Shown here one piece after another: positions 1 to 64,000 of a stretch of 64,000 nt of DNA. The stretch's first letter is position 1; the number at the start of each line of letters is the position of its first letter. The translations under genes were made by a program, and so were the position numbers. The DNA comes from Candidatus Marinacidobacterales bacterium (GTDB lineage: Bacteria; Acidobacteriota; Vicinamibacteria; Marinacidobacterales; SMYC01), in contig CBDCYI010000005.1 of NCBI GenBank assembly GCA_965224085.1, positions 1,120,001 through 1,184,000 on the forward strand, written 5' to 3'. Under the pieces are notes generated by a model. That model was given only the letters and a program-made list of their open reading frames with translations, did not search any database and was not told the origin of the DNA.

Positions 1-21
1 TCTGACACAAAGGAGCGGGTC

Positions 22-1479
22 TTGCTGATACGCTATGGCGTGAAACCGTCCACTCCTCTGCTGTCCGGCCTCGTCGCTTTCGTCAAACGGGATTGCCCGA
101 CCTGCGAGCTCGTCGTGCCAGTTCTTTCGCAAATCTCCGCGAAGGAAACGCTGACGGTCTATACGCAAGATGATCCGGCCTTCCCGCCGGGTATCCCGGC
201 GGTAGATGACACGTCCCTCGAGCAGTCGTGGCACCACCAGATCGAGATCGTGCCGACGCTCATCCGCGTGCAGGGCGGCGAAGAGCGTGGGCGCGTCTTG
301 GGTTGGCACCGTGAGGAATGGGAAGCGCTCTCAGGCATCCCTGCGCTCGGGGCCGGCCTTCCCGGGCTTCGCCCAGGATGCGGCTCGCTCAGCGTTGATC
401 CTTCGCGTGTACGGGAGCTCTCGGTGCGCTTCGGCGGCTCCAAGCTTCGCGCACGCCGTGTCGAGCTTGCCGCGCTCGAAGACGAAATGGAGGCCATGTA
501 CGCCCGAGGCTGGAGCGACGGGCTGCCAATCGTGCCCCCGACGGAGTCGCGTGTGCTTGCGATGCTCGAAGGAACGACGCGTGCGCCCGACGACGTTGTA
601 GCGATTGTCCCGCCCGATCTGGTGGAGTGCACCGTCGAGAAGGTCGCGATCAACGCCGTGATGGCCGGCTGCAAACCCGAATACTTGCCCGTCGTGTTAG
701 CTGCTGTGGAAGCCGTGTGCACGGACCGCTTCAACATGCACGGTGTTATCGCCACGACGATGGGGGTCGGGCCGATCGTCGTCGTGAACGGTCCCATCCG
801 CCGCGCGATCGGGATGAACTCCGGGATGAACGTGCTCGGGCAAGGCAACCGCGCCAACGCGACGATGGGACGCGCGCTGCAGCTCGTGGTCCGAAACGTC
901 GGCGGTGGACGCCCAGGAGAAGTCGACCGCGCGACTTACGGAAACCCCGGGAAGCTCGGATTCTGTTTTGCGGAAGACGAGGAAAGCTCGCCGTGGGGAC
1001 CGCTATCGGCCGACTTCGGCGCCGAGCCGGGCACGAGCACAGTCACGGTGTTCGCCGGTGAAGGGCCGCGCAACGTCATCGACCAGAGGTCGCGGGAACC
1101 GGTGTCTCTGTCGCGCAGCCTAGCTGCCACGCTTCGCTCCTTGCAGCACCCAAAGCTCGCCATCGGCTATGACGCGATGCTCGTCGTTGGGCCCGAGCAC
1201 GCGCGCGTTCTCAAAGCGGCCGGCTGGAGCAAAGAGCAGCTCATCGCAAAATTGATGGAGCTCTTGACGATTCCGGGCGAGGAGATGATGCGCGGCGTGG
1301 ACGACATCGCCGAGGGCATGCCCGAGTCGTTTCGCAGCCAGCCCGTGACCAAGTTCCGTCCGGGCGGCCTTCTTGTCGTCCACTGCGGCGGTAGCGCCGG
1401 CCTCTTCTCCGCTATCCTCGGCGGCTGGGCGAGCGGCCCGAAAGGTAGCCAGCCCACGGTTCAGGAGATTCGACCATGA
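22..1479 (+). CDS. Thioredoxin-like (CxxC) domain fused to the conserved 'GWSDGLPxVPPT' domain typical of UGSC-selenoprotein partners
   Basis: N-terminal CPTC motif; GWSDGLPIVPPT, AINAVMAGC and GNRANATMGRAL motifs; AAGGAG before TTG at 22 (GTG at 40 is an alternative start); overlaps the next gene (ATGA). Confidence 0.75.
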   Translation: MLIRYGVKPSTPLLSGLVAFVKRDCPTCELVVPVLSQISAKETLTVYTQDDPAFPPGIPAVDDTSLEQSWHHQIEIVPTLIRVQGGEERGRVLGWHREEWEALSGIPALGAGLPGLRPGCGSLSVDPSRVRELSVRFGGSKLRARRVELAALEDEMEAMYARGWSDGLPIVPPTESRVLAMLEGTTRAPDDVVAIVPPDLVECTVEKVAINAVMAGCKPEYLPVVLAAVEAVCTDRFNMHGVIATTMGVGPIVVVNGPIRRAIGMNSGMNVLGQGNRANATMGRALQLVVRNVGGGRPGEVDRATYGNPGKLGFCFAEDEESSPWGPLSADFGAEPGTSTVTVFAGEGPRNVIDQRSREPVSLSRSLAATLRSLQHPKLAIGYDAMLVVGPEHARVLKAAGWSKEQLIAKLMELLTIPGEEMMRGVDDIAEGMPESFRSQPVTKFRPGGLLVVHCGGSAGLFSAILGGWASGPKGSQPTVQEIRP

Positions 1480-2009
1480 CGAACGAACCTCGCACTGTGC
1501 TCGATCCGACGAGCGAGCAAAAGCCCAAGCACATCCCGCGAGCGCCACGCCTCGCGTCTTTCGAGAAGCGCACCATCGGCTTGCTCGACATCAGCAAGCC
1601 GAAAGGAAACGTCTTTCTCGATCGCGTCGAGCAAGAGCTCCGAGCGCTAGGGGCCGCCGTGGAGAGGTTCCAGAAACCGACCTTCGCCAAGCCGGCGCCG
1701 GTCGATCTCCGGCACGAGATCGCCACCCGGTGCGATGCGGTCGTCGAAGCGCTCGCCGACTGAGGAAGCTGCACGTCGTGCAGTGTGCACGACTCGGCGG
1801 AGCTCGAAAGCCGGGGCGTCCCCACCGTCTTCATCGCGACCGAGCCCTTCATCGACGGCGCCGAAGCGCAGGCGAGAGCGCTCGGCGTCGAGCCTATCGG
1901 TGTGTTCGTACCGCACCCCATTCAAGATCGAACCGACGACGAAGTCCGCATCATCACGGCGGACGCGATGGCGAAGATCGTGACCGGCTTGACCACGGGA
2001 CAAACCTAG
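1476..2009 (+). CDS. UGSC-motif selenoprotein (177 aa, Sec at codon 96)
   Basis: ORFs 1476-1763 and 1785-2009 are in the same frame, joined by TGA 1761-1763, reading EALAD-U-GSCTSCSVHD; hairpin downstream of the TGA. Confidence 0.85.
1775..1793 (+). promoter_or_regulatory. Candidate bacterial SECIS for the UGSC protein
   Basis: GTCGTGCA-GTG-TGCACGAC perfect 8-bp stem, 11 nt after the TGA. Confidence 0.7.
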
Positions 2010-2069
2010 CTCTCGGATGCGCGCGTCGATCCGTCGGTCGCTCTTGGCGTTTAGCCTAGCCGGCTCCCT

Positions 2070-2270
2070 ATGATCAGAAACGGCCACGCCGACTCGCCTG
2101 CCCGCTTTGTCGAGTTCGTCACCCTCATGGGGTTGATGATGTCGCTCGTGGCGCTCTCGATCGACGCCATGCTTCCCGCGCTCTCTCAGATCGGCTCCGA
2201 TCTCGGCGTGACGCGCGCCAACGACAATCAGCTCATCGTTTCGCTGCTCCTACTCGGTATGGCCATCGGA
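2070..2270 (+). pseudogene. 5' fragment of a Bcr/CflA-family MFS efflux transporter
   Basis: EFVTLMGLMMSLVALSIDAMLPAL...QLIVSLLLLGMAIG resembles TM1-2, then similarity stops abruptly. Confidence 0.7.
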
Positions 2271-2335
2271 GCTCGGGATGAAGCTGCCACAAACTCGAGA
2301 TGGACACAGCAAGCTTGCAAAACGGGAGCGTCGAG

Positions 2336-2874
2336 ATGTTTGAGACCGAGAGATTCATCGAAGCGTGCCGGAAAGCCGTGAAGGATACGGACACGCGTGC
2401 GATCAGGGAAGTCGTGGAAAGAGCGGTCAGCGAGCCTGGCCAAATCGTAAAGAAATTGGGCGGGCCGAAGCGCGCCGGGATCGAGACACTCCACCAATCG
2501 GCCGACTTGACCGTGCTCAACCTCATCTGGGGTCCAGGGATGTCGCTCCATCCGCACGACCACCGCATGCTCGCTATCATCGGTCTTTACGGCGGACAGG
2601 AAAATAACACCTTCTACAAACGCAGCAAGGCGGCCTGAGCGAGCAGGGCGGCAAGGAGCTGAACGCGAAAGAAACACTTGTCCTCGGCGAGGCCGTCATC
2701 CACGCCGTCAGCAACCCCCTCGACGAGCTGACGGGAGCCATCCACGTCTACTCGGGCGATTTCTTCGCGACACCGCGAAGCGAGTGGGACCCCGAAACAT
2801 TCGAAGAGCATCCTTACGACATCGAGCACACGTTGCGGGTCTTCGAAGAATCCAACCAGCGGCTCGAACATTGA
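2336..2874 (+). CDS. Cysteine-dioxygenase-like cupin metalloprotein, frameshifted near 2630
   Basis: HPHDH...IGLYGGQENN motif; continues as VIHAVSNP...AIHVYSGDFF in another frame; one extra G in AAGG restores it. Confidence 0.7.
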
Positions 2875-3390
2875 CACGGTTCACGGTCCTCGGCGTCGCG
2901 ACCGCGTCGCTTCTGAGCTGCACGCCGTCCGATAGAACCACCGCTCCCGATCTTCTCTATGTCGGGGCGTTCGACACGAACCAGGAAGCGAGCGACTTCT
3001 TGACCGTCCTCGACGCGGATCGCGGCGCGTCAACGTACGGCGTCATCTTAGACACGCTCCCGGTCGGCTTGGTCGGAGGCGCACACCACACCGAACATCG
3101 CATGCCCGATGGGAACATCCTTTTCGCGAACGCCTTCTCCGCGGGCACAACGTTCTTGTTCGACGTTACGCGTCCTCGCTCGCCAGCCGTTCTGAGCTCA
3201 TTCGTCGAACGAGGCGCCTACACATTCCTCCACAGCTCCGAGCGGCTGCAAAGCGGTAACGTGCTCGCAACCTTCCAGAATCATGGGGATGGAAACCTGG
3301 AGCCGGGCGGACTCGTCTAGCTGGATCCAGAGGGAGTCTTTGTTAGAGGAGCCGACGCCGCAGACCCCGGTGTCGATCACCTTCGCGCCC
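2871..3390 (+). pseudogene. Truncated SBP56/methanethiol-oxidase-like beta-propeller lipoprotein
   Basis: Lipobox-like LLSC; DFLTVLDAD...YG...AHHTEH...LFANAF; TAG at 3318-3320 in GGLV*LDPEG; similarity lost shortly afterwards. Confidence 0.55.
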
Positions 3391-3405
3391 TGAGGGGCTC
3401 CATCC

Positions 3406-5031
3406 TCACCCCCTCAAGGCCGCAAGCTGGTCCGCGTAGCCGGCGGGATCGATGGTGACGTCGATCAGGGCCGGCCCTTCATGGGCGAAGGCCCCGGTCA
3501 TGGCCGGAGTCAGGTCTTCATGGGCCTGAACATGCCAGGACAGCCAACCGAGCGCTCGCGCGATCACGGCGAGGTCGGCGGGCGGGTATCGGACCCCCCG
3601 GCTGGCGCGCTGCTGACGCTGCTGTTTAATGTCGATGAGCGACAGCGCCGCATCGTTGAGGACCACAACGACGATCCGGCAGCTGTTCTCTACCGCAGTC
3701 TTCAGCTCCCCCAGACACATCATCAACCCGCCGTCGCCCGTGAAGGCGACGACCGTTCGGTCCGGCTCCTCCAGGCAGGAGGCAACGGCGGCGGGAAGGG
3801 CGTATCCCATGGTGGACAGGCCATTGGACTTCAACACGCCGAAAGGCTCTTGGGCCTGCCATGACGAGAGAACGCTGAACATGTGGGCGCCCGCATCCAC
3901 CGCGGCCCGGCAACGGGCAGGCGCAGCGTGACGTGCAAGCTCGACCACGGTCTGCGCTGTGTGGCCATTGCCGAGGCAACGGAGACGTGCACGCATCTTT
4001 TCGCGAAGCTCCCCGATCTCGTTCCGTGTCCACTTGGTTGGCTTGCCAACCGGAAGGATGCCGAGAACCGCCTCGGCGAGAGAGCCGACGAGCCGGCAGG
4101 CCGGAGGTGCCGGGGGGTCGGAGCCTGTGTAAGGAAAAAGATCCAGGATCGGCGCGTCGTAGTGCCATTGCCCGGGAATGAGCTCCACCGAATCCAGACC
4201 GTAGAGCACGATCAGGTCGGCGCGGCTGACGGTGTCCGCCTCAGCCACCGCGCCCGTGAACGTTCCAACGGTACCCGGGTGGCTATCGGGTAATACGCCC
4301 TTGGCCTTGTAAGTCAGAAGCACCGGACAAGACAGGGCGTCAGCGAGCTTCTCGAGCGCCGCCGGCGCGTCACCGGAGCGGGACTCCAGGCCGGCAATAA
4401 TAATGGGGTTGCGGCTTTCACCCAATAGCTCGCGGGCTAATTCTACATCGTGAGCTTCGAAGACATCGGCGACGGAGGGACGGGACCGCTCAATCTCCAC
4501 GATCGAACGCCTTGGCGCATCGGTGGACGAGCCCGCCACGTAGGCCGAAGCGTCTGCTGCCGTCAGATCCAGATGCACCGGCCCCCGTGGAGGCGCCAGT
4601 GCGACTTCGATCGCCCTTTCGATTCCGGCGCGACCGTCCCCGGGGCGGAGCCTCCCCTGGGACTTGGTTATGGGGGCGAACAGTGCGCTTTGATCGAAGG
4701 CCTGGTGCAGGGAAGAAGCAGGGCCGTCGGTGAACAAGACCAACGGCGCTCGCTCCAGATGGGCGTAGGCGATGCCGTTTACGGTGCTGGCGGCACCCGG
4801 GCCGACGCCGGCCAGCACCACTCCGGGCGTGCCGGTCAACTCGCCGGTGACCGCAGCCATTATCGCCGCTGCCGTCTCCGTTCGGGCGAGCACGAACTCG
4901 ATACCCTGTGCGCCGGCCGCGTCGATCAGATCCAGGCTCGACCCACCCCCCGGGATCCCGAATATCCGTTGCACACCGTGACGCACCAGTGCGGCAACAA
5001 TGGATTCGGCCAAAGTGTTGGGGGCAGACAC
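3406..5031 (-). CDS. Thiamine-diphosphate-binding protein (acetolactate synthase large-subunit-like)
   Basis: FGIPGG, GPG and GDGG...VVLND ThDP motif. Confidence 0.85.
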   Translation of the reverse strand: MSAPNTLAESIVAALVRHGVQRIFGIPGGGSSLDLIDAAGAQGIEFVLARTETAAAIMAAVTGELTGTPGVVLAGVGPGAASTVNGIAYAHLERAPLVLFTDGPASSLHQAFDQSALFAPITKSQGRLRPGDGRAGIERAIEVALAPPRGPVHLDLTAADASAYVAGSSTDAPRRSIVEIERSRPSVADVFEAHDVELARELLGESRNPIIIAGLESRSGDAPAALEKLADALSCPVLLTYKAKGVLPDSHPGTVGTFTGAVAEADTVSRADLIVLYGLDSVELIPGQWHYDAPILDLFPYTGSDPPAPPACRLVGSLAEAVLGILPVGKPTKWTRNEIGELREKMRARLRCLGNGHTAQTVVELARHAAPARCRAAVDAGAHMFSVLSSWQAQEPFGVLKSNGLSTMGYALPAAVASCLEEPDRTVVAFTGDGGLMMCLGELKTAVENSCRIVVVVLNDAALSLIDIKQQRQQRASRGVRYPPADLAVIARALGWLSWHVQAHEDLTPAMTGAFAHEGPALIDVTIDPAGYADQLAALRG

Positions 5032-5043
5032 GACTGGCTCCGG

Positions 5044-5720
5044 TCAGATTTTCTTGTACTTCGCCATCGCCTCGGAGAATGTCAGGCCGGCCTTCATATC
5101 CTCTATGGCCGAGGCATCGTCCTGGGCAAACTGTTCGGCAAGGCTAACAATCTTCGCCGCATCCTGGCGCGGTAGGCAGACGACCCCGGTCCCGTCACCG
5201 GCGAGGATGTCCCCTGGCTCCACCCGAACCCCGTCGATGACAATGGGCTCATTGATGGCTTCAACCTTGAGCCGTGTACGGCCCGTGCTCGGCACTATGT
5301 GCCGGGCGAATACCGGAAAGTCGAAAGCGATGATCTCTTCCAGATCCCGCACGGCCCCGTCGACCACCAAGCCCGCAACACCTTTCAACTTCGCAGCGTA
5401 GGACGCCATGCCACCCCAGGTGGAATAAGGTGCCCATCTCCATCGATGACGATCACGTCGCCGGCTGTCGCGGCGTCGATCATCGCACCGACCCTGAAAT
5501 CCTCGCTGCTAAAACTGCCAAACTCACCGCTCGCCTCCTTGACGGTCACCGCCGGCCCGGCAAACCAGAAGCCGGCCGCCACTGTCTTGATTCCCGGCAT
5601 CATCTTGTCGTGGTAGCCAGTATCGTCAAGGGCGTTGGCCAGGGTGCTGGTGGCCAGAGAAGCGATGCGATCGATCACGTCGTACTCTTCCAGATAATCT
5701 CGACCATCGCAACCTATCAA
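5044..5720 (-). CDS. RraA family / HMG-aldolase-like protein, frameshifted near 5433
   Basis: AGPAVTV...GDVIVIDG + STWGGMAS...VVDGAVRD...PGDILAGDGTGVV; one G added to a GGG run joins the two ORFs. Confidence 0.8.
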
Positions 5721-5866
5721 GACAAGCGCTCATGGAGTAACGATGATGTCCGCTCAGCGCTCGATTTCTTTTGCTGCACTTCGGTGAACGCCATCCGGAC
5801 GACCCCGTAATGTGCGGCGCTTCGTCGTAATAGGTGCTACCCGATCCGTCCTCAATCGCGGACGAC

Positions 5867-6061
5867 CTACGCGTCGTCGTCTCGGGCCTCTACTTGCTCT
5901 CGAAGGCGCGCGAGCCAGGCGCTCTCCGTTGTGGGCCCTTCGTCGCTGCCTCGATAACGCACGCGAACGGCTCGGTCCGCGAGCTCGCGGTCACCGAGCA
6001 CGAGAACGTAGGGAACTTTCTCGAGTGCGGCGTCGCGCACTCTCGCTCCCAGCGGCTCTTG
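5867..6061 (-). pseudogene. thrS: 3' remnant of threonyl-tRNA synthetase (anticodon-binding domain)
   Basis: Manual translation EPLGARVRDAALEKVPYVLVLGDRELADRAVRVRYRG; no start codon, stop immediately upstream. Confidence 0.7.
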
Positions 6062-6195
6062 CTACGATGAGACCCACAACTCGAAGGATCTCGGCTTCGA
6101 GCTGATCGGAGCGGTCAATGTCTCAGCTTGCATAGGCTGGGCCGTTTGGTCACGGTCGTGGAGAATCCCAGATGCTTTGGCCGGCGAATCCGCTG

Positions 6196-6306
6196 TCAGG
6201 CCATCTCGCCGGTCATCAACCACCGAGCGCATGCCGGCCCCAGCTCCACGAGCGCCCGCTCCTCGTAGCTCAACCGGTCCTCTTCTGGAAGGATGTCCGT
6301 CCATCG
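6196..6306 (-). pseudogene. 3' remnant of a sulfotransferase-domain protein
   Basis: Manual translation RWTDILPEEDRLSYEERALVELGPACARWLMTGEMA* resembles a sulfotransferase C-terminus. Confidence 0.45.
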
Positions 6307-6640
6307 GCAGAAGAAGCGCTTCCCCATCGGACAACCTACGCCTGTCGAGGCGATTGAATTCAGAATGGATCAGCTGGGCCTGAGCCGAAGAGATCTCGAA
6401 GAGTACATAGGCAGCCGAAGCAAAGTGTCGGAGGTTCTTTCCGGAAAGCGCTCGCTCACACTGCGAATGATCCGAGCGTTGTCGAAGGGCCTTGATATTC
6501 CCGCCGACGTGCTCCTTCAAGAGTCGCTGCCGGCCGACTTAGGCCTCGAATGGACACGATTCCCTCTGCCGGAAATGCATCGTCGCGGATGGCTCCCCTC
6601 CGCCGACGAAGATCGTGCAGAGGAACTGATACGCGAATAG
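6293..6640 (+). pseudogene. HigA-type HTH antitoxin fragment (N-terminus missing, probably C-truncated)
   Basis: FPIGQPTPVEAIEFRMDQLGLSRRDLEEYIGSRSKVSEVLSGKRSLTLRMIRAL; no adjacent higB. Confidence 0.7.
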
Positions 6641-7674
6641 ACGTCGCTTCGTTCGAGAACATCGCCAGCCTGGCGTCGCCTAGCATCGCGGCGCTATCCG
6701 CGCAGCACGCAACAGTCGAGGCTCTCATCGCAAGCGGGTCTATCCCGAATTTGGAAGTCGATCTTTCGACTCATCGACTACTCGGCGCCCTGGCGATGCC
6801 GGAAGCTCTTGCTGCAGCCGGACAGCTAAGCGAATCCTTTGCAGACGCGTTTCTTCAAGCACAACTTGCGTTCGAACAGGACTTGGTGGAGCCGCGACTA
6901 GCCCAATTGAGCGACGTCTCAGACGCGGTATTGCGAAATCAAGCTCTCGTCATCCAGGAGGCCTCCAAGCTGGCTTCGGTCATCAACGTCGGAATGGTCT
7001 TCGCCGCTCTCGATAGCCCCGATCCCTCTTCGCTCTCGTTGCCGCCGGACTGGCGTCGAACGAATTTCTACTCGGAGCTTCATTCCGAACTGGAACTTTC
7101 GTTGGATCTGGAAGACACCGAGCTCGACATCCAGACACGCGTAAGGACAACGCGACCCAGCAGGGCGTCGTCAGAAGCCTACCGGCTGCTGAAGCTCGTG
7201 CGTGCGTTTAACAAACGCGACGTCCGCAACGGTAAACCGGAAACATTTAAGCCTACTATAGAGCTGGCGTGGGGCTTCGCGGTTACCACCCACGAGGTCG
7301 CGACCGACGAGGAGTCGTTTGCCAACGTGGTCGATTCGCTCTTTCATATCATGTACGAGGGAACTGGGAACGCGCAACGGTTCGTGGAAACCTACGGTCG
7401 CGAGGATCCGCGACTGAACTGGTTATGGGATCTCAAGCACCTTAGACATGAGATTCGCCATGACATCGATCACGGGGATTCGCTTGAGACAAGGCGGAAA
7501 CATCTACGAGTGGGAAGAATCTTTGAGTCGCTTATCGGCCGACGCTTTCCGCAAACAAGCGAAGATTGGCTCACTGCACAAATCGAGATCTACCGGAGCC
7601 TTCGAAGGATGCTTGACGCTTTCTGGTCTGAGTCTCCCGGGGATGGTCGTGCTCCCCGAGACGGCGACGGGTAG
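6550..7674 (+). CDS. Hypothetical protein with a C-terminal helical domain carrying an RxxxxH (HEPN-like) motif
   Basis: 374-aa ORF containing LKHLRHEIRHDIDHG; start uncertain. Confidence 0.5.
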   Translation: MDTIPSAGNASSRMAPLRRRRSCRGTDTRIDVASFENIASLASPSIAALSAQHATVEALIASGSIPNLEVDLSTHRLLGALAMPEALAAAGQLSESFADAFLQAQLAFEQDLVEPRLAQLSDVSDAVLRNQALVIQEASKLASVINVGMVFAALDSPDPSSLSLPPDWRRTNFYSELHSELELSLDLEDTELDIQTRVRTTRPSRASSEAYRLLKLVRAFNKRDVRNGKPETFKPTIELAWGFAVTTHEVATDEESFANVVDSLFHIMYEGTGNAQRFVETYGREDPRLNWLWDLKHLRHEIRHDIDHGDSLETRRKHLRVGRIFESLIGRRFPQTSEDWLTAQIEIYRSLRRMLDAFWSESPGDGRAPRDGDG

Positions 7675-7969
7675 CCGCACACTCGCCGGGACGAGCTGCG
7701 TTAAATAACGGTTGCCTTCACGTCGATTGGCTACTCTCGCTCGGGTAGGATACGTCACGTCTTCGCGGCGAGAGTGTTCGAAGCAATCGCTCTCAGGATT
7801 GTCGATTGGAGGATCGTGGGGCTGTTCGTGGCGCGCAAAGCTTACTTAGACGAACCGTTCTGCTGAATTCGGGCGCAACGGCACAAGTTAAGCACAAGTC
7901 CCGACCAGTCGGGTCCGGGCACCGCGTGATTCTGCCGCATGAAGTCATAGCAAGCGAATCACTTCCAAC

Positions 7970-8053
7970 TGGTACCGGGGGTGGGAATCGAACCCACACA
8001 CCTTGCGGTAGGGGATTTTAAGTCCCCCGCGTCTGCCATTCCGCCACCCCGGC
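7970..8053 (-). tRNA. tRNA-Leu(TAA)
   Basis: GCCGGGGTGGCGGAATGGCAGACGC...GGGGA-CTTAAAA-TCCCC, long variable arm, TTCGA, CCA end. Confidence 0.95.
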
Positions 8054-8142
8054 ATGAGTAGGACGATCATAGCGCAGCAGTGGTGCCGACGTGACTCCCG
8101 TCACGTTGGTAAAGGCGTGCTTACGGTACGCTTCAGGTAGCC

Positions 8143-9141
8143 GTGATCGTTCGCGTGCTCGCTTTCGTGTGGGGCGTAAGCCTGCTCGCGTGCCGTACGG
8201 CCTCCGAGCCTTCGGATTTCGAGCCGGTGGAGATACCCGCGGCTCCGGCGGGCGCGAACGCAGTCCTGCTCGAAGATCTTCCTGCGGGAGCGCTCTATCC
8301 TCCCGGCAACTGGTGGGGCCAAGATATCCGGAGCGCGCCGGTCGATCCCACGTCCGATGACATGCTGCGGTGGATTGGCGGACGGCAGCTCCATCCCGAC
8401 TTTGGGCCGCCGCCATACGGCATCCCGTATGTCACGGTCTCTGCTGGCACGCCCCGTGTGCCGATCACTTTCGTCGACTATCCCGAAGAGAGCGACGCGG
8501 GAGCGCTGGGGAGCTCGGGATACCCTATTCCCGACGAAGGGAAGTCGCAGCCAAACTACATCGAGGGCGGCGTCCCTGGAGGCGGAAGCAACGGCGACCG
8601 CCATCTTCTCGTCTTCGATCGAGGCCAACGGCTGTTGTTCGAGACGTGGGCCACGCGGTTCAACGCTACTGAGAACCGGTGGGAAGCAGGCTCGTGGGCG
8701 GTGTTCGATTTGACCTCGAACGCGCGACGGCCCGAAGGTTGGACGTCCGCAGACGCAGCCGGGCTCGCGATTCTTCCTGGTCTCGTGCGCTACGACGAAG
8801 TCTATGGTTCGGGAGAGATCCAGCATGCTTTTCGCGTGACCGTGCGCGCGACCGACGGCCACGTATGGCCCGCGTCTCACACCGCGGGAGCCACCACCGG
8901 TGCTCCCCCGATGGGGACGCGCTTGCGCCTGCGCGCTAGCAAAGATCTTTCGGACTTCTCCGAGCCGATGCAGAGAATCTTCCGAGCGATGAAGACCTAC
9001 GGCCTCATTGTCGCCGACAACGGAAGCGACATGTTCGTCACCGGCACGATGGATCCGCGCTGGAGCAATGACGTGCTGAATCCCGCCTTTCGCGCGCTGA
9101 CGTCTGACGATTTCCAGATCATCACCCTTGGTTGGCGCTGA
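8143..9141 (+). CDS. Conserved hypothetical lipoprotein
   Basis: Lipobox LLAC; GDRHLLV, GWTSADAAGLAILPGLVRYDEV and MKTYGLIVADNGS motifs. Confidence 0.7.
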   Translation: MIVRVLAFVWGVSLLACRTASEPSDFEPVEIPAAPAGANAVLLEDLPAGALYPPGNWWGQDIRSAPVDPTSDDMLRWIGGRQLHPDFGPPPYGIPYVTVSAGTPRVPITFVDYPEESDAGALGSSGYPIPDEGKSQPNYIEGGVPGGGSNGDRHLLVFDRGQRLLFETWATRFNATENRWEAGSWAVFDLTSNARRPEGWTSADAAGLAILPGLVRYDEVYGSGEIQHAFRVTVRATDGHVWPASHTAGATTGAPPMGTRLRLRASKDLSDFSEPMQRIFRAMKTYGLIVADNGSDMFVTGTMDPRWSNDVLNPAFRALTSDDFQIITLGWR

Positions 9142-9413
9142 GACAGCGGGAGTTCGCGAGGCTTCCGTTCGATCTTCCCGTTATTTGTTGCCACTTTGGG
9201 ATCAACGGATCGCCTGAGGGGGCTTCCTCGAATCCAATGGGAAAGGTATTCCCTCACTTCCAGATTCATGCGGTCGATTTCGGCAAGAAAGCTGGACGCA
9301 GCCCGCCGATAGTTATCCGGGTTGGTTTCCTTATGGCGTAACTCTGTCACCTGACGCCGAAAAGTGTCGATCCTGTCTAAAGTCGCCTTCAACTCAGCAT
9401 CATTCGAAATCAT
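8997..9413 (-). CDS. Small helical protein paired with the upstream nucleotidyltransferase (antitoxin-like); 3' extent doubtful
   Basis: MISNDAELKATLDRI...FLAEIDRMNLEVREYL; 4-nt overlap with the upstream gene. Confidence 0.5.
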   Translation of the reverse strand: MISNDAELKATLDRIDTFRRQVTELRHKETNPDNYRRAASSFLAEIDRMNLEVREYLSHWIRGSPLRRSVDPKVATNNGKIERKPRELPLSQRQPRVMIWKSSDVSARKAGFSTSLLQRGSIVPVTNMSLPLSATMRP

Positions 9414-9790
9414 GCAATCACCTCGACGATTCCTCGTGGGGTCCCGTCGCGTTTGATCTGCCAGCCAGCGATGAAATCATCTTCCCCTCCAAGCGCTGCA
9501 AGTTTCCTAACCCGGAAGACACTGGAGCCGAACATCGACTGTGCGACGGAATGGTCCATCAGCATAACGATGTCCACGTCGTTGGGCTCTGGCTTTTTGG
9601 TCACGAAAGAGCCGAAGATGACAAACGTGCCAGATGACCCGTGGAGGCGGCCAAGTCATAGACCCGACGAAGTCGCTCAACCGTCTGCTTGCGGCGGAAC
9701 TTTCCCGAATCGATCCTCCACCTCTTCCAGTGTCGCCTTGTGGATTCCTGCTGGCAAGTCCCCAGACTCGGCGAACTCAGGAATGGGCAC
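9410..9790 (-). pseudogene. DUF6932-like minimal nucleotidyltransferase with two frameshifts
   Basis: VPIPEFAESGDLPAGIHKATLEEV...IFGSFVTKKPEPNDVDIV...RGIVEV read across three frames. Confidence 0.65.
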
Positions 9791-9985
9791 GGCGGGTAGT
9801 ATACCGCCTCCTCCATCCGCGCGCCTCGCTAGCTCAATTGGGTTCCATTAACGCCGTAATCCGTTTACGTCTGGCACAAGAAAGTGTAGTGAAAAGCGTA
9901 GTGAATGGGACGGCAAAGCTGGAGTATCTGTGGGTAAGCATGGGGAAGGCCAGAAAACACTAACTCGTTCACGACTCTCAAAGGT

Positions 9986-10061
9986 TGGAGGCGGCGGGCG
10001 GATTCGAACCGCCGAATAGAGGTTTTGCAGACCTCCGCCTTAGCCACTTGGCTACGCCGCC
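9986..10061 (-). tRNA. tRNA-Cys(GCA)
   Basis: GGCGGCGTAGCCAAGTGGCTAAGGC-GGAGGT-CTGCAAA-ACCTC...TTCGAAT...CCA. Confidence 0.95.
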
Positions 10062-10101
10062 TTGAATTTGTGTTCGGCGAGTCTTCTCCGGAGCAGCTAG
10101 T

Positions 10102-10178
10102 TGGAGCGGGACACGGGGGATTCGAACCCGCGACTTCGACCTTGGCAAGGTCGCACTCTACCACTGAGTTAGTCCCGC
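10102..10178 (-). tRNA. tRNA-Gly(GCC)
   Basis: GCGGGACTAACTCAGTGGTAGAGTG-CGACC-TTGCCAA-GGTCG...TTCGAAT...CCA; two apparently extra C in the T-arm. Confidence 0.9.
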
Positions 10179-10263
10179 CCAGCTAACAGGCAAACGGTAT
10201 ATGTAACACGGGGATAAGGCTTTGTCAAAATTATGAACGCGTCACCCCTGTGTCAGGCCGGTG

Positions 10264-10659
10264 TCAGGCCTCGAAAGCCGAGCGTAGAACGGTGATTTCA
10301 GGCTTTTCGCCGGGGAGGCACGCCACGCCGACAACATCAAAGCGGACGATAACGTCCCGCAGCCGGCGGGCGCGCAAATAAACCTCGGCGAGCTGGATCA
10401 GTTTTCGCCGCTTGCGCGCATCCACCGCGTCGGCCGGCGCGCCATAGTCGCGGCGGGAGCGGGTTTTGACTTCGACGATAACGAGCGTGTCGCCATCCTG
10501 GGCGATCAGGTCGATCTCCCCCAGACGGCAGCGCCAGCGGCGGTGCAGGATCTTGTAGCCGCGCTTTTGCAGCTCTTTGGCGGCTAGGCGCTCACCGTAG
10601 CGACCGAGGTCCTGTCGTCGGAATCGATCGGGGAATCGAAGTTGGTCGAATAGTCCTAT
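10264..10659 (-). CDS. yraN: YraN/UPF0102 endonuclease-fold protein (absent from the ORF track)
   Basis: LGRYGERLAAKELQKRGYKIL...GEIDLIA...VEVKTR...RFDVV; no nearby ATG/GTG/TTG, ATA follows GAGGGA. Confidence 0.85.
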   Translation of the reverse strand: MGLFDQLRFPDRFRRQDLGRYGERLAAKELQKRGYKILHRRWRCRLGEIDLIAQDGDTLVIVEVKTRSRRDYGAPADAVDARKRRKLIQLAEVYLRARRLRDVIVRFDVVGVACLPGEKPEITVLRSAFEA

Positions 10660-10681
10660 GCTTCCCTCACCGCGCTCGTCG

Positions 10682-12085
10682 CTACTTCTGCTTCCAGCGC
10701 GTTCCGGTGGGGGTGTCTTCCAGAACGATCTCGCGGGCGTCGAGCTCGTCGCGGATTTCGTCCGCGCGAGCGAAGTCGCGGCGGGCGCGGGCTTCCTTGC
10801 GCTCTTGAATCAACTTCGCAACTTCATCGTCCAAGCTCATTTTCTTGCCTTGGCCGAAGACGGCGAAAACCGTATTCATGCGCTCGATCCCGCTTTTGAA
10901 TCCTTCCGCATCCCCCTTCGTCATACTAGACGAAGAAAGAGCCGTGTTCCCTCCCTTGACGAGGTCGAAAAGTGTTGCGAGTGCCGCCGACGTGTTGAGG
11001 TCGTCGTCCAGCGCGGTCTCGAATCGCTCGAGGGCCGCCTTGACGGCTTGCTCGGTCTCGGGGGAGGCGTCGCCATCGCGGGTGACTTCGCCGAGGCGGT
11101 CGAGAAAATCGTCCACCCTCCGGATCGCGGTCGCGGCTTGGTCGAGGCCTTCACGCGTGAAGTTCAGCTGCTGCCGGTAATAGACCGAAAGCAGGAGATA
11201 GCGGATCGCCATCGGCGAATAGTTCTCCGCAATCAAGTCTGGCACGTTGAACTGGTTGCCTTTGGACTTCGACATCTTCTCGCCTTCGACGATAAGAAAT
11301 TCGGTGTGCATCCAATGGCGCACGAAAGGCTTCCCCGTGGCCCCTTCGCTCTGTGCGATCTCGTTCTCATGATGAGGGAAGATGAGGTCCACGCCGCCTG
11401 CATGGAGGTCGAAGGTCTCGCCGAGGATCTTCATCCCCATCGCGGAGCACTCGAGGTGCCATCCAGGACGGCCAGGCCCGATAGCGGTATCCCAGGAATC
11501 CTCTCCATCTTTCGGGCCTTTCCACAGCACGAAATCTCGAGCGTTCTCCTTTGTATATTCGTCCGCGTCGACGCGGGCGCCCGCTTTCATGCCGGCGACG
11601 TCGATGCGCGAGAGTTTTCCGTAGTCGGGAAAGGAGTCCACTTTGAAATAGATCGATCCGTCGCTCTCATAGGTATGGCCGCGCTCCTCGAGCTTCTGCA
11701 CGAGCGCCACCATGGCGTCCAGATATTCCTGGTCCGTGGCGCGTGGATAATATTCTGACTTCTTGATGTTGAGCGCCGCGCAATCCTCGAAGAAATTGTC
11801 GATATATTGCTGCGTGTACTCACGTAGGGGGATTCCGGCCTTGCGCGCACCGGCGATCGTCTTGTCGTCGACGTCGGTGAAATTGGTTGCTTGCGTAACC
11901 TGATAGCCTTTGTACTCCAAATAGCGTCTCAGCACGTCCTGCGAGACGTAGGTCCGAAAGTTCCCGATATGCCCCCGGTTGTAGACCGTAAGCCCGCACG
12001 TATACATGCGGACATGTCCTTCCTCCAAGGGCTCGAAGGGCTCGACGTCGCCGCCGAGGGTATTCGTGAGCTTCAGCTGCGACAT
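10682..12085 (-). CDS. cysS: Cysteine--tRNA ligase
   Basis: YTCGLTVY, HIGN, PGWHLEC, FPHHENE, KMSKS. Confidence 0.97.
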   Translation of the reverse strand: MSQLKLTNTLGGDVEPFEPLEEGHVRMYTCGLTVYNRGHIGNFRTYVSQDVLRRYLEYKGYQVTQATNFTDVDDKTIAGARKAGIPLREYTQQYIDNFFEDCAALNIKKSEYYPRATDQEYLDAMVALVQKLEERGHTYESDGSIYFKVDSFPDYGKLSRIDVAGMKAGARVDADEYTKENARDFVLWKGPKDGEDSWDTAIGPGRPGWHLECSAMGMKILGETFDLHAGGVDLIFPHHENEIAQSEGATGKPFVRHWMHTEFLIVEGEKMSKSKGNQFNVPDLIAENYSPMAIRYLLLSVYYRQQLNFTREGLDQAATAIRRVDDFLDRLGEVTRDGDASPETEQAVKAALERFETALDDDLNTSAALATLFDLVKGGNTALSSSSMTKGDAEGFKSGIERMNTVFAVFGQGKKMSLDDEVAKLIQERKEARARRDFARADEIRDELDAREIVLEDTPTGTRWKQK

Positions 12086-12091
12086 GTACCC

Positions 12092-13871
12092 TTAGTTCCT
12101 CTGTACGACCATCAACGTCAAATCATCCGCCAATCCGGCCTCGGCGGCATAAAGCCGTACGCTCGAGACGAGACGCGCCATGATCTCACGCGACAGCTTG
12201 CCCCGGCAGCTTCGCAGCACCTTGACGATACCAGCGTCCTCGAACTCCTCGCCGTCGGGGTTCGTGGTCTCGGAGAGCCCGTCGGTGTAAAGAACGAGCA
12301 CATCCCCCTGCTCGAGCTTCGTCTTGCCCGCGCCGAGGGTGAGCTCCGCGAGCATCCCGACGACAGCTCCTCCCTCCACGAGCCGCTCGACAGTCGCCGC
12401 TCGCTCGAAAAAGCAAAGGATAGCAGTGGCCCGCGTTGAGGTAGATCATCTCGCCCGTCTTCGCGTCGAGCATCGAGAAAAACGCGGTTACGTAGCGATT
12501 GACCTCCGTGCTCGAATAGACGATCTCGTTCAAACGCTCGGTCAGCGCTTCGAGCGAGATTTCACCCACTCCCGCCAGGGCGTGAAGCGCCGCATGAACC
12601 GACGCCATGAGGAGCGCCGCCCCAGTGCCCTTTCCAGAAACGTCGGCGATCACGAGCCAGTGCCGGTCGTCACCGCGCGCAACATAGTCGAAGTAGTCGC
12701 CTCCGACCGTGAGGCAAGGAATATTGATGCCGGCGATATCCCAGCCTTCGATGCCGGGCTCGCTATCCGGGAGCAAGCGGCTCTGGATCTGGCGTGCGAG
12801 AGCCATTTCCTTTTCTATTTTCTGCTTCTCGACCCACTCGCGCGTCAGCCTCAAGTTGTCGAGCGCGGCGGTGGCCTGCGAAGCGAGCGAGCGCAGAAAT
12901 CCGCGGTCTTCCTCCGCAAGCGATTTTCCCGAGGCGCGCGCGCCGAGTAGGAGCGCTCCATGAGAGCTCTCTCCCGAGCGCAACGGGACGACCGTATCGA
13001 GCTCGACGCCGCTCAGAAGATCCCTCAGAGCGCCCGCGGGAAGCTCGGAAACCGTCTGATCCTGGGGGAGTTCGGAAAGGTCGCGACTTCCGCGCTCGAG
13101 AAGTGCGCGCTCTTCGGAGGAAAGCGCGAAGCCGCGTTGTTGGGCCACTTCGCCGTCGTGAAGCAACACAGCGCGCGTCGTTAAAACGTGCCCCATCGCG
13201 TTCGTCATCAGCACTTCCCGAACCCGGTCGACATCGGGGCTCCGATTGAGTTCACGCGCGATGTCGAACAGCGAATCGAGCTGATACACCTTGAGCGAAA
13301 GGTCGCGGTTGAGCGTTTGGAGCTCTTTGTAAACACGGCCGTTATCAATCGAGGCCGCCGCAGTCACGCAAAGCGATTCCGCAAAGAGACGGTCGTCTTC
13401 GCCGTAAGGCTCACCGCGATCGCCAAAGAGAAGCACGCCCACCAAGCGTGTCGATTTCAAGAGCGGCACGAGAAGTGCGGAACCTGTCGCGGTGAGAATG
13501 CTCTTGGCCCAATCAGACAGGCTAGGATCAGAAACACTCGAAATCTCGGGCTCGAGAGAAGGCTCCGGAAGCGCGAGAGAGGCCCACCGCTCGTCACCGC
13601 GGCCGCGACGCGCCGCTGGTACAAGACGCTTTTGCTCTCCGTCCCGCAATAGCAGGCCCGCCCAGGCGGCGCGCGTTTCCCCCATCGCCACGAAAAGCAC
13701 GAGATCGAGAATCTCTGGAAGCTGGAGCGAGCGGTTGAGCGTCGAGTTGAAGTCGAGGAGTGCTAAGACTTCGGAGAGCTTTTTCTGGACTTTCGGATCG
13801 TCGATGCGCCGCGCGAGCGGAGCTAGCGCTTCTTGGTAGCGATAGGATGCGGGCGTTGGCTCCGAAGACAT
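12092..13871 (-). CDS. GAF-GAF-SpoIIE (RsbU-like PP2C phosphatase), frameshifted near 12390
   Basis: VGGDYFD, IADVSGKG, NAGH, then LYTDGLSE...DDLT in the next frame. Confidence 0.85.
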
Positions 13872-13899
13872 GAGGCCATCTTACTATCTCTAGAGCAGC

Positions 13900-14355
13900 C
13901 TAGCCTTCGTCCCGACCGCGCTGTTTGTAGCGAACCATGACGCACATGCTCTTGCCGGTTTCGGCTTTTTGGTGCTCGACCTTATCCATCATCTGGCGCA
14001 TGATGGCCAGGCCGAGGCCGCCGGTACGGCGCTCTGCCACCAGCTCGTCGAGATCGAACTCCGGTACCGGCATGGCGTCGAGCGGCTCTCCCTCGTGAAA
14101 GATCACGATATCGAGGCTCTCGCCTTCCGGGTCGAAGTGGATCTCGATCTCGTGGTCCGGCTCACCCGCATAAGCGTGTTGCACGACGTTCGTCGTAGCT
14201 TCGTCCACGGCGAGGGCAATTTTCTCGGCCTCCGCCTTTTCGAACCCGGTCGTCTCTGCCAGGAGCCTCGCGAGCTCGTGGACCATGTTCAGATATTTGC
14301 TGTCGCTTGGAAATCGAAGCTCCATCAGCGCGCGCTTGTCGGAACCGTCGGACAT
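13900..14355 (-). CDS. Anti-sigma factor / Ser kinase (RsbW-like HATPase)
   Basis: LAVDEATTNVVQHAY, GGLGLAIMRQMMD. Confidence 0.88.
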   Translation of the reverse strand: MSDGSDKRALMELRFPSDSKYLNMVHELARLLAETTGFEKAEAEKIALAVDEATTNVVQHAYAGEPDHEIEIHFDPEGESLDIVIFHEGEPLDAMPVPEFDLDELVAERRTGGLGLAIMRQMMDKVEHQKAETGKSMCVMVRYKQRGRDEG

Positions 14356-14363
14356 AAGCGATG

Positions 14364-14723
14364 TCAGCTGGCTGGTCTCGCCTGATAGCTTTCCACTCCC
14401 TCTTGCTCCGAGGTTAAGACCTGGCAGAGGTGGTTGAACCCGAGGACTTCGAAGATATTGAACACGGTGTCGTTGAGCTCCGCGAGGCGGATATCGCCCC
14501 CTTTGGCGCGGATGTCCTCGATGAACCCCATGATCACCCCGAGTCCCGCGCTAGCAATATAAGCGAGGCCGGAGCCATTGATGAGAATTTTCTCGTGACC
14601 GCCTTCAAGAGCCTGGCTCAGAGACTGCTCGAATTGGCGGACGGTATGGGCGTTGATGAATCCGCGCGGCGAGATCACGGTCACGTCGCCGACTTGCCGG
14701 CTTTCCATCATTAAATCAGGCAA
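14364..14723 (-). CDS. STAS anti-anti-sigma factor (RsbV-like)
   Basis: YIASAGLG phosphosite motif, IFEVLGF. Confidence 0.88.
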   Translation of the reverse strand: MPDLMMESRQVGDVTVISPRGFINAHTVRQFEQSLSQALEGGHEKILINGSGLAYIASAGLGVIMGFIEDIRAKGGDIRLAELNDTVFNIFEVLGFNHLCQVLTSEQEGVESYQARPAS

Positions 14724-14758
14724 TTAATCTCTCCGCCATCCTAATGTGGGTACGGATT

Positions 14759-15724
14759 CTATACCACAAGGTTCCGGCCTGTCTCTCGAAAGAAGGCGCG
14801 GGCGACCTTCTGGTCGCGCTCGAGCTGCGCTCGGAGCGCCTCGGCCGAGTCGAAAGCTACCGTTGCCCGAACGCGATGGTGAAAGTAAAGGCGAACTGTT
14901 GCCCCGTAGATCTGCCCATCGAAGTCGAAGAGGTGCGTCTCTACGATTCGCTCCTCGAGCCCGAACGTGGGGCGACGTCCGACATGGGTCATGCCGGTGA
15001 AACGGTTGGTGTTGGCCCCGAGACTTCGGGTGTCCACGACGGCGTCGGTAACGTAGACGCCGTCATCGAGCAGAAGATCCCCGTTCATTTTGATATTGGC
15101 CGTCGGGAAACCCATCAAGCGCCCGCGCCCGTCGCCCTCGATGACCTCGCCTTCGATAAAGAAAGGCCTTCCCAGCATGGCCCCGGCCTCGCCGACTTGG
15201 GCGTCCCGGAGCGCTTCCCGAATGCGGGAGCTCGAGATCATGGCACGTTTGTGGATCGAGGCCTCGATCTGGTGCACGACGAAACCGTGCCGCTCTCCGA
15301 GCTTGCGGAGCGCATCGAGATCGCCCGAACGGCCTCGACCGAAACGAAAATTCTCTCCTAGCACAAGCTCGCGCACGCGCAGCTTTTCGACCAGAACTTG
15401 CTCCACGAAGTCTTCCGGGCCGATCCGCGAGAACGCCTTCGTGAAATGGATGACCACGAGCAAATCGAGCCCCATTTCACTGATGACCTCCTGCTTCAGC
15501 GCGGGCGTCAAGATGCGCTTTGGCGCTTTGTCGGGGCGCAGCACGGCCACGGGATGGGGCTCGAAGGTCAACGCGGCCGCTGGACAGGACAGGGCCTTCG
15601 CCCGGACCTTGACTAGGTCCATCGCTTTCTGATGTCCGAGGTGCACGCCATCGAAGTTCCCGAGCGTGAGCACGGGACGAGCATCCTCGGGCAGATCGAC
15701 TTCAGGGTAATAACAGATTCGCAT
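14759..15724 (-). CDS. ribF: Bifunctional riboflavin kinase / FAD synthetase
   Basis: GNFDGVHLGH, ISSSRIR, GFPTAN, ETHLFDF. Confidence 0.95.
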   Translation of the reverse strand: MRICYYPEVDLPEDARPVLTLGNFDGVHLGHQKAMDLVKVRAKALSCPAAALTFEPHPVAVLRPDKAPKRILTPALKQEVISEMGLDLLVVIHFTKAFSRIGPEDFVEQVLVEKLRVRELVLGENFRFGRGRSGDLDALRKLGERHGFVVHQIEASIHKRAMISSSRIREALRDAQVGEAGAMLGRPFFIEGEVIEGDGRGRLMGFPTANIKMNGDLLLDDGVYVTDAVVDTRSLGANTNRFTGMTHVGRRPTFGLEERIVETHLFDFDGQIYGATVRLYFHHRVRATVAFDSAEALRAQLERDQKVARAFFRETGRNLVV

Positions 15725-15741
15725 ACAAGCTCGGACCCGAG

Positions 15742-17043
15742 TTACGGGTCTCGGGATCCTACCGAAGGAGGACCCGGAAGGATAACCTCATCGGGTAGGA
15801 CTCCGCGAACCACATTCAGATAGGGCTCGCCACTTGGGCCGATGGCCTGCAGGATGATTTTATCCGGGCCCGCCAGGTAGCGGTAGGTCTCGCCACCGGC
15901 ACCGCGCAAATCCTCTGCAGACACGAGAGGCGGCTTGGCGGCGACGAGCTCGTCGAGCGTGTTGGGGTAAAACCCGAAAGCCAGGGAATAGGCACGTAGC
16001 GCGCTCGTGAGGCGTTGTATACGCGCCATGTCACGGCTTCTTTGGATCGTCGCCGATTCCTGTTCGAAGAAACTCGGCACCGCGGGAACTCGGAACGGCG
16101 TTCCGTACGCTGCCAGGAAGCCGACCCCGCTCAGGACGAGCACGCTCAAAAGCGCGACGACCTCGACAGTCTGGCTCGGTGCAACGCCGCCGCGCTCCCG
16201 CCGGTCCGAACGTCGCGCGCTTCGAGCTTGGCCGTGACTCGCGGGAGAAACGAGCTTCCGGTCGATGAAGTCGAAAAGCGTTCGGCAAACGTCGAAGTCC
16301 GACAGCCCCGTCAGCTCCATAATGGCCGCGACCGACCTCTTACCATCGACGAGCTTGTAGATGTCGTTCTCTTGCTTGCTCAAGACGACTTCAGAGCTCG
16401 AGGTACTGCTCTCCTCGTCAGCGCCACTGCCATCGAGGTCCCCGAAGGCATCCTCGAGCGAGCCTCCCTCGGAGGCGCCCGTGACTTCTTTGATTTGCTT
16501 CGGAGATACGAGCGGCCGAAACACGGCCTCGAGCGACGGGATACGTTTTTCGATGATCGGCCACTCGTCGACTCGACGGATCCCCTCCATCAAGATTTGG
16601 TCGGTGCTGACCGGCGATACGTTCTCGCGGTCGTAATCCGCGTCCATGGTCGGGTCGAAATGGTAGTTGCCCGATTTCCATCGAAACACGCGAAAGACGA
16701 TCTGCTGAACTTGCTCGGAAAGGGCCGCCTTCAGAGCATCCCGATCGATATAACCCTGGTTCGTGAGAATGAAGCCCAGTCGTTGCATCGAGACTTTCTG
16801 CTTCGCGAGCACCTCCTCGAGATGCTCTTTGCGAAGCTTCCCTTGTCTCACGAGAACGTTTCCGAGCAGATCGTCGAGCCGGCGGATGGTGGAGTCAGAA
16901 TGAACGACCATGCCTTGCTCGAAGACGACGCTCACCGTCTCGCGGTCGCTCTCGAGCGTCAGAAGGCCCGTCTTGCGCTGCATCCCGATGAGCTGAAAAA
17001 TATCGGGAAGAGCAAAGTCTTTCAGAGTTCCCGACAGTGCCAT
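15742..17043 (-). CDS. DUF4388 domain protein with a TM helix and a GspG-like C-terminal segment
   Basis: MALSGTLKDFALPDIFQLI...KTGLL; LMEGIRRVDEW; ALRAYSLAFGFYPNTLDELV. Confidence 0.8.
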   Translation of the reverse strand: MALSGTLKDFALPDIFQLIGMQRKTGLLTLESDRETVSVVFEQGMVVHSDSTIRRLDDLLGNVLVRQGKLRKEHLEEVLAKQKVSMQRLGFILTNQGYIDRDALKAALSEQVQQIVFRVFRWKSGNYHFDPTMDADYDRENVSPVSTDQILMEGIRRVDEWPIIEKRIPSLEAVFRPLVSPKQIKEVTGASEGGSLEDAFGDLDGSGADEESSTSSSEVVLSKQENDIYKLVDGKRSVAAIMELTGLSDFDVCRTLFDFIDRKLVSPASHGQARSARRSDRRERGGVAPSQTVEVVALLSVLVLSGVGFLAAYGTPFRVPAVPSFFEQESATIQRSRDMARIQRLTSALRAYSLAFGFYPNTLDELVAAKPPLVSAEDLRGAGGETYRYLAGPDKIILQAIGPSGEPYLNVVRGVLPDEVILPGPPSVGSRDP

Positions 17044-17046
17044 GTC

Positions 17047-18957
17047 TTATCCGCGCGCCATCGGACGAGGGATGACGTTCGCGATCAGGAAAGCCACTCC
17101 CATGATTGCCATCAGAGCATAGGACGGAAGACTGATTCCACCGAGAATGCCGTCCGGAAGCGCGTAGACGGCCCCATCGAGCCAAATCGCGCAGGCGCTC
17201 AGTATCCACACGAAGAGGAGAATCACGCCGATGAACGGCATCCCCGCCCCGATCTGCCCCGAGCCGGGAGCCAAGATCGAAAGAGCGCGAAAGATGAGGG
17301 ACTGCATCTTAGAAACGCTGTGGACTTGGCGCAGCTTCTCGTTCCGGGCCTGCGCGGAGACGCCGTCTTTCATGAAGAACAGGTGATAGCACTGCGTGCA
17401 CAGGACCTTACGACCGGTTCCAATCTGGCAACGGCCGCAAAAAGCACTCCCGCATTTCCAGCAGCGCTGCGTTAGCCTACGCTCCCTGAACAACACCTCG
17501 AGCACCACGATCAAAAGCGCGAGCAAGAAGGGGACCGCCAGCAAGCGCAGGCCCCAGCCTTTCAGAACCGACGCATCCACAAAGACCTCGACCGGTTGCT
17601 CTCGCATGCCGTCGGAAAGCCCATAGAACTTCGATAGAATCGCATTTTTGTCGAGACGAACATCCGCGACGACGCGATAGCTGCCCGTCCGGTTCTCGTG
17701 GGAGGCCACCGCGAGCGCGTCGAGCCTTTCCGCCTGTGCACGAGCGGCCTCGCGCTCGGAAAACTCGAAGTTCTCTGCATGCGCCAGGCTCTTGTTGTAA
17801 TACGCCATCGCGAACTGCGAGTTGAACTGCACCGCTTCGTTATATTGCACGAGCGCACCTTCCCAGTCACGCTGCGCGAAGTAGATGTTGCCGAGATTGA
17901 CCTGTGCCTCGACATCTCCCGGAAAATTCTGGATGATGGCTCGATATTGCTGTGCGGCAAGCTCGTAGTCACCGTGGTTCTTGTACTGTGCCGCGAGCAA
18001 GAACTGAAGCTCGCGATCGCCTGGGCTTTTATGAATCGCCTCCCGAAGAACGAGCACGTCGTCTACATCAAAAGTGCCCGTCGTGGACGACAAGGCCGCC
18101 TGATAGACCGGGTTGGGAACAGTACGCGACCATGTCGCATAGAGCTCCGTGAATGGCGCGGCAGCGAGGAGCAACAGGAGAAAGAAGACGGTGACGACGC
18201 GCTCCTTGATCGACTGATAGCCGAAAGTGAGCGCCAGCCAATAGGGCGCCAACCAACCGATGCCAGCCGTAGCGATCACCGGAACCAGAATCAGGCCGAT
18301 GGTGACCGCGAGAACACCTTTGCTTCCGATGAGCTCCCCGACACGTTCCTCGACGTCGTGATACAAGAGCGTGCCGTGCCGGTAGGTCATCAAGGCCGCG
18401 AAAACAAAAAGGGCGAGCATCGTCGCCGCAAAAAGGAGAAAGGCGAGATTCCAAGCAGCATAAGGCCCGTCGCGCTCCGAGCGAAGCGCGGCGAGCTGAG
18501 CCTGCACGCGGTGGCCGAAGGCGGTCAAATAACCGAGGCCTCCCTCACGTTCGTTGAGCGCCGCGAGCCCGTGATGCACCGTCGGCAGGTTAGGGCCCAA
18601 GTCTCGGGCGATCTCGAAATGCTCCCTCACCTGCTCGACGTCGCCGCTGTCGAGATAGGTGAAGCCTTTGTAGGCAAAGGACTGAGCGATGTCATGCAGA
18701 GCGAACACGCCGCGCTCGACACGGAGCCGCTTGATCTCTTCAAGCATGCGACGCGCGGTCTCGGTGTCGCCCATGCTCGAAGACTCGACGTAGCGTCTCC
18801 AATAGTGGTCGAAAGACGTATGGAGAGAGAGAGACGCGCTCCCATCCCCGTCGTCGAGCTGAGCCGATGCCGGCGTCACGAGCGTCAATAGAGTCATAGC
18901 GACGAGGAGCGCGGGGCGAGCGAGCGCCCTGGCGTGAAGTCGTGTCGACCGAAACAA
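17047..18957 (-). CDS. Multi-TM TPR membrane protein with a Cys-rich zinc ribbon
   Basis: Signal peptide, TPRs (NLGNIYF, AYYNKS), CWKCG...CGRC...CTQC. Confidence 0.75.
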   Translation of the reverse strand: MFRSTRLHARALARPALLVAMTLLTLVTPASAQLDDGDGSASLSLHTSFDHYWRRYVESSSMGDTETARRMLEEIKRLRVERGVFALHDIAQSFAYKGFTYLDSGDVEQVREHFEIARDLGPNLPTVHHGLAALNEREGGLGYLTAFGHRVQAQLAALRSERDGPYAAWNLAFLLFAATMLALFVFAALMTYRHGTLLYHDVEERVGELIGSKGVLAVTIGLILVPVIATAGIGWLAPYWLALTFGYQSIKERVVTVFFLLLLLAAAPFTELYATWSRTVPNPVYQAALSSTTGTFDVDDVLVLREAIHKSPGDRELQFLLAAQYKNHGDYELAAQQYRAIIQNFPGDVEAQVNLGNIYFAQRDWEGALVQYNEAVQFNSQFAMAYYNKSLAHAENFEFSEREAARAQAERLDALAVASHENRTGSYRVVADVRLDKNAILSKFYGLSDGMREQPVEVFVDASVLKGWGLRLLAVPFLLALLIVVLEVLFRERRLTQRCWKCGSAFCGRCQIGTGRKVLCTQCYHLFFMKDGVSAQARNEKLRQVHSVSKMQSLIFRALSILAPGSGQIGAGMPFIGVILLFVWILSACAIWLDGAVYALPDGILGGISLPSYALMAIMGVAFLIANVIPRPMARG

Positions 18958-19322
18958 AATAGTCTTGAATCCTATTCGATTAACGACAAGGGCCCTATTG
19001 TTCGAAGCCGCGTCTAGCTGATCGGTTTAACACCGGAGGCAATAACCTAAAATAGGGGAATTATAAGTAAACCTTGACAAGGCCTGCCCATTAGAATACC
19101 CTTCCCACCGTCACACGAACGCGTGCGGCTCAACTATCGGGTCACTCGCTGAATACAATACCCTCCCAGGCTGGAGGCTTGGCAGCACTAAAAGCTTCAC
19201 ATTCAGCGCACAGCTGGGCTTCTACATCGCTATCGGATATACAGACGACCTCAGAAACAGAGGGATTGTGAGGTTCTACACCAATCCGCCGAGGTAGTGA
19301 TAGAGTAGAGCCTGAAAAACAG

Positions 19323-19352
19323 AAGCCCCGGGGAATTACCCCCGGGGCTTTT
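19323..19352. terminator. Intrinsic terminator-like hairpin
   Basis: AAGCCCCGGGG-AATTAC-CCCCGGGGCTT followed by TT, with an A-rich 5' flank. Confidence 0.6.
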
Positions 19353-19394
19353 AAATCATCACCGCGTGACAGCGCGGAGACAGGGAGAACTTCT

Positions 19395-19679
19395 GTGCTG
19401 GATTATAATGCAGACGGTCTATCGGATCAAGACATTGAAAGGCTTGCGGCTCTGATGGCAAAAGACCCTAAGTTCGCGCATGAACTGGCAGACGCAATCG
19501 CGACGAGGCTCGACGAGAAGTACGGGTTCAGGCAAGGAGAGATAATCGACGACATCGAAAAAGTGTCGGGTAAAATCGACGGGCTGTCGTCAAAGCTCGA
19601 CGCGATGGGTCACCGGTTCAGCACCCTTGAGCACAATTTTGGAGTATTCGGTCAGAAGCTAGACCTCATTGGGCCGTAG
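19395..19679 (+). CDS. Small coiled-coil hypothetical protein
   Basis: 94-aa ORF with heptad-like C-terminus; GGGAGA upstream. Confidence 0.4.
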   Translation: MLDYNADGLSDQDIERLAALMAKDPKFAHELADAIATRLDEKYGFRQGEIIDDIEKVSGKIDGLSSKLDAMGHRFSTLEHNFGVFGQKLDLIGP

Positions 19680-19826
19680 GACCGAGAAGATGGATAAGCG
19701 GCTCGAACGCGTAGAGGACCGGGTCGGTAACATCAAGGTGAAGCTATGAGACCACCGATGATCATCCCCGAGCGCGACCTGGCCGGCGCCACGCCGGAGA
19801 GATTGGCCCGCGCGTTGCTGAGTCCC

Positions 19827-20775
19827 TTACGACCTCGCCATCGAACTGAGCCCGTTCTTGGCGACGAGGTCACGGTAGAGAAGTCGGTGTCCGACAAGCC
19901 GAGCGACGGTGTCGAGCATTTGGTCGAGAGTTCCTAGGTCGCGGATGTTGTGCTTCTCAGCGAACTCATTAACGTAGCGTTGTAAGTGCTTGGGGCTCAT
20001 CTTGTGGAACGCCCCCTTGTGCGCCCGCTTGAGCATCGACCAGAAGCTCTCAATCCCGTTGGTGTGCACCATTCCGTTGACGTACTCTTTGACGCTGTGC
20101 TTCACCGTCTCGTGATTGGGTAGACCGACATAGCCTCTGTGGTCGTCGGTGTAGAGCTTCGCGCTAGGATCGACATTCTTCGCGACGAAGCCTTGGAGCG
20201 TCGGTTGGTCGGTGTTGCCGATGACCTCGGCGCTGACACGGTTCGTCCGGCGGTCCTTCGCGCCGATGACGGCCGTCTTCCCTGCGGATCCTCGGCCCTT
20301 AATAGCCTGCTCGCGCTTGTGGGCGTGCTGCATGTTGCGAGCCTTCCCGCCGAAGAAGGTTTCGTCTACCTCGACAGGCCCGGCGAACGATTTGCCGTTA
20401 GGACCGCTCCACGCTTCTCGAATCCGATGGAGCATGAACCAAGCCGCGGCCTGTGAGACGCCGATGTCTCGGTGGAGCTTCATGCTCGAGACGCCTTTGA
20501 GACTAGTCAAGCAGAGGTAGATGGCGATAACCCATTTGCGGAGCGCGATCTTAGAATGGGCAATAGGGGTGCCCGTGCGAACGCTGAAGTAGCTCCGGCA
20601 GGTGGAGCACCAGTAGGGCATCGGCTTTTCGTTCGGGACTTCGCTGGTGCTGAGGCTACCGCAATGTCCGCAGCACCGAGTGCCATGCAGCCTCGAACCA
20701 TTTGGTTGCCGCTTCATCGGTCGGGAACATGTCCATGAGCTGAACAACGGTTATGCCTTCCCGGTGCCCTCGCCC
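19827..20775 (-). mobile_element. IS1595-family transposase, 5' truncated and frameshifted
   Basis: CGHCG...YWCSTCR zinc finger, VEVDET, LYTDD, HTNGIESFWS; N-terminal HREGITVVQLMDMFP in another frame. Confidence 0.85.
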
Positions 20776-21816
20776 TTAGTCGCGTCTTCCACGCTTTCTT
20801 TTTCTTGATGATGACGCCACAAGGCGTCGTCGACACCGCGAGCGAAGTCGATGGCAGCGGTGCGGCACCGTTTTCGCGTCACGCCAGTTGCCGGCGAAAA
20901 CATGGTGGGCGATCGGCCAACCGTCCACCATCACCAGACCGACAAGCACTTGCCGGTTACGCGGTCTGCGGTCGCGACTGTAGCCGTGGGCGCCGAGCCC
21001 CGGAGGGCCTTGACCTTCGAAGTACGTCGACGTCAGGTCGTAAAACACCATGTCAACCTCAAGCGAAAACAGATCCCGCAAGCGCAAAAACAGCTCTTTC
21101 TCGATCTGTTCTTTGCGGGCATGCAGCTGGTCGAGCGTTCGGTACCATTGCTTGAGTTGGCAAAACTCCACGCGAACCCGCGGGGAGCGACTCGCTCGCC
21201 GCTCCCCATCATCGCGCCACTGCGGCACCCACCGCCGCCCCTGCCGGTCGCAGACGAAGTCGGTCTCGAGCCAGCGCGCCAGACCGTGCTCGCTTGACGG
21301 AGCACATAGCCGGTTGGCGACCAGCACCAAAGCTCGCTCGCTTAGCGCCACTCCGTCGCGCTTGCCGCGGCCTCCGAGCCGGTCGAGAATCTGCTCCAGT
21401 CCGAGCTCGCGCCACAGCGTCGCCGTCACCACCATCGGACCCCAATCCCACGCGTCTGCCCCCGCGATCTGCTCGGCTGCTCGCTCGGTGTCGGCCGGTT
21501 CACCGGCCCCAAGCAACCGATTGAGGGAGTCGAGATTGGCAACTAGGAGATCCTTGCGCCCCAAGTTGCACACTACGCGTTGCTTCGGCTTGCCGTGCTC
21601 CCGATACGACTCGACCAGGCGGACATACTCATGTTGAACCCCTTTGCCGCCTGCGGCCCGAACGATGCGGAAGAACATAACCTGTCCTCACGCATACTAC
21701 ATATCATTGTCCACGATTACAACGTATTAATGGCGCTCAAAGCACAATATCTGTCTCTACGTTTTGGGCAAATTCAACCCCCGTTCCTTTGAATTCAGTC
21801 ACTTACGAGCGTTAGG
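20776..21816 (-). mobile_element. IS1634-family transposase fragment (CDS 20776-21678, 3' truncated) with probable left end
   Basis: YVRLVESYR, FYDLTSTYFEG, GYSRDRRP, FAGNWRD; similarity ends near 20865. Confidence 0.8.
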
Positions 21817-22263
21817 GTGCCCATAAAGGGTAAACATGGGCTAGACCTCCGCATTCGGCTCTCGGGCTTCAGCATGAAGCCGCTCGTGCGCTCGGGAAGC
21901 GTGCTGCGCTTCTCGGCCATGGCTGAGCCCGCGATGGGCGATATCGTGTTGCTACATTATCCCAGGCACAAATTGGTGGCGCACCGCGTCCTACGGCTCT
22001 CGCGCGAAAGCGTATGGACCAAAGGTGATTCGTGCGGCGCCCCCGATCCTCCCATCGCGCGGGCTCGGGTTCTGGCCGCCGCCACCTGCTTGGAGGTCGG
22101 GGCCGTCGAAATCCCACTCCAGAACCCGACGATGCGATCCTTGGGCCGGCTAGCGAGCCTTGTCTACCCCAAGCTCGTTCTGGCATTTCGTGCCTTTACC
22201 CGTCATTTCCGACCTTTTAGGCTCACGACGTGCCTTTCAAATCATACGGAATCATTACCTTAG
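21817..22263 (+). CDS. S24/S26 family peptidase, probably 5' truncated by the IS
   Basis: GFSMKP...GDIV...VAHRV...TKGD. Confidence 0.65.
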   Translation: MPIKGKHGLDLRIRLSGFSMKPLVRSGSVLRFSAMAEPAMGDIVLLHYPRHKLVAHRVLRLSRESVWTKGDSCGAPDPPIARARVLAAATCLEVGAVEIPLQNPTMRSLGRLASLVYPKLVLAFRAFTRHFRPFRLTTCLSNHTESLP

Positions 22264-22325
22264 AGTCATACGCCTCGCATTGATGAAGCAAGCGCAGACA
22301 TTCTGGAGACCCACACCCGCTTCAC

Positions 22326-23768
22326 TTGGAGAGGATCGTGATGTATAATTTTCCCCACACTCAAGAAACAACCGATGGAGCCGTCACTATGAGGGAGCCC
22401 GCTGGGCCGCAGGTTCTGATTGTCGATGATGACGCCAGCATGCAGCGGATGCTGAAGACCCGGCTCGAACGGGAGGGATACCACGTAGTCGCGGCAAACG
22501 ACGGGGACGTGGGCCTCGACCTCATCCGCAAGCAAGTCTTCAACCTGGTCATCACCGACATGAAAATGCCCAAATTGAAGGGCGACGAGCTGGCCCGGTC
22601 AATCACACAGTTCAATCCGGACATTCCAGTGATCATCATGACCGCCTATGGCGAAGTGAACGAAGCTGTCCGGCTCATGCAGGACGGCGTCTATCACTAC
22701 TTGACCAAGCCTTTCGACGTCGAAGACCTCGTCGAGAAAGCGCGTAAGGCTGTCGAGCGCCACCGCACCTACGCTGAGGTCAAGCAAGTCCGCACCAAAA
22801 TCATGAGCCGGCGCAAGTCGGACTTTATCGTGGGAGCGTGCTCAAAGATCGAAGAGCTCTTGACACAGATCTCGATCGTTGCCCAAAACGACGTCCCTGT
22901 GATCATCTACGGCGAGTCGGGCACCGGTAAGGAGCTCGTCGCGCGCGCCATCCACTACACGGGAAAACGTGCCGACAAGCCTTTCGTGGTCGAGAACTGC
23001 GGCGCGATACCCGAGAATTTGATCGAGAACGAGCTCTTCGGCCACGTGAAAGGCACTTATACGGACGCGCGGACGGATCACAAAGGTCTATTCGAAGAAG
23101 CGCATGACGGCACGCTGTTCCTCGATGAAATCGGCGAGCTTCCTCTGCCGCTGCAGGTAAAGTTTCTTCGGGTGCTCCAGGACGGCGAGTTCAAACGCAT
23201 CGGCTCGACCAGAGGCATCAAAGTCGACGTCAGGGTCATCGCCGCCACCAACAAAGATCTGATCCAAGCGATCTCGGAGAAGTCGTTCCGCGAGGATCTC
23301 TTCTACCGGTTGAACGTGATCCCGATCCACTTGCCGCCGCTACGCGAGCGCAAGGAAGACATCCCGCTTCTGATCAATCACTTCTTGACCGATTTTAACA
23401 AGGAGCTCGGCAAGATCGTAGAAGGTTTTTCGCCTGCCGCCATCCAGAAGATGATGACTTATCAGTGGCCGGGCAACATCCGTGAGCTCAAGAACAAAGT
23501 GAAGCAGGCGATGGTCTTGACGCGAAACAACGTCATTACCGCCGAAGACCTCTTCTTCCACGTCCCCGTCTCCTCGAACAAGTTCCAATCCTTCAAAGAG
23601 GCGAAGCGTGAGTTCGAGAAGGAGTACATTTCGCAAGTGCTCCGCATCTGTCAAGGCAACATTTCCCAGGCAGCGCGGCTCGCGAAGAAGGACCGCAAGG
23701 ACTTCTACGACGTGATGAAGAAGTACGGGATCGAGCCCGAAGCCTTTCGCAAGCAACAAACAGGCTGA
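22326..23768 (+). CDS. Sigma-54 response regulator (REC-AAA+-HTH, GlrR/NtrC-like)
   Basis: ITDMKMP, GESGTGKE, GTYTDA loop, LFLDEIGE, WPGNIREL; real start may be 22341 or 22389. Confidence 0.92.
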   Translation: MERIVMYNFPHTQETTDGAVTMREPAGPQVLIVDDDASMQRMLKTRLEREGYHVVAANDGDVGLDLIRKQVFNLVITDMKMPKLKGDELARSITQFNPDIPVIIMTAYGEVNEAVRLMQDGVYHYLTKPFDVEDLVEKARKAVERHRTYAEVKQVRTKIMSRRKSDFIVGACSKIEELLTQISIVAQNDVPVIIYGESGTGKELVARAIHYTGKRADKPFVVENCGAIPENLIENELFGHVKGTYTDARTDHKGLFEEAHDGTLFLDEIGELPLPLQVKFLRVLQDGEFKRIGSTRGIKVDVRVIAATNKDLIQAISEKSFREDLFYRLNVIPIHLPPLRERKEDIPLLINHFLTDFNKELGKIVEGFSPAAIQKMMTYQWPGNIRELKNKVKQAMVLTRNNVITAEDLFFHVPVSSNKFQSFKEAKREFEKEYISQVLRICQGNISQAARLAKKDRKDFYDVMKKYGIEPEAFRKQQTG

Positions 23769-24110
23769 CTGACAACCGAAAAAAGGGATGAGGTTGGCTG
23801 GCGCTTCCGGCTACCCGGCACCGGCTACCCCCGCGTGTTCGGGGCGCTTCGGAATGAGCCTCCCTCCAGGCGGGGATCTATCCGCACCTCTCTTCCTTTC
23901 CCCAGCTTGCCCTTCCCCTTTTCTTCGCGCCTCGATGTGAAGGGAAACGGGTTGTGCGGATAGAGTCAGCGTCACTACCTGTACGACTGTTACCTTGCTT
24001 CGATTGGTGCGGCTTTCGCCCACTTTCGCCGCCCGGCTCGGGGTGATAAAATCTCAAGTTACCGCGGAGCCCGCATCCCTCGCAGGGTTTGCGCTTTATC
24101 TGGAGGAATA

Positions 24111-25916
24111 ATGTCGAATGGGTACGATTTTGCTTTCGCCATTGGTGGGGCAGCCGGGCAGGGCATTGCGACCCCCGGTAACATTCTCGCGCGCATATTC
24201 GTGCGCAGGGGGATGCATCTTTACGCGTATAACGCGTACCAATCCATCATCCGTGGCGGGCACATCTTTCTAACGATCCGGGTCAAGAAAGAATCCGTCG
24301 ACAATCACGGCGACAAATTGGATCTCATCCTCGCGCTCAACCAGGACACGATGACCCGCCACGCGAAACACGTCGTCCCGGGCGGCGCCATCATCTATAA
24401 CAGCGGCAACATCACTCCCGCCGAAGACCTACAAGAGGCCGTTCAGCTCTGTGGCCTGCCGATCAAAGAGCTGACGAATGACAGTCGGAACAAGCTCTTG
24501 CAGAACACCGTCGCGCTCGGCGTCATGATCCATCTCATGGGCGTCGATTTCAGAGTTCTGGAAGACGCCCTCACGCTCCAGTTCAAGCGCAAAGGCCAAG
24601 AAGTCGTCGACGAGAACGTGAACACGGCGCGCGCGGGCTACGACTATGCGGAAGCCAATTTCACCGCGTTTCCGGCAGCTCTGCCCGAGCAAGAAATGCC
24701 TCTCGCTGTTTGGACCGGCAACGACGCTATCGGGATGGGCGGCGCGGCGGCTGGCGTAAAGTTCTACACCGCCTACCCGATGAGCCCTGCGACAGGCGTT
24801 TTACACTGGATGGCCAAGAACGCGCGTGAGTGCGGCATCATGGTGCGACAGATCGAAGACGAGATCGGTGTCGCCAACGTGGCGCTCGGCGCGGCCCAAA
24901 CGGGCGCGCGCGCGATGTGCGCGACGTCGGGCGGCGGCTTCGCCCTCATGACCGAGGCGGTCGGTGCCGCGAGCATGATGGAGATCCCGGTCGTGTTCGT
25001 CGACGTGCAACGCGCCGGTCCATCTACGGGTGTTCCGACAAAGACCGAGCAAGGCGACCTCTGGCAAGTGCTCGGCGCCAGCCAGGGCGACTTCGAACGA
25101 ATCATCGTCGCGCCGAAGAGCGCGCTCGACGCTTTCAATACCGTCGCGGAGCTTTTCAACCTTGTCGATCACTACCAGTGCCCCGCCATCATTCTCTCGG
25201 ACCTCTTGATCTCGGAAGGCACGTTCAGCGTCGACCCGGATGCGATCAACATGCAGCCCGCGATCGACCGTGGCGAGATGATCACCGAGGGCGGTTCTTC
25301 GAACGGCTACAAACGCTACCAGATGACGGAGAGCGGCATCTCACCGCGCGCTATTCCGGGTGTCCCGGGCCACGCGCACGTCGCCCCAACGGACGAGCAC
25401 GACGAGGACGGTGTTCTCATCAGTGACGAGTTCACGAACCCGCACAAGCGGCGTGAGATGGTCGAAAAGCGCGCGCGCAAACTCTCGACGTTCTTCGACA
25501 AGGTCGAAGCACCCGAGCTCGAAGGACCCGAGGATGCCGATGTCACGCTTGTCGGCTTCGGCTCGACCGAAGGCGTCATCCGCGAGGCCCGCGAGTGCCT
25601 CGAAGAGAAGGGCGTCAAGGCCAACCAGCTCGCTGTCAAGTGGATCCTGCCGTTCCACGCGGACGCAGTGTCCGAGATTTTGAACACGTCGAAAAAAAAC
25701 GTCATCGTCGAGAACAACTATTCGGGCCAGTTTCACCGCTTCCTTCGAAGCGAGACGGGCCTTTCAGTGGATGGGCACATCCGCAAATATGACGGCGAGC
25801 CCTTCCAGCCACACCACATCGTCGACGGCGTGATGCACCACTTGGGTGACAAGAAGGGCGCGTTGGCCGGAAACGACGACGGCGTCTTCGTTCCCTTTCA
25901 AGAGATCCTCGTTTAG
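24111..25916 (+). CDS. korA: 2-oxoacid:ferredoxin oxidoreductase alpha subunit
   Basis: GGAAGQG, YPMSP, ATSGGGF, QRAGPSTGVPT; GGAGG RBS; substrate specificity not determinable. Confidence 0.9.
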   Translation: MSNGYDFAFAIGGAAGQGIATPGNILARIFVRRGMHLYAYNAYQSIIRGGHIFLTIRVKKESVDNHGDKLDLILALNQDTMTRHAKHVVPGGAIIYNSGNITPAEDLQEAVQLCGLPIKELTNDSRNKLLQNTVALGVMIHLMGVDFRVLEDALTLQFKRKGQEVVDENVNTARAGYDYAEANFTAFPAALPEQEMPLAVWTGNDAIGMGGAAAGVKFYTAYPMSPATGVLHWMAKNARECGIMVRQIEDEIGVANVALGAAQTGARAMCATSGGGFALMTEAVGAASMMEIPVVFVDVQRAGPSTGVPTKTEQGDLWQVLGASQGDFERIIVAPKSALDAFNTVAELFNLVDHYQCPAIILSDLLISEGTFSVDPDAINMQPAIDRGEMITEGGSSNGYKRYQMTESGISPRAIPGVPGHAHVAPTDEHDEDGVLISDEFTNPHKRREMVEKRARKLSTFFDKVEAPELEGPEDADVTLVGFGSTEGVIREARECLEEKGVKANQLAVKWILPFHADAVSEILNTSKKNVIVENNYSGQFHRFLRSETGLSVDGHIRKYDGEPFQPHHIVDGVMHHLGDKKGALAGNDDGVFVPFQEILV

Positions 25917-25925
25917 GAGACTGAT

Positions 25926-26813
25926 ATGGCGACAACGACTCTACCTGAGCTCAAAGCAAAAGACTTCAAGGGCAAAGTCGATCCGGACTGGTGCCCCGGG
26001 TGCGGTGATTTCGGCCTCTTGAACTCGATCCAAAAAGCGCTGGCCGAGCTCGGTAAGAAGCCGCACGAGGTCATGTGCGTCAGCGGCATCGGCTGCTCTT
26101 CCAACTTGCCGGGTTATCTCAGCACTTATGGGATGCACACGCTCCACGGTCGCGCTCTCGCAGTGGCGACAGGCGTGAAATTCGCCAACCACGACTTGAC
26201 CGTCATCGCCGCCGGCGGTGACGGCGACGGCTATGGCATCGGCGGCAACCACTTCGCCCACACGGCGCGCCGTAACGTCGACATCACCTACCTCGTCATG
26301 AACAACCAGATCTACGGGTTGACGACGGGTCAGGTCAGCCCCGCCAGCGAGACCGGCATGAAGACGAAGTCGACACCGTTCGGCAACTTGGAGCGGCCCG
26401 TTAACGCCGTGACGACCGCGATCATGAACGGCGCAACCTTCGTGGCACGCGGGTTCTCGGGCCACGGTAAACACCTTCTATCAACGATCAAACAGGCGAT
26501 CGAGCATAACGGCTTTTCGCTCGTCGACGTGTTCAGTCCCTGCGTCACCTTCAACCACGACAACACCTACGACTTTTTCCGTCAGCGCATCAAGAAGTTG
26601 GAAGAAGAAGGCCACGATCCCTCGGACTGGAAGAGCGCCTGTGAAAAAGCCATGTCTTGGGACGACGAGATCTTCACCGGTGTCTACTATCAGGACAAAG
26701 ACGTCCCCGCGCTCAACGACCAAGAGCCCGTGCTCGAGGCCGGCCCCCTCGCGCACCAAACCCCGGGTCTGACCACAGAGCAAAGCAAGCGCATCATCAA
26801 GAGGATGATGTAG
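25926..26813 (+). CDS. korB: 2-oxoacid:ferredoxin oxidoreductase beta subunit
   Basis: WCPGCGD, SGIGCS, GDGD...NNQIYGLT, SPCVTFN. Confidence 0.9.
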   Translation: MATTTLPELKAKDFKGKVDPDWCPGCGDFGLLNSIQKALAELGKKPHEVMCVSGIGCSSNLPGYLSTYGMHTLHGRALAVATGVKFANHDLTVIAAGGDGDGYGIGGNHFAHTARRNVDITYLVMNNQIYGLTTGQVSPASETGMKTKSTPFGNLERPVNAVTTAIMNGATFVARGFSGHGKHLLSTIKQAIEHNGFSLVDVFSPCVTFNHDNTYDFFRQRIKKLEEEGHDPSDWKSACEKAMSWDDEIFTGVYYQDKDVPALNDQEPVLEAGPLAHQTPGLTTEQSKRIIKRMM

Positions 26814-26827
26814 GCTCCTCCGCGTTC

Positions 26828-26869
26828 CGGCGCCATCTGCTTTCGTCGCACGTGGCGCCGTTTTTGTTT
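26828..26869 (+). terminator. Intrinsic terminator after korB
   Basis: CGGCGCCA...TGGCGCCG stem followed by TTTTTGTTT. Confidence 0.55.
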
Positions 26870-26989
26870 CGAAGAGAACTCGATTGAGTGAAACTGGACG
26901 ACATTTGCCGGCGACTTGACCCGCGGCCTCTGAGTCGATAGCATGAATGCGCTCCCCCCAATCATTCGCAAGGAAGGTTCGGTGCATAT

Positions 26990-28946
26990 TTGATGTGCCC
27001 GATTTTTGTTTGGACGAAGGAACCGGAGTGGCTCTCCGAGCGACGCTACCCCGAGATCTATCGGCACTTCTCCGAGATCTATCGGCACTTCTCCGTTGAG
27101 CGCATCGACGAGCTCCCAAAAACACCGGGCGTTCTCGTCATCGATGACGCCATCTATTCCGAGCACACAATCGCGATCGGAGCCTGGGTAGGACGCTTCG
27201 GACCCGTCTCGCCACCCATCCTGACCGAGGCGGCCGAGGACGCGCACGTGGCCGATGTCATCGGGGCCGCGGGCGAAAAAGAGCTCTGGCGCAAGCTCCG
27301 AAATGCGACGCGCAACCTCGAAGCCCGGCTCGAGCTGGACGCTTCCGAGAAGGCGGCGGAGAAGACTCGCGCCCAGCTCGAAGAACTCCACGCCATCGGC
27401 ATCGCGCTCTCCGCGGAGCGGGATCATCAGCGTTTGTTGAATCTGATCCTCAGCAAAGCGCGCGAGATCACGAGCGCGGACGCGGGCAGTCTCTTTCTCG
27501 TCGCGAGGATTGACCAAACCGTCGCGCATCCCGACGGGCGCGAAGAGCATTTCACCGCCCGATGGCTAAAATTTCGGTTGGCCCAAAATGACTCGCGCAA
27601 GCTTCGCTTCGAAGAAGAAATCTTGCCGATCAGCCCCGACAGCATCGCGGGTTACGTGGCGGAGACGGGCGAGACGCTGAACCTGGAAGATGCCTACGCG
27701 CCGCCGGCAGACAAACCTTTCGTTCACAATCGTAGCTTCGACGAAGCGACCGGTTATCGCGCCGTCTCGATGCTCGTCGTCCCGATGCAGAATCAAGAAG
27801 GCGATTGCATCGGCGTTCTTCAGCTGATCAACAAAAAGATGGCCCGAGACGCTGTGCTCGAGACCCGGGAGAGCTTTGCGCGCGAAGTACTCCCGTTCGA
27901 CGAGGACGACGAGCGTCTTGTGCGCTCGCTTGCGAGCCAAGCCGCGGTCTCCGTTGAGAACAACGATCTCTATCGGGAACGAGAGAAGCTCTTCGAGCGT
28001 TTCGTGCTCGCCGCCGTGAAGGCCATCGAGAGCCGCGACAAGACCACGCAGGGACACTCCAACCGCGTCGCGCGCATGACGAAAGAACTGGCCGTCGTTA
28101 CCACGCGAGCGGACACGGGAGTCTATTTCGCGATTCCGAATGAGCGAAGAGCAAATCCGCGAGCTGAACTACGCGGCGCTCCTCCACGATTTCGGAAAAG
28201 TCGGCGTCAAAGAAAAAGTTCTTCTGAAGGGCAAGAAGCTCTATCACGGCGAGATGGAGGGGCTGCGTCAGCGATTCAAGACGATCAAACGGACCTTCGA
28301 AGCTCAATTTCTTCGAAAAATGCTCGACCGTCTTCTTCGCGGCGACGCGACCCCCGAACAGATCCTCCGAATGAAGGAGGAGCTGGCACGGAAGCTCGTC
28401 GACGTGGACGCCGCGCGTGAGAGCGTCGAGGCCGCTAACGAGCCGAGCGTCATGGAGTCCGCCGTCTTCGAGGACCTCGACACGATCGCGAGGCTGACCT
28501 ACGAAGATGATGATGGAAGCGAACGCAACTACCTCGAGCCGACAGAGCTCGCCGCGCTTAGCCTCTCGAGAGGCACTTTGACGAGCAAAGAGCGCGACCA
28601 GATACAATCCCACGTCCAACACACATATGACTTTCTAGAAACCATCCCGTGGACGGGCGATCTGCGCAAGATCCCCGAGCTCGCACGTGGCCATCACGAA
28701 AAGCTCGATGGGAGCGGCTATCCGAAGAGTATCCAAGCAGTCGATATTCCTCCCCAGACGCGCATGATGACGATCTCCGATATTTACGACGCGCTCACCG
28801 CCAAAGACCGGCCCTATAAGCCCGCGGTCACGACCGAATCGGCCATCGGCATCCTGGAATCGGAGGCCGAAGCGGGCAAGCTCGACCGCGCCCTTCTCGA
28901 TCTATTCATCGAAGCCAAAGTCTTTCAGCAAGGGATCGTCAACTAA
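26990..28946 (+). CDS. GAF + HD-GYP phosphodiesterase, frameshifted near 28126
   Basis: GAF (SIAGYVA, SMLVVPM), TQGHSNRV, then AALLHDFGK...HHEKLDGSGYP...DRPYK; removing one T in TATTT joins the frames. Confidence 0.85.
27051..27092 (+). repeat. Exact 21-bp tandem duplication (EIYRHFS x2)
   Basis: CCGAGATCTATCGGCACTTCT present twice. Confidence 0.9.
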
Positions 28947-28950
28947 TTCC

Positions 28951-29036
28951 CAGTCCAATCCACCGATTGGACTGTATACATACAACCCAATTGGCCATTG
29001 GTTGACACGATGACTTCTAATTGTTAGAACATTGGC
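28951..29036 (+). promoter_or_regulatory. pdxR promoter with candidate MocR-type operator
   Basis: CAGTCCAATC-CACC-GATTGGACTG inverted repeat, further CCAAT/ATTGG motifs, TTGACA-17-TAGAAC with TGn extension, 6 nt before ATG. Confidence 0.6.
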
Positions 29037-30551
29037 ATGGGCCAATGGCGAGATGCGCTCGAGCTCGACCGAACTTCGAAGAAGCCGCTCTACCAGCAAC
29101 TTCAGACGCTCATCGGGGCGCGGATCGAAAACGGGGGGCTTCCGCCGGGGACTAAGCTTCCTGCGAGCCGCGACCTCGCCGCGCAACTAGGCATCAACCG
29201 GAATACGGTCACGAACGCCTATAAAGAGCTCACGAAAACCGGCCACGTTCGATCGCATGTAGGCCAGGGGACCTTCGTGAGCGAGCGCGCCACGAGCGCG
29301 CCTTCCCCACTCCGCTGGTCGTTCTCTCGGGCGGTGGAAGGCGCCCGACAGCGCGTGCCCTCACCAACGGAGACCACGCCCCATCCCGATCCGATCGACT
29401 TCGCGTCTCTCGTACCCGATGAAGGGCTCTTCCCGGTGGAGCCCTTCCGCGTCGTCCTCGACGCGGTGCTCAAGCGTGAGGGGAAGAAGCTTTTGCAATA
29501 CGGTCCGGCCGCGGGACACCCGCCGCTGCGCCGCTACATCGCCGAGCGGCTCGCCGAGCGAGGGGTTCGGACCACGACGGAGAACGTTCTCATTGTCAAC
29601 GGCTCTCAGCAAGCGCTCGACTTAATCTGTCGCACCTTGCTCGACCCAGGAGACCCGGTCGTCGTCGAGAGCCCGACCTACACGATCGTTTTGCCGCTGC
29701 TCGCGCAATATCAGGCGCGAATCGATGAGGTCGCGATGACGCCGCGCGGCATGGACCTCGATGCTCTCGAGGCGCAGCTGACACGCTCGCGGCCGAAGCT
29801 TCTTTTCACGATGCCGACTTTCCACAACCCGACCGGAATCACCATGGATCTCGCGTCGCGAAGACGCCTCGTGGATCTCGCCGCGCGGTTCCGAGTCCCC
29901 ATCGTCGAGGACGACTTCGACTCCGAGCTGCGCTTCAATGGCAAGCCCGTGCCGCCTTTGAAAGCGCTCGACGAGCAAGACTGCGTGGCGTATATCGGAA
30001 CCTTTTCGAAAGGCCTCTTCCCTGGGCTCCGGCTTGGGTGGATCGTCGCGCCTCGAGACGTCGTGGTCACACTCCGCCGCAGCAAGCTCATCTCCGATTA
30101 CCACACGAGCCTACTTCTTCAAGCCGCCGTACTCGAATTTTGTGAGCGCGGATACTACAGCGAGCATCTAAAGAAGCTCGCCCTCATCTATCGGGAGAAA
30201 AGCCGCAAGCTCATCGGCGCACTCGAACGCTTTTTCCCGAAAACCGTGAGCTGGACGGAGCCCGAAGGCGGCTTTGCCTCTTGGGTCACGCTCCCGGAGA
30301 ACGTCTCGGCCGAAGCGGTCCTAGCCGAGAGCTCCGTCGACGGTGTAATGTTCACGCCCGGCTCTAACTTCTTTGCGCGCGGTCAAGGAAAACGTTTCCT
30401 GCGTCTCTCCATTTCCAGAGTTTCTCTGGAGCATATCGAGTTGGGTATCAAGAAGCTCGGCGCGACCCTCGAGCGGCTGCTCGACCGCGAGACGGGCGAA
30501 GAGACTTCTGGGCCGGGCGAGAGAGAGCAAGAGCCTGCTCTGCATATTTGA
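29037..30551 (+). CDS. pdxR: MocR/GntR PLP-dependent regulator, likely PdxR
   Basis: wHTH (LPASRDLA, GQGTFV) plus aminotransferase domain (FHNPTG, TFSK); directly upstream of pdxST. Confidence 0.8.
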   Translation: MGQWRDALELDRTSKKPLYQQLQTLIGARIENGGLPPGTKLPASRDLAAQLGINRNTVTNAYKELTKTGHVRSHVGQGTFVSERATSAPSPLRWSFSRAVEGARQRVPSPTETTPHPDPIDFASLVPDEGLFPVEPFRVVLDAVLKREGKKLLQYGPAAGHPPLRRYIAERLAERGVRTTTENVLIVNGSQQALDLICRTLLDPGDPVVVESPTYTIVLPLLAQYQARIDEVAMTPRGMDLDALEAQLTRSRPKLLFTMPTFHNPTGITMDLASRRRLVDLAARFRVPIVEDDFDSELRFNGKPVPPLKALDEQDCVAYIGTFSKGLFPGLRLGWIVAPRDVVVTLRRSKLISDYHTSLLLQAAVLEFCERGYYSEHLKKLALIYREKSRKLIGALERFFPKTVSWTEPEGGFASWVTLPENVSAEAVLAESSVDGVMFTPGSNFFARGQGKRFLRLSISRVSLEHIELGIKKLGATLERLLDRETGEETSGPGEREQEPALHI

Positions 30552-30578
30552 ATTGCCTAATTTCATCGGAGGTAACAA

Positions 30579-31460
<882 letters not shown>

Positions 31461-31509
31461 CCAGTAGTCAGCGGTAGCCGGTTGCCCACAACGAGCAACG
31501 GACAAAACA

Positions 31510-32082
31510 GTGAATAACGGAATCGGAGTGTTGGCGCTTCAAGGCGATTACGTGGAGCACCAGCGCATGCTGGAGCGGCTCGGCCGGAGCTCGCGACAGA
31601 TCCGGAAAGCTTCGGAGCTCGAAGGCCTCCGTGCTCTCATCCTTCCTGGAGGTGAGAGCACGACGATGGTCAAGTTCTTGGAGGAGGAAGAGCTGATGGA
31701 GCCGCTCCGGGATTTCTACGCATCCGGCGGGGCGCTTTACGGAACGTGCGCGGGCACGATCCTCCTGGCGCGCACCGTCTCCGCGCCGAGCCAAGCCTCC
31801 CTCGGCCTCATGGATATCGACGTCGAGCGCAATGGCTATGGCCGGCAAATCGACAGTCACGAGAGCCCTGGAGCCTGCCGCGAGCTTGGCGATGAGCCGC
31901 TGCCTATGGTCTTCATCCGGGCCCCGATCCTCTCCCGCACGGGCCCGGAAGTCCGAGTGCTCGCCGAGCACCGGAACCAACCGGTGCTCGTACGTCAGGG
32001 ACGGTTGCTCGCGAGCACATTTCACCCTGAGCTTTCAAACGATCGTCGCGTGCACCGGTATTTTCTGGATGAGGTCGCCTGA
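31510..32082 (+). CDS. pdxT: PLP synthase glutaminase subunit
   Basis: GVLALQG, PGGESTT, GTCAG, FHPEL. Confidence 0.97.
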   Translation: MNNGIGVLALQGDYVEHQRMLERLGRSSRQIRKASELEGLRALILPGGESTTMVKFLEEEELMEPLRDFYASGGALYGTCAGTILLARTVSAPSQASLGLMDIDVERNGYGRQIDSHESPGACRELGDEPLPMVFIRAPILSRTGPEVRVLAEHRNQPVLVRQGRLLASTFHPELSNDRRVHRYFLDEVA

Positions 32083-32380
32083 CGACCCCATTGGCGAGAC
32101 GCTTTCCTCCCATTCCGATTCAATTTGTTGGCCCGCTGTTATGTAAAGCTCTTGCCACGGCTGTAAAGGATCTGGATCGAGGCCGCCGGCGGCGTGCCTG
32201 TTTTCCCTTAGATAGTGGACATTACTGTTCTCTTCGTTTGGCACCAAACTTGCGTTCAAATGAGCGATGTTCCAAAAAGAAAACCCGGCACGTTCCACAG
32301 CCGCCCACCGTCCGATTTCGGACGCAAAGCACTGCGGAACCAACCGAGTCCGTCGCTCGTCTAAAGATCGATAGATCCCA

Positions 32381-33736
32381 GTGAAGAAACTAGAGCTGTC
32401 TGAAGAGTCGATCCTCATCATCGGCAGAAGCCAAGCATCCTCGGACGCCGCCTCTACCTTGACGTCCGAATACTGGGCCGTCGAGGTCGTCGACGACTTG
32501 TCCCAGGCCGAAGCCGAGCTGACCAAACAGCAGCACCAGGTCATCATTCTCGACACCGATTCCGTCAGCGAGCCGTCGTGGCGGGTGATGGAGATTCTTC
32601 GGGACGGCGCGGGGCATGCTGCGATCTTGCTCCTTGTCACTCCCAATACACCGTGTGCTTCGTTCTCGAGCTATCGCCAGCGTCCGTCCGGTCTCATCTT
32701 GAAACCACTCGACCGGACCGCGCTCTTGATGGCCATCGACTCGGCCCTTGTCTTTCGAAAGCTCCTCGAGGAGAACCGCACGCTTAAACGCCAGCTCGGA
32801 AGCGCTGTCAGCCTCAGCGACTGGGTCGGGTGCACGCCCGAGTCCCAGGAAGTCCGTAAATCGATCGCCACCGCGGCACTCGCCACCGGCACGGTGCTCC
32901 TCGCCGGCGAGGACGGCACCGGCCGACGCCTGGCCGCCCAGCTTCTCCATCGCCACGGCCGTAATCCGGGCTCCACATTTCTGCCCATGGATCTAGAAAG
33001 CCTCCCCAAAGGCGAGTTCCGCCGGCTCCTGAACGAAATCCGGGAAGCCGCGGATACGGGTCGAGGCTATTACGTGCATGGCGCCCGGCCAGGCACCCTC
33101 TACCTTGCCAAGCTAACGGCGCTCGTTCCCGAAGACCAGGCCGCTCTCAAACAGTTTCTCCACGAGCCCCTGCCATTCCGTCTCATGACATCCGCCAACC
33201 CGTCACTTCTACCTAAGCTCGGCGAGCGAGGATTCGACCCTGAAGCCTTCGACGCCGCTTCCAAAATCACGATCGAGATTCCCGCTCTTCGGGAGCGACG
33301 CGGCGACATCCCCGTTCTCATCGATCACTTTCTCAAACGATTTTGCGAGCGGCTCGAGCTCAAACCCCTGGGCATCCCATCTTCCGCCATCGACAATTAC
33401 TCGAACTACGACTGGCCCGGCAATGTCGCGGAGCTCTCGATGATGATCGAAAGGGCCGTTTCGATCGCCTCCGCAGCCAAGTTCGATGGCACAACGCTGC
33501 CCGAGCACTTCTGCGCGCCTCCGTCCTTGACCGTTCCAGGGCCGAGTCGTCTGAAAAACGTTTCCCTCCGCGATCTCATCGCCGACATCGAGAAGCGCAT
33601 CATCGTGCAGACCCTCGAGCGCGTGGAAGGCAGCCAGAAAAAGGCTGCCGAGGAGCTACGCCTTAATCCGACGACGCTCCATGAAAAGATGAAACGTTAC
33701 AAGATCTTGCCCGAGCGAAGCCGCCAGCGCGCCTGA
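32381..33736 (+). CDS. Degenerate NtrC-like regulator (atypical REC, eroded AAA+, Fis-type HTH)
   Basis: GEDGTGRR, no GAFTGA, TLYLAKL at Walker B; LRERRGDI, WPGNVAEL and HTH retained. Confidence 0.8.
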   Translation: MKKLELSEESILIIGRSQASSDAASTLTSEYWAVEVVDDLSQAEAELTKQQHQVIILDTDSVSEPSWRVMEILRDGAGHAAILLLVTPNTPCASFSSYRQRPSGLILKPLDRTALLMAIDSALVFRKLLEENRTLKRQLGSAVSLSDWVGCTPESQEVRKSIATAALATGTVLLAGEDGTGRRLAAQLLHRHGRNPGSTFLPMDLESLPKGEFRRLLNEIREAADTGRGYYVHGARPGTLYLAKLTALVPEDQAALKQFLHEPLPFRLMTSANPSLLPKLGERGFDPEAFDAASKITIEIPALRERRGDIPVLIDHFLKRFCERLELKPLGIPSSAIDNYSNYDWPGNVAELSMMIERAVSIASAAKFDGTTLPEHFCAPPSLTVPGPSRLKNVSLRDLIADIEKRIIVQTLERVEGSQKKAAEELRLNPTTLHEKMKRYKILPERSRQRA

Positions 33737-33780
33737 TCCCGTGGCCCGAGATTTGTGTGACGAACTACTGATACAGGGAA
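33733..33780. repeat. Degenerate copy of the short element at 44811
   Basis: GGCCCGAGAT-TTGTGTGACGAACTACTGA-TACAGGGA. Confidence 0.6.
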
Positions 33781-33813
33781 CTGAACGGCCCAAGCAACTT
33801 TTTTAACCCACCA

Positions 33814-33843
33814 TTGACAAGTCGCGCTTTACGCGATTAGACT
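33814..33843 (+). promoter_or_regulatory. Sigma-70-like promoter of the pal-like gene
   Basis: TTGACA-18 nt-TAGACT. Confidence 0.45.
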
Positions 33844-33970
33844 ATCGCTCCAATCGAGGGTCCTACCTCGTTGGCTCAGTTGACGACACGCTTCTCGACA
33901 ATCCATGGATATAGACTGCGCGATGGACGAGAGAAGCAAGATGAACAAGAATCGCGCAGGAGGTGAGCAA

Positions 33971-34534
33971 GTGAAAAGATCTTGGATGGCCTCCCTGGGA
34001 TTGCTCCTAATCGCCCTCACGCTCGTCTTGGGACTGGCCGGTTGTGGAAAGGAACCACCGCCACCGCCACCACCACCACCGCCGCCGGAGGAGCCACCGC
34101 CACCACCGCCACCGCCGCCACCGCCGCCACCACCACCACCGCCGGCGCCGACGGACGCAGAGCTTTTTCAGCGGGCGTCGGTCGCAGAGCTGCAGCGCAA
34201 CCTCAGTGACGTCTATTTCGACTACGACCAGTCGGATTTGAGGGACGATGCACGCGCGTCGTTGTCGAACAACGCGGACTGGCTCAAGCTCAGCTACAAC
34301 ACCGCCGTCATCGAGGTGGAAGGGCATTGCGACAACCGCGGGACCGAGGGGTACAACCTGGCCCTTGGCGAAAGACGTGCTCGCGCCACCGTGGAATACC
34401 TGCAGTCGCTCGGTATCCCTGCGAATCGGCTCAAGATGGTGAGCTATGGCGAGGAGCGGCCGCAATGCACCGACGAGAACGAAAGCTGCTGGCAGCGCAA
34501 TCGCCGCGGGCACATTCGGATAGACGCTAAGTAA
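33971..34534 (+). CDS. pal: Pal/OmpA-family peptidoglycan-associated lipoprotein with a polyproline linker
   Basis: GGAGG RBS, lipobox LAGC, P11-EE-P17, VYFDYD, EGHCDNRGT, YNLALGERRA, SYGEERP, NRR. Confidence 0.85.
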   Translation: MKRSWMASLGLLLIALTLVLGLAGCGKEPPPPPPPPPPPEEPPPPPPPPPPPPPPPPPAPTDAELFQRASVAELQRNLSDVYFDYDQSDLRDDARASLSNNADWLKLSYNTAVIEVEGHCDNRGTEGYNLALGERRARATVEYLQSLGIPANRLKMVSYGEERPQCTDENESCWQRNRRGHIRIDAK

Positions 34535-34591
34535 ACCTGGAGAGTCCCGTGACGCTTTGCGTCGCGGGACTCTTCATGAGGCATTCAGCAT

Positions 34592-34846
34592 TCAGGTCTC
34601 TTTTCGGAGGCGCTCCCTCAGATCTGTGGCCTTTGCGCGGTGTTTGAAGGCTTGGCTTCCGTTCACGAAGAGCACCGGGACGTCTTCGCCGTACCTCTTT
34701 TCTAGGGCCGGGTCCTTTGAGATGTCGATCTCTCGTAGGTCGATGTTTAGGCCCTTAGAGGCTTCCTTTAGGGCTTGCTTCATCTTGTCGCACAGCCGGC
34801 AGCCTGGCCGGGTCAGGAGCTCGATCTCTATCGGGGGGGCGCTCAT
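34592..34846 (-). CDS. Glutaredoxin-like protein (DUF836)
   Basis: TRPGCRLCD...IDIS...VPVL. Confidence 0.8.
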   Translation of the reverse strand: MSAPPIEIELLTRPGCRLCDKMKQALKEASKGLNIDLREIDISKDPALEKRYGEDVPVLFVNGSQAFKHRAKATDLRERLRKET

Positions 34847-35553
34847 GCGTTTTCTAGCTCGTCTCGGATCTTTTTTGCGGCGTCGCGCGGATCGCTTTGC
34901 CGCGTGATTGCGCGGCCAACCACGATGTAGCGGGCGCCGTCGCGTGCGACTTTGGCAGGGGTTGCGACGCGTTTTTGGTCGTGGCTCGCGGCCGCCCAAG
35001 CGGGACGGACGCCCGGGACGAGCACATCGAGCTGACCTTCGGTCGCTTCGCGCACCGCTCGGACCTCGAGAGGCGAAGCCACCACACCATCAAGGCCCGA
35101 GGCCGCCGCGAGCCTCGCGAGACGCACGACCTGATCCTCGCTCGAGCTCACGATACCCACTTCGCGCAAGTCGTCATCAGCAAGGTGCGTCAGTACGGTG
35201 ACACCGAACACGCGAGGCCCCGTTGTGCCCATAACGATCGACGCGCACTTTCGCGCGGCCTTAGACGCCGCCTCCATCATCGCGCGGCCTCCCGCCGCGT
35301 GCACGTCGACGATAGGCACGCCTGCGCTCGCCGCGACGGCGACCGCTCCCGCCACTGTGTTCGGTATATCGTGGAACTTCAAATCGAGAAAAACCCGGCT
35401 CGCCGTCAGCTCTTCGAGAATGCGCGGGCCAACCGCGGTGAAGAGCTCTTTGCCGACCTTGAATAAATCAACCACGTCCGACAGCTCGTCTCGAAGTCGC
35501 AACGCCTTGTCGAGCGAGTCGACATCGACCGCGACGATGAGCTCCGTCGTCAT
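34843..35553 (-). CDS. pyrF: Orotidine 5'-phosphate decarboxylase
   Basis: LIVAVD, FLDLKFHDIPNT, PGVRP, VVGRAI. Confidence 0.95.
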   Translation of the reverse strand: MTTELIVAVDVDSLDKALRLRDELSDVVDLFKVGKELFTAVGPRILEELTASRVFLDLKFHDIPNTVAGAVAVAASAGVPIVDVHAAGGRAMMEAASKAARKCASIVMGTTGPRVFGVTVLTHLADDDLREVGIVSSSEDQVVRLARLAAASGLDGVVASPLEVRAVREATEGQLDVLVPGVRPAWAAASHDQKRVATPAKVARDGARYIVVGRAITRQSDPRDAAKKIRDELENA

Positions 35554-36470
35554 GAAAGGACACCGCCTGTCAGCTCCGAAATCGACTCGACGTCGTGGCG
35601 CTCGCAATAGGCCTCGAGCCCGTCCAGCGTGCACCGCCACACGGACGGGTCGACGAAGCTCATCGTGCCGATTTGCACCGCCGAAGCACCCGCGAGGATG
35701 AACTCGAGCGCGTCTTCGTGTGACGTGATTCCCCCGATCCCGATGATGGGGATATTCACAGCTCTCGCTGTCTGGTAGACCATCCGCACCGCGATGGGAC
35801 GGATAGCGGGACCGGACAGCCCCCCCACGACGTTCGCGAGGCGGGGACGACGGCTCTCCACGTCGATCGCCATGGCCGGCATCGTATTGATGAGTGAGAC
35901 CGCGTCCGCGCCGGCCGCTTCGACACTCCGCGCCACCACCGTTATGTCGGTGACGTTGGGACTGAGCTTGGGGATGATCGGAAGCTTCGTCTGCGCTCGA
36001 ACCGCCGCGGTCACCCGCGCCGCCATGTCCGGATCGCATCCGAAGAGAATCCCGCCCTCTTGGACGTTGGGGCAAGAAATGTTCATCTCGATGGCATGGA
36101 CGCCGTCGACGCCGTCGAGGATATGCGCAAGCTCTTGGTATTCCTCCAAAGTGTTGCCGCAAATGTTGACGAGGACGGTCGTCCCGAGCTCACGAAGCCG
36201 AGGCATTTTTTCGTCGATGAAGCGCCGGATACCCACTTCTTGAAGGCCGATCGCGTTCAACATCCCCGAAGGCGTTTCCCAGATCCGAGGAGGCGGGCAG
36301 CCTTCGCGAGGCTCGAGGTAGAGGCCTTTTACCGCGATGCCGCCAATGGCTTCGTAGTCGACAACGTCGAGATATTCGGTCCCGTAACCGAAAGTGCCGC
36401 TCGCAGCGATGAGCGGGGTTCGGAACCGGAGGCTTTTGAACGACACGCTCAGGTCGGGTTTTACCGTCAT
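35550..36470 (-). CDS. pyrD: Dihydroorotate dehydrogenase type 1B, catalytic subunit
   Basis: ASGTFG, NISCPN, KLSPN, GGLSG. Confidence 0.95.
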   Translation of the reverse strand: MTVKPDLSVSFKSLRFRTPLIAASGTFGYGTEYLDVVDYEAIGGIAVKGLYLEPREGCPPPRIWETPSGMLNAIGLQEVGIRRFIDEKMPRLRELGTTVLVNICGNTLEEYQELAHILDGVDGVHAIEMNISCPNVQEGGILFGCDPDMAARVTAAVRAQTKLPIIPKLSPNVTDITVVARSVEAAGADAVSLINTMPAMAIDVESRRPRLANVVGGLSGPAIRPIAVRMVYQTARAVNIPIIGIGGITSHEDALEFILAGASAVQIGTMSFVDPSVWRCTLDGLEAYCERHDVESISELTGGVLS

Positions 36471-37252
36471 AGCGGGTGTGGGTCGCGCTCCCACGCGATG
36501 ACGCTTGCATCGAAGACGGGACCTTCAGTGCAGGAGCGCACATACGCGCTCGTATAGACGACACAGCCGAGACAGCACCCCATACCGCAGCCCATGCGCC
36601 GCTCGAGCGAGACCTCGTGGGGGACACCTTTGGCCGCGGCGAGCTCGGCGACGCTCAACAACATGGGCGTCGGTCCGCAGGAATAGAGCTGGGTCTCGCC
36701 ATCGAGCGCGTCGTCGACCAGCGCTGTGACACGGCCCATGGTGCCCACGCTGCCATCCTCGGTCGTACAGCGCACATCCATTCCGAGCGCCTCGAACACC
36801 TCGCGCAGATACAGGTCATGCGCGGTCCGGCCTCCGAGTAGAACGAGGGCCACTTTCCCCACCGAGCTCAAAGCCCGGCAAAAGGCGACAAAGGGGGCGA
36901 TACCCACCCCGCCCGCGACGACGACAGGGCGTTTGGCATCGGGCGGCATCGAGAAAGCGGAGCCGAGGGGTCCTAGACAATCGGCCTCGTCGCCCGGAAG
37001 GAGCCGCGCCAGAGCGCGCGTACCCCGTCCTACCTCTTTCACGAGCAAACTGAACCGCCCAGCTGCGACATCGGCGTCGCAAAACGAATAGGGGCGGCGG
37101 AGCAACAGGCCGTCGTCGCTAGGCAGGCGCAGCATCGTGAACTGCCCCGGTCGGAACTCGTTCGCAAGAAAGTCGGATTCGAACTCGAGAAGGCTGGCAT
37201 CCTGCGAGAGGGCACGCCGCTCCAAAAGCTTAGCCCTCACGTCCCGTCTCAT
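36467..37252 (-). CDS. pyrK: Dihydroorotate dehydrogenase electron-transfer subunit
   Basis: RRPYS, GGVGIAP, CGP, MGCGMGCCLGC...CTEGPVF. Confidence 0.92.
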   Translation of the reverse strand: MRRDVRAKLLERRALSQDASLLEFESDFLANEFRPGQFTMLRLPSDDGLLLRRPYSFCDADVAAGRFSLLVKEVGRGTRALARLLPGDEADCLGPLGSAFSMPPDAKRPVVVAGGVGIAPFVAFCRALSSVGKVALVLLGGRTAHDLYLREVFEALGMDVRCTTEDGSVGTMGRVTALVDDALDGETQLYSCGPTPMLLSVAELAAAKGVPHEVSLERRMGCGMGCCLGCVVYTSAYVRSCTEGPVFDASVIAWERDPHPL

Positions 37253-37280
37253 CGGGGTGAGAGTATATCGCAGCGAGTTC

Positions 37281-37931
37281 TCAGGCCGCGTAGACGATGT
37301 TGTGGATGCGGCCGATCTTACCGCGCTGCGTGAGTCGGTAGAAACTCCGGAGCTCTGGAAGTAGAGCGCTCAAACGATCGCGCGCAAGGGCCGCTTGAAC
37401 GACGTGGGTGCAGTAGCGGGAGGCGAGCGAAGCCGCGGCTTTGTAACGCTCACGCGTCATCGGTTCCAGCTCGCGACGAATCTCGAAATCGCCAAAGAGC
37501 CGGTCGAGCAAATTACGGGGCACCCTGCCGTCATTCCGTGACGCCAGAAGGATCGTCGAAGTGATGAACTTGTCCACTTCTGCTTGAAGCTCGAGCTCGA
37601 GTTGGGTCACACGCCTCTCGCGCGACGCACTAAAGTGCAGATAAGCGAAATGGCTGACCTCTTCGATCGCCGTCACGAGCAGCTCGAAACTTTCGGCACG
37701 GATCGACGTCGTCAGGTCGATCTCTGAAAGCTGGTCGAGCGCCTCTTCCCCGATATAGACGCCGAGCTCGAGCTCCTCACGGCTATGCCCCTCGCGCACC
37801 ATCACGGCCGCGCGCGCTGCATCGTGGCCGAGACGCGCGCACATATCCGAAGAAATGAGAAAATCCTCGATATCGACTTCGAGCTCGAGACCGTAAACAC
37901 GATCGATGTGTCGAAAAATAGAGTCGAGCAT
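37281..37931 (-). CDS. Conserved hypothetical protein (EEVSHF...ELELQAEVDK)
   Basis: 216-aa ORF with acidic/His motifs suggesting metal binding. Confidence 0.7.
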   Translation of the reverse strand: MLDSIFRHIDRVYGLELEVDIEDFLISSDMCARLGHDAARAAVMVREGHSREELELGVYIGEEALDQLSEIDLTTSIRAESFELLVTAIEEVSHFAYLHFSASRERRVTQLELELQAEVDKFITSTILLASRNDGRVPRNLLDRLFGDFEIRRELEPMTRERYKAAASLASRYCTHVVQAALARDRLSALLPELRSFYRLTQRGKIGRIHNIVYAA

Positions 37932-37936
37932 AGTCT

Positions 37937-38512
37937 TCAGTGCACCTGCTTGGCCGATCGATCGAGAAGGATCCCCTCACGCTCGAGAAGCCGCCTGCTT
38001 CGCTCGCTTCCCGATTCGAGCCAACGCCCGTATAGGCGCAAAATCGAAGGTGCATCGGTGATCGCACTTTCTTCACTGACCTCGTGCAAAACGTCCACGA
38101 AGCGGCGAAATTTCTTAGAGAGCTCTTCGAACATCGCCGCGGCGTCGCGAGGGCTGAGCTCTGGGGCGCGCCCATAAGCAGAACCTCCCATGCGCATATA
38201 GTAGTCGAGCTCGACACGGCGGCGCACGATGCTGTCGGCAAAAAATCCGGAAACGAAGAGCGCTACATCGCCGGTGAGCTTGAGTTTTGTGAAACGCTCG
38301 CTGCCGCAACTCCTAAGAGCCTCGCAATAGAGTTCGGCGAGTGTCGCTTCAGGACCCGCCTCACACTGTTCGATCGCGACGAAGTTATCGAGGAGCTTCA
38401 CGAGATAGAAGGAGGAGAGCTCGCTCGATCGAAAATTCTGGCGGGCCATCACCTTCTCCACAACCTCCCTGAAATATTCGATCGGAGTCTCTGAGTGAAG
38501 TAGCCTGTCCAT
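37937..38512 (-). CDS. Conserved hypothetical protein (GDVALFVSGFF...YYMRMGGSAY)
   Basis: AAAGGAGG RBS before ATG 38512; paired with the downstream gene. Confidence 0.7.
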   Translation of the reverse strand: MDRLLHSETPIEYFREVVEKVMARQNFRSSELSSFYLVKLLDNFVAIEQCEAGPEATLAELYCEALRSCGSERFTKLKLTGDVALFVSGFFADSIVRRRVELDYYMRMGGSAYGRAPELSPRDAAAMFEELSKKFRRFVDVLHEVSEESAITDAPSILRLYGRWLESGSERSRRLLEREGILLDRSAKQVH

Positions 38513-38628
38513 GATGTTGCCTCCTTTCGAGCTAGCTGACCTTGATTCTTTTGAATGCAATTTGCGTGCACAACGAGGCGTAACGGGGACGCGAGCAGAA
38601 GCTGTTGAAAAGACAATTGAACCTTAAT

Positions 38629-38823
38629 TACAGTTTTCTCGATGGTTGAACGGGTGACAAAAACTGTCCCAAAACGGGTCGCAAAGATCAAAAGATGTCG
38701 ACTAGCAGTCTAGGGAGACAGAGTGCTACAGTTTTCTCGATGGTTGAACGGGTGACAAAAACTGTCCCAAAACGGGTCGCAAAGATCAAAAGATGTCGAC
38801 TAGCAGTCTAGGGAGACGAGTGC
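38629..38823. repeat. Tandem duplication of about 98 bp (38629-38726, 38727-38823)
   Basis: Copies identical except for one extra A in copy 1. Confidence 0.9.
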
Positions 38824-38826
38824 TAA
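38800..38826 (-). promoter_or_regulatory. CIRCE (HrcA operator)
   Basis: Minus strand TTAGCACTC-N9-GACTGCTAG versus consensus TTAGCACTC-N9-GAGTGCTAA. Confidence 0.75.
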
Positions 38827-38879
38827 TTCATCGCGGTATCGGCGACGTTCAGGATTCAGCACTCAAGAAATGTTTGTGG

Positions 38880-40499
38880 CTACTCGACAAACGTGACTTT
38901 GTTGATGTCGGCGAGGGTGGTGATGCCAGCGAAGACTTTTTCGAGCGCTTGCTTGCGCAGGGACGTCATGCCACCGTCCTCGGCCGCGTGTTTGAGCTCA
39001 GCGCTGCTGCGTCTTTCGAGAATCAGCTGACGCAGACGATCATTGAGACTCAGAAGCTCGCACACCGCCGTGCGTCCATAAAAGCCTGTTCCGTGACATT
39101 TGTAGCATCCGCGACCGACGAAGAACCCGCGATCGCGATCGGCGCTCTCGAGCCCCGACAGCTCGAGCTCCGCCGAGCTCACGGTAGCCGGCTCACGACA
39201 TTCGCCGCAAATGCTGCGCACGAGACGCTGCGCCATGACGCAATTCAGCGCGGACACGAAGTTGTAAGGCTCGACGCCCATATGCAAGAAACGGCCGATG
39301 ACATCGAAGGCGTTGTTCGCGTGAACCGTCGTGAACATGAGGTGGCCCGTCAAAGCCGCCTGCACCGCGATCTGCGCGGTCTCGCCATCACGCACCTCAC
39401 CGACCATGATCGTATCCGGATCGTGACGCAGCACCGACCTCAAGCCGCGAGCGAAAGTCAATCCTTTCTTCTCGTTCACGGGGATCTGCGTGATGTTGGG
39501 CAGCCGATACTCGACGGGGTCTTCGATGGTGACGATCTTCTCTTCCGGTGTTGCGATCTCGGAGAGCGCCGCATAGAGCGTCGTCGTCTTACCGCTTCCG
39601 GTCGGTCCGGTAACGAGCACCATGCCATAGGGCTCGTGGATGAACTTTCGAAATCGCTTCAGCTCGTGATCCCGAAACCCGAGGAGCTCGAGCCGAAGTT
39701 CCGAGAACTGCTCGCTGATGGACTCCTTGTCCAGGATCCGTATGACGACGTCTTCGCCATAGATACTCGGCATGATCGAGACGCGGAAGTCGATCGGGCG
39801 CGATCGAATCTTGAGCTTGAAGCGGCCATCCTGGGGGATCCGTTTCTCGGCAACGTCGAGCTCCGCCATAACCTTGAGCCGCGAAACGATCGCCCTGTGG
39901 TGCTGGCGGTCGACGGGATCCATCGCGGGGTAGAGAACCCCATCGATACGGTACTTCAGCAATACTTTCTCTTCTTTGGTCTCGACGTGAATGTCGCTCG
40001 CGCGGCGCTCGATACCGTTGAGCAAGAGGGAGTGGACGAGTTTGATGATGGGGCTCGACGTCTCAGACGTCGCTTCGAGCTCTTCGTGTTCGTTGTCGTC
40101 TTCGGAGACGAGCTCGAGCTTGAGCTCCTCGGAAGCTTTGTCGAGCAGGAAGCTCGAGCCTCGGTTGCGTTTCAGGATCGCTTCGATTTGAAACGCCGCT
40201 GCAACTTCGATCTCGAGCGGCCGGCCCAGCGTGAGCTCGAGCTCATCGAGCTCTCGATAGCGCTCGGGCTCCGCCACCGCCACCACGACGCTTCCGTCCT
40301 GCTCCCGAAGCGGGACGACCCGGTAGCGCAGAATGGAGTCCAGGGGGATCTGCTGCCACACGGATAGGTTCTCGCGAAAAAGTGCGAGGTCGACGAATGC
40401 GAAGCCGAGGTGGTGGGCGAGGCGCTTCGCGTTCGCGAACTCTTCCTCTTGCGCCGCGGCCCCGGTATCCTGCCCGAGGGCGCTTTCGGTCTCGCTCAA
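38880..40499 (-). CDS. GspE/PilB-family secretion/pilus assembly ATPase
   Basis: ASDIH, PQDG, GPTGSGKTT, EDPVE, TGHL, CxxC...CxxC. Confidence 0.9.
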   Translation of the reverse strand: MSETESALGQDTGAAAQEEEFANAKRLAHHLGFAFVDLALFRENLSVWQQIPLDSILRYRVVPLREQDGSVVVAVAEPERYRELDELELTLGRPLEIEVAAAFQIEAILKRNRGSSFLLDKASEELKLELVSEDDNEHEELEATSETSSPIIKLVHSLLLNGIERRASDIHVETKEEKVLLKYRIDGVLYPAMDPVDRQHHRAIVSRLKVMAELDVAEKRIPQDGRFKLKIRSRPIDFRVSIMPSIYGEDVVIRILDKESISEQFSELRLELLGFRDHELKRFRKFIHEPYGMVLVTGPTGSGKTTTLYAALSEIATPEEKIVTIEDPVEYRLPNITQIPVNEKKGLTFARGLRSVLRHDPDTIMVGEVRDGETAQIAVQAALTGHLMFTTVHANNAFDVIGRFLHMGVEPYNFVSALNCVMAQRLVRSICGECREPATVSSAELELSGLESADRDRGFFVGRGCYKCHGTGFYGRTAVCELLSLNDRLRQLILERRSSAELKHAAEDGGMTSLRKQALEKVFAGITTLADINKVTFVE

Positions 40500-40711
40500 C
40501 CGCCTTGTCCTTTCTTTTCGCGTGATGACGATTCGACTTCATGCTAGACGCCCGGACGACGCCCTGTCAAACCGCGAACGCCCGTAACCTTATGACTGCG
40601 CGCCGCTTTGACATTCCTCGGTGCCAGTGCGACAATGCTTGAAACTCTCCCGCGGGACCCCTCTCGACAACGTGTATTCGGGGTTTCGTCGCCTGGTTCG
40701 ACGATCGAGAC

Positions 40712-42058
40712 ATGGATTTCCTGAAGAGCTTCCTTCCAGCGCCCGTCGTAGACGTTCTGCTGGTCATCATCGTCGTCTACGTCGCCATCAAGAAAGGGAT
40801 CCAAAAGCTTCAGGACACTGGCCACTGGGACCGCCTCCTCGAAAAGCTTCCCGGGGCCGAGCAGCTCCAGCTTCGGCGCTTCGAGGGGGAGATCAAACGG
40901 CTCGAAAAAGGGGGTGACCTCGCGGGGGCGGCACGCCTCTACGAAGAGGCGGAGTGGTACCCCGAGGCCATCAACATGTATATCCAAGCCGAGGAATACA
41001 ATTCCGCCGCCGCGCTCCACGAGGAGCTCGAGCAGTGGGAGCGCGCGGCCGACATGTACTTCCAAGGAGAAGATTGGAAACGCGCTGCGCAAATGCTCGT
41101 GAAAGTCGGCAAACATGCTGAAGCTGCCAAACACTACGAGCAGCACGGACAGAAGATCGACGCCGCCAAGCTCTACTTCGACGCAGCTCTCTACGACAAA
41201 GCCGCCGAGCTCTACGAAGACGTCTCCTATTTTCCGCAAGCCGCGAAGTGCTTCGAGAAGCTCGGGGAACATGTCAAAGCAGCCCAGAACTACGAGCAGC
41301 AGTGGTCAGCATCGAGTTCCGCTGGAGGTGGGGGGCTCATCGCCGCAGGCTCCGATCGAGAATCCAGGATCGCCCTGCACGCGGGAAAGCTCTACGAGAA
41401 AGGTGGCGCGCCCGAGCGGGCCGCCGAGCTCTACAAGCGAGCCGGTCTCTCGCAGCAGGCGGCGGAGCTCGCCGCCAAGGAGGGTCGCTACCTGGACGCC
41501 GCGGAGATGCTCCTCAAAGAGGAGAACCTGAAAGGCGCGGCCGAGATGTTCGAAAAAGCCGGTAAGAACGAGCGGGCGGCCCTATTGCACGGAGAGATCG
41601 CCTTTCACGCCGGAGATAACGCCGCGGCCGCCGACCATTTCCTCAAAGGCGGTGACAATCCGCGTGCCGCGGAGCTCTACGAATCCGTGGGCGATCTGGA
41701 AGGGGCCGCGCGATGCTATGAGAAAGGCGACGCGCCTCTACAAGCGGCAGGGGTTTATCTGCGTGCTGGCGAGAAACAAAAAGCCGCTGTGATGTTTGAG
41801 GAAGGGGGCGACCGCGAGCAGGCCGCGAAGCTCTACGACGAGATCAAGGACTACTCGAAGGCCTCTGAGCTCTACGAACAGAGCGGACGCTTTTGCGAAG
41901 CAGGCAAGCTGGCAAAGCAGCAAGGCGACGGCGACCGCGCCATTCAGCTGCTGCAGCAGATCGACGGAAGCCACGATCACTATGACGACGCCACGCTCGT
42001 GCTAGCGCGCTTGTTCATCGAGAAGAACATGCCCGCGCTCGCCGTGGACAAGCTCGAG
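40712..42058 (+). pseudogene. 5' part (TM + TPR-like repeats) of a TPR-Ser/Thr kinase gene interrupted by IS110
   Basis: AAxLYE repeats; frame continues at 43744 once the IS is removed (DKLE|RLLGG). Confidence 0.85.
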
Positions 42059-42144
42059 TGATGGGATGGACTCCTCCGCTGACATAGACGGCATCGATGT
42101 GCCAAAGTCAGTCGAAAGAACGCATCGAAAAAGGAGGAGTCCGA

Positions 42145-43179
42145 ATGAAAGATACGACGATCGCTGTGGATCTTGCAAAGAACGTCTTCGAGATTGCCAT
42201 CTCGCGCGAAGCGGGGAAGGTGTCCAAGCAACTCCGTGTGAGTCGACCCAAGTTGGTGTCGTTTTTTGCGAAACAGAGCGCTGCCACCGTGCTTCTTGAA
42301 GCCTGCGGCTCGGCTCACTTCTGGGCAAGGACGTTGCAACGGTTGGGACACGACGTCGTCCTGCTCCCACCTCACCTCGTAAGGCCGTATCGACGCGGGA
42401 GCAAGAACGACCGCGCGGACACCAAAGCTTTGCTCGAGGCTTACCGGAACGAGGAGATTCTTTCGGTGCCCATCAAGTCCGTGCGCCAGCACACCCTCGC
42501 CGCGCTCCATCGCCTACGCTCAGGATGGCTCTCCACACGGACCGCACGCATCAATGCCGTACGCGGGATCCTGCGCGAGCTCGGACTCTTCATCCCCAAG
42601 GGCGCTCACTTCGTCGTGCCCGCCATCTCCGAGCTCGTCGAAGACGCTGATTCTGATTTGCCCGACGTGCTCCGTCCGCACCTGCGTGATGCGTGCTCCG
42701 AGATTCGAGAGCTCAAGGACAAGTGCGCTGGCATCGAGCACGAGCTCAAGGCGCTCGCCAAGCAGCTTCCTGAGGTGCAACGACTTCTCACCATTCCCGG
42801 CATCGGACTTCTGACCGCGACCGCCATCGTCGGCTTCGTTGGGGATCTGCGCCGCTTCCCATCGGGACGCCGCTTCTCGAGTTACCTCGGCCTCGTTCCC
42901 AAAGAGAACTCCAGTGGTGACATTCGCCGCCTCGGGCGCATCACCAAGCGTGGCGACTCCTACCTCCGTACGCTCCTCACGCAGGGCGGACGCGCCGTGC
43001 TCCGAGCGGCCAACGTCAGCAAGAGCCCGCCCGACAAGCTCCGCGCCTGGGCGCGGAAGGTCCACCGCTCGCGGGGACACAACAAAGCCGCGATTGCTGT
43101 CGCCAACAAACTCGCCCGGATAGTCTGGGCCGTCTCCACCCGCGAGAGTGAATTCCAGTCGGTGCCCGCGGCCGCATAG
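42145..43179 (+). CDS. IS110 DEDD recombinase/transposase
   Basis: AVDLAK, LEACG, KNDRAD, IPGIG, ENSSG, AVANKLAR; AGGAGG RBS. Confidence 0.95.
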   Translation: MKDTTIAVDLAKNVFEIAISREAGKVSKQLRVSRPKLVSFFAKQSAATVLLEACGSAHFWARTLQRLGHDVVLLPPHLVRPYRRGSKNDRADTKALLEAYRNEEILSVPIKSVRQHTLAALHRLRSGWLSTRTARINAVRGILRELGLFIPKGAHFVVPAISELVEDADSDLPDVLRPHLRDACSEIRELKDKCAGIEHELKALAKQLPEVQRLLTIPGIGLLTATAIVGFVGDLRRFPSGRRFSSYLGLVPKENSSGDIRRLGRITKRGDSYLRTLLTQGGRAVLRAANVSKSPPDKLRAWARKVHRSRGHNKAAIAVANKLARIVWAVSTRESEFQSVPAAA

Positions 43180-43243
43180 AGGCTCCACTTTCGTGTTTTC
43201 CTTCTTCCCTTCCAACAGAGGCTGCGACGATACCCATCCAACT

Positions 43244-43587
43244 GATGGCGTACCGGTCGGACCGGCGCGGGGTCAAGCCGATAGCAACACTGGCCCTCAG
43301 AGGTCGCTCAAAGTGATTGGCTCCTCGCGCGCGGATTTTCCGTCATGGCCCGGAGCACCCAAGACGCTCCTCACTGAGGCCGTAGATATGTTTGCAGTCT
43401 GACCCACTCGTCACCGATGGCGTACCGGTCGGACCGGCGCGGGGTCAAGCCGATAGCAACACTGGCCCTCAGAGGTCGCTCAAAGTGATTGGCTCCTCGC
43501 GCGCGGATTTTCCGTCATGGCCCGGAGCACCCAAGACGCTCCTCACTGAGGCCGTAGATATGTTTGCAGTCTGACCCACTCGTCACC
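43244..43587 (+). ncRNA. Two identical tandem 172-nt bridge/seek-RNA-like units (43244-43415, 43416-43587)
   Basis: Located in the 3' NCR; segments match the target flank (TAGCAAC) and the circle junction (AGATATG, TTCCGTCAT); exact RNA ends unknown. Confidence 0.75.
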
Positions 43588-43605
43588 GATTTGGACGAGC
43601 AGCTC

Positions 43606-43743
43606 TGAGGAAGACTTTTTTGAGAAAGGTGTTGATTGAGGAGTCCAGATATGAGGAAGACTTTTTTGAGAAAGGTGTTGATTGAGGAGTCCAGATATGA
43701 GGAAGACTTTTTTGAGAAAGGTGTTGATTGAGGAGTCCAGATA
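43606..43743 (+). repeat. Three exact copies of the 46-bp IS right end
   Basis: TGAGGAAGACTTTTTTGAGAAAGGTGTTGATTGAGGAGTCCAGATA x3 without spacers. Confidence 0.95.
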
Positions 43744-44814
43744 CGGTTGCTAGGTGGCCTACAAATCAGCGGCAAGACCCTCGAGCACTTCTACTGTCTT
43801 GGACGCGCTTTCGAAGAACTCGGCAAGACATCCCAGGCGATCGACACATTCCGGAAAGTGCTGACCGAGCGCTACGGCTACGAGGATGTGGAGCAGCGTA
43901 TCGCCCGTTTGAGCGCACTTGGCGCCGACGCCGAGCCGCCGACCCAAGCGGCTCCTCCGACCCAACCCGCACCTCCTTCGGCCCAACCCGCACCTCCTGC
44001 GGCTCCTCCGGCCCAACCCGCACCTCCTGCGGCACCCGTCGTGCCGCGGCAAGCAGAAGCGTCGTCTCCTATTAAGCTCGGCGAGCTTCTTGGAAAGGGG
44101 CTTCTCGGAACCACCCACAAAGGAATCGATACCCGCAATCAGAGCCCCGTCATCGTCAAGCTTCTACGCCAGGACCTGATCGCAAACCAGAGCATCCTGC
44201 AGCAGTTCATCGCGGAGGCCAAGCTCGCCCGAAGCCTCGAACATCCGATTCTCGTCCGCTTGCTCGGCCTCATCCAAGTTCGCGGCACGCGGGCCGCCGT
44301 CACGGAGTACGTGGACGGGTTCAGCTTGTCCACGTTCCTCGAGCGCAATAAACGCGTTTCGGTCAAACAGGGGATGGATCTTCTTACTACATTGGCAGCC
44401 GCGATCAATTACGCGCATGATAGAAAACTCCTTCATCGTGATTTGAAGCTCACCAACATCTTGATCGGAGCGAGCGGAAAGCTCAAGCTCACCGGGTTCG
44501 GCATGGGCGCGCTGAGGGTGGCTCAGCTCGGAAGAGCGGATGGCTACCCGGCCCCGGAGTTTCTGAGCGGCGCCGCCATCGGCCCTCGATCCGACATCTA
44601 CTCCCTGGGCGCCGTCATCTTCCACGCCTTAACGGGCGACAACCCAGCGAGCGAAGAGGCCTCCAAGAACGGGGTGCCGCCGCTCCGACAGCTATGTCCC
44701 GACGCGTCTGCGACATTCGAGCAAGTTCTCGCGCGTTGCCTCACAAACGACCCCGCCGGCCGCTTCGCGTCAGCTCAAGAAGTTATCGTCGCTCTCCAAG
44801 CCGCCCCTGCCTAG
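43744..44814 (+). pseudogene. 3' part of the interrupted gene: TPR, Pro/Ala repeat linker, Ser/Thr kinase-like domain
   Basis: LGKGLLG, VIVK, HRDLKLTN, TGFG in place of DFG, APE, SDIYSLG. Confidence 0.85.
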
Positions 44815-44865
44815 TCCCTGTAAGGGCCCGAGATATATGTGACGAACCACGAATACAGGGACTAG
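44811..44865. mobile_element. 55-bp miniature inverted-repeat element
   Basis: CTAGTCCCTGTA ... TACAGGGACTAG perfect 12-bp IR; related copy at 33733. Confidence 0.55.
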
Positions 44866-44885
44866 CAGGCTGTTATAGTCGGCGC

Positions 44886-45542
44886 GTGGCGATATGCTGG
44901 TCTTGCAACAAAGTCAGAGGAAAACGCGCCTGTCCCGCTCACGGTGGCGAGCCCATCTGCTCCAAATGCTGCGGCACGAAGCGGCAACTTGAGATCCAGT
45001 GTCCGAGCGATTGCATTTATCTGAAGGGCGCCGACGCCGGCTGGCGGTCGGCGTCGCGCCAAAAAGAGGAGGCGCGCTTCATCGCCTGTTTTTTCCAGCT
45101 GAGTGAGCCGCAGCTCGTTTTCTCCCTTTTCGTCCACCATCTCATCTTCTCGGCCGGTACGAGATTCGTATCCCTCTCGGATGACGAGCTCGAGGACGTC
45201 CTCAGGACCGCGCGCAAGACGCTCGAGACCTTCACAAAAGGCATCGTCTACAGCCATCCCGCGCGCTCGCCTGGGCTCGAAAAGCTCGCCGATTGGCTGG
45301 CCAAGCTTCTCTCGGAACGCGCCCAAATCCAGAGCGCTCCGGAAGCCTCGGACGCCGATGTCGTCCAAGTGCTGCAAACGATCGAACGGGCCGTCGAAGT
45401 ACATGCCGCGCACGGGGCAAAACGCGGCAGCTATCTCGAGCTCGCAGGGCAGGTATTCGCGTCAAGCCTCGAAGGGGCTCCGCCCCTCGAGCTCCCGAGC
45501 GAGCTCGACGAGCCGCCCGGTGGCTTGATTGTGACGCCTTGA
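44886..45542 (+). CDS. Hypothetical protein with a Cys-rich N-terminal zinc-binding domain
   Basis: CWSC...CPA...ICSKCCG...CPSDC; TGnTATAGT 6 nt before GTG. Confidence 0.7.
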   Translation: MAICWSCNKVRGKRACPAHGGEPICSKCCGTKRQLEIQCPSDCIYLKGADAGWRSASRQKEEARFIACFFQLSEPQLVFSLFVHHLIFSAGTRFVSLSDDELEDVLRTARKTLETFTKGIVYSHPARSPGLEKLADWLAKLLSERAQIQSAPEASDADVVQVLQTIERAVEVHAAHGAKRGSYLELAGQVFASSLEGAPPLELPSELDEPPGGLIVTP

Positions 45543-45607
45543 GGCGCGCGATCTGGGATATACTAAAGTACACTCTTTCTTCTTAACTTCCTGCAGCGAG
45601 GCGGGCC

Positions 45608-47727
45608 TTGGTCGAGATCAGTCATCGTGAACGGGTAGTTCGGGCCAAAATCATTTACTACGGTCCGGCGGCCGGCGGCAAGACGACGAACCTCGTCGTA
45701 TTGCACCGTCGAGCCAACCCGAAACGTCGCGGAGAAATGGTCTCGGTCAACTCGACCCAGGACCGGACGATTCTTCTCGATCTGCTCCCAATGAAGACGC
45801 CCGCTTTTCGCGGCTACGAGCTCCGATTCCAGGTCATCGCCGTTCCGGGGCAGAGAATGTACGCGGCGAGCCGGAAGCTGCTTTTGAACGGGGCCGACGC
45901 CGTCGTTTTCGTCGCCAACTCGGCCGCGGATCGCTGGGAAGAAACCATTCGTAGCCTGCGCGAGATGAATCAGAACCTGCTCGCGCATGGTCTCGACCCG
46001 ACGACGATTCCTGTCATCTATCAATACAATAAGAGGGACCTCCCGGAGGTCACGCCGCTCGGAGCGATGGACCGTACGCTGAATGCGCGTAAAACGAAGA
46101 GCTTTCCGGCCGTCGCGATCCGAGAGGAAGGCGTTCTCGCTACCTTCGCCGCCGCTTTGGAGCTGACGATGGACGACATCGCGACACGCTTCAAGCTCGG
46201 CGCCAACCTGCGAAACGCGCGCTCCGTCGACGAGTGGACCGCCGAGTCGATGCGCGCCATGTTCGCCTGGCGGTCAAGTGATTCCGATGAGTTCGGCGAC
46301 CCAGACGCAGCCGCCTCCAAAATGGCGGCACACCCGCGCCACCAACTCCTGAAGCCGACATCGAGCCACTGCCACGTGTCGCGGTCAAGGTGCCTGTCGC
46401 TCGCTCGGTGGAAGGTGCCACTTCGCCTTCCGCTGTGACACCCGCGAGCGATCCACAGGCTGCCGAGGCGCTCGTCGACAGCTACGCCCAGGCCGCAGCG
46501 GAACTGACTTCCGCCCTCGAGGACATGCGCGATCAGCGCGACCTCGTGGACAAACAATTGACGGATGTCGACGCTCCGGCTCGAGCGTCCCAAGCGCTGC
46601 TGGGGGGCACGCCTCCCGACGAAGTCTTGAGAGCGCTCGTCATGCAGCTCGCCGAAGCCTTCGGTGCGGTCAGCGGGTCGCTCTCCTTGATCCGCCACGA
46701 CGGCGAGCTGCAACCCGTCGTGCTGCACGGCCTTCAGCGCGAGCCGCTCGTTTCGATGGCCGACGAGTCCCAACGCCCACTCGGCAAGGCACTCGCCGAA
46801 GGCGCAAAGTCGCTCGTGTTCATGATGGGGGATCCGGGCCCGCTCGCTCAGGTTTTGGAGCGAAGCGGTGGCAAGCTCACAGCGATCGTGGCGATCCCCG
46901 TCAGAACGTCCCGTCAACAACTCGGGCTCTTGAGTTTCTATTTGCCCCCGGAGACGGCGCCTCCGCGCGCCGACGCCATCGATCATCTTGACAAATTGGG
47001 CCGTGCCGTCGCCGCCGTTCTCGAGCTCGCCGCGGGAGACTTGGCCAAAGATCGCCTCGCTCAAGCCGAGCGTTACGCTCTTATCGGCCGGCTCGCCGAG
47101 CAAGCCATCGTAGAGATGGGGCCCCCTCTCGACCGGCTGTTTTCGACTTTGGGTCGGCTGCGAACGCAGCCAGAAGGTCCGGATTGGCTCGGAAACGAGC
47201 TTTTGGGCATGGGAAAAGAGCTGTCCCGAACGAAACGTTTTCGCGACGCGGTCCTCGAGTTCATGGTCGGCCAGCCGCCGGCGATGGATCTCATTTCGCT
47301 CGGTCCCGTTTTCCGGAGCGTCCGCGCGTGGACCGCGGATAGCCTCGAGCGTCACGCCGTGCGCTTCGAGACGACGGAGCTCGCACCGACGGATCGGGTT
47401 CGAGCCGACGCGTTTTTACTTCGCTCCGCGCTCTCGGCGCTTGTCGAGCGCGCCGAGCACGACTTGAGCGGACATAATGGCGGCCTCATCCGACTCTCCG
47501 CCCACATCGAAGAGGGCAAAGCGTATATCCAAGTCACCGACAACGTGGCCCGCGTCCGTCAAACGCGAGACGGCGGCGAAGAATATGTCGCCTGGGCGCT
47601 CGATCGCAACGGGGCGAGCTGGCCTATGTCCTTCGTGAGTAATGTCGTCGAATATTTTCAAGGCGAGTGGACCTCCGCCGCCACCGAGCAGGGCAACGAG
47701 CTCACGCTGATTCTTCCGGCGCAATAA
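45608..47727 (+). CDS. MglA-like small GTPase fused to GAF and a degenerate histidine-kinase-like domain (frameshift near 46320)
   Basis: YYGPAAGGKTTNL, DRT, VPGQ, YNKRDL; one extra A in AAAA joins it to ORF 46390-47727. Confidence 0.7.
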
Positions 47728-47840
47728 CCATCCTTCGTCAACCGCCGGACGCAAAAGCTTCCGCGCGACTATAGGCGCTACCCTTGCCGCGACTCTCTAA
47801 CGTGGCGTAACATGGACGCGGCAATTCTTTTCAGGCCCTC

Positions 47841-50708
47841 ATGAGTGATTCCTTTTTTCGACGTGTGCTCGGCTCGGTAGTGACGTTTCGCGAAGGCGAG
47901 GCGGGTACCGGGGTCCTCATGTTCATCTATTCCTTCCTGGTAATGACCGCCTACAACATTATCAAACCTTCTGCGGCTTCGACGTTCATTGCCGACGTGG
48001 GCGCGAGATATGTGCCCTACGCGTTTCTCATCGCGGGCGTTTCGATAGGCTTCATTCTGAACTATTACGGCCGCGCCGTAGGCAGGATTCCGAAGGCCTG
48101 GGTATTGCCGGGCACCCAACTCGTCCTCATTCCGCTCCTAGTCGGTTTCTGGTTTCTCTTCAGCCTCGACCAGCCCTGGATGTCCGCACCCATCACCGCC
48201 ATTCCGCGCCTTCCGGCGATGGAAGAGGCGTGGACGGCGTCCAAGCTGCTCTCGGCGGCGTTTTTTTTCTTCGGGCGCCTCCTCCTAGGGATCTTCCTGA
48301 TCAGCCAATTCTGGACGCTGGCGAACGACATCTACGATCCGCGGCAAGCGAAGCGAGTCTTTGGCTTCATTGGGGCAGGCGCGACGGTCGGGGGCATGAT
48401 GGGCTCAGGGCTCACGTCGCTCCTCTCCGTGCCGCTCGGCACCGTGAACCTCATCTTGCTCAGCGCCGGAATCCTCGCGGTTTGTTTCGTTCTCGTACTC
48501 CAGATCCAAAAACGATCGGCGATCGAGACGGACGCCTCGTTCGAAGTCAAGGACACCGTGGGCGGCGGCGAGGCAGTGGCGATGCTGCGCCAATCGAAAC
48601 ACTTGCAGCTCATCGCTCTCATCATCGGCTTTGGCGCGCTCGGTGCGGCCACGCTCGAGCAACAACTTTACCTGGTCTCGGAAGCCCAAGGCGACAACCT
48701 CGACGGCATCACAAGTTTTCTAGCGTCGATCACTTTCTATATCTCTTTCATCGGCCTCGCCATTCAAGTCTATTTCACACCCCGCATCTACAAGATATTC
48801 GGAATCGGCGTTGCGTTGGCGCTTCTACCGGTAAGCTTAACCGCGACCGCTATTCTCGTCATTTTCAACCAAGGGCTCTGGACTTCGGCCGTCGCTCGCG
48901 TCACCGATGGCTCGCTCCGCTACAGTATCGACAAGACGACGCGCGAGACGCTTTTTCTGCCTCTCCCGGCCAATATCAAGCTGAAAGCGAAGTCCTTCGT
49001 CGACGTGGTCGCGGACCGTTTCATTGGCAAAGGCCTCGGCTCGATCATCCTCCTGGTGGCGCTGAACGTTTTCGGCGCGGCGTGGTGGCAGTTGAGCTAC
49101 CTGATTCTCGGCTATGCCGGCCTATGGCTCATCCTGACGCGTCTTGCCAAGCGTGAATACATGGCCACGTTTCGACGCAGCATCGAGACGCTGTCACTCG
49201 AGCCCGAAAGGCTCTCGCCCCAATCGGGCGACTTGGCGACGGTGGAGACCCTCGTGGAGGAGCTCGGAAGTCCGGACGCCCAGCGAGTGCTGCGCTCGAT
49301 CGAGCTTCTCGAAGCGCTCGAGAAACACAACTTGATTACACCGCTCCTGCTCCATCACGACTCTCCCGAAGTACGCTCGCGCGCCCTCGAGGCCATCCAA
49401 AACGCGCGCCCCGAGCTCGTGCAACGCTGGCTGCCTTCGGTCGAGCAATCTCTGAAAGACGAGGATCCCGGCGTGCGCGCCGCCGCCGTAGAGGTGTTGG
49501 CCTCCGTCCACAACCGAGATGCCCGCGAGATGATGCGGCCTTATCTCGAGGACAGCGACCCGCGTATCGTCGCGACGGCCGCGGTCGCGCTCGCCGAAAG
49601 CGACGAGGAGGCCGACCGACGGGTCGCGGAAGAAACGATCGTGCGGCTCACTTCCGACGGTCGCGAATCGGCGGTCCCGGCTCGGCGGGAAGCCGCGCGC
49701 GCCATCACCCGCACGACGGACCCTCGTTTCCGGCGGCTCCTGATCCCGCTCTTGAACGATCCGGATATCTCTGTCGCGCGCGAAGCCATAAGAAGCGCGC
49801 GCCTTTTGGACGACGCTGATCTGCTCTTCGTGCCGGCACTCGTTTCACTCCTGGGAGACCGGCGTCTCAAGAACACGGCGCGTAACGTCTTGGTGAGCTA
49901 CGGCGAGGAAGTGATTCCGACCCTCGCGTTTTTTCTCCATGACGATAACGAAGACCCATGGGTGCGCCGCCACATTCCCGGGACGCTCGCGGCCATTCCC
50001 TCGGAGGCCTCGGTCGCCGCGCTCTCAGGATGCCTCGGGACGGAAGACGGCTTCATACGGTTCAAGGCCATCAAGGCGCTCGAGACGGTGCGGCGCGATA
50101 ACTCCAGGCTCGCCATCGAGGCCAAGCTCATCGAAGCGCTCCTCGAGAAAGAGACCCATCATTACTATCGCTACCTCGGTATCGACTACGACCTGTTCGA
50201 AAGAGGCGGATTGTCGCGGGATTTCCTGCTGAGCCAGGCGGCGAAAGAAAAGCTCGAGCGCGGCATGGATCGCGCGTTCCGACTCCTCAGCCTCTTGTAC
50301 GACTGGGGGGACATCCGAGCCGCGCGATGGGCCATCGAGCGAGGCGCCCCGCGCGATCGCGCGAGCGCCATCGAGTTTCTCGACAACACGCTGTCGAGCA
50401 ACTTGCGAAAAACGTTTCTCCCTTTGATTGACGAAGGCCCGCTTGAGGAGAAAGTGCGCAAGGGCAACGTCCTCCTCAGGACCAGAGTTCGGAATGTCGA
50501 AGAGGCTTTGACGCGCCTCATCTACGACGAAGACGTCGTTATCGCCGCGACCGCCATCGACTTGGTGCGCGAGCTGAAACTCTGGTCGCTAGCGAACGAC
50601 CTAACGAAAGTTCTGGAATTTCGAGATGCGCGCGATTTTGCCGTGTTCGAATCGGCATCCGAAGCGCTCGCTGCTTATCATCTGAGCGAGAGCCCGCATG
50701 CAGTTTGA
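47841..50708 (+). CDS. NTT/TLC-family nucleotide transporter-like MFS domain fused to HEAT repeats
   Basis: SQFWTLANDIYDPRQAKRVFG, LRYSIDKTTRETLFLP, KAKSFVD; HEAT repeats (DEDPGVRAAA). Confidence 0.85.
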   Translation: MSDSFFRRVLGSVVTFREGEAGTGVLMFIYSFLVMTAYNIIKPSAASTFIADVGARYVPYAFLIAGVSIGFILNYYGRAVGRIPKAWVLPGTQLVLIPLLVGFWFLFSLDQPWMSAPITAIPRLPAMEEAWTASKLLSAAFFFFGRLLLGIFLISQFWTLANDIYDPRQAKRVFGFIGAGATVGGMMGSGLTSLLSVPLGTVNLILLSAGILAVCFVLVLQIQKRSAIETDASFEVKDTVGGGEAVAMLRQSKHLQLIALIIGFGALGAATLEQQLYLVSEAQGDNLDGITSFLASITFYISFIGLAIQVYFTPRIYKIFGIGVALALLPVSLTATAILVIFNQGLWTSAVARVTDGSLRYSIDKTTRETLFLPLPANIKLKAKSFVDVVADRFIGKGLGSIILLVALNVFGAAWWQLSYLILGYAGLWLILTRLAKREYMATFRRSIETLSLEPERLSPQSGDLATVETLVEELGSPDAQRVLRSIELLEALEKHNLITPLLLHHDSPEVRSRALEAIQNARPELVQRWLPSVEQSLKDEDPGVRAAAVEVLASVHNRDAREMMRPYLEDSDPRIVATAAVALAESDEEADRRVAEETIVRLTSDGRESAVPARREAARAITRTTDPRFRRLLIPLLNDPDISVAREAIRSARLLDDADLLFVPALVSLLGDRRLKNTARNVLVSYGEEVIPTLAFFLHDDNEDPWVRRHIPGTLAAIPSEASVAALSGCLGTEDGFIRFKAIKALETVRRDNSRLAIEAKLIEALLEKETHHYYRYLGIDYDLFERGGLSRDFLLSQAAKEKLERGMDRAFRLLSLLYDWGDIRAARWAIERGAPRDRASAIEFLDNTLSSNLRKTFLPLIDEGPLEEKVRKGNVLLRTRVRNVEEALTRLIYDEDVVIAATAIDLVRELKLWSLANDLTKVLEFRDARDFAVFESASEALAAYHLSESPHAV

Positions 50709-51600
50709 GCTCCTAGCACCCGTACCCGCTGTGGCGCTCGCGCGCAAGCTGCGCGAGATTCCGCTTTTTCGATTCGCTTCTGTCGCTGAGCTGTTCCGCG
50801 TTGCCGCGATCGCGCAACAAGTGCGCTATGACGAGAATTCGAAAGTGCAAGACCGCGGCGCCCAAGCAGCTTATATCCAGGTGCTGCTCGAAGGCGCTTT
50901 CGAAGTGACCACGGAGCAGCAACAGATTGAACGCGTGGAGCCACCAGCCATGCTCGGCTTTCGCGAAGTCGTCGGAGGAACGACCCTCCAGACCGACGCC
51001 ACGGCAGTGTCGGACTCCATCGCCCTCGTCATGGCCGCAGAGGAGTTTCGCACGATGCTTTCGGCGAATATCGAGCTCGCCCAAGGACTGTTTCGCATGC
51101 TGCTCGAAGAGACCGAGGCCGACCCCGCGCCCAGCAGGACCCGAGCGTTGCAGGAGCTACAAGCACCGGAGCCGGGAGGCGAGTTAAAGTCCGTCGACAA
51201 AGTGTTGTACCTCCAAAGCCTTCCGGTTTTCGAACGCGCGCGCGCGGACGAGCTCTACGAGCTCGCCGCCATCACTCGCGACGTCGTGCTCGAGCCCGAC
51301 AAGACGCTCTTCTCGGAAGGTCATCCTTCCTCGATCTGGCTCCTGCTCGCGGGTGACGTCACTCTCGAGTCCAGAGACGGCGAACAGAAGGGGACGGCAA
51401 GCACCGGTGACGGCATCGGCGTCCACGAGACTCTCGCGGGAGCAGACTGGTCTTCGCGGGCGCGGGGGACCTCCGCGGGCAGAGCTCTTCAGGTCGAGCG
51501 CGATGCTCTATTTGAACTTCTTTCCGATCGCATGGAGTTACTTCAAGGCATTTTCGGCGCAATCCTCCGCGGAGCCAAGCCTGAGAAACAAGACGGGTGA
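50698..51600 (+). CDS. Tandem cyclic-nucleotide-binding domain protein
   Basis: Two LxxxPLF...EL-type cNMP-fold repeats; overlaps the upstream gene. Confidence 0.8.
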   Translation: MQFELLAPVPAVALARKLREIPLFRFASVAELFRVAAIAQQVRYDENSKVQDRGAQAAYIQVLLEGAFEVTTEQQQIERVEPPAMLGFREVVGGTTLQTDATAVSDSIALVMAAEEFRTMLSANIELAQGLFRMLLEETEADPAPSRTRALQELQAPEPGGELKSVDKVLYLQSLPVFERARADELYELAAITRDVVLEPDKTLFSEGHPSSIWLLLAGDVTLESRDGEQKGTASTGDGIGVHETLAGADWSSRARGTSAGRALQVERDALFELLSDRMELLQGIFGAILRGAKPEKQDG

Positions 51601-51607
51601 ATCGGCT

Positions 51608-53323
51608 ATGAAACGAACTCTCTCGCACTTTTTCACTCTCACGCTTCTCTGCTCGACGCATATCGTGATCGCTCTCACGAGCGACGCGGAGTGGGAGAAC
51701 GTCGAGCGCATCGTTGCGTTAGGGGATATCCACGGAGGGTATGACAACCTCGTCTCCGTCCTTCAGAATGCCGAGCTCATCGATAACAAGCTTCGCTGGA
51801 TCGGGGGCGAAGCCCACCTGGTGCAAAATGGCGACATCGTGGATCGCGGTCCGGAATCACGTAAGGCGATGGAACTCTTGATGAATCTCGAGGAAAAAGC
51901 CGAGGATGCCGGCGGACGCGTTCACGTTCTCATCGGCAATCACGAAGTGATGAACGTCGTCGGCATTCTCGACCTCGTCTCAGACAAGGAATATGCGGCT
52001 TTCGTGGACCGCGATTCGCGCAAAACGCGCGACAAGACCTTTGACCGCTTTTACGATCAAATGCGGCGCGAGGCAAAGACAAACAATGAGGACGTCCTGC
52101 CGATCGGCGAAGCGAGAAAGAAGTTCGAAGAAGACTTCCCACTCGGCTACATCGAGCACCGGCGCGCTTTCGGCAAGGATGGCCGCTATGGCCGCTGGAT
52201 CGCGACGCACAACACCGCGATCAAGATCAACGGCATTATTTTCTCGCACGGTGACTGGAGCGAGGAATTCTCGAAGCGCGAAATCGACGAAGTGAACAAG
52301 CAGGTGCGTCAGGAGCTTTCGGGTGAGCTTCCCGTCGAAGGTGGCATCATTTTCGATGTAATGTCCCCTTTACAATATCGAGGCTTTGCCAATACGAATT
52401 TGACGGTCGCGGCACAGCAAGCCGAGGAGCCGCGCATCGACCGCGCTCTCGCGAATCTCGGTGCGAGCCGCATGGTAGTCGGCCACACGCTCACGCGAGG
52501 TATGATCGAGTCGCGCTTCGGGGGAAAACACATCAGCATCGATGTCGGCATGCTCAATCTCTATCGGGGTGGCCATCGCATCGCGCTCGAGATCGAAGGC
52601 GACGAGTTCCGGGCGATCCACGATGGCGGCAAAGTCCCCATCCCGTTGAATCTCGACGAGAGCACGCTCGACGACTACGTGCGCGCTATAGCCAAAGTCG
52701 ATCCGACGAACGTCGACGTCCAGCTGAAGTTCGTCGATATGCTCGGTTGGGAAGCGCGAAGCGACGCGAGCGCTGTGATCTTGGAAAGACTATTCGAGCA
52801 AAAGCCAGACCACGTTCCCCTTCGCTACCGCGATCTTCTTGGAATCCACTACCTCAACAAAGGCGACGAGGCGAAGGCCGAAGAGCAATTCCTGCTCTAT
52901 ATCGGCAGCCTCTCCCAGCTCGTGGAGAGGAACCCGGCCAACGTCAACTTGGCCAACTTGCTCGCGCGCCTTTGCGTCGACAAAGGTCTCGAGCTCGAGC
53001 TCGCCGAGGAAACGATTCGGGACGCTGTCGCGCGGACGCCCTCGAGCGTCAATTTCCAGCTAACTCTGGCTCGCGTGCATCTCGCGAAAAATGCCTATCG
53101 CAAAGCGTTGTCCGTTTTGACGACTTTTCCGGAAGCGAGCGGCGTGGACTACGACGTGCACTATTTTACCGGGCGCGCCTATTTGGGTTTGGACGACCGT
53201 GAGAAAGCGAAAACGGCGTTCGAAAACGCTGTCGACGCCGAGCCTTCGCGTGACGAAGCGAAAAGGGAACTGAAAAAATTGGAGGGGATATCGGAGGAAC
53301 CGCCGGCCCTCGACGAAAGATGA
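51608..53323 (+). CDS. Exported Shewanella-like metallophosphoesterase with C-terminal TPRs
   Basis: Signal peptide; GDIHG, GDIVDRG, GNHE, GHT, IDVG. Confidence 0.85.
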   Translation: MKRTLSHFFTLTLLCSTHIVIALTSDAEWENVERIVALGDIHGGYDNLVSVLQNAELIDNKLRWIGGEAHLVQNGDIVDRGPESRKAMELLMNLEEKAEDAGGRVHVLIGNHEVMNVVGILDLVSDKEYAAFVDRDSRKTRDKTFDRFYDQMRREAKTNNEDVLPIGEARKKFEEDFPLGYIEHRRAFGKDGRYGRWIATHNTAIKINGIIFSHGDWSEEFSKREIDEVNKQVRQELSGELPVEGGIIFDVMSPLQYRGFANTNLTVAAQQAEEPRIDRALANLGASRMVVGHTLTRGMIESRFGGKHISIDVGMLNLYRGGHRIALEIEGDEFRAIHDGGKVPIPLNLDESTLDDYVRAIAKVDPTNVDVQLKFVDMLGWEARSDASAVILERLFEQKPDHVPLRYRDLLGIHYLNKGDEAKAEEQFLLYIGSLSQLVERNPANVNLANLLARLCVDKGLELELAEETIRDAVARTPSSVNFQLTLARVHLAKNAYRKALSVLTTFPEASGVDYDVHYFTGRAYLGLDDREKAKTAFENAVDAEPSRDEAKRELKKLEGISEEPPALDER

Positions 53324-53390
53324 GACCGCGGCCCGCCCTCGCCGCCACTATCATGGTTACGGTGGAACGGCGGGCCGAACTCTCGATGCT

Positions 53391-53690
53391 CTACTTTTTC
53401 GGCGGAACGACCGCGTCCTTGCAAGCCTTCGCGACGCGGAACTTAACGACCGTCTTCTTCGGGATCTGAATCTCCTCGCCCGTTTGAGGATTACGTCCCT
53501 TCCGCGCATTGCGGATGGACTTCACGAGCTTCCCGATACCGGGAATGACGAACTGGCCCGTTCTTTTGGTCTCCTTGACCGCCAGCGCAGCGAACTCTTC
53601 GATCCACGCGGCTGCTTGCTTCTTCGGGACCTGCATGGTCTCGGCAAACGTGGCCACGATTTGAGTCTTCGTCATTGGTTTTGTCGCCAT
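53391..53690 (-). CDS. hup: HU-family DNA-binding protein
   Basis: MTKTQIV...PGIGKL...ARKGRNPQTGEEIQIP...KF. Confidence 0.9.
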   Translation of the reverse strand: MATKPMTKTQIVATFAETMQVPKKQAAAWIEEFAALAVKETKRTGQFVIPGIGKLVKSIRNARKGRNPQTGEEIQIPKKTVVKFRVAKACKDAVVPPKK

Positions 53691-53998
53691 TCCTCAAATC
53701 TCCTTTTTCGTTTATGGGAACTTCCTAGTGGCAGCATCCTGTGACAACGTGGAGCTTGGATCGGACGTTTACGTCGCTGCGCAGCCGCCTTTCCCTCGCG
53801 CCATGAAAATTCCGTTTTGTAAAAGAAATCGACCGTTTATCAATCGCCGGCTATTCTAATCCCGTTCTTTCCATTGCGCAAGCGAGAAACGCGAAAAACC
53901 CGCTAAAAACGGTACTTTTTTGCGTTTTTTGCTCGACGTCACGCGATAAGGCCGCATGGAGCATGTCGTCGACGCTCTCGTCGCGGTGCATGAGCTCG

Positions 53999-56719
53999 TT
54001 ATCTCAATCTAGCGAGCTCCGAAGCGCTCAGCTTCGCCGCCGGTCCCTGTACGAGCGCGTTGAAGAGCAACTTGAACGCCGCCGGTGTTTGCGTTCGAAA
54101 ATCCACTTGGCTCCCGAGCGCCACGACGCTTCCTTGCCCGACGTCGAAAGCGACGACACTCGCTTGATCGCGAAGAAGCTCACCGCCGAGAAGCCATCCG
54201 CTTGCGACGAGGTCCTCTTCGTCTGGATATTTGGACACAACCTCGGACGGAATTTCGAAATCGGGCTTGAGGCGATAGGCCTGATCGTGGCGGAAGAAAA
54301 CGGGCCAGCGCTCCGGCATGCCGAAGGCGATCGGATGGTTCGGGTTGTATTCTTGCTCCAGCAGCGACCCGGGGCAGTAGAAAACAGAAGTCGGATCGAC
54401 GACCCGGCCTTCGATCGCTTTGATGAGCTGCGCCGGGCTCTCGAAAGCCTCCTTGAACATGCGATCCGCTTCGCGTGCGGAGACCGAAGGGCGCGGGTCG
54501 GCGGGCTCCGGCCCACGTCGGCGGCGACGAGGTGCCTCCGGAAGAACGGGCTCGATAGGCAGGTCGAGCAGATCGCGGGCGGTTGCGACGGCGTTTCCTA
54601 TCGCGACGAGGGTGCCGCCATTTTTTACGAACTGACCGAGACGCTTCCAACCGGCTCGACCGATCCCATAGGCCCATCGCCACTCCTCGGAATGGCGAGA
54701 CGGCGATAATCCGTTTACCATTCGCTGCTTGGTCGTTCCCGCCGGCAGCAGAATGACGTCATATTTCTCCGCGAGGTCCGCTTCGAAATCCGTCGAGGAC
54801 ATGACCGCGTGATCGAACTCGTATTGTTCGAGCAGCCACATGAGCCAACCGGCCGGCATGTTGTTGGCGGCCCTGTAGAGACCGACTCGCGTCGGGCGCT
54901 TCATGCGAAAGCCTTCGACCCGCGCCGCCCGATCCGAGGCCAACACGGGAAGGCCGGTCTCCTTCGCGACCGACTCGAGAACGGACAGGGCTTTGCCGGT
55001 CGGAGGCACGAGCCAGGCGCCCGGGGCAACGATCTCGCCGGACAGCTCGAGCTCCGACCCCGCACGAAAGACCGGGACCCCTTCTTTCGAGAAACGATTG
55101 AGCGCGAGAAATCCGGCGTTCGAATCCGGCGGGACGACGTAGGCCCATTTGGGCCGGCCCGGCATCGGTAAGAGCGCCGGCTCCACTTTGTCGACGCTCG
55201 TAGTCGAAACGCGTAGCGGCTCGTCAATCTGCTCAACGGTAACACCCATCAAGTATCCGAGCGTATGCGCGGTCACGTCATAGGGAGGAATGGGCGGTCC
55301 GCCAGGGTAGTAGCGGAGATCGGGATATTCCTGCACTTCGAGCATCGTTTTTGCGAAAGCGCCGTAGGGTTGGTCGAGGGGAATAACCCAAGAGCCCTCC
55401 GGAAAGTCCCTTCCGTCCGCGTGGAAGGGCGAGCTCGCCCGATGAATCTCGACCTCGCCCGTGTCCAAGATGTCGAGCAATAGGAGCGTCGCGTAGGGAT
55501 CACGCTGCTCGTTCGGAATAACGAAGGCAAAAGGCGGCTCGTCGTGCTCCACCCAGTCGCGATGGATGTTGTAGAAGTTCTCGAGCCATGTTGTGCGATA
55601 TTTCGCGAGATGGGTGAGGCCTCCGAAAACGGCCGTGATGCCGTAATCCACGATCTGTCTGAGCCGCCATTCCGTTTCCGTATAAGGCCGCGGGAAGTTC
55701 CACCGTTTCTGTTGAGGGCCGAGCGGTTGGCCGTTCGGGCTCACAAAGGGGTCGGCGATATTAGCACTCGCGATCTCGGTGAGGATGCGCGGCTGGCCAT
55801 GATAGACCATGTATTGGCGCGCCGGCGTCCAGAGATCGTATTGGGTGTCGTAAGTGACGCCGTCTTTGCCGGCCGCGATGAGAGCGCCCGCCATCGCTAG
55901 ACCGAGCTGCGCTTGTTCTTCCACGATCAAAGGATGAATGTTTCCATCATAGGGGTCCTTGAACGGCGGAACGAAAATGCGGGCGCCCGTCGGGCCCATC
56001 TGATGCATGTCGTGCGTGACCGTCGGCTTGTAGACGTTTTGCACTTTCTCCAAATTGAGGCGCGTCTCGACTTGCGTGAACATGAACCAGTCGCGGTTGT
56101 CATCGTGGCCGACATATTTGTGATAGAGGTCCGGATAGACGCGGTCGTAGGGCGTATCTTTCGTTTCGTACCAGTGGTCGATGACCATCACCTGACCGTC
56201 CGGATTTTGGGAAGGGACGTAGAGAAGAACGGTGTTGTCGAGGATCTCCTGGATCTTTTTGGAGTCCTCGGTGGCTAAACGATGGACGATGAGCGGCACC
56301 GCTTGCCCGTTGCCGACTTCCGTCGAGTGGATCGTGGCGTAGAGGAAGTAGAACGGACGACCTTCTTCCGCCAGAGCCATCGCCTCGCTCTCGTCTAGAC
56401 CTCGAGGATCCGCCAAGCGCCGGTTGATCTCGACGAGGCGATCGAGACGGGCCAGGTTCTCCGGCGAGCTGATCTTGAGGAGCACATAAGGGTTGCCTTC
56501 GGTCGTCTTTCCGAGCTCCTCGTAGAGCACCCGATCCGATTCCCCCGCCACGTGCTGCAAATATTCGAGCACTTTGGGATAGCGGGCCATCTCGCCGTCC
56601 GTACCGAGACGAAATCCAAAGAACTCTTCGGGCTCCTGGATGGATTGTGCGGCGGCGGTAACGCTCATTACCGTCATCGCGATAGCCGAGAGCGCGAAAG
56701 AGCGAGCTATGCGGGACAT
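53999..56719 (-). CDS. Secreted M14 zinc carboxypeptidase-family protein
   Basis: Signal peptide, IHSTE, NPDG, DDNRD, DMHQM. Confidence 0.85.
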   Translation of the reverse strand: MSRIARSFALSAIAMTVMSVTAAAQSIQEPEEFFGFRLGTDGEMARYPKVLEYLQHVAGESDRVLYEELGKTTEGNPYVLLKISSPENLARLDRLVEINRRLADPRGLDESEAMALAEEGRPFYFLYATIHSTEVGNGQAVPLIVHRLATEDSKKIQEILDNTVLLYVPSQNPDGQVMVIDHWYETKDTPYDRVYPDLYHKYVGHDDNRDWFMFTQVETRLNLEKVQNVYKPTVTHDMHQMGPTGARIFVPPFKDPYDGNIHPLIVEEQAQLGLAMAGALIAAGKDGVTYDTQYDLWTPARQYMVYHGQPRILTEIASANIADPFVSPNGQPLGPQQKRWNFPRPYTETEWRLRQIVDYGITAVFGGLTHLAKYRTTWLENFYNIHRDWVEHDEPPFAFVIPNEQRDPYATLLLLDILDTGEVEIHRASSPFHADGRDFPEGSWVIPLDQPYGAFAKTMLEVQEYPDLRYYPGGPPIPPYDVTAHTLGYLMGVTVEQIDEPLRVSTTSVDKVEPALLPMPGRPKWAYVVPPDSNAGFLALNRFSKEGVPVFRAGSELELSGEIVAPGAWLVPPTGKALSVLESVAKETGLPVLASDRAARVEGFRMKRPTRVGLYRAANNMPAGWLMWLLEQYEFDHAVMSSTDFEADLAEKYDVILLPAGTTKQRMVNGLSPSRHSEEWRWAYGIGRAGWKRLGQFVKNGGTLVAIGNAVATARDLLDLPIEPVLPEAPRRRRRGPEPADPRPSVSAREADRMFKEAFESPAQLIKAIEGRVVDPTSVFYCPGSLLEQEYNPNHPIAFGMPERWPVFFRHDQAYRLKPDFEIPSEVVSKYPDEEDLVASGWLLGGELLRDQASVVAFDVGQGSVVALGSQVDFRTQTPAAFKLLFNALVQGPAAKLSASELARLR

Positions 56720-56891
56720 AGGGCGGTCTCCTCGTCACGAATGTGGACGCTATGGGTCGACAGCATATTTCGACCAGCACCGAAAATCAACGCCCGGCAG
56801 GAACCCTCCGCCGCAGGAAAAAGCCATTGCATCAACGTTAGGCTTGCTAGAATGTGTCGTTCTCAATGAACAAAAGGGACAAAGGAGGAGC

Positions 56892-57581
56892 ATGGCAAGC
56901 TTGCAAGAACGTCAAAACGCGCATCACAACGTTCTACGCCATTTCGTCGAAAAGGGCCACGCGCCACTCTACACAAAATTGGCGGAAACACTCAGCGTCG
57001 CCCCCGATACCGCGAGGCGGCTTCTGCGCGAGACCACGGTCGAAAGCCCTTTCTCGTTCGCTTGGCTCACGCCGGACACCGACTTCGTAGGCGCATGGGC
57101 ACCTTTTTCCAACCTTCCGAGCCATAACGCTATCAGCGTCGAGGGGGTCCAGAAATGGTATGGCCAGTGAGGGATCGAAGCGCTGGCCGTGAGCCAGCTC
57201 TTCCCCGGTAAAGAGGTCACGATCGACACCCGCTGCTTGGAATCAGGCGACCCCATTCGGATCCGCATGCGCGACTCGGACGTGCTGGAGGTCACTCCCG
57301 AGACCGCCGTCGCCCACGCCAATGTCATGATGGATAAATGGGGCCAGCCCTCGTGGGCGTTCACGTGAGCTCGCATGAATCTCTTCCGGTCGGAAGAGAG
57401 CGTGCGCGCGTGGGCGGATTTCGACCCCCAGACGGACAAAGCCATCAAACCCGTCCGCGAGTGGGCGGGGATGGTGACGGGAGCGCGTGTGTTTCAAAAG
57501 CGGCTCGAGAACGACTTCGTCGAGAAGAGCGAAGAATACGCCACCGAAGCCCTGGGAGCACTCGGCAACGCCTTGAGCTGA
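56892..57581 (+). CDS. MerB-like (alkylmercury lyase fold) protein with two selenocysteines (229 aa; U93, U159)
   Basis: AGGAGG RBS; one frame through TGA 57168 and TGA 57366: PFSNLPS...WYGQ-U-GIEAL...TRCLESGDPI...AFT-U-ARMNLFRSEESVRAW. Confidence 0.85.
57182..57198 (+). promoter_or_regulatory. Candidate SECIS 1 of the MerB-like gene
   Basis: GCTGGC-CGTGA-GCCAGC 11 nt after the TGA, extended by GAAG/CTTC. Confidence 0.65.
57380..57399 (+). promoter_or_regulatory. Candidate SECIS 2 of the MerB-like gene
   Basis: TCTCTTCC-GGTC-GGAAGAGA 11 nt after the TGA. Confidence 0.75.
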
Positions 57582-57646
57582 CGAAAGCGCCGCGATGACG
57601 CTCTTCGCCTATATCTTCGGTTGGGGTGCTCGATCGGCACAGACAG

Positions 57647-60600
57647 CTAGCGCCGCCCGAGTAGCTGTTCTACGGTTAGCAACCTGCCGTTGACGATCAC
57701 GACCTCCGTCGTCCTCAAGTTCTTGATGTCGTCGGTCGGATCACCCGCGAGAAGCACGAGGTCGGCGATTTTGCCCTCTTCCACCGTACCCAACTCGTCG
57801 TCAGCGCCCAAAGCCTCGGCGGCCCGTCCGGTCGCGCTCCGTATCGCTTCGATCGGACCGAGCCCCGCCTCAGAAAGCTGCTCGATCTCGAGGAGCAGGC
57901 TGAACCCGTAAGGAATGAGGGGCGAGTCGGTGCCGACGATGATCCGCGCGCCGCGCTCGCCGAGAGCGTCGACAGTGCTAAAAATTGGCGCCATGATGGA
58001 AAAGGATGCTTGCACGTCACCCGGAGGGGAGGCGGCCAGGAAACGGTTTTTGGACCACGGAGGGAACAGTACGACGAATCGCTCATCTTCTAAAAGATTA
58101 GGCTCGCGCGCGCGTGCGAGGCTAAAGCCGCCATAGATTAGAACCGTCGGTGTGTAGTAAACGCCCGAGCGCGCCACAATCTCGATAACGTCGTCATAGC
58201 TCCGTCTCAGAGCGGTGAGCTTGGGCGAAAAGCCGCGCCTCGACGTCCCAGCGACATGCTCGATGCCGTCGACACCATAGGCCACGGCCGGGTAGAGCTC
58301 ATGCGAAGTCACGTAGAATCCTTGACGGTGCGCTTCCTCGATCACGAGCTTCTGCAGAGGGTCGGGCAAACGGACATAGGTTTTGATCAAATCGTATTGA
58401 AGATCGAAAGCCCGCTGCATTTCTTGCGCGAGCTCCTCGACGTCACCGATGGCGTGGGCACCCGTGTAGTAGATGCGGTCGCCGTCGATCGTACCCCCCG
58501 TGAAAAAAACCCGCGGTCCGACGCGTCGGTTGGACAGGATGGACTCCCGTTCCTCGAGCACCCGATAAGGGGAGTCAGCGGGCGTGCGCATCGACGTGAT
58601 GCCGTAAGAGAGCCAAACTTTGCCATGGCGCGATCCCCAAGCGGGAAGGCTCAAATGCGTGTGCATTTCGATAAGACCGGGAATGAGCGTCCGGCCGTTC
58701 CCCTCGACGGCCCGCAAATCCTCGCTGACGATCCGCCCAGTGGGGCCGATGCTCTCGATCCGATTCCCGCCGATGAGCACGTCCTGGTGCTCACGGGGAG
58801 GCGCTCCAGTTCCATCGATGATGGTGACGTCGCGCAGCAATAGTTGGCCACGCGCGGCAGGAATCTCATATTGCAGATCGAGCTCGATGCGCTCGGGCCG
58901 ACCTCCATCGAGACCGACACGCTTCAGCCCGGTCGGCGTAACGAAGAGAATCCTTTGGCTGTCAGAAAACCAACTCGGAAAGTCGACCGCCTCCCCCGCG
59001 ATTTGGCGCGGAGCGCCGCTCGGCGTGCCATCGGCGGACACCGGCAGGACCCACAACCCGCCATCCATCGCGAAAGCGAGCAACCTGCCGTCCGGGCTCC
59101 ACACCGGTCCGTCGGCGTCGCGAGCTCCGGTACTCCGATCGATCTCGTCGAGAAGACGCGACGCGCGTGTTCGCGTGTTCACGACGAGGATGCGGTTGTA
59201 GCCTTCGCGAAAGCGGGTTGATAGCGGGACGTGCACGCTCAGCGCAACGTGGATGCTATCGCTCGACCAGGTCGGCTGGCTCACGCCTCGGCGCGCCTCG
59301 GTCAGCACTTCGTTTGTGCCGGACTCGACCGACAGCACGTGCAGCCGCGCATGTTCGTCCACATAGGCGATGTGAGTTCCGTCGGGCGACCACGCGGGAG
59401 CAAGCTCCGCGCCCACATCCGTCGTGAGGCGTCGGCCGCCGTCTGAGAGCGGGCTATCGACATCTTTGACCCACAGATCCATCGTGCCGCCGCGATCGGA
59501 GCTGTAGACGATCGAGCGTGAATCGGGCGACCAGAATGGATCGCTGTCGAGGTACTCGTCGCGAGTGAGTGCTATAGGCACCCCACCCGAAGGAGACACG
59601 GTCCAGAGGTCTCCCAAAGCCGCGAACGCGATCTTCGAGCCGTCCCACGCGAGGACGGGGCGCACGAGGCCTCGAACCAGAGCGGTCGCGCCATCACGGA
59701 TCTCGACTTTCCGTCTTTCGTAGGCGGGGCGGTCGAGCGTCACCGGAACCTCGAAAGGGACCGCGCTTGGCGCGCTCCCCACAGCGGCGAGATCCTGCCG
59801 CCACAACTGGCCCGCCGCGGTGTAAACGAGCGCCGAGGCACTCACCCATTCCGCGCGAAACGGGAATACGTCCTCCAGGCCATCGACATCCTCCACGCTA
59901 CCTACGCCGTCGCCGCTAGTGAGCACGAGCACGAGGCGGCTCGCGACCGGAGCGTCGCCCATAGCATCGGCGCTCGCGGAGCCGATGTCGAGCACACGCA
60001 ACGCAATGCGGGTGCCATCCGGGCTATAGGATGGAGAGGCAATCGGCTGCTCGAAGACGAGGAGCAGAACCGGCGGCAGGGCAGGCTTCTCCGGGCTCAG
60101 GCCGAGCTCGTACAGTGCCATCCCGCCCTCCGAACGCTCCGAAACGAAAACGAGCGCGTCCCCGTTAGGCGACCACGCGGGCATATAATCGCTCGCTCCG
60201 TCCGTCGTCAGCTGGGTCAGCTCGCGGGTCTCGAGCTCGAGAATCCAAATGTCATAGTTTCCCGCGCGGTCCGACGAGAAAGCCACCCGGGTGCCGTCCG
60301 GAGAGAAGACAGGTTCGCGATCGTCGAAGCGACTCGCCGTGAGAGCCGTGAGGTTGGCGCCATCTACCCCCGCCGTATCGATCGTCCAGATGTCCCACGT
60401 CCCGTTGCGGAAGGACTGGAAGACGAGTCGCATCCCGTCGCTCGAGAAATGAGGCAGGCGATCATCACCGAGGCCGTCCGTCATCGCCGTGGCCGGTCCG
60501 CCCTCGGCGGGAAGACGCCAAAGCGTTCCCTGAAGGTCAAGGACGAAGCTGCCGTCCGCGGGAGAGAGCGCGGCCGCAAAGTTGGTCCCTTCGCGCAAAA

Positions 60601-60691
60601 CGAGATCCGTCTTCTCCGCCCGCGCGGAGCCAAGCAGGATCGAACCAAACAGGACCACGAGCCCGAAGGTCCGCATACCGCGTGAGATCAT
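57647..60691 (-). CDS. Secreted amidohydrolase with TolB/PD40 beta-propeller repeats
   Basis: PxWSPDG repeats, PGLIEMHTH, GIEH, GTD, GKIADLV. Confidence 0.85.
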   Translation of the reverse strand: MISRGMRTFGLVVLFGSILLGSARAEKTDLVLREGTNFAAALSPADGSFVLDLQGTLWRLPAEGGPATAMTDGLGDDRLPHFSSDGMRLVFQSFRNGTWDIWTIDTAGVDGANLTALTASRFDDREPVFSPDGTRVAFSSDRAGNYDIWILELETRELTQLTTDGASDYMPAWSPNGDALVFVSERSEGGMALYELGLSPEKPALPPVLLLVFEQPIASPSYSPDGTRIALRVLDIGSASADAMGDAPVASRLVLVLTSGDGVGSVEDVDGLEDVFPFRAEWVSASALVYTAAGQLWRQDLAAVGSAPSAVPFEVPVTLDRPAYERRKVEIRDGATALVRGLVRPVLAWDGSKIAFAALGDLWTVSPSGGVPIALTRDEYLDSDPFWSPDSRSIVYSSDRGGTMDLWVKDVDSPLSDGGRRLTTDVGAELAPAWSPDGTHIAYVDEHARLHVLSVESGTNEVLTEARRGVSQPTWSSDSIHVALSVHVPLSTRFREGYNRILVVNTRTRASRLLDEIDRSTGARDADGPVWSPDGRLLAFAMDGGLWVLPVSADGTPSGAPRQIAGEAVDFPSWFSDSQRILFVTPTGLKRVGLDGGRPERIELDLQYEIPAARGQLLLRDVTIIDGTGAPPREHQDVLIGGNRIESIGPTGRIVSEDLRAVEGNGRTLIPGLIEMHTHLSLPAWGSRHGKVWLSYGITSMRTPADSPYRVLEERESILSNRRVGPRVFFTGGTIDGDRIYYTGAHAIGDVEELAQEMQRAFDLQYDLIKTYVRLPDPLQKLVIEEAHRQGFYVTSHELYPAVAYGVDGIEHVAGTSRRGFSPKLTALRRSYDDVIEIVARSGVYYTPTVLIYGGFSLARAREPNLLEDERFVVLFPPWSKNRFLAASPPGDVQASFSIMAPIFSTVDALGERGARIIVGTDSPLIPYGFSLLLEIEQLSEAGLGPIEAIRSATGRAAEALGADDELGTVEEGKIADLVLLAGDPTDDIKNLRTTEVVIVNGRLLTVEQLLGRR

Positions 60692-60838
60692 CCCACCTCC
60701 TCCGAGAGAAGCTACCACAGCGGGGCGAAGCGCACCAAAATCTCACCGCCAAACCTCTGCGCTGCGGTTAGATCCAATCAAGGCAGCATGAATGGTAGAG
60801 CGGTTGCGCTTGCACGAACGACACCTTAAGGTTCGACC

Positions 60839-63058
60839 ATGGCTCGACAACTCGTCTTTATAATGGCGCTCGCGATCGTCGCCGCCGATTGCTCCCGTGC
60901 TCAAGACCGCCCACAAGGAACTAACCGGCTCTATCACGAAACGAGCCCCTACCTTCAGCTCCACGCGCAAAACCCCGTGGACTGGTATCCCTGGGGCGAA
61001 GAAGCCATCGAGCTCGCCCGGGAGCTCGATCGGCCCATCTTTCTCTCCGTCGGCTATACCACCTGCTACTGGTGTCATCGCATGGAGGAGGACGTTTTCG
61101 AGAACGAAGAGATCGCGGCCCTGATGAACGCGCACTTCATTAACATCAAAGTGGACCGCGAAGAAAGGCCGGACCTCGACGAAATCTACATGACCGCAAC
61201 GCAGCTGATCACCCGGCGCGGAGGCTGGCCGAACTCGCTCTTCCTCACGCCCGAGCTCGAGCCCTTCTTTGCGGGTACTTATTTCCCACCCGAAGACCGC
61301 GGGCAAACGCTGGGGTTTCCAACTATCCTCAACAGAGTCCACGATTTGTGGACGAACGATCGCGAGCGGCTCGAAACGAGCGCGAAACGCATCGCCGGCG
61401 CGATGGAGGGCATGATCGCCTCCCGCGACGCACCGTCGGCCGATGTACCGGCGGCCGACGGCGTCGCACTCGCCGTGGACTCTCTAAAGCAGAGCTTCGA
61501 CGAAGAGTGGGGGGGCTTTGGCCCTGCGCCAAAATTTCCCTCTCCCGCGAACTTGTTTCTTTTGCACGCGCGCGCCCTCGAGGGAGACGGCGATGCCCGT
61601 CGCATCCTCGTCGCTACGCTTCGCCACATGAGCCAGGGCGCCCTATACGACCATGTCGGAGGCGGCTTCCACCGCTACGCGACCGACCGCATGTGGCGTG
61701 TGCCTCATTTCGAGAAGATGCTCTACGACAACGCGTTCCTCGCGGAGATCTTGATCGACGCCGCGCGGCTGACCGCGGACGAGGAGCTCGCCCGCTTCGC
61801 CCGCGGAACGCTCGATTTCATCCTCAAGCGCTTGACGAACGATGTCGGCGGCTTTCGATCCGCGATCGATGCCCAGACCGACGGCCATGAAGGCGCTTAC
61901 TACGTCTGGAGCCGTGAAGAGCTCGAGACCGTGTTGAGCGCGGACGAGCTCGCGCTTCTCGGGCCGATCTTTGGCTTCGAAGGAGAGCCGAATTTCGAAG
62001 GGACGCTCTATACCGTTTATTTGACGGCACCCATTCCGGAGCATGCCGCGCGTCTCGATATCTCCCGTGAGACCCTCCTGGAGCGCATGGCGCCCGCGGT
62101 CGAAAAACTCCGGCGCGCGCGACAAGAAAGAGAGTTCCCTCTCGTCGACGACAAGGTCCTCGCGGATTGGAACGGCATGATGGTAGGGGCGATGGCGAAA
62201 GGCGGCACGTTCTTCGCGGAGCCGCGCTACCTGAAGGCCGCGGAAAAAGCCGCCGCATTCTTGCTCGATGAGCTCGAAAGCGACGAGGGCCTACTCCACC
62301 ACGCGTGGCGCAACGGTGAGAGCAAAGTCGATGCCTTTCTCGATGACTATGCGTTCCTGATGCGCGGCCTCGTAACGCTCTATCGAGAAAGCGAAAACGC
62401 GCGATGGCTCGAGGCATCGGTTAAGCTCGCCGAGGAGCTCGAATTAAGGCTGCGCGATCCCGACGGCGGTTATTTTCAAACCACCGAGAATCCGCTCAAT
62501 CTGTTCCAATCGAAAGGCGCCATGGACGGGGCCATCCCATCCGGAAACGGCACCGCCGTGCAAGCCCTTCTCGATCTCGGTGAGCTGACAGGAAAGGCCA
62601 AGTATACGGAGCGCGCCGAGGCCGCGCTTCGCGCTTTTTCAGCGGAATATTCGAAATACCCGTCCGCAACCAAGACGCTCGCTTTATCCGTCGCGCGCTA
62701 CCACCGCGCGGACGATCCCGCCTCGCTCGCGCACACGTTGGTTACGGCACGTCTCGAAAGGACGGGCGACAAGTTCGAAGTGCATCTCCAGATCCGCGAG
62801 GGCTGGCACGTGAACGCCAACCCCGCATCCTCGCCTTACTTGATCCCCACGGAAGTCCGTGGGGACGTGAGCAACGTCGTCTATCCCGATGGCGAGCATC
62901 TCGAGCTCTCCTTCACCGACGACGCTATCGCGGTGTATAGCGGCGCGGTCAAGCTGAGCGGCGAGTCATCCGGCAACAAGGTCGTCCTCGTGTACCAGGC
63001 TTGTGACGACACGCGATGCCTCTCGCCGGTCGAGAAGACTATGGAGGCCCTGCCGTGA
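60839..63058 (+). CDS. DUF255/YyaL-type thioredoxin-domain protein with signal peptide and a C-terminal DsbD-N-like domain
   Basis: NRL...SPYL...[30 protein letters not shown]...YQACDDTRC. Confidence 0.85.
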
Positions 63059-64000
63059 GAATGTTCCTGCGCGTCATTCCAGTCTGGCTAGTCTGGCTCG
63101 TCGGACTCGCCGGCCACGTTGGGGCCCCGAGCCTTCACGCGTCCGACAAAGCCGCGGCACTCGTCGAGGCTGAGCTCGCCAAAGACGGCGTCGGCGGGAT
63201 CAGTCTCGGCATCGTCCAAGGCGACGAGCTCGTCTACGAGGCCGCCTTCGGCTACGCGGACATGGAGAAAAAGATCAAAGCGACGCCGCAACACGTCTAT
63301 CGCATCGGCTCGGTAACAAAGCAATTCACGGGATTGGCGCTCTTGAAGATGTCCCATGACGGAACCGTTCACGTGAGCGATCCGGTTGAGAAACATTTTC
63401 CCGAAGTGAAGCGCGTGCGTGATCGCGACCCAGGGGCGCCGCCGATAACGCTGCTGCAGCTCGCGACGATGACGTCGGGGCTCGCGCGCGAGCCGGAAGA
63501 TCTGCCGACCTATCTCGTCGGGCCCGCCTCCGAGTGGGTCGACGTCGTCATGCGTGCGCTCCCCGCTGTGAAGTATGACTTCGCCCCCGATACGCGCTAC
63601 CAGTACTCGAATATCGGCTATGCGATTCTCGGCGCCGCGCTCGAGAGCGCGTCGGGCCGCGACTACATGGACTATGTGCGCGAGGAATGGCTCGAACCGC
63701 TCGGGATGAAAGACACCGACTTCGTGCCAAGGCCCCATTTCGAAGCGCGCATCGCGAAAGGCTATGCGGTTCGCGACGGTGAAGTCGACGCCGAAACGCC
63801 GGCCCGAGAGCACGCGGGCCGCGGCTACAAAGTACCGAACGGCGCGCTCTACTCCACCGTCGGCGATCTCGCCCGCTTCCTTTCCTTCCAGCTCGGGCAT
63901 GGTCCGAAGAATGTCCTTCCGAGCGACGTGCTCGCGGACAACTTCAGCCGTGTGAGCTCCGCGGATGGCGGTCTCAGCGCGGGCTACGGTATCGGCTTCC
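63055..64000 (+). CDS. Serine hydrolase, beta-lactamase family (runs off the window end)
   Basis: Signal peptide, IGSVTK (SxxK), YSN. Confidence 0.85.

Follow-up and report, generated by a model that had tools for sequence, protein, structure and literature searches.

We analyzed a window of 64,000 nt from the genome of a Candidatus Marinacidobacterales bacterium (contig CBDCYI010000005.1 of assembly GCA_965224085.1, positions 1,120,001 to 1,184,000); all coordinates below refer to this window. It contains an insertion element of the IS1111 group, which interrupts a host gene and has a length of 1,685 nt (42059-43743), whereas canonical copies are about 1,421-1,424 nt long. The features of the locus are as follows.

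40712..44814, plus strand: host gene split by the element into a TPR-repeat part (40712-42058) and a Ser/Thr protein-kinase part (43744-44814), according to Pfam TPR families, Pkinase (2.9e-37) and uninterrupted orthologues
42053..42058, plus strand: left target flank CTCGAG, off-consensus (canonical TCAAG), according to other copies and empty sites
42059..43743, plus strand: whole IS1111-group element, according to 8 other copies and the empty sites in G001-G003
42059..42077, plus strand: left end, consisting of TG (42059-60), the 7-nt extension ATGGGAT (42061-67) and the subterminal inverted repeat GGACTCCTCC (42068-77), read from the sequence
42145..43179, plus strand: intact DEDD recombinase/transposase gene, 344 aa (Pfam PF01548, PF02371)
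43244..43415, plus strand: 172-nt unit 1, predicted complete bridge/seek RNA gene (Tandem Repeats Finder; RNA model R1, 156.6 bits; conservation and covariation)
43282..43290, second copy 43454-43462, plus strand: 5' target guide UAGCAACAC; in the intact target its complement is the top-strand sequence G-TG-TTGCTA (flanks of copies; covariation in relatives)
43306..43315, second copy 43478-43487, plus strand: 3' target guide GCUCAAAGUG (GCTCAAAGTG), which reads like the left flank (A)TCAAG-TG in the same sense but has an additional A (left flanks of 9 copies)
43338..43346, plus strand: UUCCGUCAU (TTCCGTCAT), 3' strand of stem P1 and possible left-donor guide (RNAalifold; end comparison)
43384..43390, plus strand: AGAUAUG, candidate for the right-donor guide, with the sense of the right end ..CCAGATA-TG (motif count; relatives)
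43416..43587, plus strand: 172-nt unit 2, predicted identical second bridge/seek RNA gene (Tandem Repeats Finder 100%; R1, 150.9 bits)
43606..43743, plus strand: three identical 46-nt right-end units, 43606-51, 43652-97 and 43698-743 (Tandem Repeats Finder)
43744..43752, plus strand: right target flank CG-GTTGCTA (empty sites CTCGAG|CGGTTGCTAGG in G001, G002 and G003)

The boundaries of the element were set from the 8 other copies and from the empty sites in G001-G003. The recombinase gene contains neither stops nor frameshifts, retains the first catalytic-type aspartate (D9) and matches DEDD_Tnp_IS110 (PF01548, 4.4e-11) and Transposase_20 (PF02371, 9.7e-26), as is typical for the IS110 superfamily with its N-terminal RuvC-like DEDD domain and C-terminal PF02371 domain. 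IS1111 transposases carry the motif GL-P----SG (PMC11187229), to which GLVPKENSSG in the 344-aa reading frame corresponds, and the protein also fits the expected size of 330-350 aa. The subterminal inverted repeats, GGACTCCTC (within 42068-42077) and GAGGAGTCC (43730-43738), have a length of 9-10 bp (9 bp as listed here), within the 7-17 bp of IS1111 elements. They are set 9 nt (left) and 5 nt (right) from the element ends, an arrangement conserved in relatives. The left end is identical in all full copies of the genome and is likewise conserved in relatives. As expected for the group, a long non-coding region follows the transposase gene, with 564 nt in the window copy and about 302 nt in canonical copies. 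The element is an ordinary RNA-guided IS1111-type element of a sponge-associated acidobacterium, and the initial annotation, which had proposed an IS1111-group element with a guide RNA encoded in the non-coding part 3' of the gene, agrees with the Pfam matches, the inverted repeats and the conservation of the RNA.

The TPR and kinase parts of the host gene are in frame after removal of the element. The empty site CTCGAG|CGGTTGCTA is present in three genomes of the same genus (G001-G003); the empty sequence CTCGAG|CGGTTGCTAGG equals the window flanks, with nothing gained or lost, so that insertion took place without target-site duplication, as in other IS1111 elements. The remaining 8 full copies of the genome occupy sites of approximately (A)TCAAG-TG-TTGCTA. 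Among all nine copies the left flank ends in CAAG (5 copies), CGAG (3) or AAAG (1). The CG of the right window flank is the target's own, and the adjacent GTTGCTA is shifted by one base in its pairing with the 5' guide. Relative to the other copies, the window copy is an off-consensus insertion which tolerates a CG core and a shift by one base. It was also considered that genes of one family begin at the conserved left-flank motif (ATGGCGGAAGCACC on the opposite strand); this was rejected, as the reading frames there are short and unrelated.

The additional length of the window copy lies in its 3' region. Tandem Repeats Finder reported a repeat with a period of 172 at 43244-43590 (2.0 copies, 100% matches, 0 indels) and a second one with a period of 46 at 43606-43743 (3.0 copies, 100% matches). 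Two identical 172-nt units behind the recombinase gene had already been described in the initial annotation and are found as such at the level of the assembly. The 46-nt array lies within the coordinates of that annotation and is absent from it. Unit 1 starts at TGATGG (43243-48), a mimic of the left end. Each 46-nt unit starts with TG and contains the subterminal repeat GAGGAGTCC followed by AGATA. The units are joined as CCAGATA-TG-AGGAAG, and the parent internal site reads CTC-TG-AGGAAG. The presence of both repeats in the assembly is confirmed; the support from a sequencing run is indirect and consists of contig depth.

The 172-nt unit appears to be a complete bridge/seek RNA gene for an RNA of about 170-180 nt. 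From canonical position 1187 onward, the DNA is 72-78% identical in loci with transposases which are only 45-50% identical. RNAalifold predicted 31 consensus pairs, 8 of them with compensatory changes, so that the non-coding region contains covarying stems like those of seekRNAs and bridge RNAs. All 19 sequences were predicted to form hairpin P5, and 17 of 18 to form stem P6. For hairpins P5 and P7 the sequences were folded one by one, because the loops were misregistered in the model-based alignment A2. The fold of one unit as a single sequence is not significant alone (z = -1.12), and the case for structure therefore rests on covariation. In the predicted fold of a 360-nt tandem transcript, the local target-loop domain is kept in both RNA copies. 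An Rfam scan of 41500-44500 (E <= 10) returned only noise (mir-1910, L31 leader, sR4). No sigma-70-like promoter was found at 42000-43800, a scan that is uninformative for an acidobacterium, and the only terminator-like site of this interval lies inside the transposase gene on the minus strand. In the RNA-library run X16, contigs cover only parts of 42057-42940, including part of the transposase gene, at a depth of 2-3, possibly due to DNA carry-over; the coverage gap over the non-coding region is not evidence of absence, and this run is uninformative on the guide RNA. One of its contigs bears the flank of another element copy. Both RNA copies are presumably transcribed.

The RNA contains two predicted target guides. 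For 11 distinct 5' guides, the longest matches to the right flanks sum up to 78. Deranged guide-flank pairings average 49.3 and go no higher than 62; none of 10,000 derangements reached 78. The 5' guide thus covaries with the right flank in relatives. The 3' guide matches the left flank, by inspection by eye, only if a bulge of 1-2 nt is allowed. The match to the top strand lies 5' of the match to the bottom strand, the same order as in IS1111 seekRNAs (PMC11187229).

Downstream segments of the RNA are candidate guides for the ends of the element. The canonical element contains AGATATG at two places only, the RNA gene and the right end. Relatives with an ATATA right end carry AUAUA in the RNA, which represents about two independent changes only. 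UUCCGUCAU could pair with A-TG-ATGGGA with 2 wobbles, and the left-end position after GG covaries with the RNA base 5' of CC. The same segment belongs to stem P1 (columns 2-8 paired with 105-111 by RNAalifold, with compensatory changes), in which TTCCGTCAT pairs with the RNA's own 5' UGAUGG. A function of TTCCGTCAT as left-donor guide is plausible and inseparable from its role in stem P1.

Most of these motifs had been proposed from the sequence, and all five were placed correctly: TAGCAAC at 43282-43288, GTTGCTA at 43746-43752, AGATATG at 43384-43390, TTCCGTCAT at 43338-43346 and GCTCAAAGTG at 43306-43315. TAGCAAC(AC), taken as a target guide, does match the TG-TTGCT flanks of other copies, and the suggested comparison of other flanks with the guides yielded the covariation described above for the 5' guide. 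AGATATG matches the right end, and the ATATA-ended relatives fit this. TTCCGTCAT could pair with the left end by two wobbles, but its role as a guide is confounded with stem P1. The proposed site TCAAAG-TG-TTGCTA comes close to the real consensus (A)TCAAG-TG-TTGCTA, except for an extra A, and relaxed targeting at the window copy is supported by the empty site in relatives.

The other 8 full copies of the genome contain one 172-nt unit each. In a search of 31 genomes, the 22-nt junction of the 172-nt repeat was found once and the junction of the 46-nt units twice, all at the window locus. The RNA model gave 17 matches in the source genome, compared to 9 full elements. Across 55 genomes of the order it gave 91 matches, spread over 8 of them, and the window pair is the only one with a spacing of 172 nt. 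The duplication is not a feature of the family. Among metagenome contigs the duplication junction had no match; this is uninformative, since the canonical-sequence control also gave none and the element is absent from this collection. The unpublished genome G027 was counted in the orthologue, 31-genome and 55-genome tallies, and no claim depends on it. Arrays in which a module of RNA plus right end is repeated were found in G010, where four follow each other, and in G032.

The junctions of these rearrangements were compared with their parental sequences. In the source genome, all 7 distinct junction types in which a complete right end is joined to internal element sequence have a parental TG just 5' of the joined sequence. 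The order right end-TG-internal sequence is preserved in 6 of the 7; the exception without TG is CCAGATA|AGAAAGG. The relative G010 shows four such junctions, at a parental TG (2) or CG (2). Further tandem duplications of the right end, of 41, 29 and 19 nt, are located at two other loci of the genome. Apart from the dinucleotide, these pseudo-sites have little in common with the target specified by the guides. The 46-nt array looks recombinase-made because right-end arrays recur in the source genome and two related genomes with crossovers at TG or CG, and this origin is well supported. The 172-nt junction does not involve a right end. Both of its parents read YG-AT with a microhomology of 3 nt (GAT), and TGATGG occurs at two places only, the left end and the first base of the 172-nt unit. 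These features hint weakly at the recombinase, and slippage or illegitimate recombination explains the junction equally well. As a further candidate, the end of the 172-nt unit was regarded as a right-end-like sequence (GTCACCGATTTG compared with GTCCAGATATG) joined to the left-end mimic in the manner of a circle. It was rejected, as ..GATT-TG-ATGG.. is predicted and ..CACCGATGG.. is observed.

The observed anatomy of the element, the guide-flank relations, the restriction of the duplication to a single copy and the fact that right-end arrays recur, with crossovers at TG/CG, are probably best explained by an insertion at an imperfect target, followed by local expansion of the 3' region through recombination at the element's own ends or mimics of them. 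An IS1111-group element landed inside the TPR/kinase gene, with its 3' non-coding region encoding a guide RNA whose internal loop carries the two target guides and whose downstream segments match its own ends. In this copy alone, the guide-RNA gene would then have expanded to two units of 172 nt and the last 46 nt to an array of three. For this, a TG/CG pseudo-site of a second or sister copy would be the partner to which the recombinase joins either a right end or TGATGG, the mimic of the left end with which the RNA gene starts. The intervening segment would be duplicated by this unequal exchange. The repeats would be recent and probably neutral by-products, and the duplication is presumably without new function. 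A more general form of this idea, to which we give only a tentative and rather low credence, is that an RNA gene which reads the element's own ends must carry mimics of them (TGATGG, AGATATG); these would act as internal half-sites by which the element duplicates its guide-RNA gene and right end in place, as in the window copy and the module arrays of two related genomes.

Alternatively, host processes like replication slippage or unequal exchange at microhomology might have made the repeats with the element's recombinase uninvolved. The 172-nt junction, with its GAT microhomology, fits this; the 1,423-nt element contains YGAT 13 times, so that a chance meeting of two such sites is not rare. 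Another junction of the genome, TTTTTTGA|ACGAGG, also lies away from the element ends. However, the joints between the 46-nt units coincide exactly with the point at which the right end is naturally cleaved, the right-end junctions here and in G010 all have TG or CG at the parental crossover, and the 172-nt unit begins at the sole internal TGATGG. We consider a purely host-made origin unlikely.

Less likely still is an assembly artefact, in which a repeat loop was traversed too often and the true locus has one 172-nt and one 46-nt unit. The arrangement is known from a single assembly, none of its joints is present among the Logan-contig pieces listed for four runs, and a multi-copy element complicates assembly. 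Nevertheless, nine full copies and additional fragments are resolved within megabase-size contigs, which implies that repeats were spanned. Exact tandem repeats are usually collapsed and not expanded by assemblers. Elsewhere in the genome, the right end is duplicated in tandem in four more cases, each time with another junction, and similar module arrays are found in two other genomes. In Logan contigs of run X1, the bin with the duplication junction (43374-43440) has a depth of 7.94, near the 7.3-7.6 of the single-copy flanks, and a neighbouring bin has a depth of 0; this fits a single-copy junction unitig. A selected duplication, which the initial annotation had suggested as a gain in RNA dosage or a first step to a multi-guide array with differently programmed copies, is very improbable: two complete RNA genes in tandem, the target-loop domain kept in both and the arrays in G010 and G032 would suit it, but the units are 100% identical and therefore not reprogrammed, the arrangement is confined to one of nine full copies and absent elsewhere in 55 genomes with no sign of spread or selection, and the copy sits at an off-consensus, gene-disrupting site. 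The 46-nt array and the right-end rearrangements elsewhere point instead to the recombination by-product favoured above.

Earlier work has described the element family and its RNA as well as tandem non-coding expansions, and the novelty of the locus is modest. IS1111 elements with a 3' seekRNA include ISEc11, ISPa11 and ISKpn4 (Siddiquee et al., 2024; PMC11187229). Like our element, these have a DEDD transposase with GL-P----SG (about 340 aa), inverted repeats in subterminal position, an extension of 7 nt on the left and a long non-coding region 3' of the transposase gene, and they insert without target duplication. In their RNAs, too, the top-strand match lies 5' of the bottom-strand match, with an overlap at the insertion point. 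The window copy differs by its two RNA genes, its three right ends and its host, a sponge-associated acidobacterium. Durrant et al. (2024; PMC11208160) predicted that 93% of IS1111 elements have a bridge RNA in their right end. As in the bridge RNA of IS621 and the IS110 group described there, an internal loop is predicted to read both target strands around a short core, and candidate donor segments match the element ends. The RNA of the IS110 group, however, is located upstream of its gene, with the guides in reversed order (PMC11208160). The window element, compared to IS621, crosses over at TG, tolerates CG and has a less clear donor recognition, as the candidate left-donor guide doubles as a stem.

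A preprint (10.64898/2026.08.14.744561) reported that non-coding units are repeated in tandem next to IS110 transposases and that the boundaries of these units show one-sided (half) matches to donor ends. There, as here, the units adjoin the transposase gene and an origin by the resident recombinase was proposed. That work is a statistical survey; its available text concerns ten bacterial species and large cargo-bearing loci and does not state that a unit is a whole guide-RNA gene, whereas the window units correspond exactly to the predicted RNA gene and to the right end. ISPpu9 of Pseudomonas putida, an IS110-family element, has a separable downstream small-RNA gene, ssr9, with extra copies lacking a transposase gene; Ssr9 was reported to be dispensable for transposition and to move as its own minicircle (PMC12288879). 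The source genome likewise has more RNA genes (17) than full elements (9). Unlike ssr9, the extra RNA gene of the window is a tandem copy in place, without a right end of its own.

For the engineering of bridge/seek recombinases, the right-end arrays and the duplication at the left-end mimic provide field evidence for half-site side reactions. They also hint at how spare guide genes might arise. If the proposed mechanism is true, it would be a natural, recombinase-driven route to such genes, and new target specificities could then evolve from them by divergence. Furthermore, the locus adds a natural IS1111-type example from outside the usual model bacteria, with target guides that are readable and can be checked against many copies and relatives, and its off-target insertion illustrates the tolerance for a CG core and a one-base shift.

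The window contains a mobile element that splits a host gene, with TPR repeats upstream and a protein kinase domain downstream (Pkinase 2.9e-37). Its sole open reading frame is intact and encodes a recombinase with Pfam matches to DEDD_Tnp_IS110 (4.4e-11) and Transposase_20 (9.7e-26); GLVPKENSSG is present in the translation. Together with the 9-bp subterminal inverted repeats of the element, this agrees with the IS1111-type identification in the initial annotation, whose motif coordinates were all right when checked against the sequence. The features are as follows:

42059-43743, whole mobile element (1,685 nt), starting with the left end TG-ATGGGAT-GGACTCCTCC and terminating with the right end GAGGAGTCC-AGATA
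42145-43179, recombinase open reading frame (344 aa), with AAAGGAGGAG just before the start
43244-43590, exact 172-nt repeat, 2.0 units (Tandem Repeats Finder)
43606-43743, exact 46-nt repeat, 3.0 units (Tandem Repeats Finder)

The duplicated 172-nt unit had been proposed before and is borne out in the assembly. The 46-nt array, absent from the initial annotation, is the right end itself, i.e., the subterminal repeat plus the terminal AGATA, in triplicate. Outside the element (43939-44033), imperfect tandem repeats of 18-30 nt encode a proline-rich QPAPP-like linker at the TPR/kinase boundary of the disrupted gene.

By sequence comparison, the 172-nt unit is predicted to be a whole guide-RNA gene. 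We found 60 related loci, the near ones in two 'Candidatus Marinacidobacterales' MAGs; the others, at 45-63% protein identity, come from further Acidobacteriota and from several more phyla. DNA similarity to the distant loci is limited to short gene segments and a block kept at 72-78% identity, which starts at position 1187 of the canonical element (the single-unit form of 1,423 nt). The repeat unit begins at this same position, subject to a 3-nt ambiguity. RNAalifold analysis of 16 block-containing regions (alignment A1, the source of the covariance model R1) gave 31 consensus pairs, 8 of them with compensatory changes, and a fold consisting of an outer stem P1, stems P3 and P4 and a second domain P6. 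When sequences were folded singly, all 19 formed a hairpin P5 (stems GGCC/GGCC, UGACC/GGUCG and GCGC/GCGC) within the P4-closed loop, a hairpin P7 appeared inside P6, and the outer stem of P6 was found in 17 of 18 evaluable sequences. The P4-P5 internal loop holds the two target-guide segments that had been read from the sequence, UAGCAACAC in its 5' strand and CUCAAAGUG in its 3' strand, and both are variable among the relatives. Their order and overlap are like those described for IS1111 seekRNAs, in which the segment matching the top strand comes first (5'), the one matching the bottom strand follows, and the two overlap at the point of insertion (PMC11187229). For a 360-nt tandem transcript, folding predicts that the target-loop and P6/P7 domains stay local in both copies. 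A promoter scan revealed no sigma-70-type promoter inside the element, and the sole promoter noted for ISEc11 in the relevant part of PMC11187229 is the circle-junction one. Therefore, the guide RNAs are probably processed from read-through transcripts.

The 5' target guide covaries with the flanks of the relatives. For 11 distinct guides, the longest exact complementary matches to the cognate right flank sum up to 78 nt (7.1 per element), a value reached by none of 10,000 deranged guide-flank pairings (mean 49.3, maximum 62). Examples are guide UAACAACCG with flank CGGTTGTTA (locus L053), UAGCAGGG(U) with (A)CCCTGCTA (L059), UAACAGCG with CGCTGTTA (L068, L078) and UAACACCG with CGGTGTTA (L088); weaker matches of 4-5 nt occur in L064, L066, L071 and L083. 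By inspection, matches between the 3' guide and the left flanks require a bulge of 1-2 nt, as in CUCA[A]AGUG with TCA-AGTG or, in L060, CUG[AU]CAGCG with CTG-CAGTG. On the donor side, AGAUAUG, located 3' of P6, is identical to the right end. As with the target guides, the proposed match to this end is largely right. Relatives with a CCATATA right end carry AUAUA in the RNA and those with CCAGATA carry AGAUA, which amounts to about two independent changes only. The suggested left-donor guide UUCCGUCAU is able to pair with A-TG-ATGGGA, and its base 5' of CC tracks the left-end base after GG (U with G/A, G with C, A with T). However, it also forms the 3' strand of P1, whose partner is the RNA's own 5' UGAUGG and which shows a compensatory G-C to C-G change (RNAalifold), so that its role as a candidate donor guide is ambiguous.

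The source genome (G000; 6.87 Mb, 12 contigs, window at G000:C5:1120001-1184000) was searched by BLAST for other copies. It contains 8 more full-length copies and about ten fragments; 7 of the 8 match the canonical form end to end and one is cut at 1393. Each of the 8 has a single 172-nt unit and a single 46-nt unit. Of the 9 left flanks, five terminate in CAAG, three (that of the window copy among them) in CGAG and one in AAAG. At junctions between the right end and host DNA, TG-TTGCT(A) or a near variant follows, with a deviating ATA|AGTAAGCTGCTAGCC in copy C4_999. The preferred site is therefore approximately (A)TCAAG-TG-TTGCTA, in which the TG belongs both to the left end of the element and to the right flank; this is close to TCAAAG-TG-TTGCTA, predicted before from the RNA alone. 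Among the 8 other copies, four recombinases seem intact; C4_33, C4_1283, C5_627 and C11_839 (4 of 9 full copies) have a damaged one (D9G twice, W60* and a frameshift near residue 307), and the RNA gene is at full model score in all four. An 18-nt motif, GGTGCTTCCGCCATCAAG, which includes the canonical left flank (e.g., copies C4_33, C9_651 and C4_1230), occurs at 63 loci of the genome with up to 3 mismatches. It always precedes a TG/TGTTGG-like sequence, followed by at least four unrelated continuations, and elements beyond it code for a Mutator-family (IS256-like) transposase, an IS1/ISL3-like DDE protein and a reverse transcriptase. The motif is either a terminal motif common to several mobile elements or a target used by all of them. 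In the left flank of L034 (OZ250169.1), the target motif is directly duplicated (GCTTCCGCCATCAAGT GCTTCCGCCATCAAG) immediately before the element.

The window insertion is off-consensus. Its site has TCGAG instead of TCAAG in the left half and CG instead of TG as crossover dinucleotide, and GTTGCTA is displaced one base away from the crossover. Three genomes of the same genus (G001, G002, G003) carry the uninterrupted host gene, CTCGAG|CGGTTGCTAGG, so the insertion duplicated nothing and lost nothing; a fourth, G004, shows a split match. Without the element, the frame GAG CGG TTG CTA is recovered. Of the two dinucleotides, the CG next to the right end comes from the target and the left-end TG from the element. 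Under the IS621 strand-exchange scheme, TG/CG junction pairs of just this kind would be expected once a mismatched core has been replicated. The same combination of left TG and right CG is present in distant relatives (L053, L068, L088 and others), from which a pyrimidine-G crossover with T/C tolerance seems to be normal for the family.

Model R1 identified 91 RNA genes in 8 of 55 genomes of the order (G000 17, G002 7, G003 4, G010 25, G012 4, G013 2, G025 1 and G032 31). Spacing by one RNA length (172 nt) was found for the window pair only, and neither of the 22-mers that span the junctions of the window repeats occurs anywhere else in 31 genomes searched. Other close pairs are 284-475 nt apart in G010 and G032 and 483-810 nt apart in G000. 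In these, a larger module is repeated, consisting of the transposase gene tail or non-coding region and its own right end, with four such modules in a row in L033 of G010.

At seven distinct positions in G000 (canonical 631, 855, 1042, 1344, 1378, 1393 and 1405, with 1378 giving the 46-nt unit), the complete right end abuts internal sequence of the element. In all seven, TG lies directly 5' of the joined part in the parent, and six read right end-TG-X, the exception being 1393, without TG. Four distinct right-end junctions in G010 use TG (2) or CG (2) already in the parent, and the CG junctions retain CG after the right end, as the window insertion does. Two further G000 loci have right-end-proximal tandem duplications of 41, 29 and 19 nt. 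Such junctions are what the recombinase would leave by joining the right end to TG/CG pseudo-sites. The 46-nt array would then result from unequal exchange involving sister copies, or from self-insertion and subsequent homologous collapse.

The 172-nt repeat differs from this array because its junction (..GTCACCGA|TGGCGTACC..) holds no right end. The parents, CAC-CG-ATTTGG and AAC-TG-ATGGCG, have only GAT in common. At the crossover, both read YG-AT (Y, pyrimidine), and the element's only internal TGATGG, a copy of the left end's first six bases, is the right parent; these features point to the recombinase. The repeat fits expansions described in part of an August 2026 preprint (10.64898/2026.08.14.744561), which reports tandem non-coding repeat units beside IS110 transposases (n = 468 in a legend) with unit boundaries retaining almost only left-donor half matches, and proposes half-site reactions resolved in place. 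Slippage at the 3-nt microhomology is an equal alternative to the recombinase, since YGAT occurs 13 times in the element. A one-off assembler loop is argued against by the many other copies resolved and the right-end arrays of different kinds in G000.

At least 20 sequencing runs from 11 studies, by their labels sponge or sponge-metagenome samples, contain at least part of the stretch, and 15 contain at least half of the sampled words. Among the Logan contigs listed, which include no joint, those of runs X1 and X3 cover the left flank and the first 24 nt of the element at single-copy depth (7.3 and 15.3, respectively), and an X1 contig runs from the right end into the right flank. X1, which may be the sample source of the assembly, has depth 7.94 in the bin holding the 172-nt junction and 0 in the bin before, which hints at a junction-specific unitig at single-copy depth. 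The X3 contig has a 4-nt deletion (CGGT, 43744-43747) and reads CCAGATA-TGCTAGG, perhaps because it represents the insertion in a variant strain.

The duplication most likely reflects a neutral local expansion of recent date, generated by the recombination sites of the element or at least located at them. The earlier idea of raised dosage or a multi-guide array found no support. As the guides are identical, the second copy can at most add dosage, and nothing indicates selection: the arrangement occurs in one copy, at an off-consensus site inactivating the host gene. Circle formation could use any of the three right ends; if an inner one were used, solo right-end units would remain. ISEc11 circle formation is reported to need guide-matching flanks (PMC11187229); by analogy, the poorly matched window copy might undergo more abortive, one-sided reactions. 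The element family and the tandem-expansion phenomenon have both been described before; the window copy mainly adds a clear case from nature of half-site side reactions and of a way in which a spare guide gene can arise.

Module arrays behind a full element were also seen in G010 (L033, L041, L042 and L048 on OZ250169.1) and at G032:C3:3315209-3315672, with up to four consecutive RNA genes and junctions at TG or CG. Complex arrays in G000, at C9:514400-517400 (-), C9:651750-653900 (+) and C4:1230750-1233050 (+), consist of a full element with 5'-truncated copies behind it, together with short pieces of the right end (31, 21 and 48 nt); in one of their RNA genes the target loop is broken by a 72-nt insert. 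At G000:C11:839600-839800 (-), the tail of a diverged relative lies behind a full copy, and the joint (..CCAGATATG|CAGCTCTGACC..) falls where the AGATATG right-end mimic of the RNA gene would be.

Follow-up and report, generated by a model that had tools for sequence, protein, structure and literature searches.

The + strand of the window, the whole 64,000-nucleotide stretch of Candidatus Marinacidobacterales DNA that was analysed, carries one coding sequence for a MerB-fold protein at positions 56892..57581, stop included. The open frame runs for 229 codons from an ATG at 56892 to a TGA at 57579–57581 and is broken only by TGA at 57168–57170 (codon 93) and TGA at 57366–57368 (codon 159). Its assignment draws on a PF03243 match, an AlphaFold2 model, Foldseek comparisons and codon differences among relatives. 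A Shine-Dalgarno-like AGGAGG (56883..56888, + strand) can be read in the sequence 3 nt upstream of the ATG, and orthologues in three relatives (G003, G005 and G011) have purine-rich GGAG-type motifs 4–6 nt upstream of theirs. The earlier note had proposed that three fragments form a single 229-residue frame with a ribosome-binding site and the two TGAs as its only breaks, and the frame and the AGGAGG bear this out. The TGA at 57579..57581 (+ strand) is the true stop. Homology to the relatives ends there, and no hairpin follows it: the fold has a z score of +1.03, 174 of 200 shuffles fold as well, and the stem at +11 is absent. TGA is the commonest stop codon of the genome, closing 1242 of 2538 long open frames. 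A sigma-70 promoter scan returned no sites, and a terminator scan returned two terminator-like sites, which lie on the opposite strand and do not exceed chance level. The neighbouring genes encode an M14 peptidase, a PD40/amidohydrolase protein and a DUF255 thioredoxin-like protein, and synteny is confined to the genus.

Standard gene calling cuts the gene into three pieces. In public protein sets the family appears as 'hypothetical protein' entries with lengths of 92, about 59 and about 68 residues; the prediction that gene callers would miss the gene applies to the whole family. Because the gene is called in pieces, only one match came from searching the 90%-clustered protein set for near-length proteins, and an exhaustive representative search was used in its place. 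The fragments are what would be seen if the locus were non-functional, that is, a pseudogene, three unrelated ORFs, the product of an assembly or sequencing error, or a gene in a code where TGA specifies Trp or Gly. Two public protein calls (P0162 and P0180) that have W at the Sec positions also favour this idea. However, the protein of locus L050, whose DNA has TGA at both sites, is almost identical in sequence to P0162, so that the W residues of P0162 most likely derive from a table-4 style call. True decay is present in the sister species G002, where the copy has TAA at site 1 and has lost the N terminus, which indicates that the gene is dispensable.

The read-through protein belongs to the MerB family. 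Residues 72–190 match Pfam MerB (PF03243) at 80.6 bits against a cut-off of 27, and this locus, with its two internal TGAs, is the only PF03243 match in the genome. The AlphaFold2 model has a pLDDT of 96.3 and a pTM of 0.91. All 11 Foldseek matches in the PDB with E <= 0.001 are MerB or MerB2 (TM 0.46–0.67), and the next-best match has an E value of 0.71; the Pfam search and the structure prediction, both proposed at the outset as checks, agree on the fold. MerB from E. coli R831b (1S6L/3F0P) and MerB2 from Bacillus megaterium (5C17) share the Pfam family and the fold of the window protein, and MerB is of similar length, about 210–230 residues. The columns for the two metal-binding nucleophiles, the carboxylate three residues past the first of them and the buried Cys are the same, yet identity in the Foldseek structural alignments is only 14–19%. 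A phmmer alignment with MerB (1s6l) and MerB2 (5c17) sets U93/E96/C115/U159 opposite Cys96/Asp99/Cys117/Cys159, the same equivalences that had been suggested from the sequence. The UGA of codon 93 (57168..57170, + strand) lies in the Cys96 column and that of codon 159 (57366..57368, + strand) in the Cys159 column. Glu96 is encoded by GAA at 57177..57179 (+ strand), in the column of the MerB proton donor Asp99, and Cys115 by TGC at 57234..57236 (+ strand), in the column of the buried Cys117. MerB thus has two Cys nucleophiles and an Asp, whereas the window protein would have two Sec residues and a Glu. The proposed Asp-to-Glu change is present, but it is not peculiar to this gene, as Glu is invariant in 87 of 87 family sequences. 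MerB also has Cys160 beside the second nucleophile, whereas the second site here reads WAFT-U-ARM, with no Cys next to the Sec. Of 73 two-Sec sequences, 69 have Cys115 and 63 have C118, which places a CxxC beside the site in most members; the window's own clade is without C118 (CLESG).

The distribution of the two TGAs among relatives argues against a non-functional locus. The 79 homologous loci compared span Acidobacteriota, Desulfobacterota-type bacteria, Chloroflexota, Actinomycetota, Gammaproteobacteria and others. They encode Sec/Glu/Sec in 72 cases, with the TGA pair at identical columns across phyla, Cys/Glu/Sec in five and Cys/Glu/Cys in two, so that site 1 is TGA in 72 loci and TGC in 7, and site 2 is TGA in 77 and TGC in 2. 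Wherever Cys occupies either site it is encoded by TGC, one base from TGA. The database proteins that span site 1 have Cys in 78 of 80 cases and Trp in none, and those that span site 2 have Cys in 31 of 32 and never Trp; these counts answer the question, raised when the gene was first noticed, of whether homologues carry Cys or Trp. The TGA pair is retained in the orthologues of G003 (86% identity), G005 (73%) and G011 (68%). Codons that differ only synonymously occur at similar frequency on the two sides of each TGA, and on this codon evidence purifying selection continues downstream of both TGAs. The earlier note had raised the question of whether reads show TGC or TGG at these positions; both TGAs are unchanged in contigs from four runs of three studies, one divergent strain among them. 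At least 396 loci in one-genome-per-species contigs encode a relative.

Both internal TGAs are followed by SECIS-like hairpins. Folding places stem-loop 1 at 57171..57206 (+ strand), with an upper stem-loop at 57182–57198 and the loop CGUGA, and stem-loop 2 at 57369..57409 (+ strand), with an upper stem-loop at 57380–57399 and the loop GGUC. The upper stem of hairpin 1 is a perfect GCTGGC/GCCAGC around CGTGA, that of hairpin 2 is a perfect TCTCTTCC/GGAAGAGA around GGTC, and each begins exactly 11 nt after its TGA, as the earlier note had stated. Both are contained in longer stem-loops that start directly after the TGA. Stem-loop 1 has a folding energy of −19.8 kcal/mol (z −2.47, matched by 2 of 200 shuffles) and stem-loop 2 of −25.1 kcal/mol (z −3.96, matched by 0 of 200). 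In the genome, 458 of the 179,677 TGA triplets (0.25%) are followed by a perfect stem of 6 bp or more that starts at +11, and 55 (0.03%) by one of 8 bp or more. The suggested likeness to the SECIS of E. coli fdhF also holds: in the K-12 gene a stem-loop lies right after the UGA, its upper part begins at 11 nt, and the loop is GGUC. However, the stem sequences are unrelated to those found here, hairpin 1 carries a five-base NGUNN loop, and the bulged U of fdhF is not seen in either hairpin. An Rfam search at E <= 10 gave three chance-level matches and no SECIS family.

The hairpins are tied to the TGA codons. Among 73 TGA-bearing sequences, all six upper pairs of hairpin 1 are kept in 70 and loop positions 2–3 are GU in all 73, whereas only one of the seven TGC forms keeps the six pairs and only three keep the GU. 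In the alignment of hairpin 1, 91.5% of cells are paired compared to 30–58% when the partner strand is slid. The loop of hairpin 2 is GGUC in 76 and AGUC in 2 of 78 TGA-bearing sequences, and the GU is lost in both TGC forms. Synonymous choice is free outside the hairpins, but the codons CTC-TTC-CGG-TCG inside hairpin 2 are frozen; where the residue is present, a single codon is used for L164 (66/66), F165 (73/73), R166 (71/71) and S167 (73/73). Two pairs of hairpin 1 change on both sides, and their covariation scores do not exceed those of column shuffles. Covariation in hairpin 1 is weak, and the case rests on the retained pairs, the synonymous sites that are frozen and the difference between forms with TGA and those with TGC. 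A pseudogene, a sequencing error and an alternative genetic code were rejected on conservation, the link between hairpin and TGA, the independent contigs and the use of TGA as a stop, and a non-functional locus is highly improbable. We conclude with high confidence that the locus is one intact gene for a genuine two-Sec protein.

The genome encodes the machinery for Sec insertion. The tRNA-Sec scores 74 bits and has the anticodon TCA, and selA (550.1 bits), selB (364.9 bits) and selD (279.6 bits) all exceed their cut-offs, so the search for Sec machinery proposed for this genome found each component. The same genome has candidate selenoproteins of the FdhA-like, peroxiredoxin (TPGUT), UxxC redoxin and UGSC-family types, and its candidates have stems 10–14 nt after the TGA and GU loops. 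A genome-wide scan for TGA plus hairpin was unspecific, yielding 303 candidates and 36 after a GC3 filter; 34 filtered candidates were scanned, of which four are clearly known selenoprotein types and two are uncertain. The genome also contains a TGA-plus-hairpin element in at least 14 copies; it has no Pfam match in that frame and is probably read on the other strand. selB is present in all five relatives searched. In a sample of 301 Acidobacteriota genomes it is found in 15 of the 16 with TGA-bearing relatives compared to 230 of 301 overall, and this co-occurrence does not discriminate. One genome, G113, has a single-TGA relative and no selB at E <= 1e-70.

The window protein was compared with the known branches of the MerB family. 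It scores 31.3 bits against a cut-off of 200 for the NCBIfam MerB model NF033555 and 33.8 against 193 for NF009710. The catalytic Cys96/Asp99/Cys159 set of MerB proper (EC 4.99.1.2) is absent, and the Sec/Glu/Sec set is chemically analogous to it but not defining. The main text of its report describes SaoL as a member of the MerB family whose gene is cut short by standard callers at an in-frame UGA, and which is suspected to act on other organometallics, in addition to mercury or instead of it (bioRxiv 10.1101/2022.07.06.499078). As presented there, SaoL has Sec at the position of MerB Cys159, like U159 here, but this is its only Sec, it forms part of a Cys-Sec (CU) dipeptide, and the other two positions retain Cys and Asp, whereas the window protein has FT-U-A at that site, U at the first site and E. 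The main text also places SaoL in the sao locus, a conserved group of nine genes in strict anaerobes (10.1101/2022.07.06.499078), and there is none here; the window contains no ABC transporter, SaoC/E/T-like protein or double-cubane protein. The SaoL model NF040728 gives 32.3 bits for the window protein and 37.6–38.2 bits for two other family members, all below the cut-off of 140. Judged by these cut-offs, the lack of a CU motif and the lack of mer or sao neighbours, the window protein is neither MerB proper nor SaoL. There is also a single-Sec MerB-like sister family (motifs NCAWD ... FTU; for example, L027–L040) that matches PF03243 at 87.6–96.3 bits and lies below every NCBIfam cut-off. This family has Sec at the Cys159 position and a UCUUCC-GGUC-GGAAGA hairpin in the same register, but its first two positions retain Cys and Asp, and identity is only 24–35%. 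Relatives of the window's organism carry members of it, and the window genome has no copy.

No two-Sec MerB-like family was found in the main texts of the literature searched, and the supplements of Haft and Gwadz and of two selenoproteome reviews may list other selenoproteins that resemble MerB. The tally of prokaryotic selenoprotein families in a 2026 review stands at 119, and almost all of these have a single Sec; the one-Sec SaoL is the only selenoprotein that its main text gives among MerB relatives (PMC13188914). The earlier note had located the novelty in the context of the gene. It lies more in the family as a whole, in which Sec/Glu/Sec is the commonest arrangement, occurring in several phyla. 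The family is widespread, stand-alone and apparently undescribed.

The surroundings of the gene proved no guide to its function. No mer genes lie near the locus, as had been noted, and the merA, merR and merT/P of a mer operon are missing from its context. In the genome, which is 95% complete, no MerA exceeds the cut-off (best 361.6 against 454.45 bits) and MerT was not found. No family of neighbours is shared by more than 6 of the 80 loci, and Pfam searches of 129 immediate neighbours revealed no mer, ars or metal-transport protein. Flavin/pyridine-nucleotide oxidoreductase genes adjoin four loci of one Dehalococcoidia-type group (L081, L086, L087 and L088), and ETF genes adjoin the family gene in two loci.

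These oxidoreductase and ETF neighbours would suit a two-Sec redox enzyme, in which Sec93 and Sec159 form a diselenide-diselenol pair, or a selenenylsulfide with Cys115/Cys118, that reduces or isomerises a non-metal substrate. The CxxC beside the site in most members points the same way, as does the statement in the main text of the 2026 review that most prokaryotic selenoproteins are redox proteins (PMC13188914). However, in its fold and at the three key positions the protein resembles MerB and not a thioredoxin-like protein, C118 is lost in the window's own clade, and oxidoreductase genes adjoin the gene in one lineage only. We consider a redox enzyme distinctly unlikely.

The likeliest function would be carbon-metal(loid) bond protonolysis or soft-metal handling at a diselenolate/Glu site. 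The gene, recoding signals, fold and residue equivalences are shown by the analysis, and the chemistry is argued from them by analogy with MerB. SelB with Sec-tRNA(Sec) would be recruited by the stem-loop directly after each of the two UGAs, so that Sec would be inserted at residues 93 and 159, and the third UGA, which has no stem-loop, would terminate translation. The two selenols and Glu96 would then occupy the places of MerB Cys96, Cys159 and Asp99, the catalytic roles of which are set out in the main text of PMC10114901. One selenolate would bind the soft metal(loid) of an organometallic R-M, the second would add to the metal(loid) and weaken the C-M bond, and Glu96 would protonate the leaving carbon to free R-H. 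As to the fate of the bound metal, we infer that it would remain held between the two selenolates. Methylmercury is the lead candidate substrate that we infer, and tin, lead and arsenic compounds are possible. With selenols, affinity and reactivity at neutral pH should be higher, which would fit a stand-alone housekeeping enzyme acting on trace organometal(loid)s, not a high-level resistance operon. Selone mimics of MerB are described, in the main text of one study, as cleaving Hg-C bonds faster than thiones (PMC11639659).

Several observations count against the lyase reading. The Glu for Asp exchange moves the carboxylate by one methylene, and the neighbours give no hint of metal handling. 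With no MerA over the cut-off and no MerT to free metal bound to the diselenolate, the genome argues against a multi-turnover mercury lyase. The lack of MerA or another partner to unload product metal favours instead a two-Sec protein that binds, traffics or sequesters a soft metal (Hg, Cu, Cd or similar), with the selenolates and Glu96 chelating the ion. Precedents in the main text of PMC10114901 are the MerB Asp99Ser variant, in which Cu(II) is bound by Cys96 and Cys159, and the Cu(I)-binding NosL, the only other MerB-like structure given there. Haft and Gwadz also argue in their main text that the Sec residues of the SAO system are metal ligands (10.1101/2022.07.06.499078). In opposition to a metal-binding role, all 87 of the 87 sequences carry a carboxylate three residues past the first nucleophile, the MerB protonolysis arrangement, and no metal transporter, reductase or regulator is conserved as a neighbour, as trafficking would predict. 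Costly insertion of Sec at two sites is also more usual for catalysis. We rate a soft-metal protein as unlikely. The best explanation as a whole, held with moderate confidence, is a MerB-fold two-Sec protein with MerB-like chemistry. The claim that the protein is a carbon-metal(loid) lyase is evenly poised.

The family adds proteins with Sec at both of the nucleophile positions that are catalytic in MerB. Since its pieces are named 'hypothetical protein' in public sets, annotation pipelines and metagenomic merB surveys miss it. The frozen CUCUUCC-GGUC-GGAAGAG, which is common to the single-Sec sister family, provides a simple nucleotide signature for finding members. The gene is also a clean natural case of two SECIS elements in one short mRNA and a model for Sec/Cys exchange. 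A broader proposal, which we rate as quite unlikely, is that the family is a mer-independent, stand-alone diselenolate organometal(loid) lyase of sediment and anaerobic bacteria that demethylates methylmercury, or splits some other natural carbon-metal(loid) bond such as that of methylarsenite or organotin, at trace levels in the environment and leaves the metal Se-bound. If this were true, merB-based surveys of demethylation would have missed the family entirely because callers split the gene. Methylmercury breakdown without a mer system is still being worked out, according to the abstract of PMC10114901. A stand-alone MerB-fold selenoprotein in Desulfobacterota-type bacteria, Chloroflexota, Acidimicrobiia and Acidobacteriota would be a concrete candidate for mer-free methylmercury degradation.

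The plus strand between positions 56892 and 57581 contains a 229-codon frame that begins at ATG 56892, ends at the TGA at 57579-57581, and is interrupted only by in-frame TGA codons at 57168-57170 (site 1) and 57366-57368 (site 2). AGGAGG lies 3 nt upstream of the ATG. The earlier note had described three same-frame fragments of one 229-residue protein that standard gene callers would miss, and both points are borne out: a standard ORF listing returns only the fragments 56640-57170, 57189-57368, and 57375-57581, and the public protein calls are likewise fragmentary. Each internal TGA is followed by the perfect hairpin that had been claimed, starting exactly 11 nt downstream, with 6 bp and the loop CGUGA at site 1 and 8 bp and the loop GGUC at site 2. 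Both hairpins are part of longer stem-loops that begin directly after the TGA codon and fold with -19.8 kcal/mol (z -2.47) at site 1 and -25.1 kcal/mol (z -3.96) at site 2; we found no comparable structure at the terminal TGA (fold z +1.03). A perfect stem of at least 6 bp at +11 follows 458 of the 179,677 TGA triplets of the genome, and for 55 triplets this stem reaches at least 8 bp. Two in-frame TGAs that each carry a +11 hairpin are far beyond chance, and these are two SECIS-type elements. The upper stem-loop of Escherichia coli K-12 fdhF also starts 11 nt past its UGA and has the loop GGUC, as at site 2, so the suggested resemblance holds on the fetched fdhF sequence. A small ORF (MTLFAY...; window 57595-57625) begins 13 bases past the stop codon. 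It has 161 residues in the related genome G003 and 156 in G002, and belongs to no Pfam family; with only about nine first codons recognizable, the window copy appears to be the remnant of a lost downstream gene.

The genome assembly (~95% complete, 12 contigs, 60.3% G+C) encodes the complete Sec machinery whose presence was to be checked. A tRNA-Sec with anticodon TCA scores 74 bits (cut-off 47), and selA, selB, and selD matches score 550.1, 364.9, and 279.6 bits. The selD match (contig C5:1545162-1546073, minus strand) sits in a 774-residue open frame, roughly double the length covered by the selD model, which suggests that SelD may be fused to another domain. TGA terminates 1242 of the 2538 open frames of at least 400 codons and is the commonest ordinary stop; therefore, TGA is not reassigned genome-wide. 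A genome scan for TGA codons that have a hairpin and are flanked on each side by an open frame turned up 303 candidates, 36 of which passed a GC3 filter, and Pfam was run on 34 of them, all except the two sites of the gene under study. Four are credible selenoproteins: an FdhA-like molybdopterin oxidoreductase, a peroxiredoxin (TPG-U-T), a redoxin (W-U-PYC), and a UGSC-family protein. Their stems begin 10-14 nt after the TGA and their loops are GUU or GUG, which is the hairpin design of the gene under study. The UGSC-family candidate (PF24696, 154.8 bits) lies in the window at 1449-2006 on the plus strand, with TGA 1761-1763 in the motif AD-U-GSC and an 8-bp hairpin with loop GUG at +11 nt. 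Candidates from the scan and Pfam at C5:2096959-2100015 (minus), C9:281223-281744 (plus), C11:982319-983428 (plus), and C4:516497-517759 (plus) comprise the oxidoreductase, the peroxiredoxin, the redoxin, which has a DsbD_N domain, and a MetE-like protein with TGA in HL-U-RGN whose status as a selenoprotein is uncertain. The scan also met a repeat present in at least 14 places, for example C5:1299412, C4:1580950, and C9:778832 (all plus), with a 174-codon frame ending in TGA and the hairpin CCGCCC-GCGT/GTGC-GGGCGG 11 nt past it. Pfam gave no match for this frame, the opposite strand carries a 234-residue ORF, and the element is more probably a mobile or repeated gene than a selenoprotein.

The HMM search proposed for the read-through protein gave a match to Pfam MerB (PF03243) with 80.6 bits (cut-off 27), and the genome has no other PF03243 match. 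Alignment to MerB2 (5c17) and MerB (1s6l) pairs U93 with Cys96, E96 with Asp99, C115 with Cys117, and U159 with Cys159, in agreement with the earlier assignment. MerB requires Cys96, Cys159, and Asp99 for Hg-C protonolysis, and its buried Cys117 has a structural role (PMC10114901). The AlphaFold2 model, built from 87 family sequences, has a pLDDT of 96.3 and a pTM of 0.91. All 11 Foldseek matches in the PDB with E <= 0.001 are MerB or MerB2 (TM 0.46-0.67), and the next match has E 0.71. The protein has the MerB fold with Sec/Glu/Sec at the catalytic columns. The 87-sequence alignment is invariant at G22, P71, F72, G85, Q87, W89, U/C93, E96, U/C159, F165, S167, and R204.

Full-length orthologues with both TGAs were found among 61 related genomes in G003 (86% identity), G005 (73%), and G011 (68%); G012 has the C-terminal half only, with TGA at site 2. 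In the congeneric sister species G002 the copy (L024/L046; G002:C1:141316-141873) has decayed, with TAA at site 1 and its first ~50 residues replaced, and a second broken fragment lies about 1.3 kb off (G002:C1:143145-143489). The gene is undergoing loss there. All five genomes have selB over the cut-off. A contig scan of one genome per species with the motif just before site 1 gave at least 586 pattern matches, at least 396 of which encode a relative. The best 80 of these come from Acidobacteriota, 'delta proteobacterium'/Desulfobacterales/Syntrophales, Anaerolineales, Dehalococcoidia, Acidimicrobiia, Gammaproteobacteria, Spirochaetales, Thermodesulfovibrionales, and others. After the G002 pseudogene (L046) was left out, the residues at site 1, position 96, and site 2 are Sec/Glu/Sec in 72 of 79 loci, Cys/Glu/Sec in 5, and Cys/Glu/Cys in 2, shares that describe the best 80 of at least 396 relatives and are not a census. 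Every Cys codon at the two sites is TGC; these 79 loci have TGA or Cys at both positions. Among 301 sampled Acidobacteriota genomes, the two-TGA form is present in 2 (the window's own genome and G199), single-TGA relatives in 14, a TGA-free form in 1, and selB in 230; these counts include the unpublished genomes G083 (both tallies), G107, and G209 (selB tally).

The hairpins are conserved together with the TGA codons. At site 1, all six upper pairs are kept in 70 of 73 TGA-bearing genes (the other three keep five) and in 1 of 7 TGC-bearing genes, and GU occupies loop positions 2-3 in 73/73 and 3/7, respectively. At site 2, 56 of 78 TGA-bearing genes keep 7/7 stem pairs and 22 keep 6/7, with the loop GGUC in 76 and AGUC in 2; the two TGC forms keep 6/7 and 5/7 pairs and have the loops GAUC and GCUC. 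Synonymous choice across the 73 two-Sec genes is close to the family-wide entropy, and the exceptions all fall within stems: L98 (CTG in 86%), S160 (AGC in 73%), L164 (CTC, 66/66), F165 (TTC, 73/73), R166 (CGG, 71/71), S167 (TCG, 73/73), and E168 (GAA in 97%). Third positions located in loops vary freely. In hairpin 1, 91.5% of cells are paired versus 30-58% with slid partners; formal covariation is weak because the hairpin elements hardly vary, with only two pairs changed on both sides in hairpin 1, and it did not beat shuffles there. Codon differences that are purely synonymous occur as often downstream of each TGA as upstream of it; in the comparison with G005, the three segments have synonymous-only to residue-changing counts of 26:30, 18:12, and 23:18.

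Both TGAs are spanned by contigs from four runs in three studies, and these show no other letter there, neither TGC nor TGG. Two of the records differ from the window at 21 and 26 positions, which means that the TGAs are also retained in diverged strains. Further contigs in all four metagenome runs match only 33-34 bases of the site-2 TGA and hairpin core (57365-57398), with 3 other letters. Such matches would be expected from other organisms of the same samples whose family members have the frozen SECIS. An exhaustive representative protein search gave 305 proteins with E <= 0.001. Among the 150 of these examined, 32 end exactly at residue 92 and others begin just past residue 93 or 159. Spanning proteins in this set have Cys at column 93 in 78 of 80 (1 Gly, 1 Ser) and at column 159 in 31 of 32 (1 Pro), and none has the Trp that would have spoken against Sec. 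Two full-length JGI/IMG calls, P0162 and P0180, show W at the sites and could mislead a test for Trp at Sec positions. The DNA of locus L050, which encodes a protein almost identical to P0162, has TGA at both sites; therefore, the W presumably reflects a table-4 style call on short contigs. These data make it very nearly certain that this is a genuine, mis-annotated two-selenocysteine gene of the MerB fold.

SaoL, the known MerB-like selenoprotein, is encoded in the nine-gene sao locus of anaerobes; its single Sec forms part of a CU dipeptide, and its other sites retain Cys and Asp (bioRxiv 10.1101/2022.07.06.499078). The two-Sec protein lacks the motif and gene context of SaoL and MerB and scores below the NCBIfam cut-offs for both (SaoL, 32.3 versus 140; MerB, 31.3 versus 200 and 33.8 versus 193). 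A single-Sec sister family in PF03243 (loci L027-L040 in G009, G054, G053, G047, G030, G032, G051, G034, G035, G046, G038, G042, G039, and G004) occurs in 15 of 16 genomes of one genus of the same order. It keeps Cys and Asp in NCAWD, has Sec in FT-U-A, and is also under every NCBIfam cut-off. The site-2 hairpin core UCUUCC-GGUC-GGAAGA is common to both families, which suggests that Sec at site 2 is ancient in this branch and that the Glu clade may have acquired Sec at site 1 later. A 2026 review's selenoprotein table appears to have SaoL, with one Sec, as its only MerB-like entry (PMC13188914), and neither mercury nor lyase comes up in the deep-Sep paper. We found no description of a two-Sec MerB-like protein in the literature searched on MerB-like and organomercurial-lyase selenoproteins, whose supplements may hold more.

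The window neighbors are a divergent M14 peptidase, a convergent PD40/amidohydrolase protein, and a DUF255 thioredoxin-like protein. Synteny is confined to the genus, and the largest neighbor cluster covers 6 of 80 loci (the best 80 of at least 396). Pfam detected no mer, ars, or metal-transport theme among 129 immediate neighbors; the sole local pattern is a flavin/pyridine-nucleotide oxidoreductase adjoining four Dehalococcoidia-type loci. The reported lack of mer genes nearby stands; in the genome, the best MerA match (361.6 bits) is below the cut-off of 454.45 and MerT was not found. SelB-dependent insertion would place Sec at residues 93 and 159. MerB-like chemistry would then follow, with the metal(loid) of R-M bound by the two selenolates and the leaving carbon protonated by Glu96. 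This mechanism gains some chemical plausibility from selone mimics of MerB, which are stated to break Hg-C more rapidly than thiones do (PMC11639659), and selenoamino acids chemically demethylate methylmercury (PMC10114901). Product release is the weak point, since there is no MerA-like partner and a diselenolate should grip Hg(II) very tightly. For this reason two rivals are retained: a binding or sequestration role, which we consider unlikely, and a redox role, which is more doubtful still. Carbon-metal(loid) bond cleavage, by analogy with MerB, has about an even chance of being the function of this gene, which belongs to a widespread stand-alone family.
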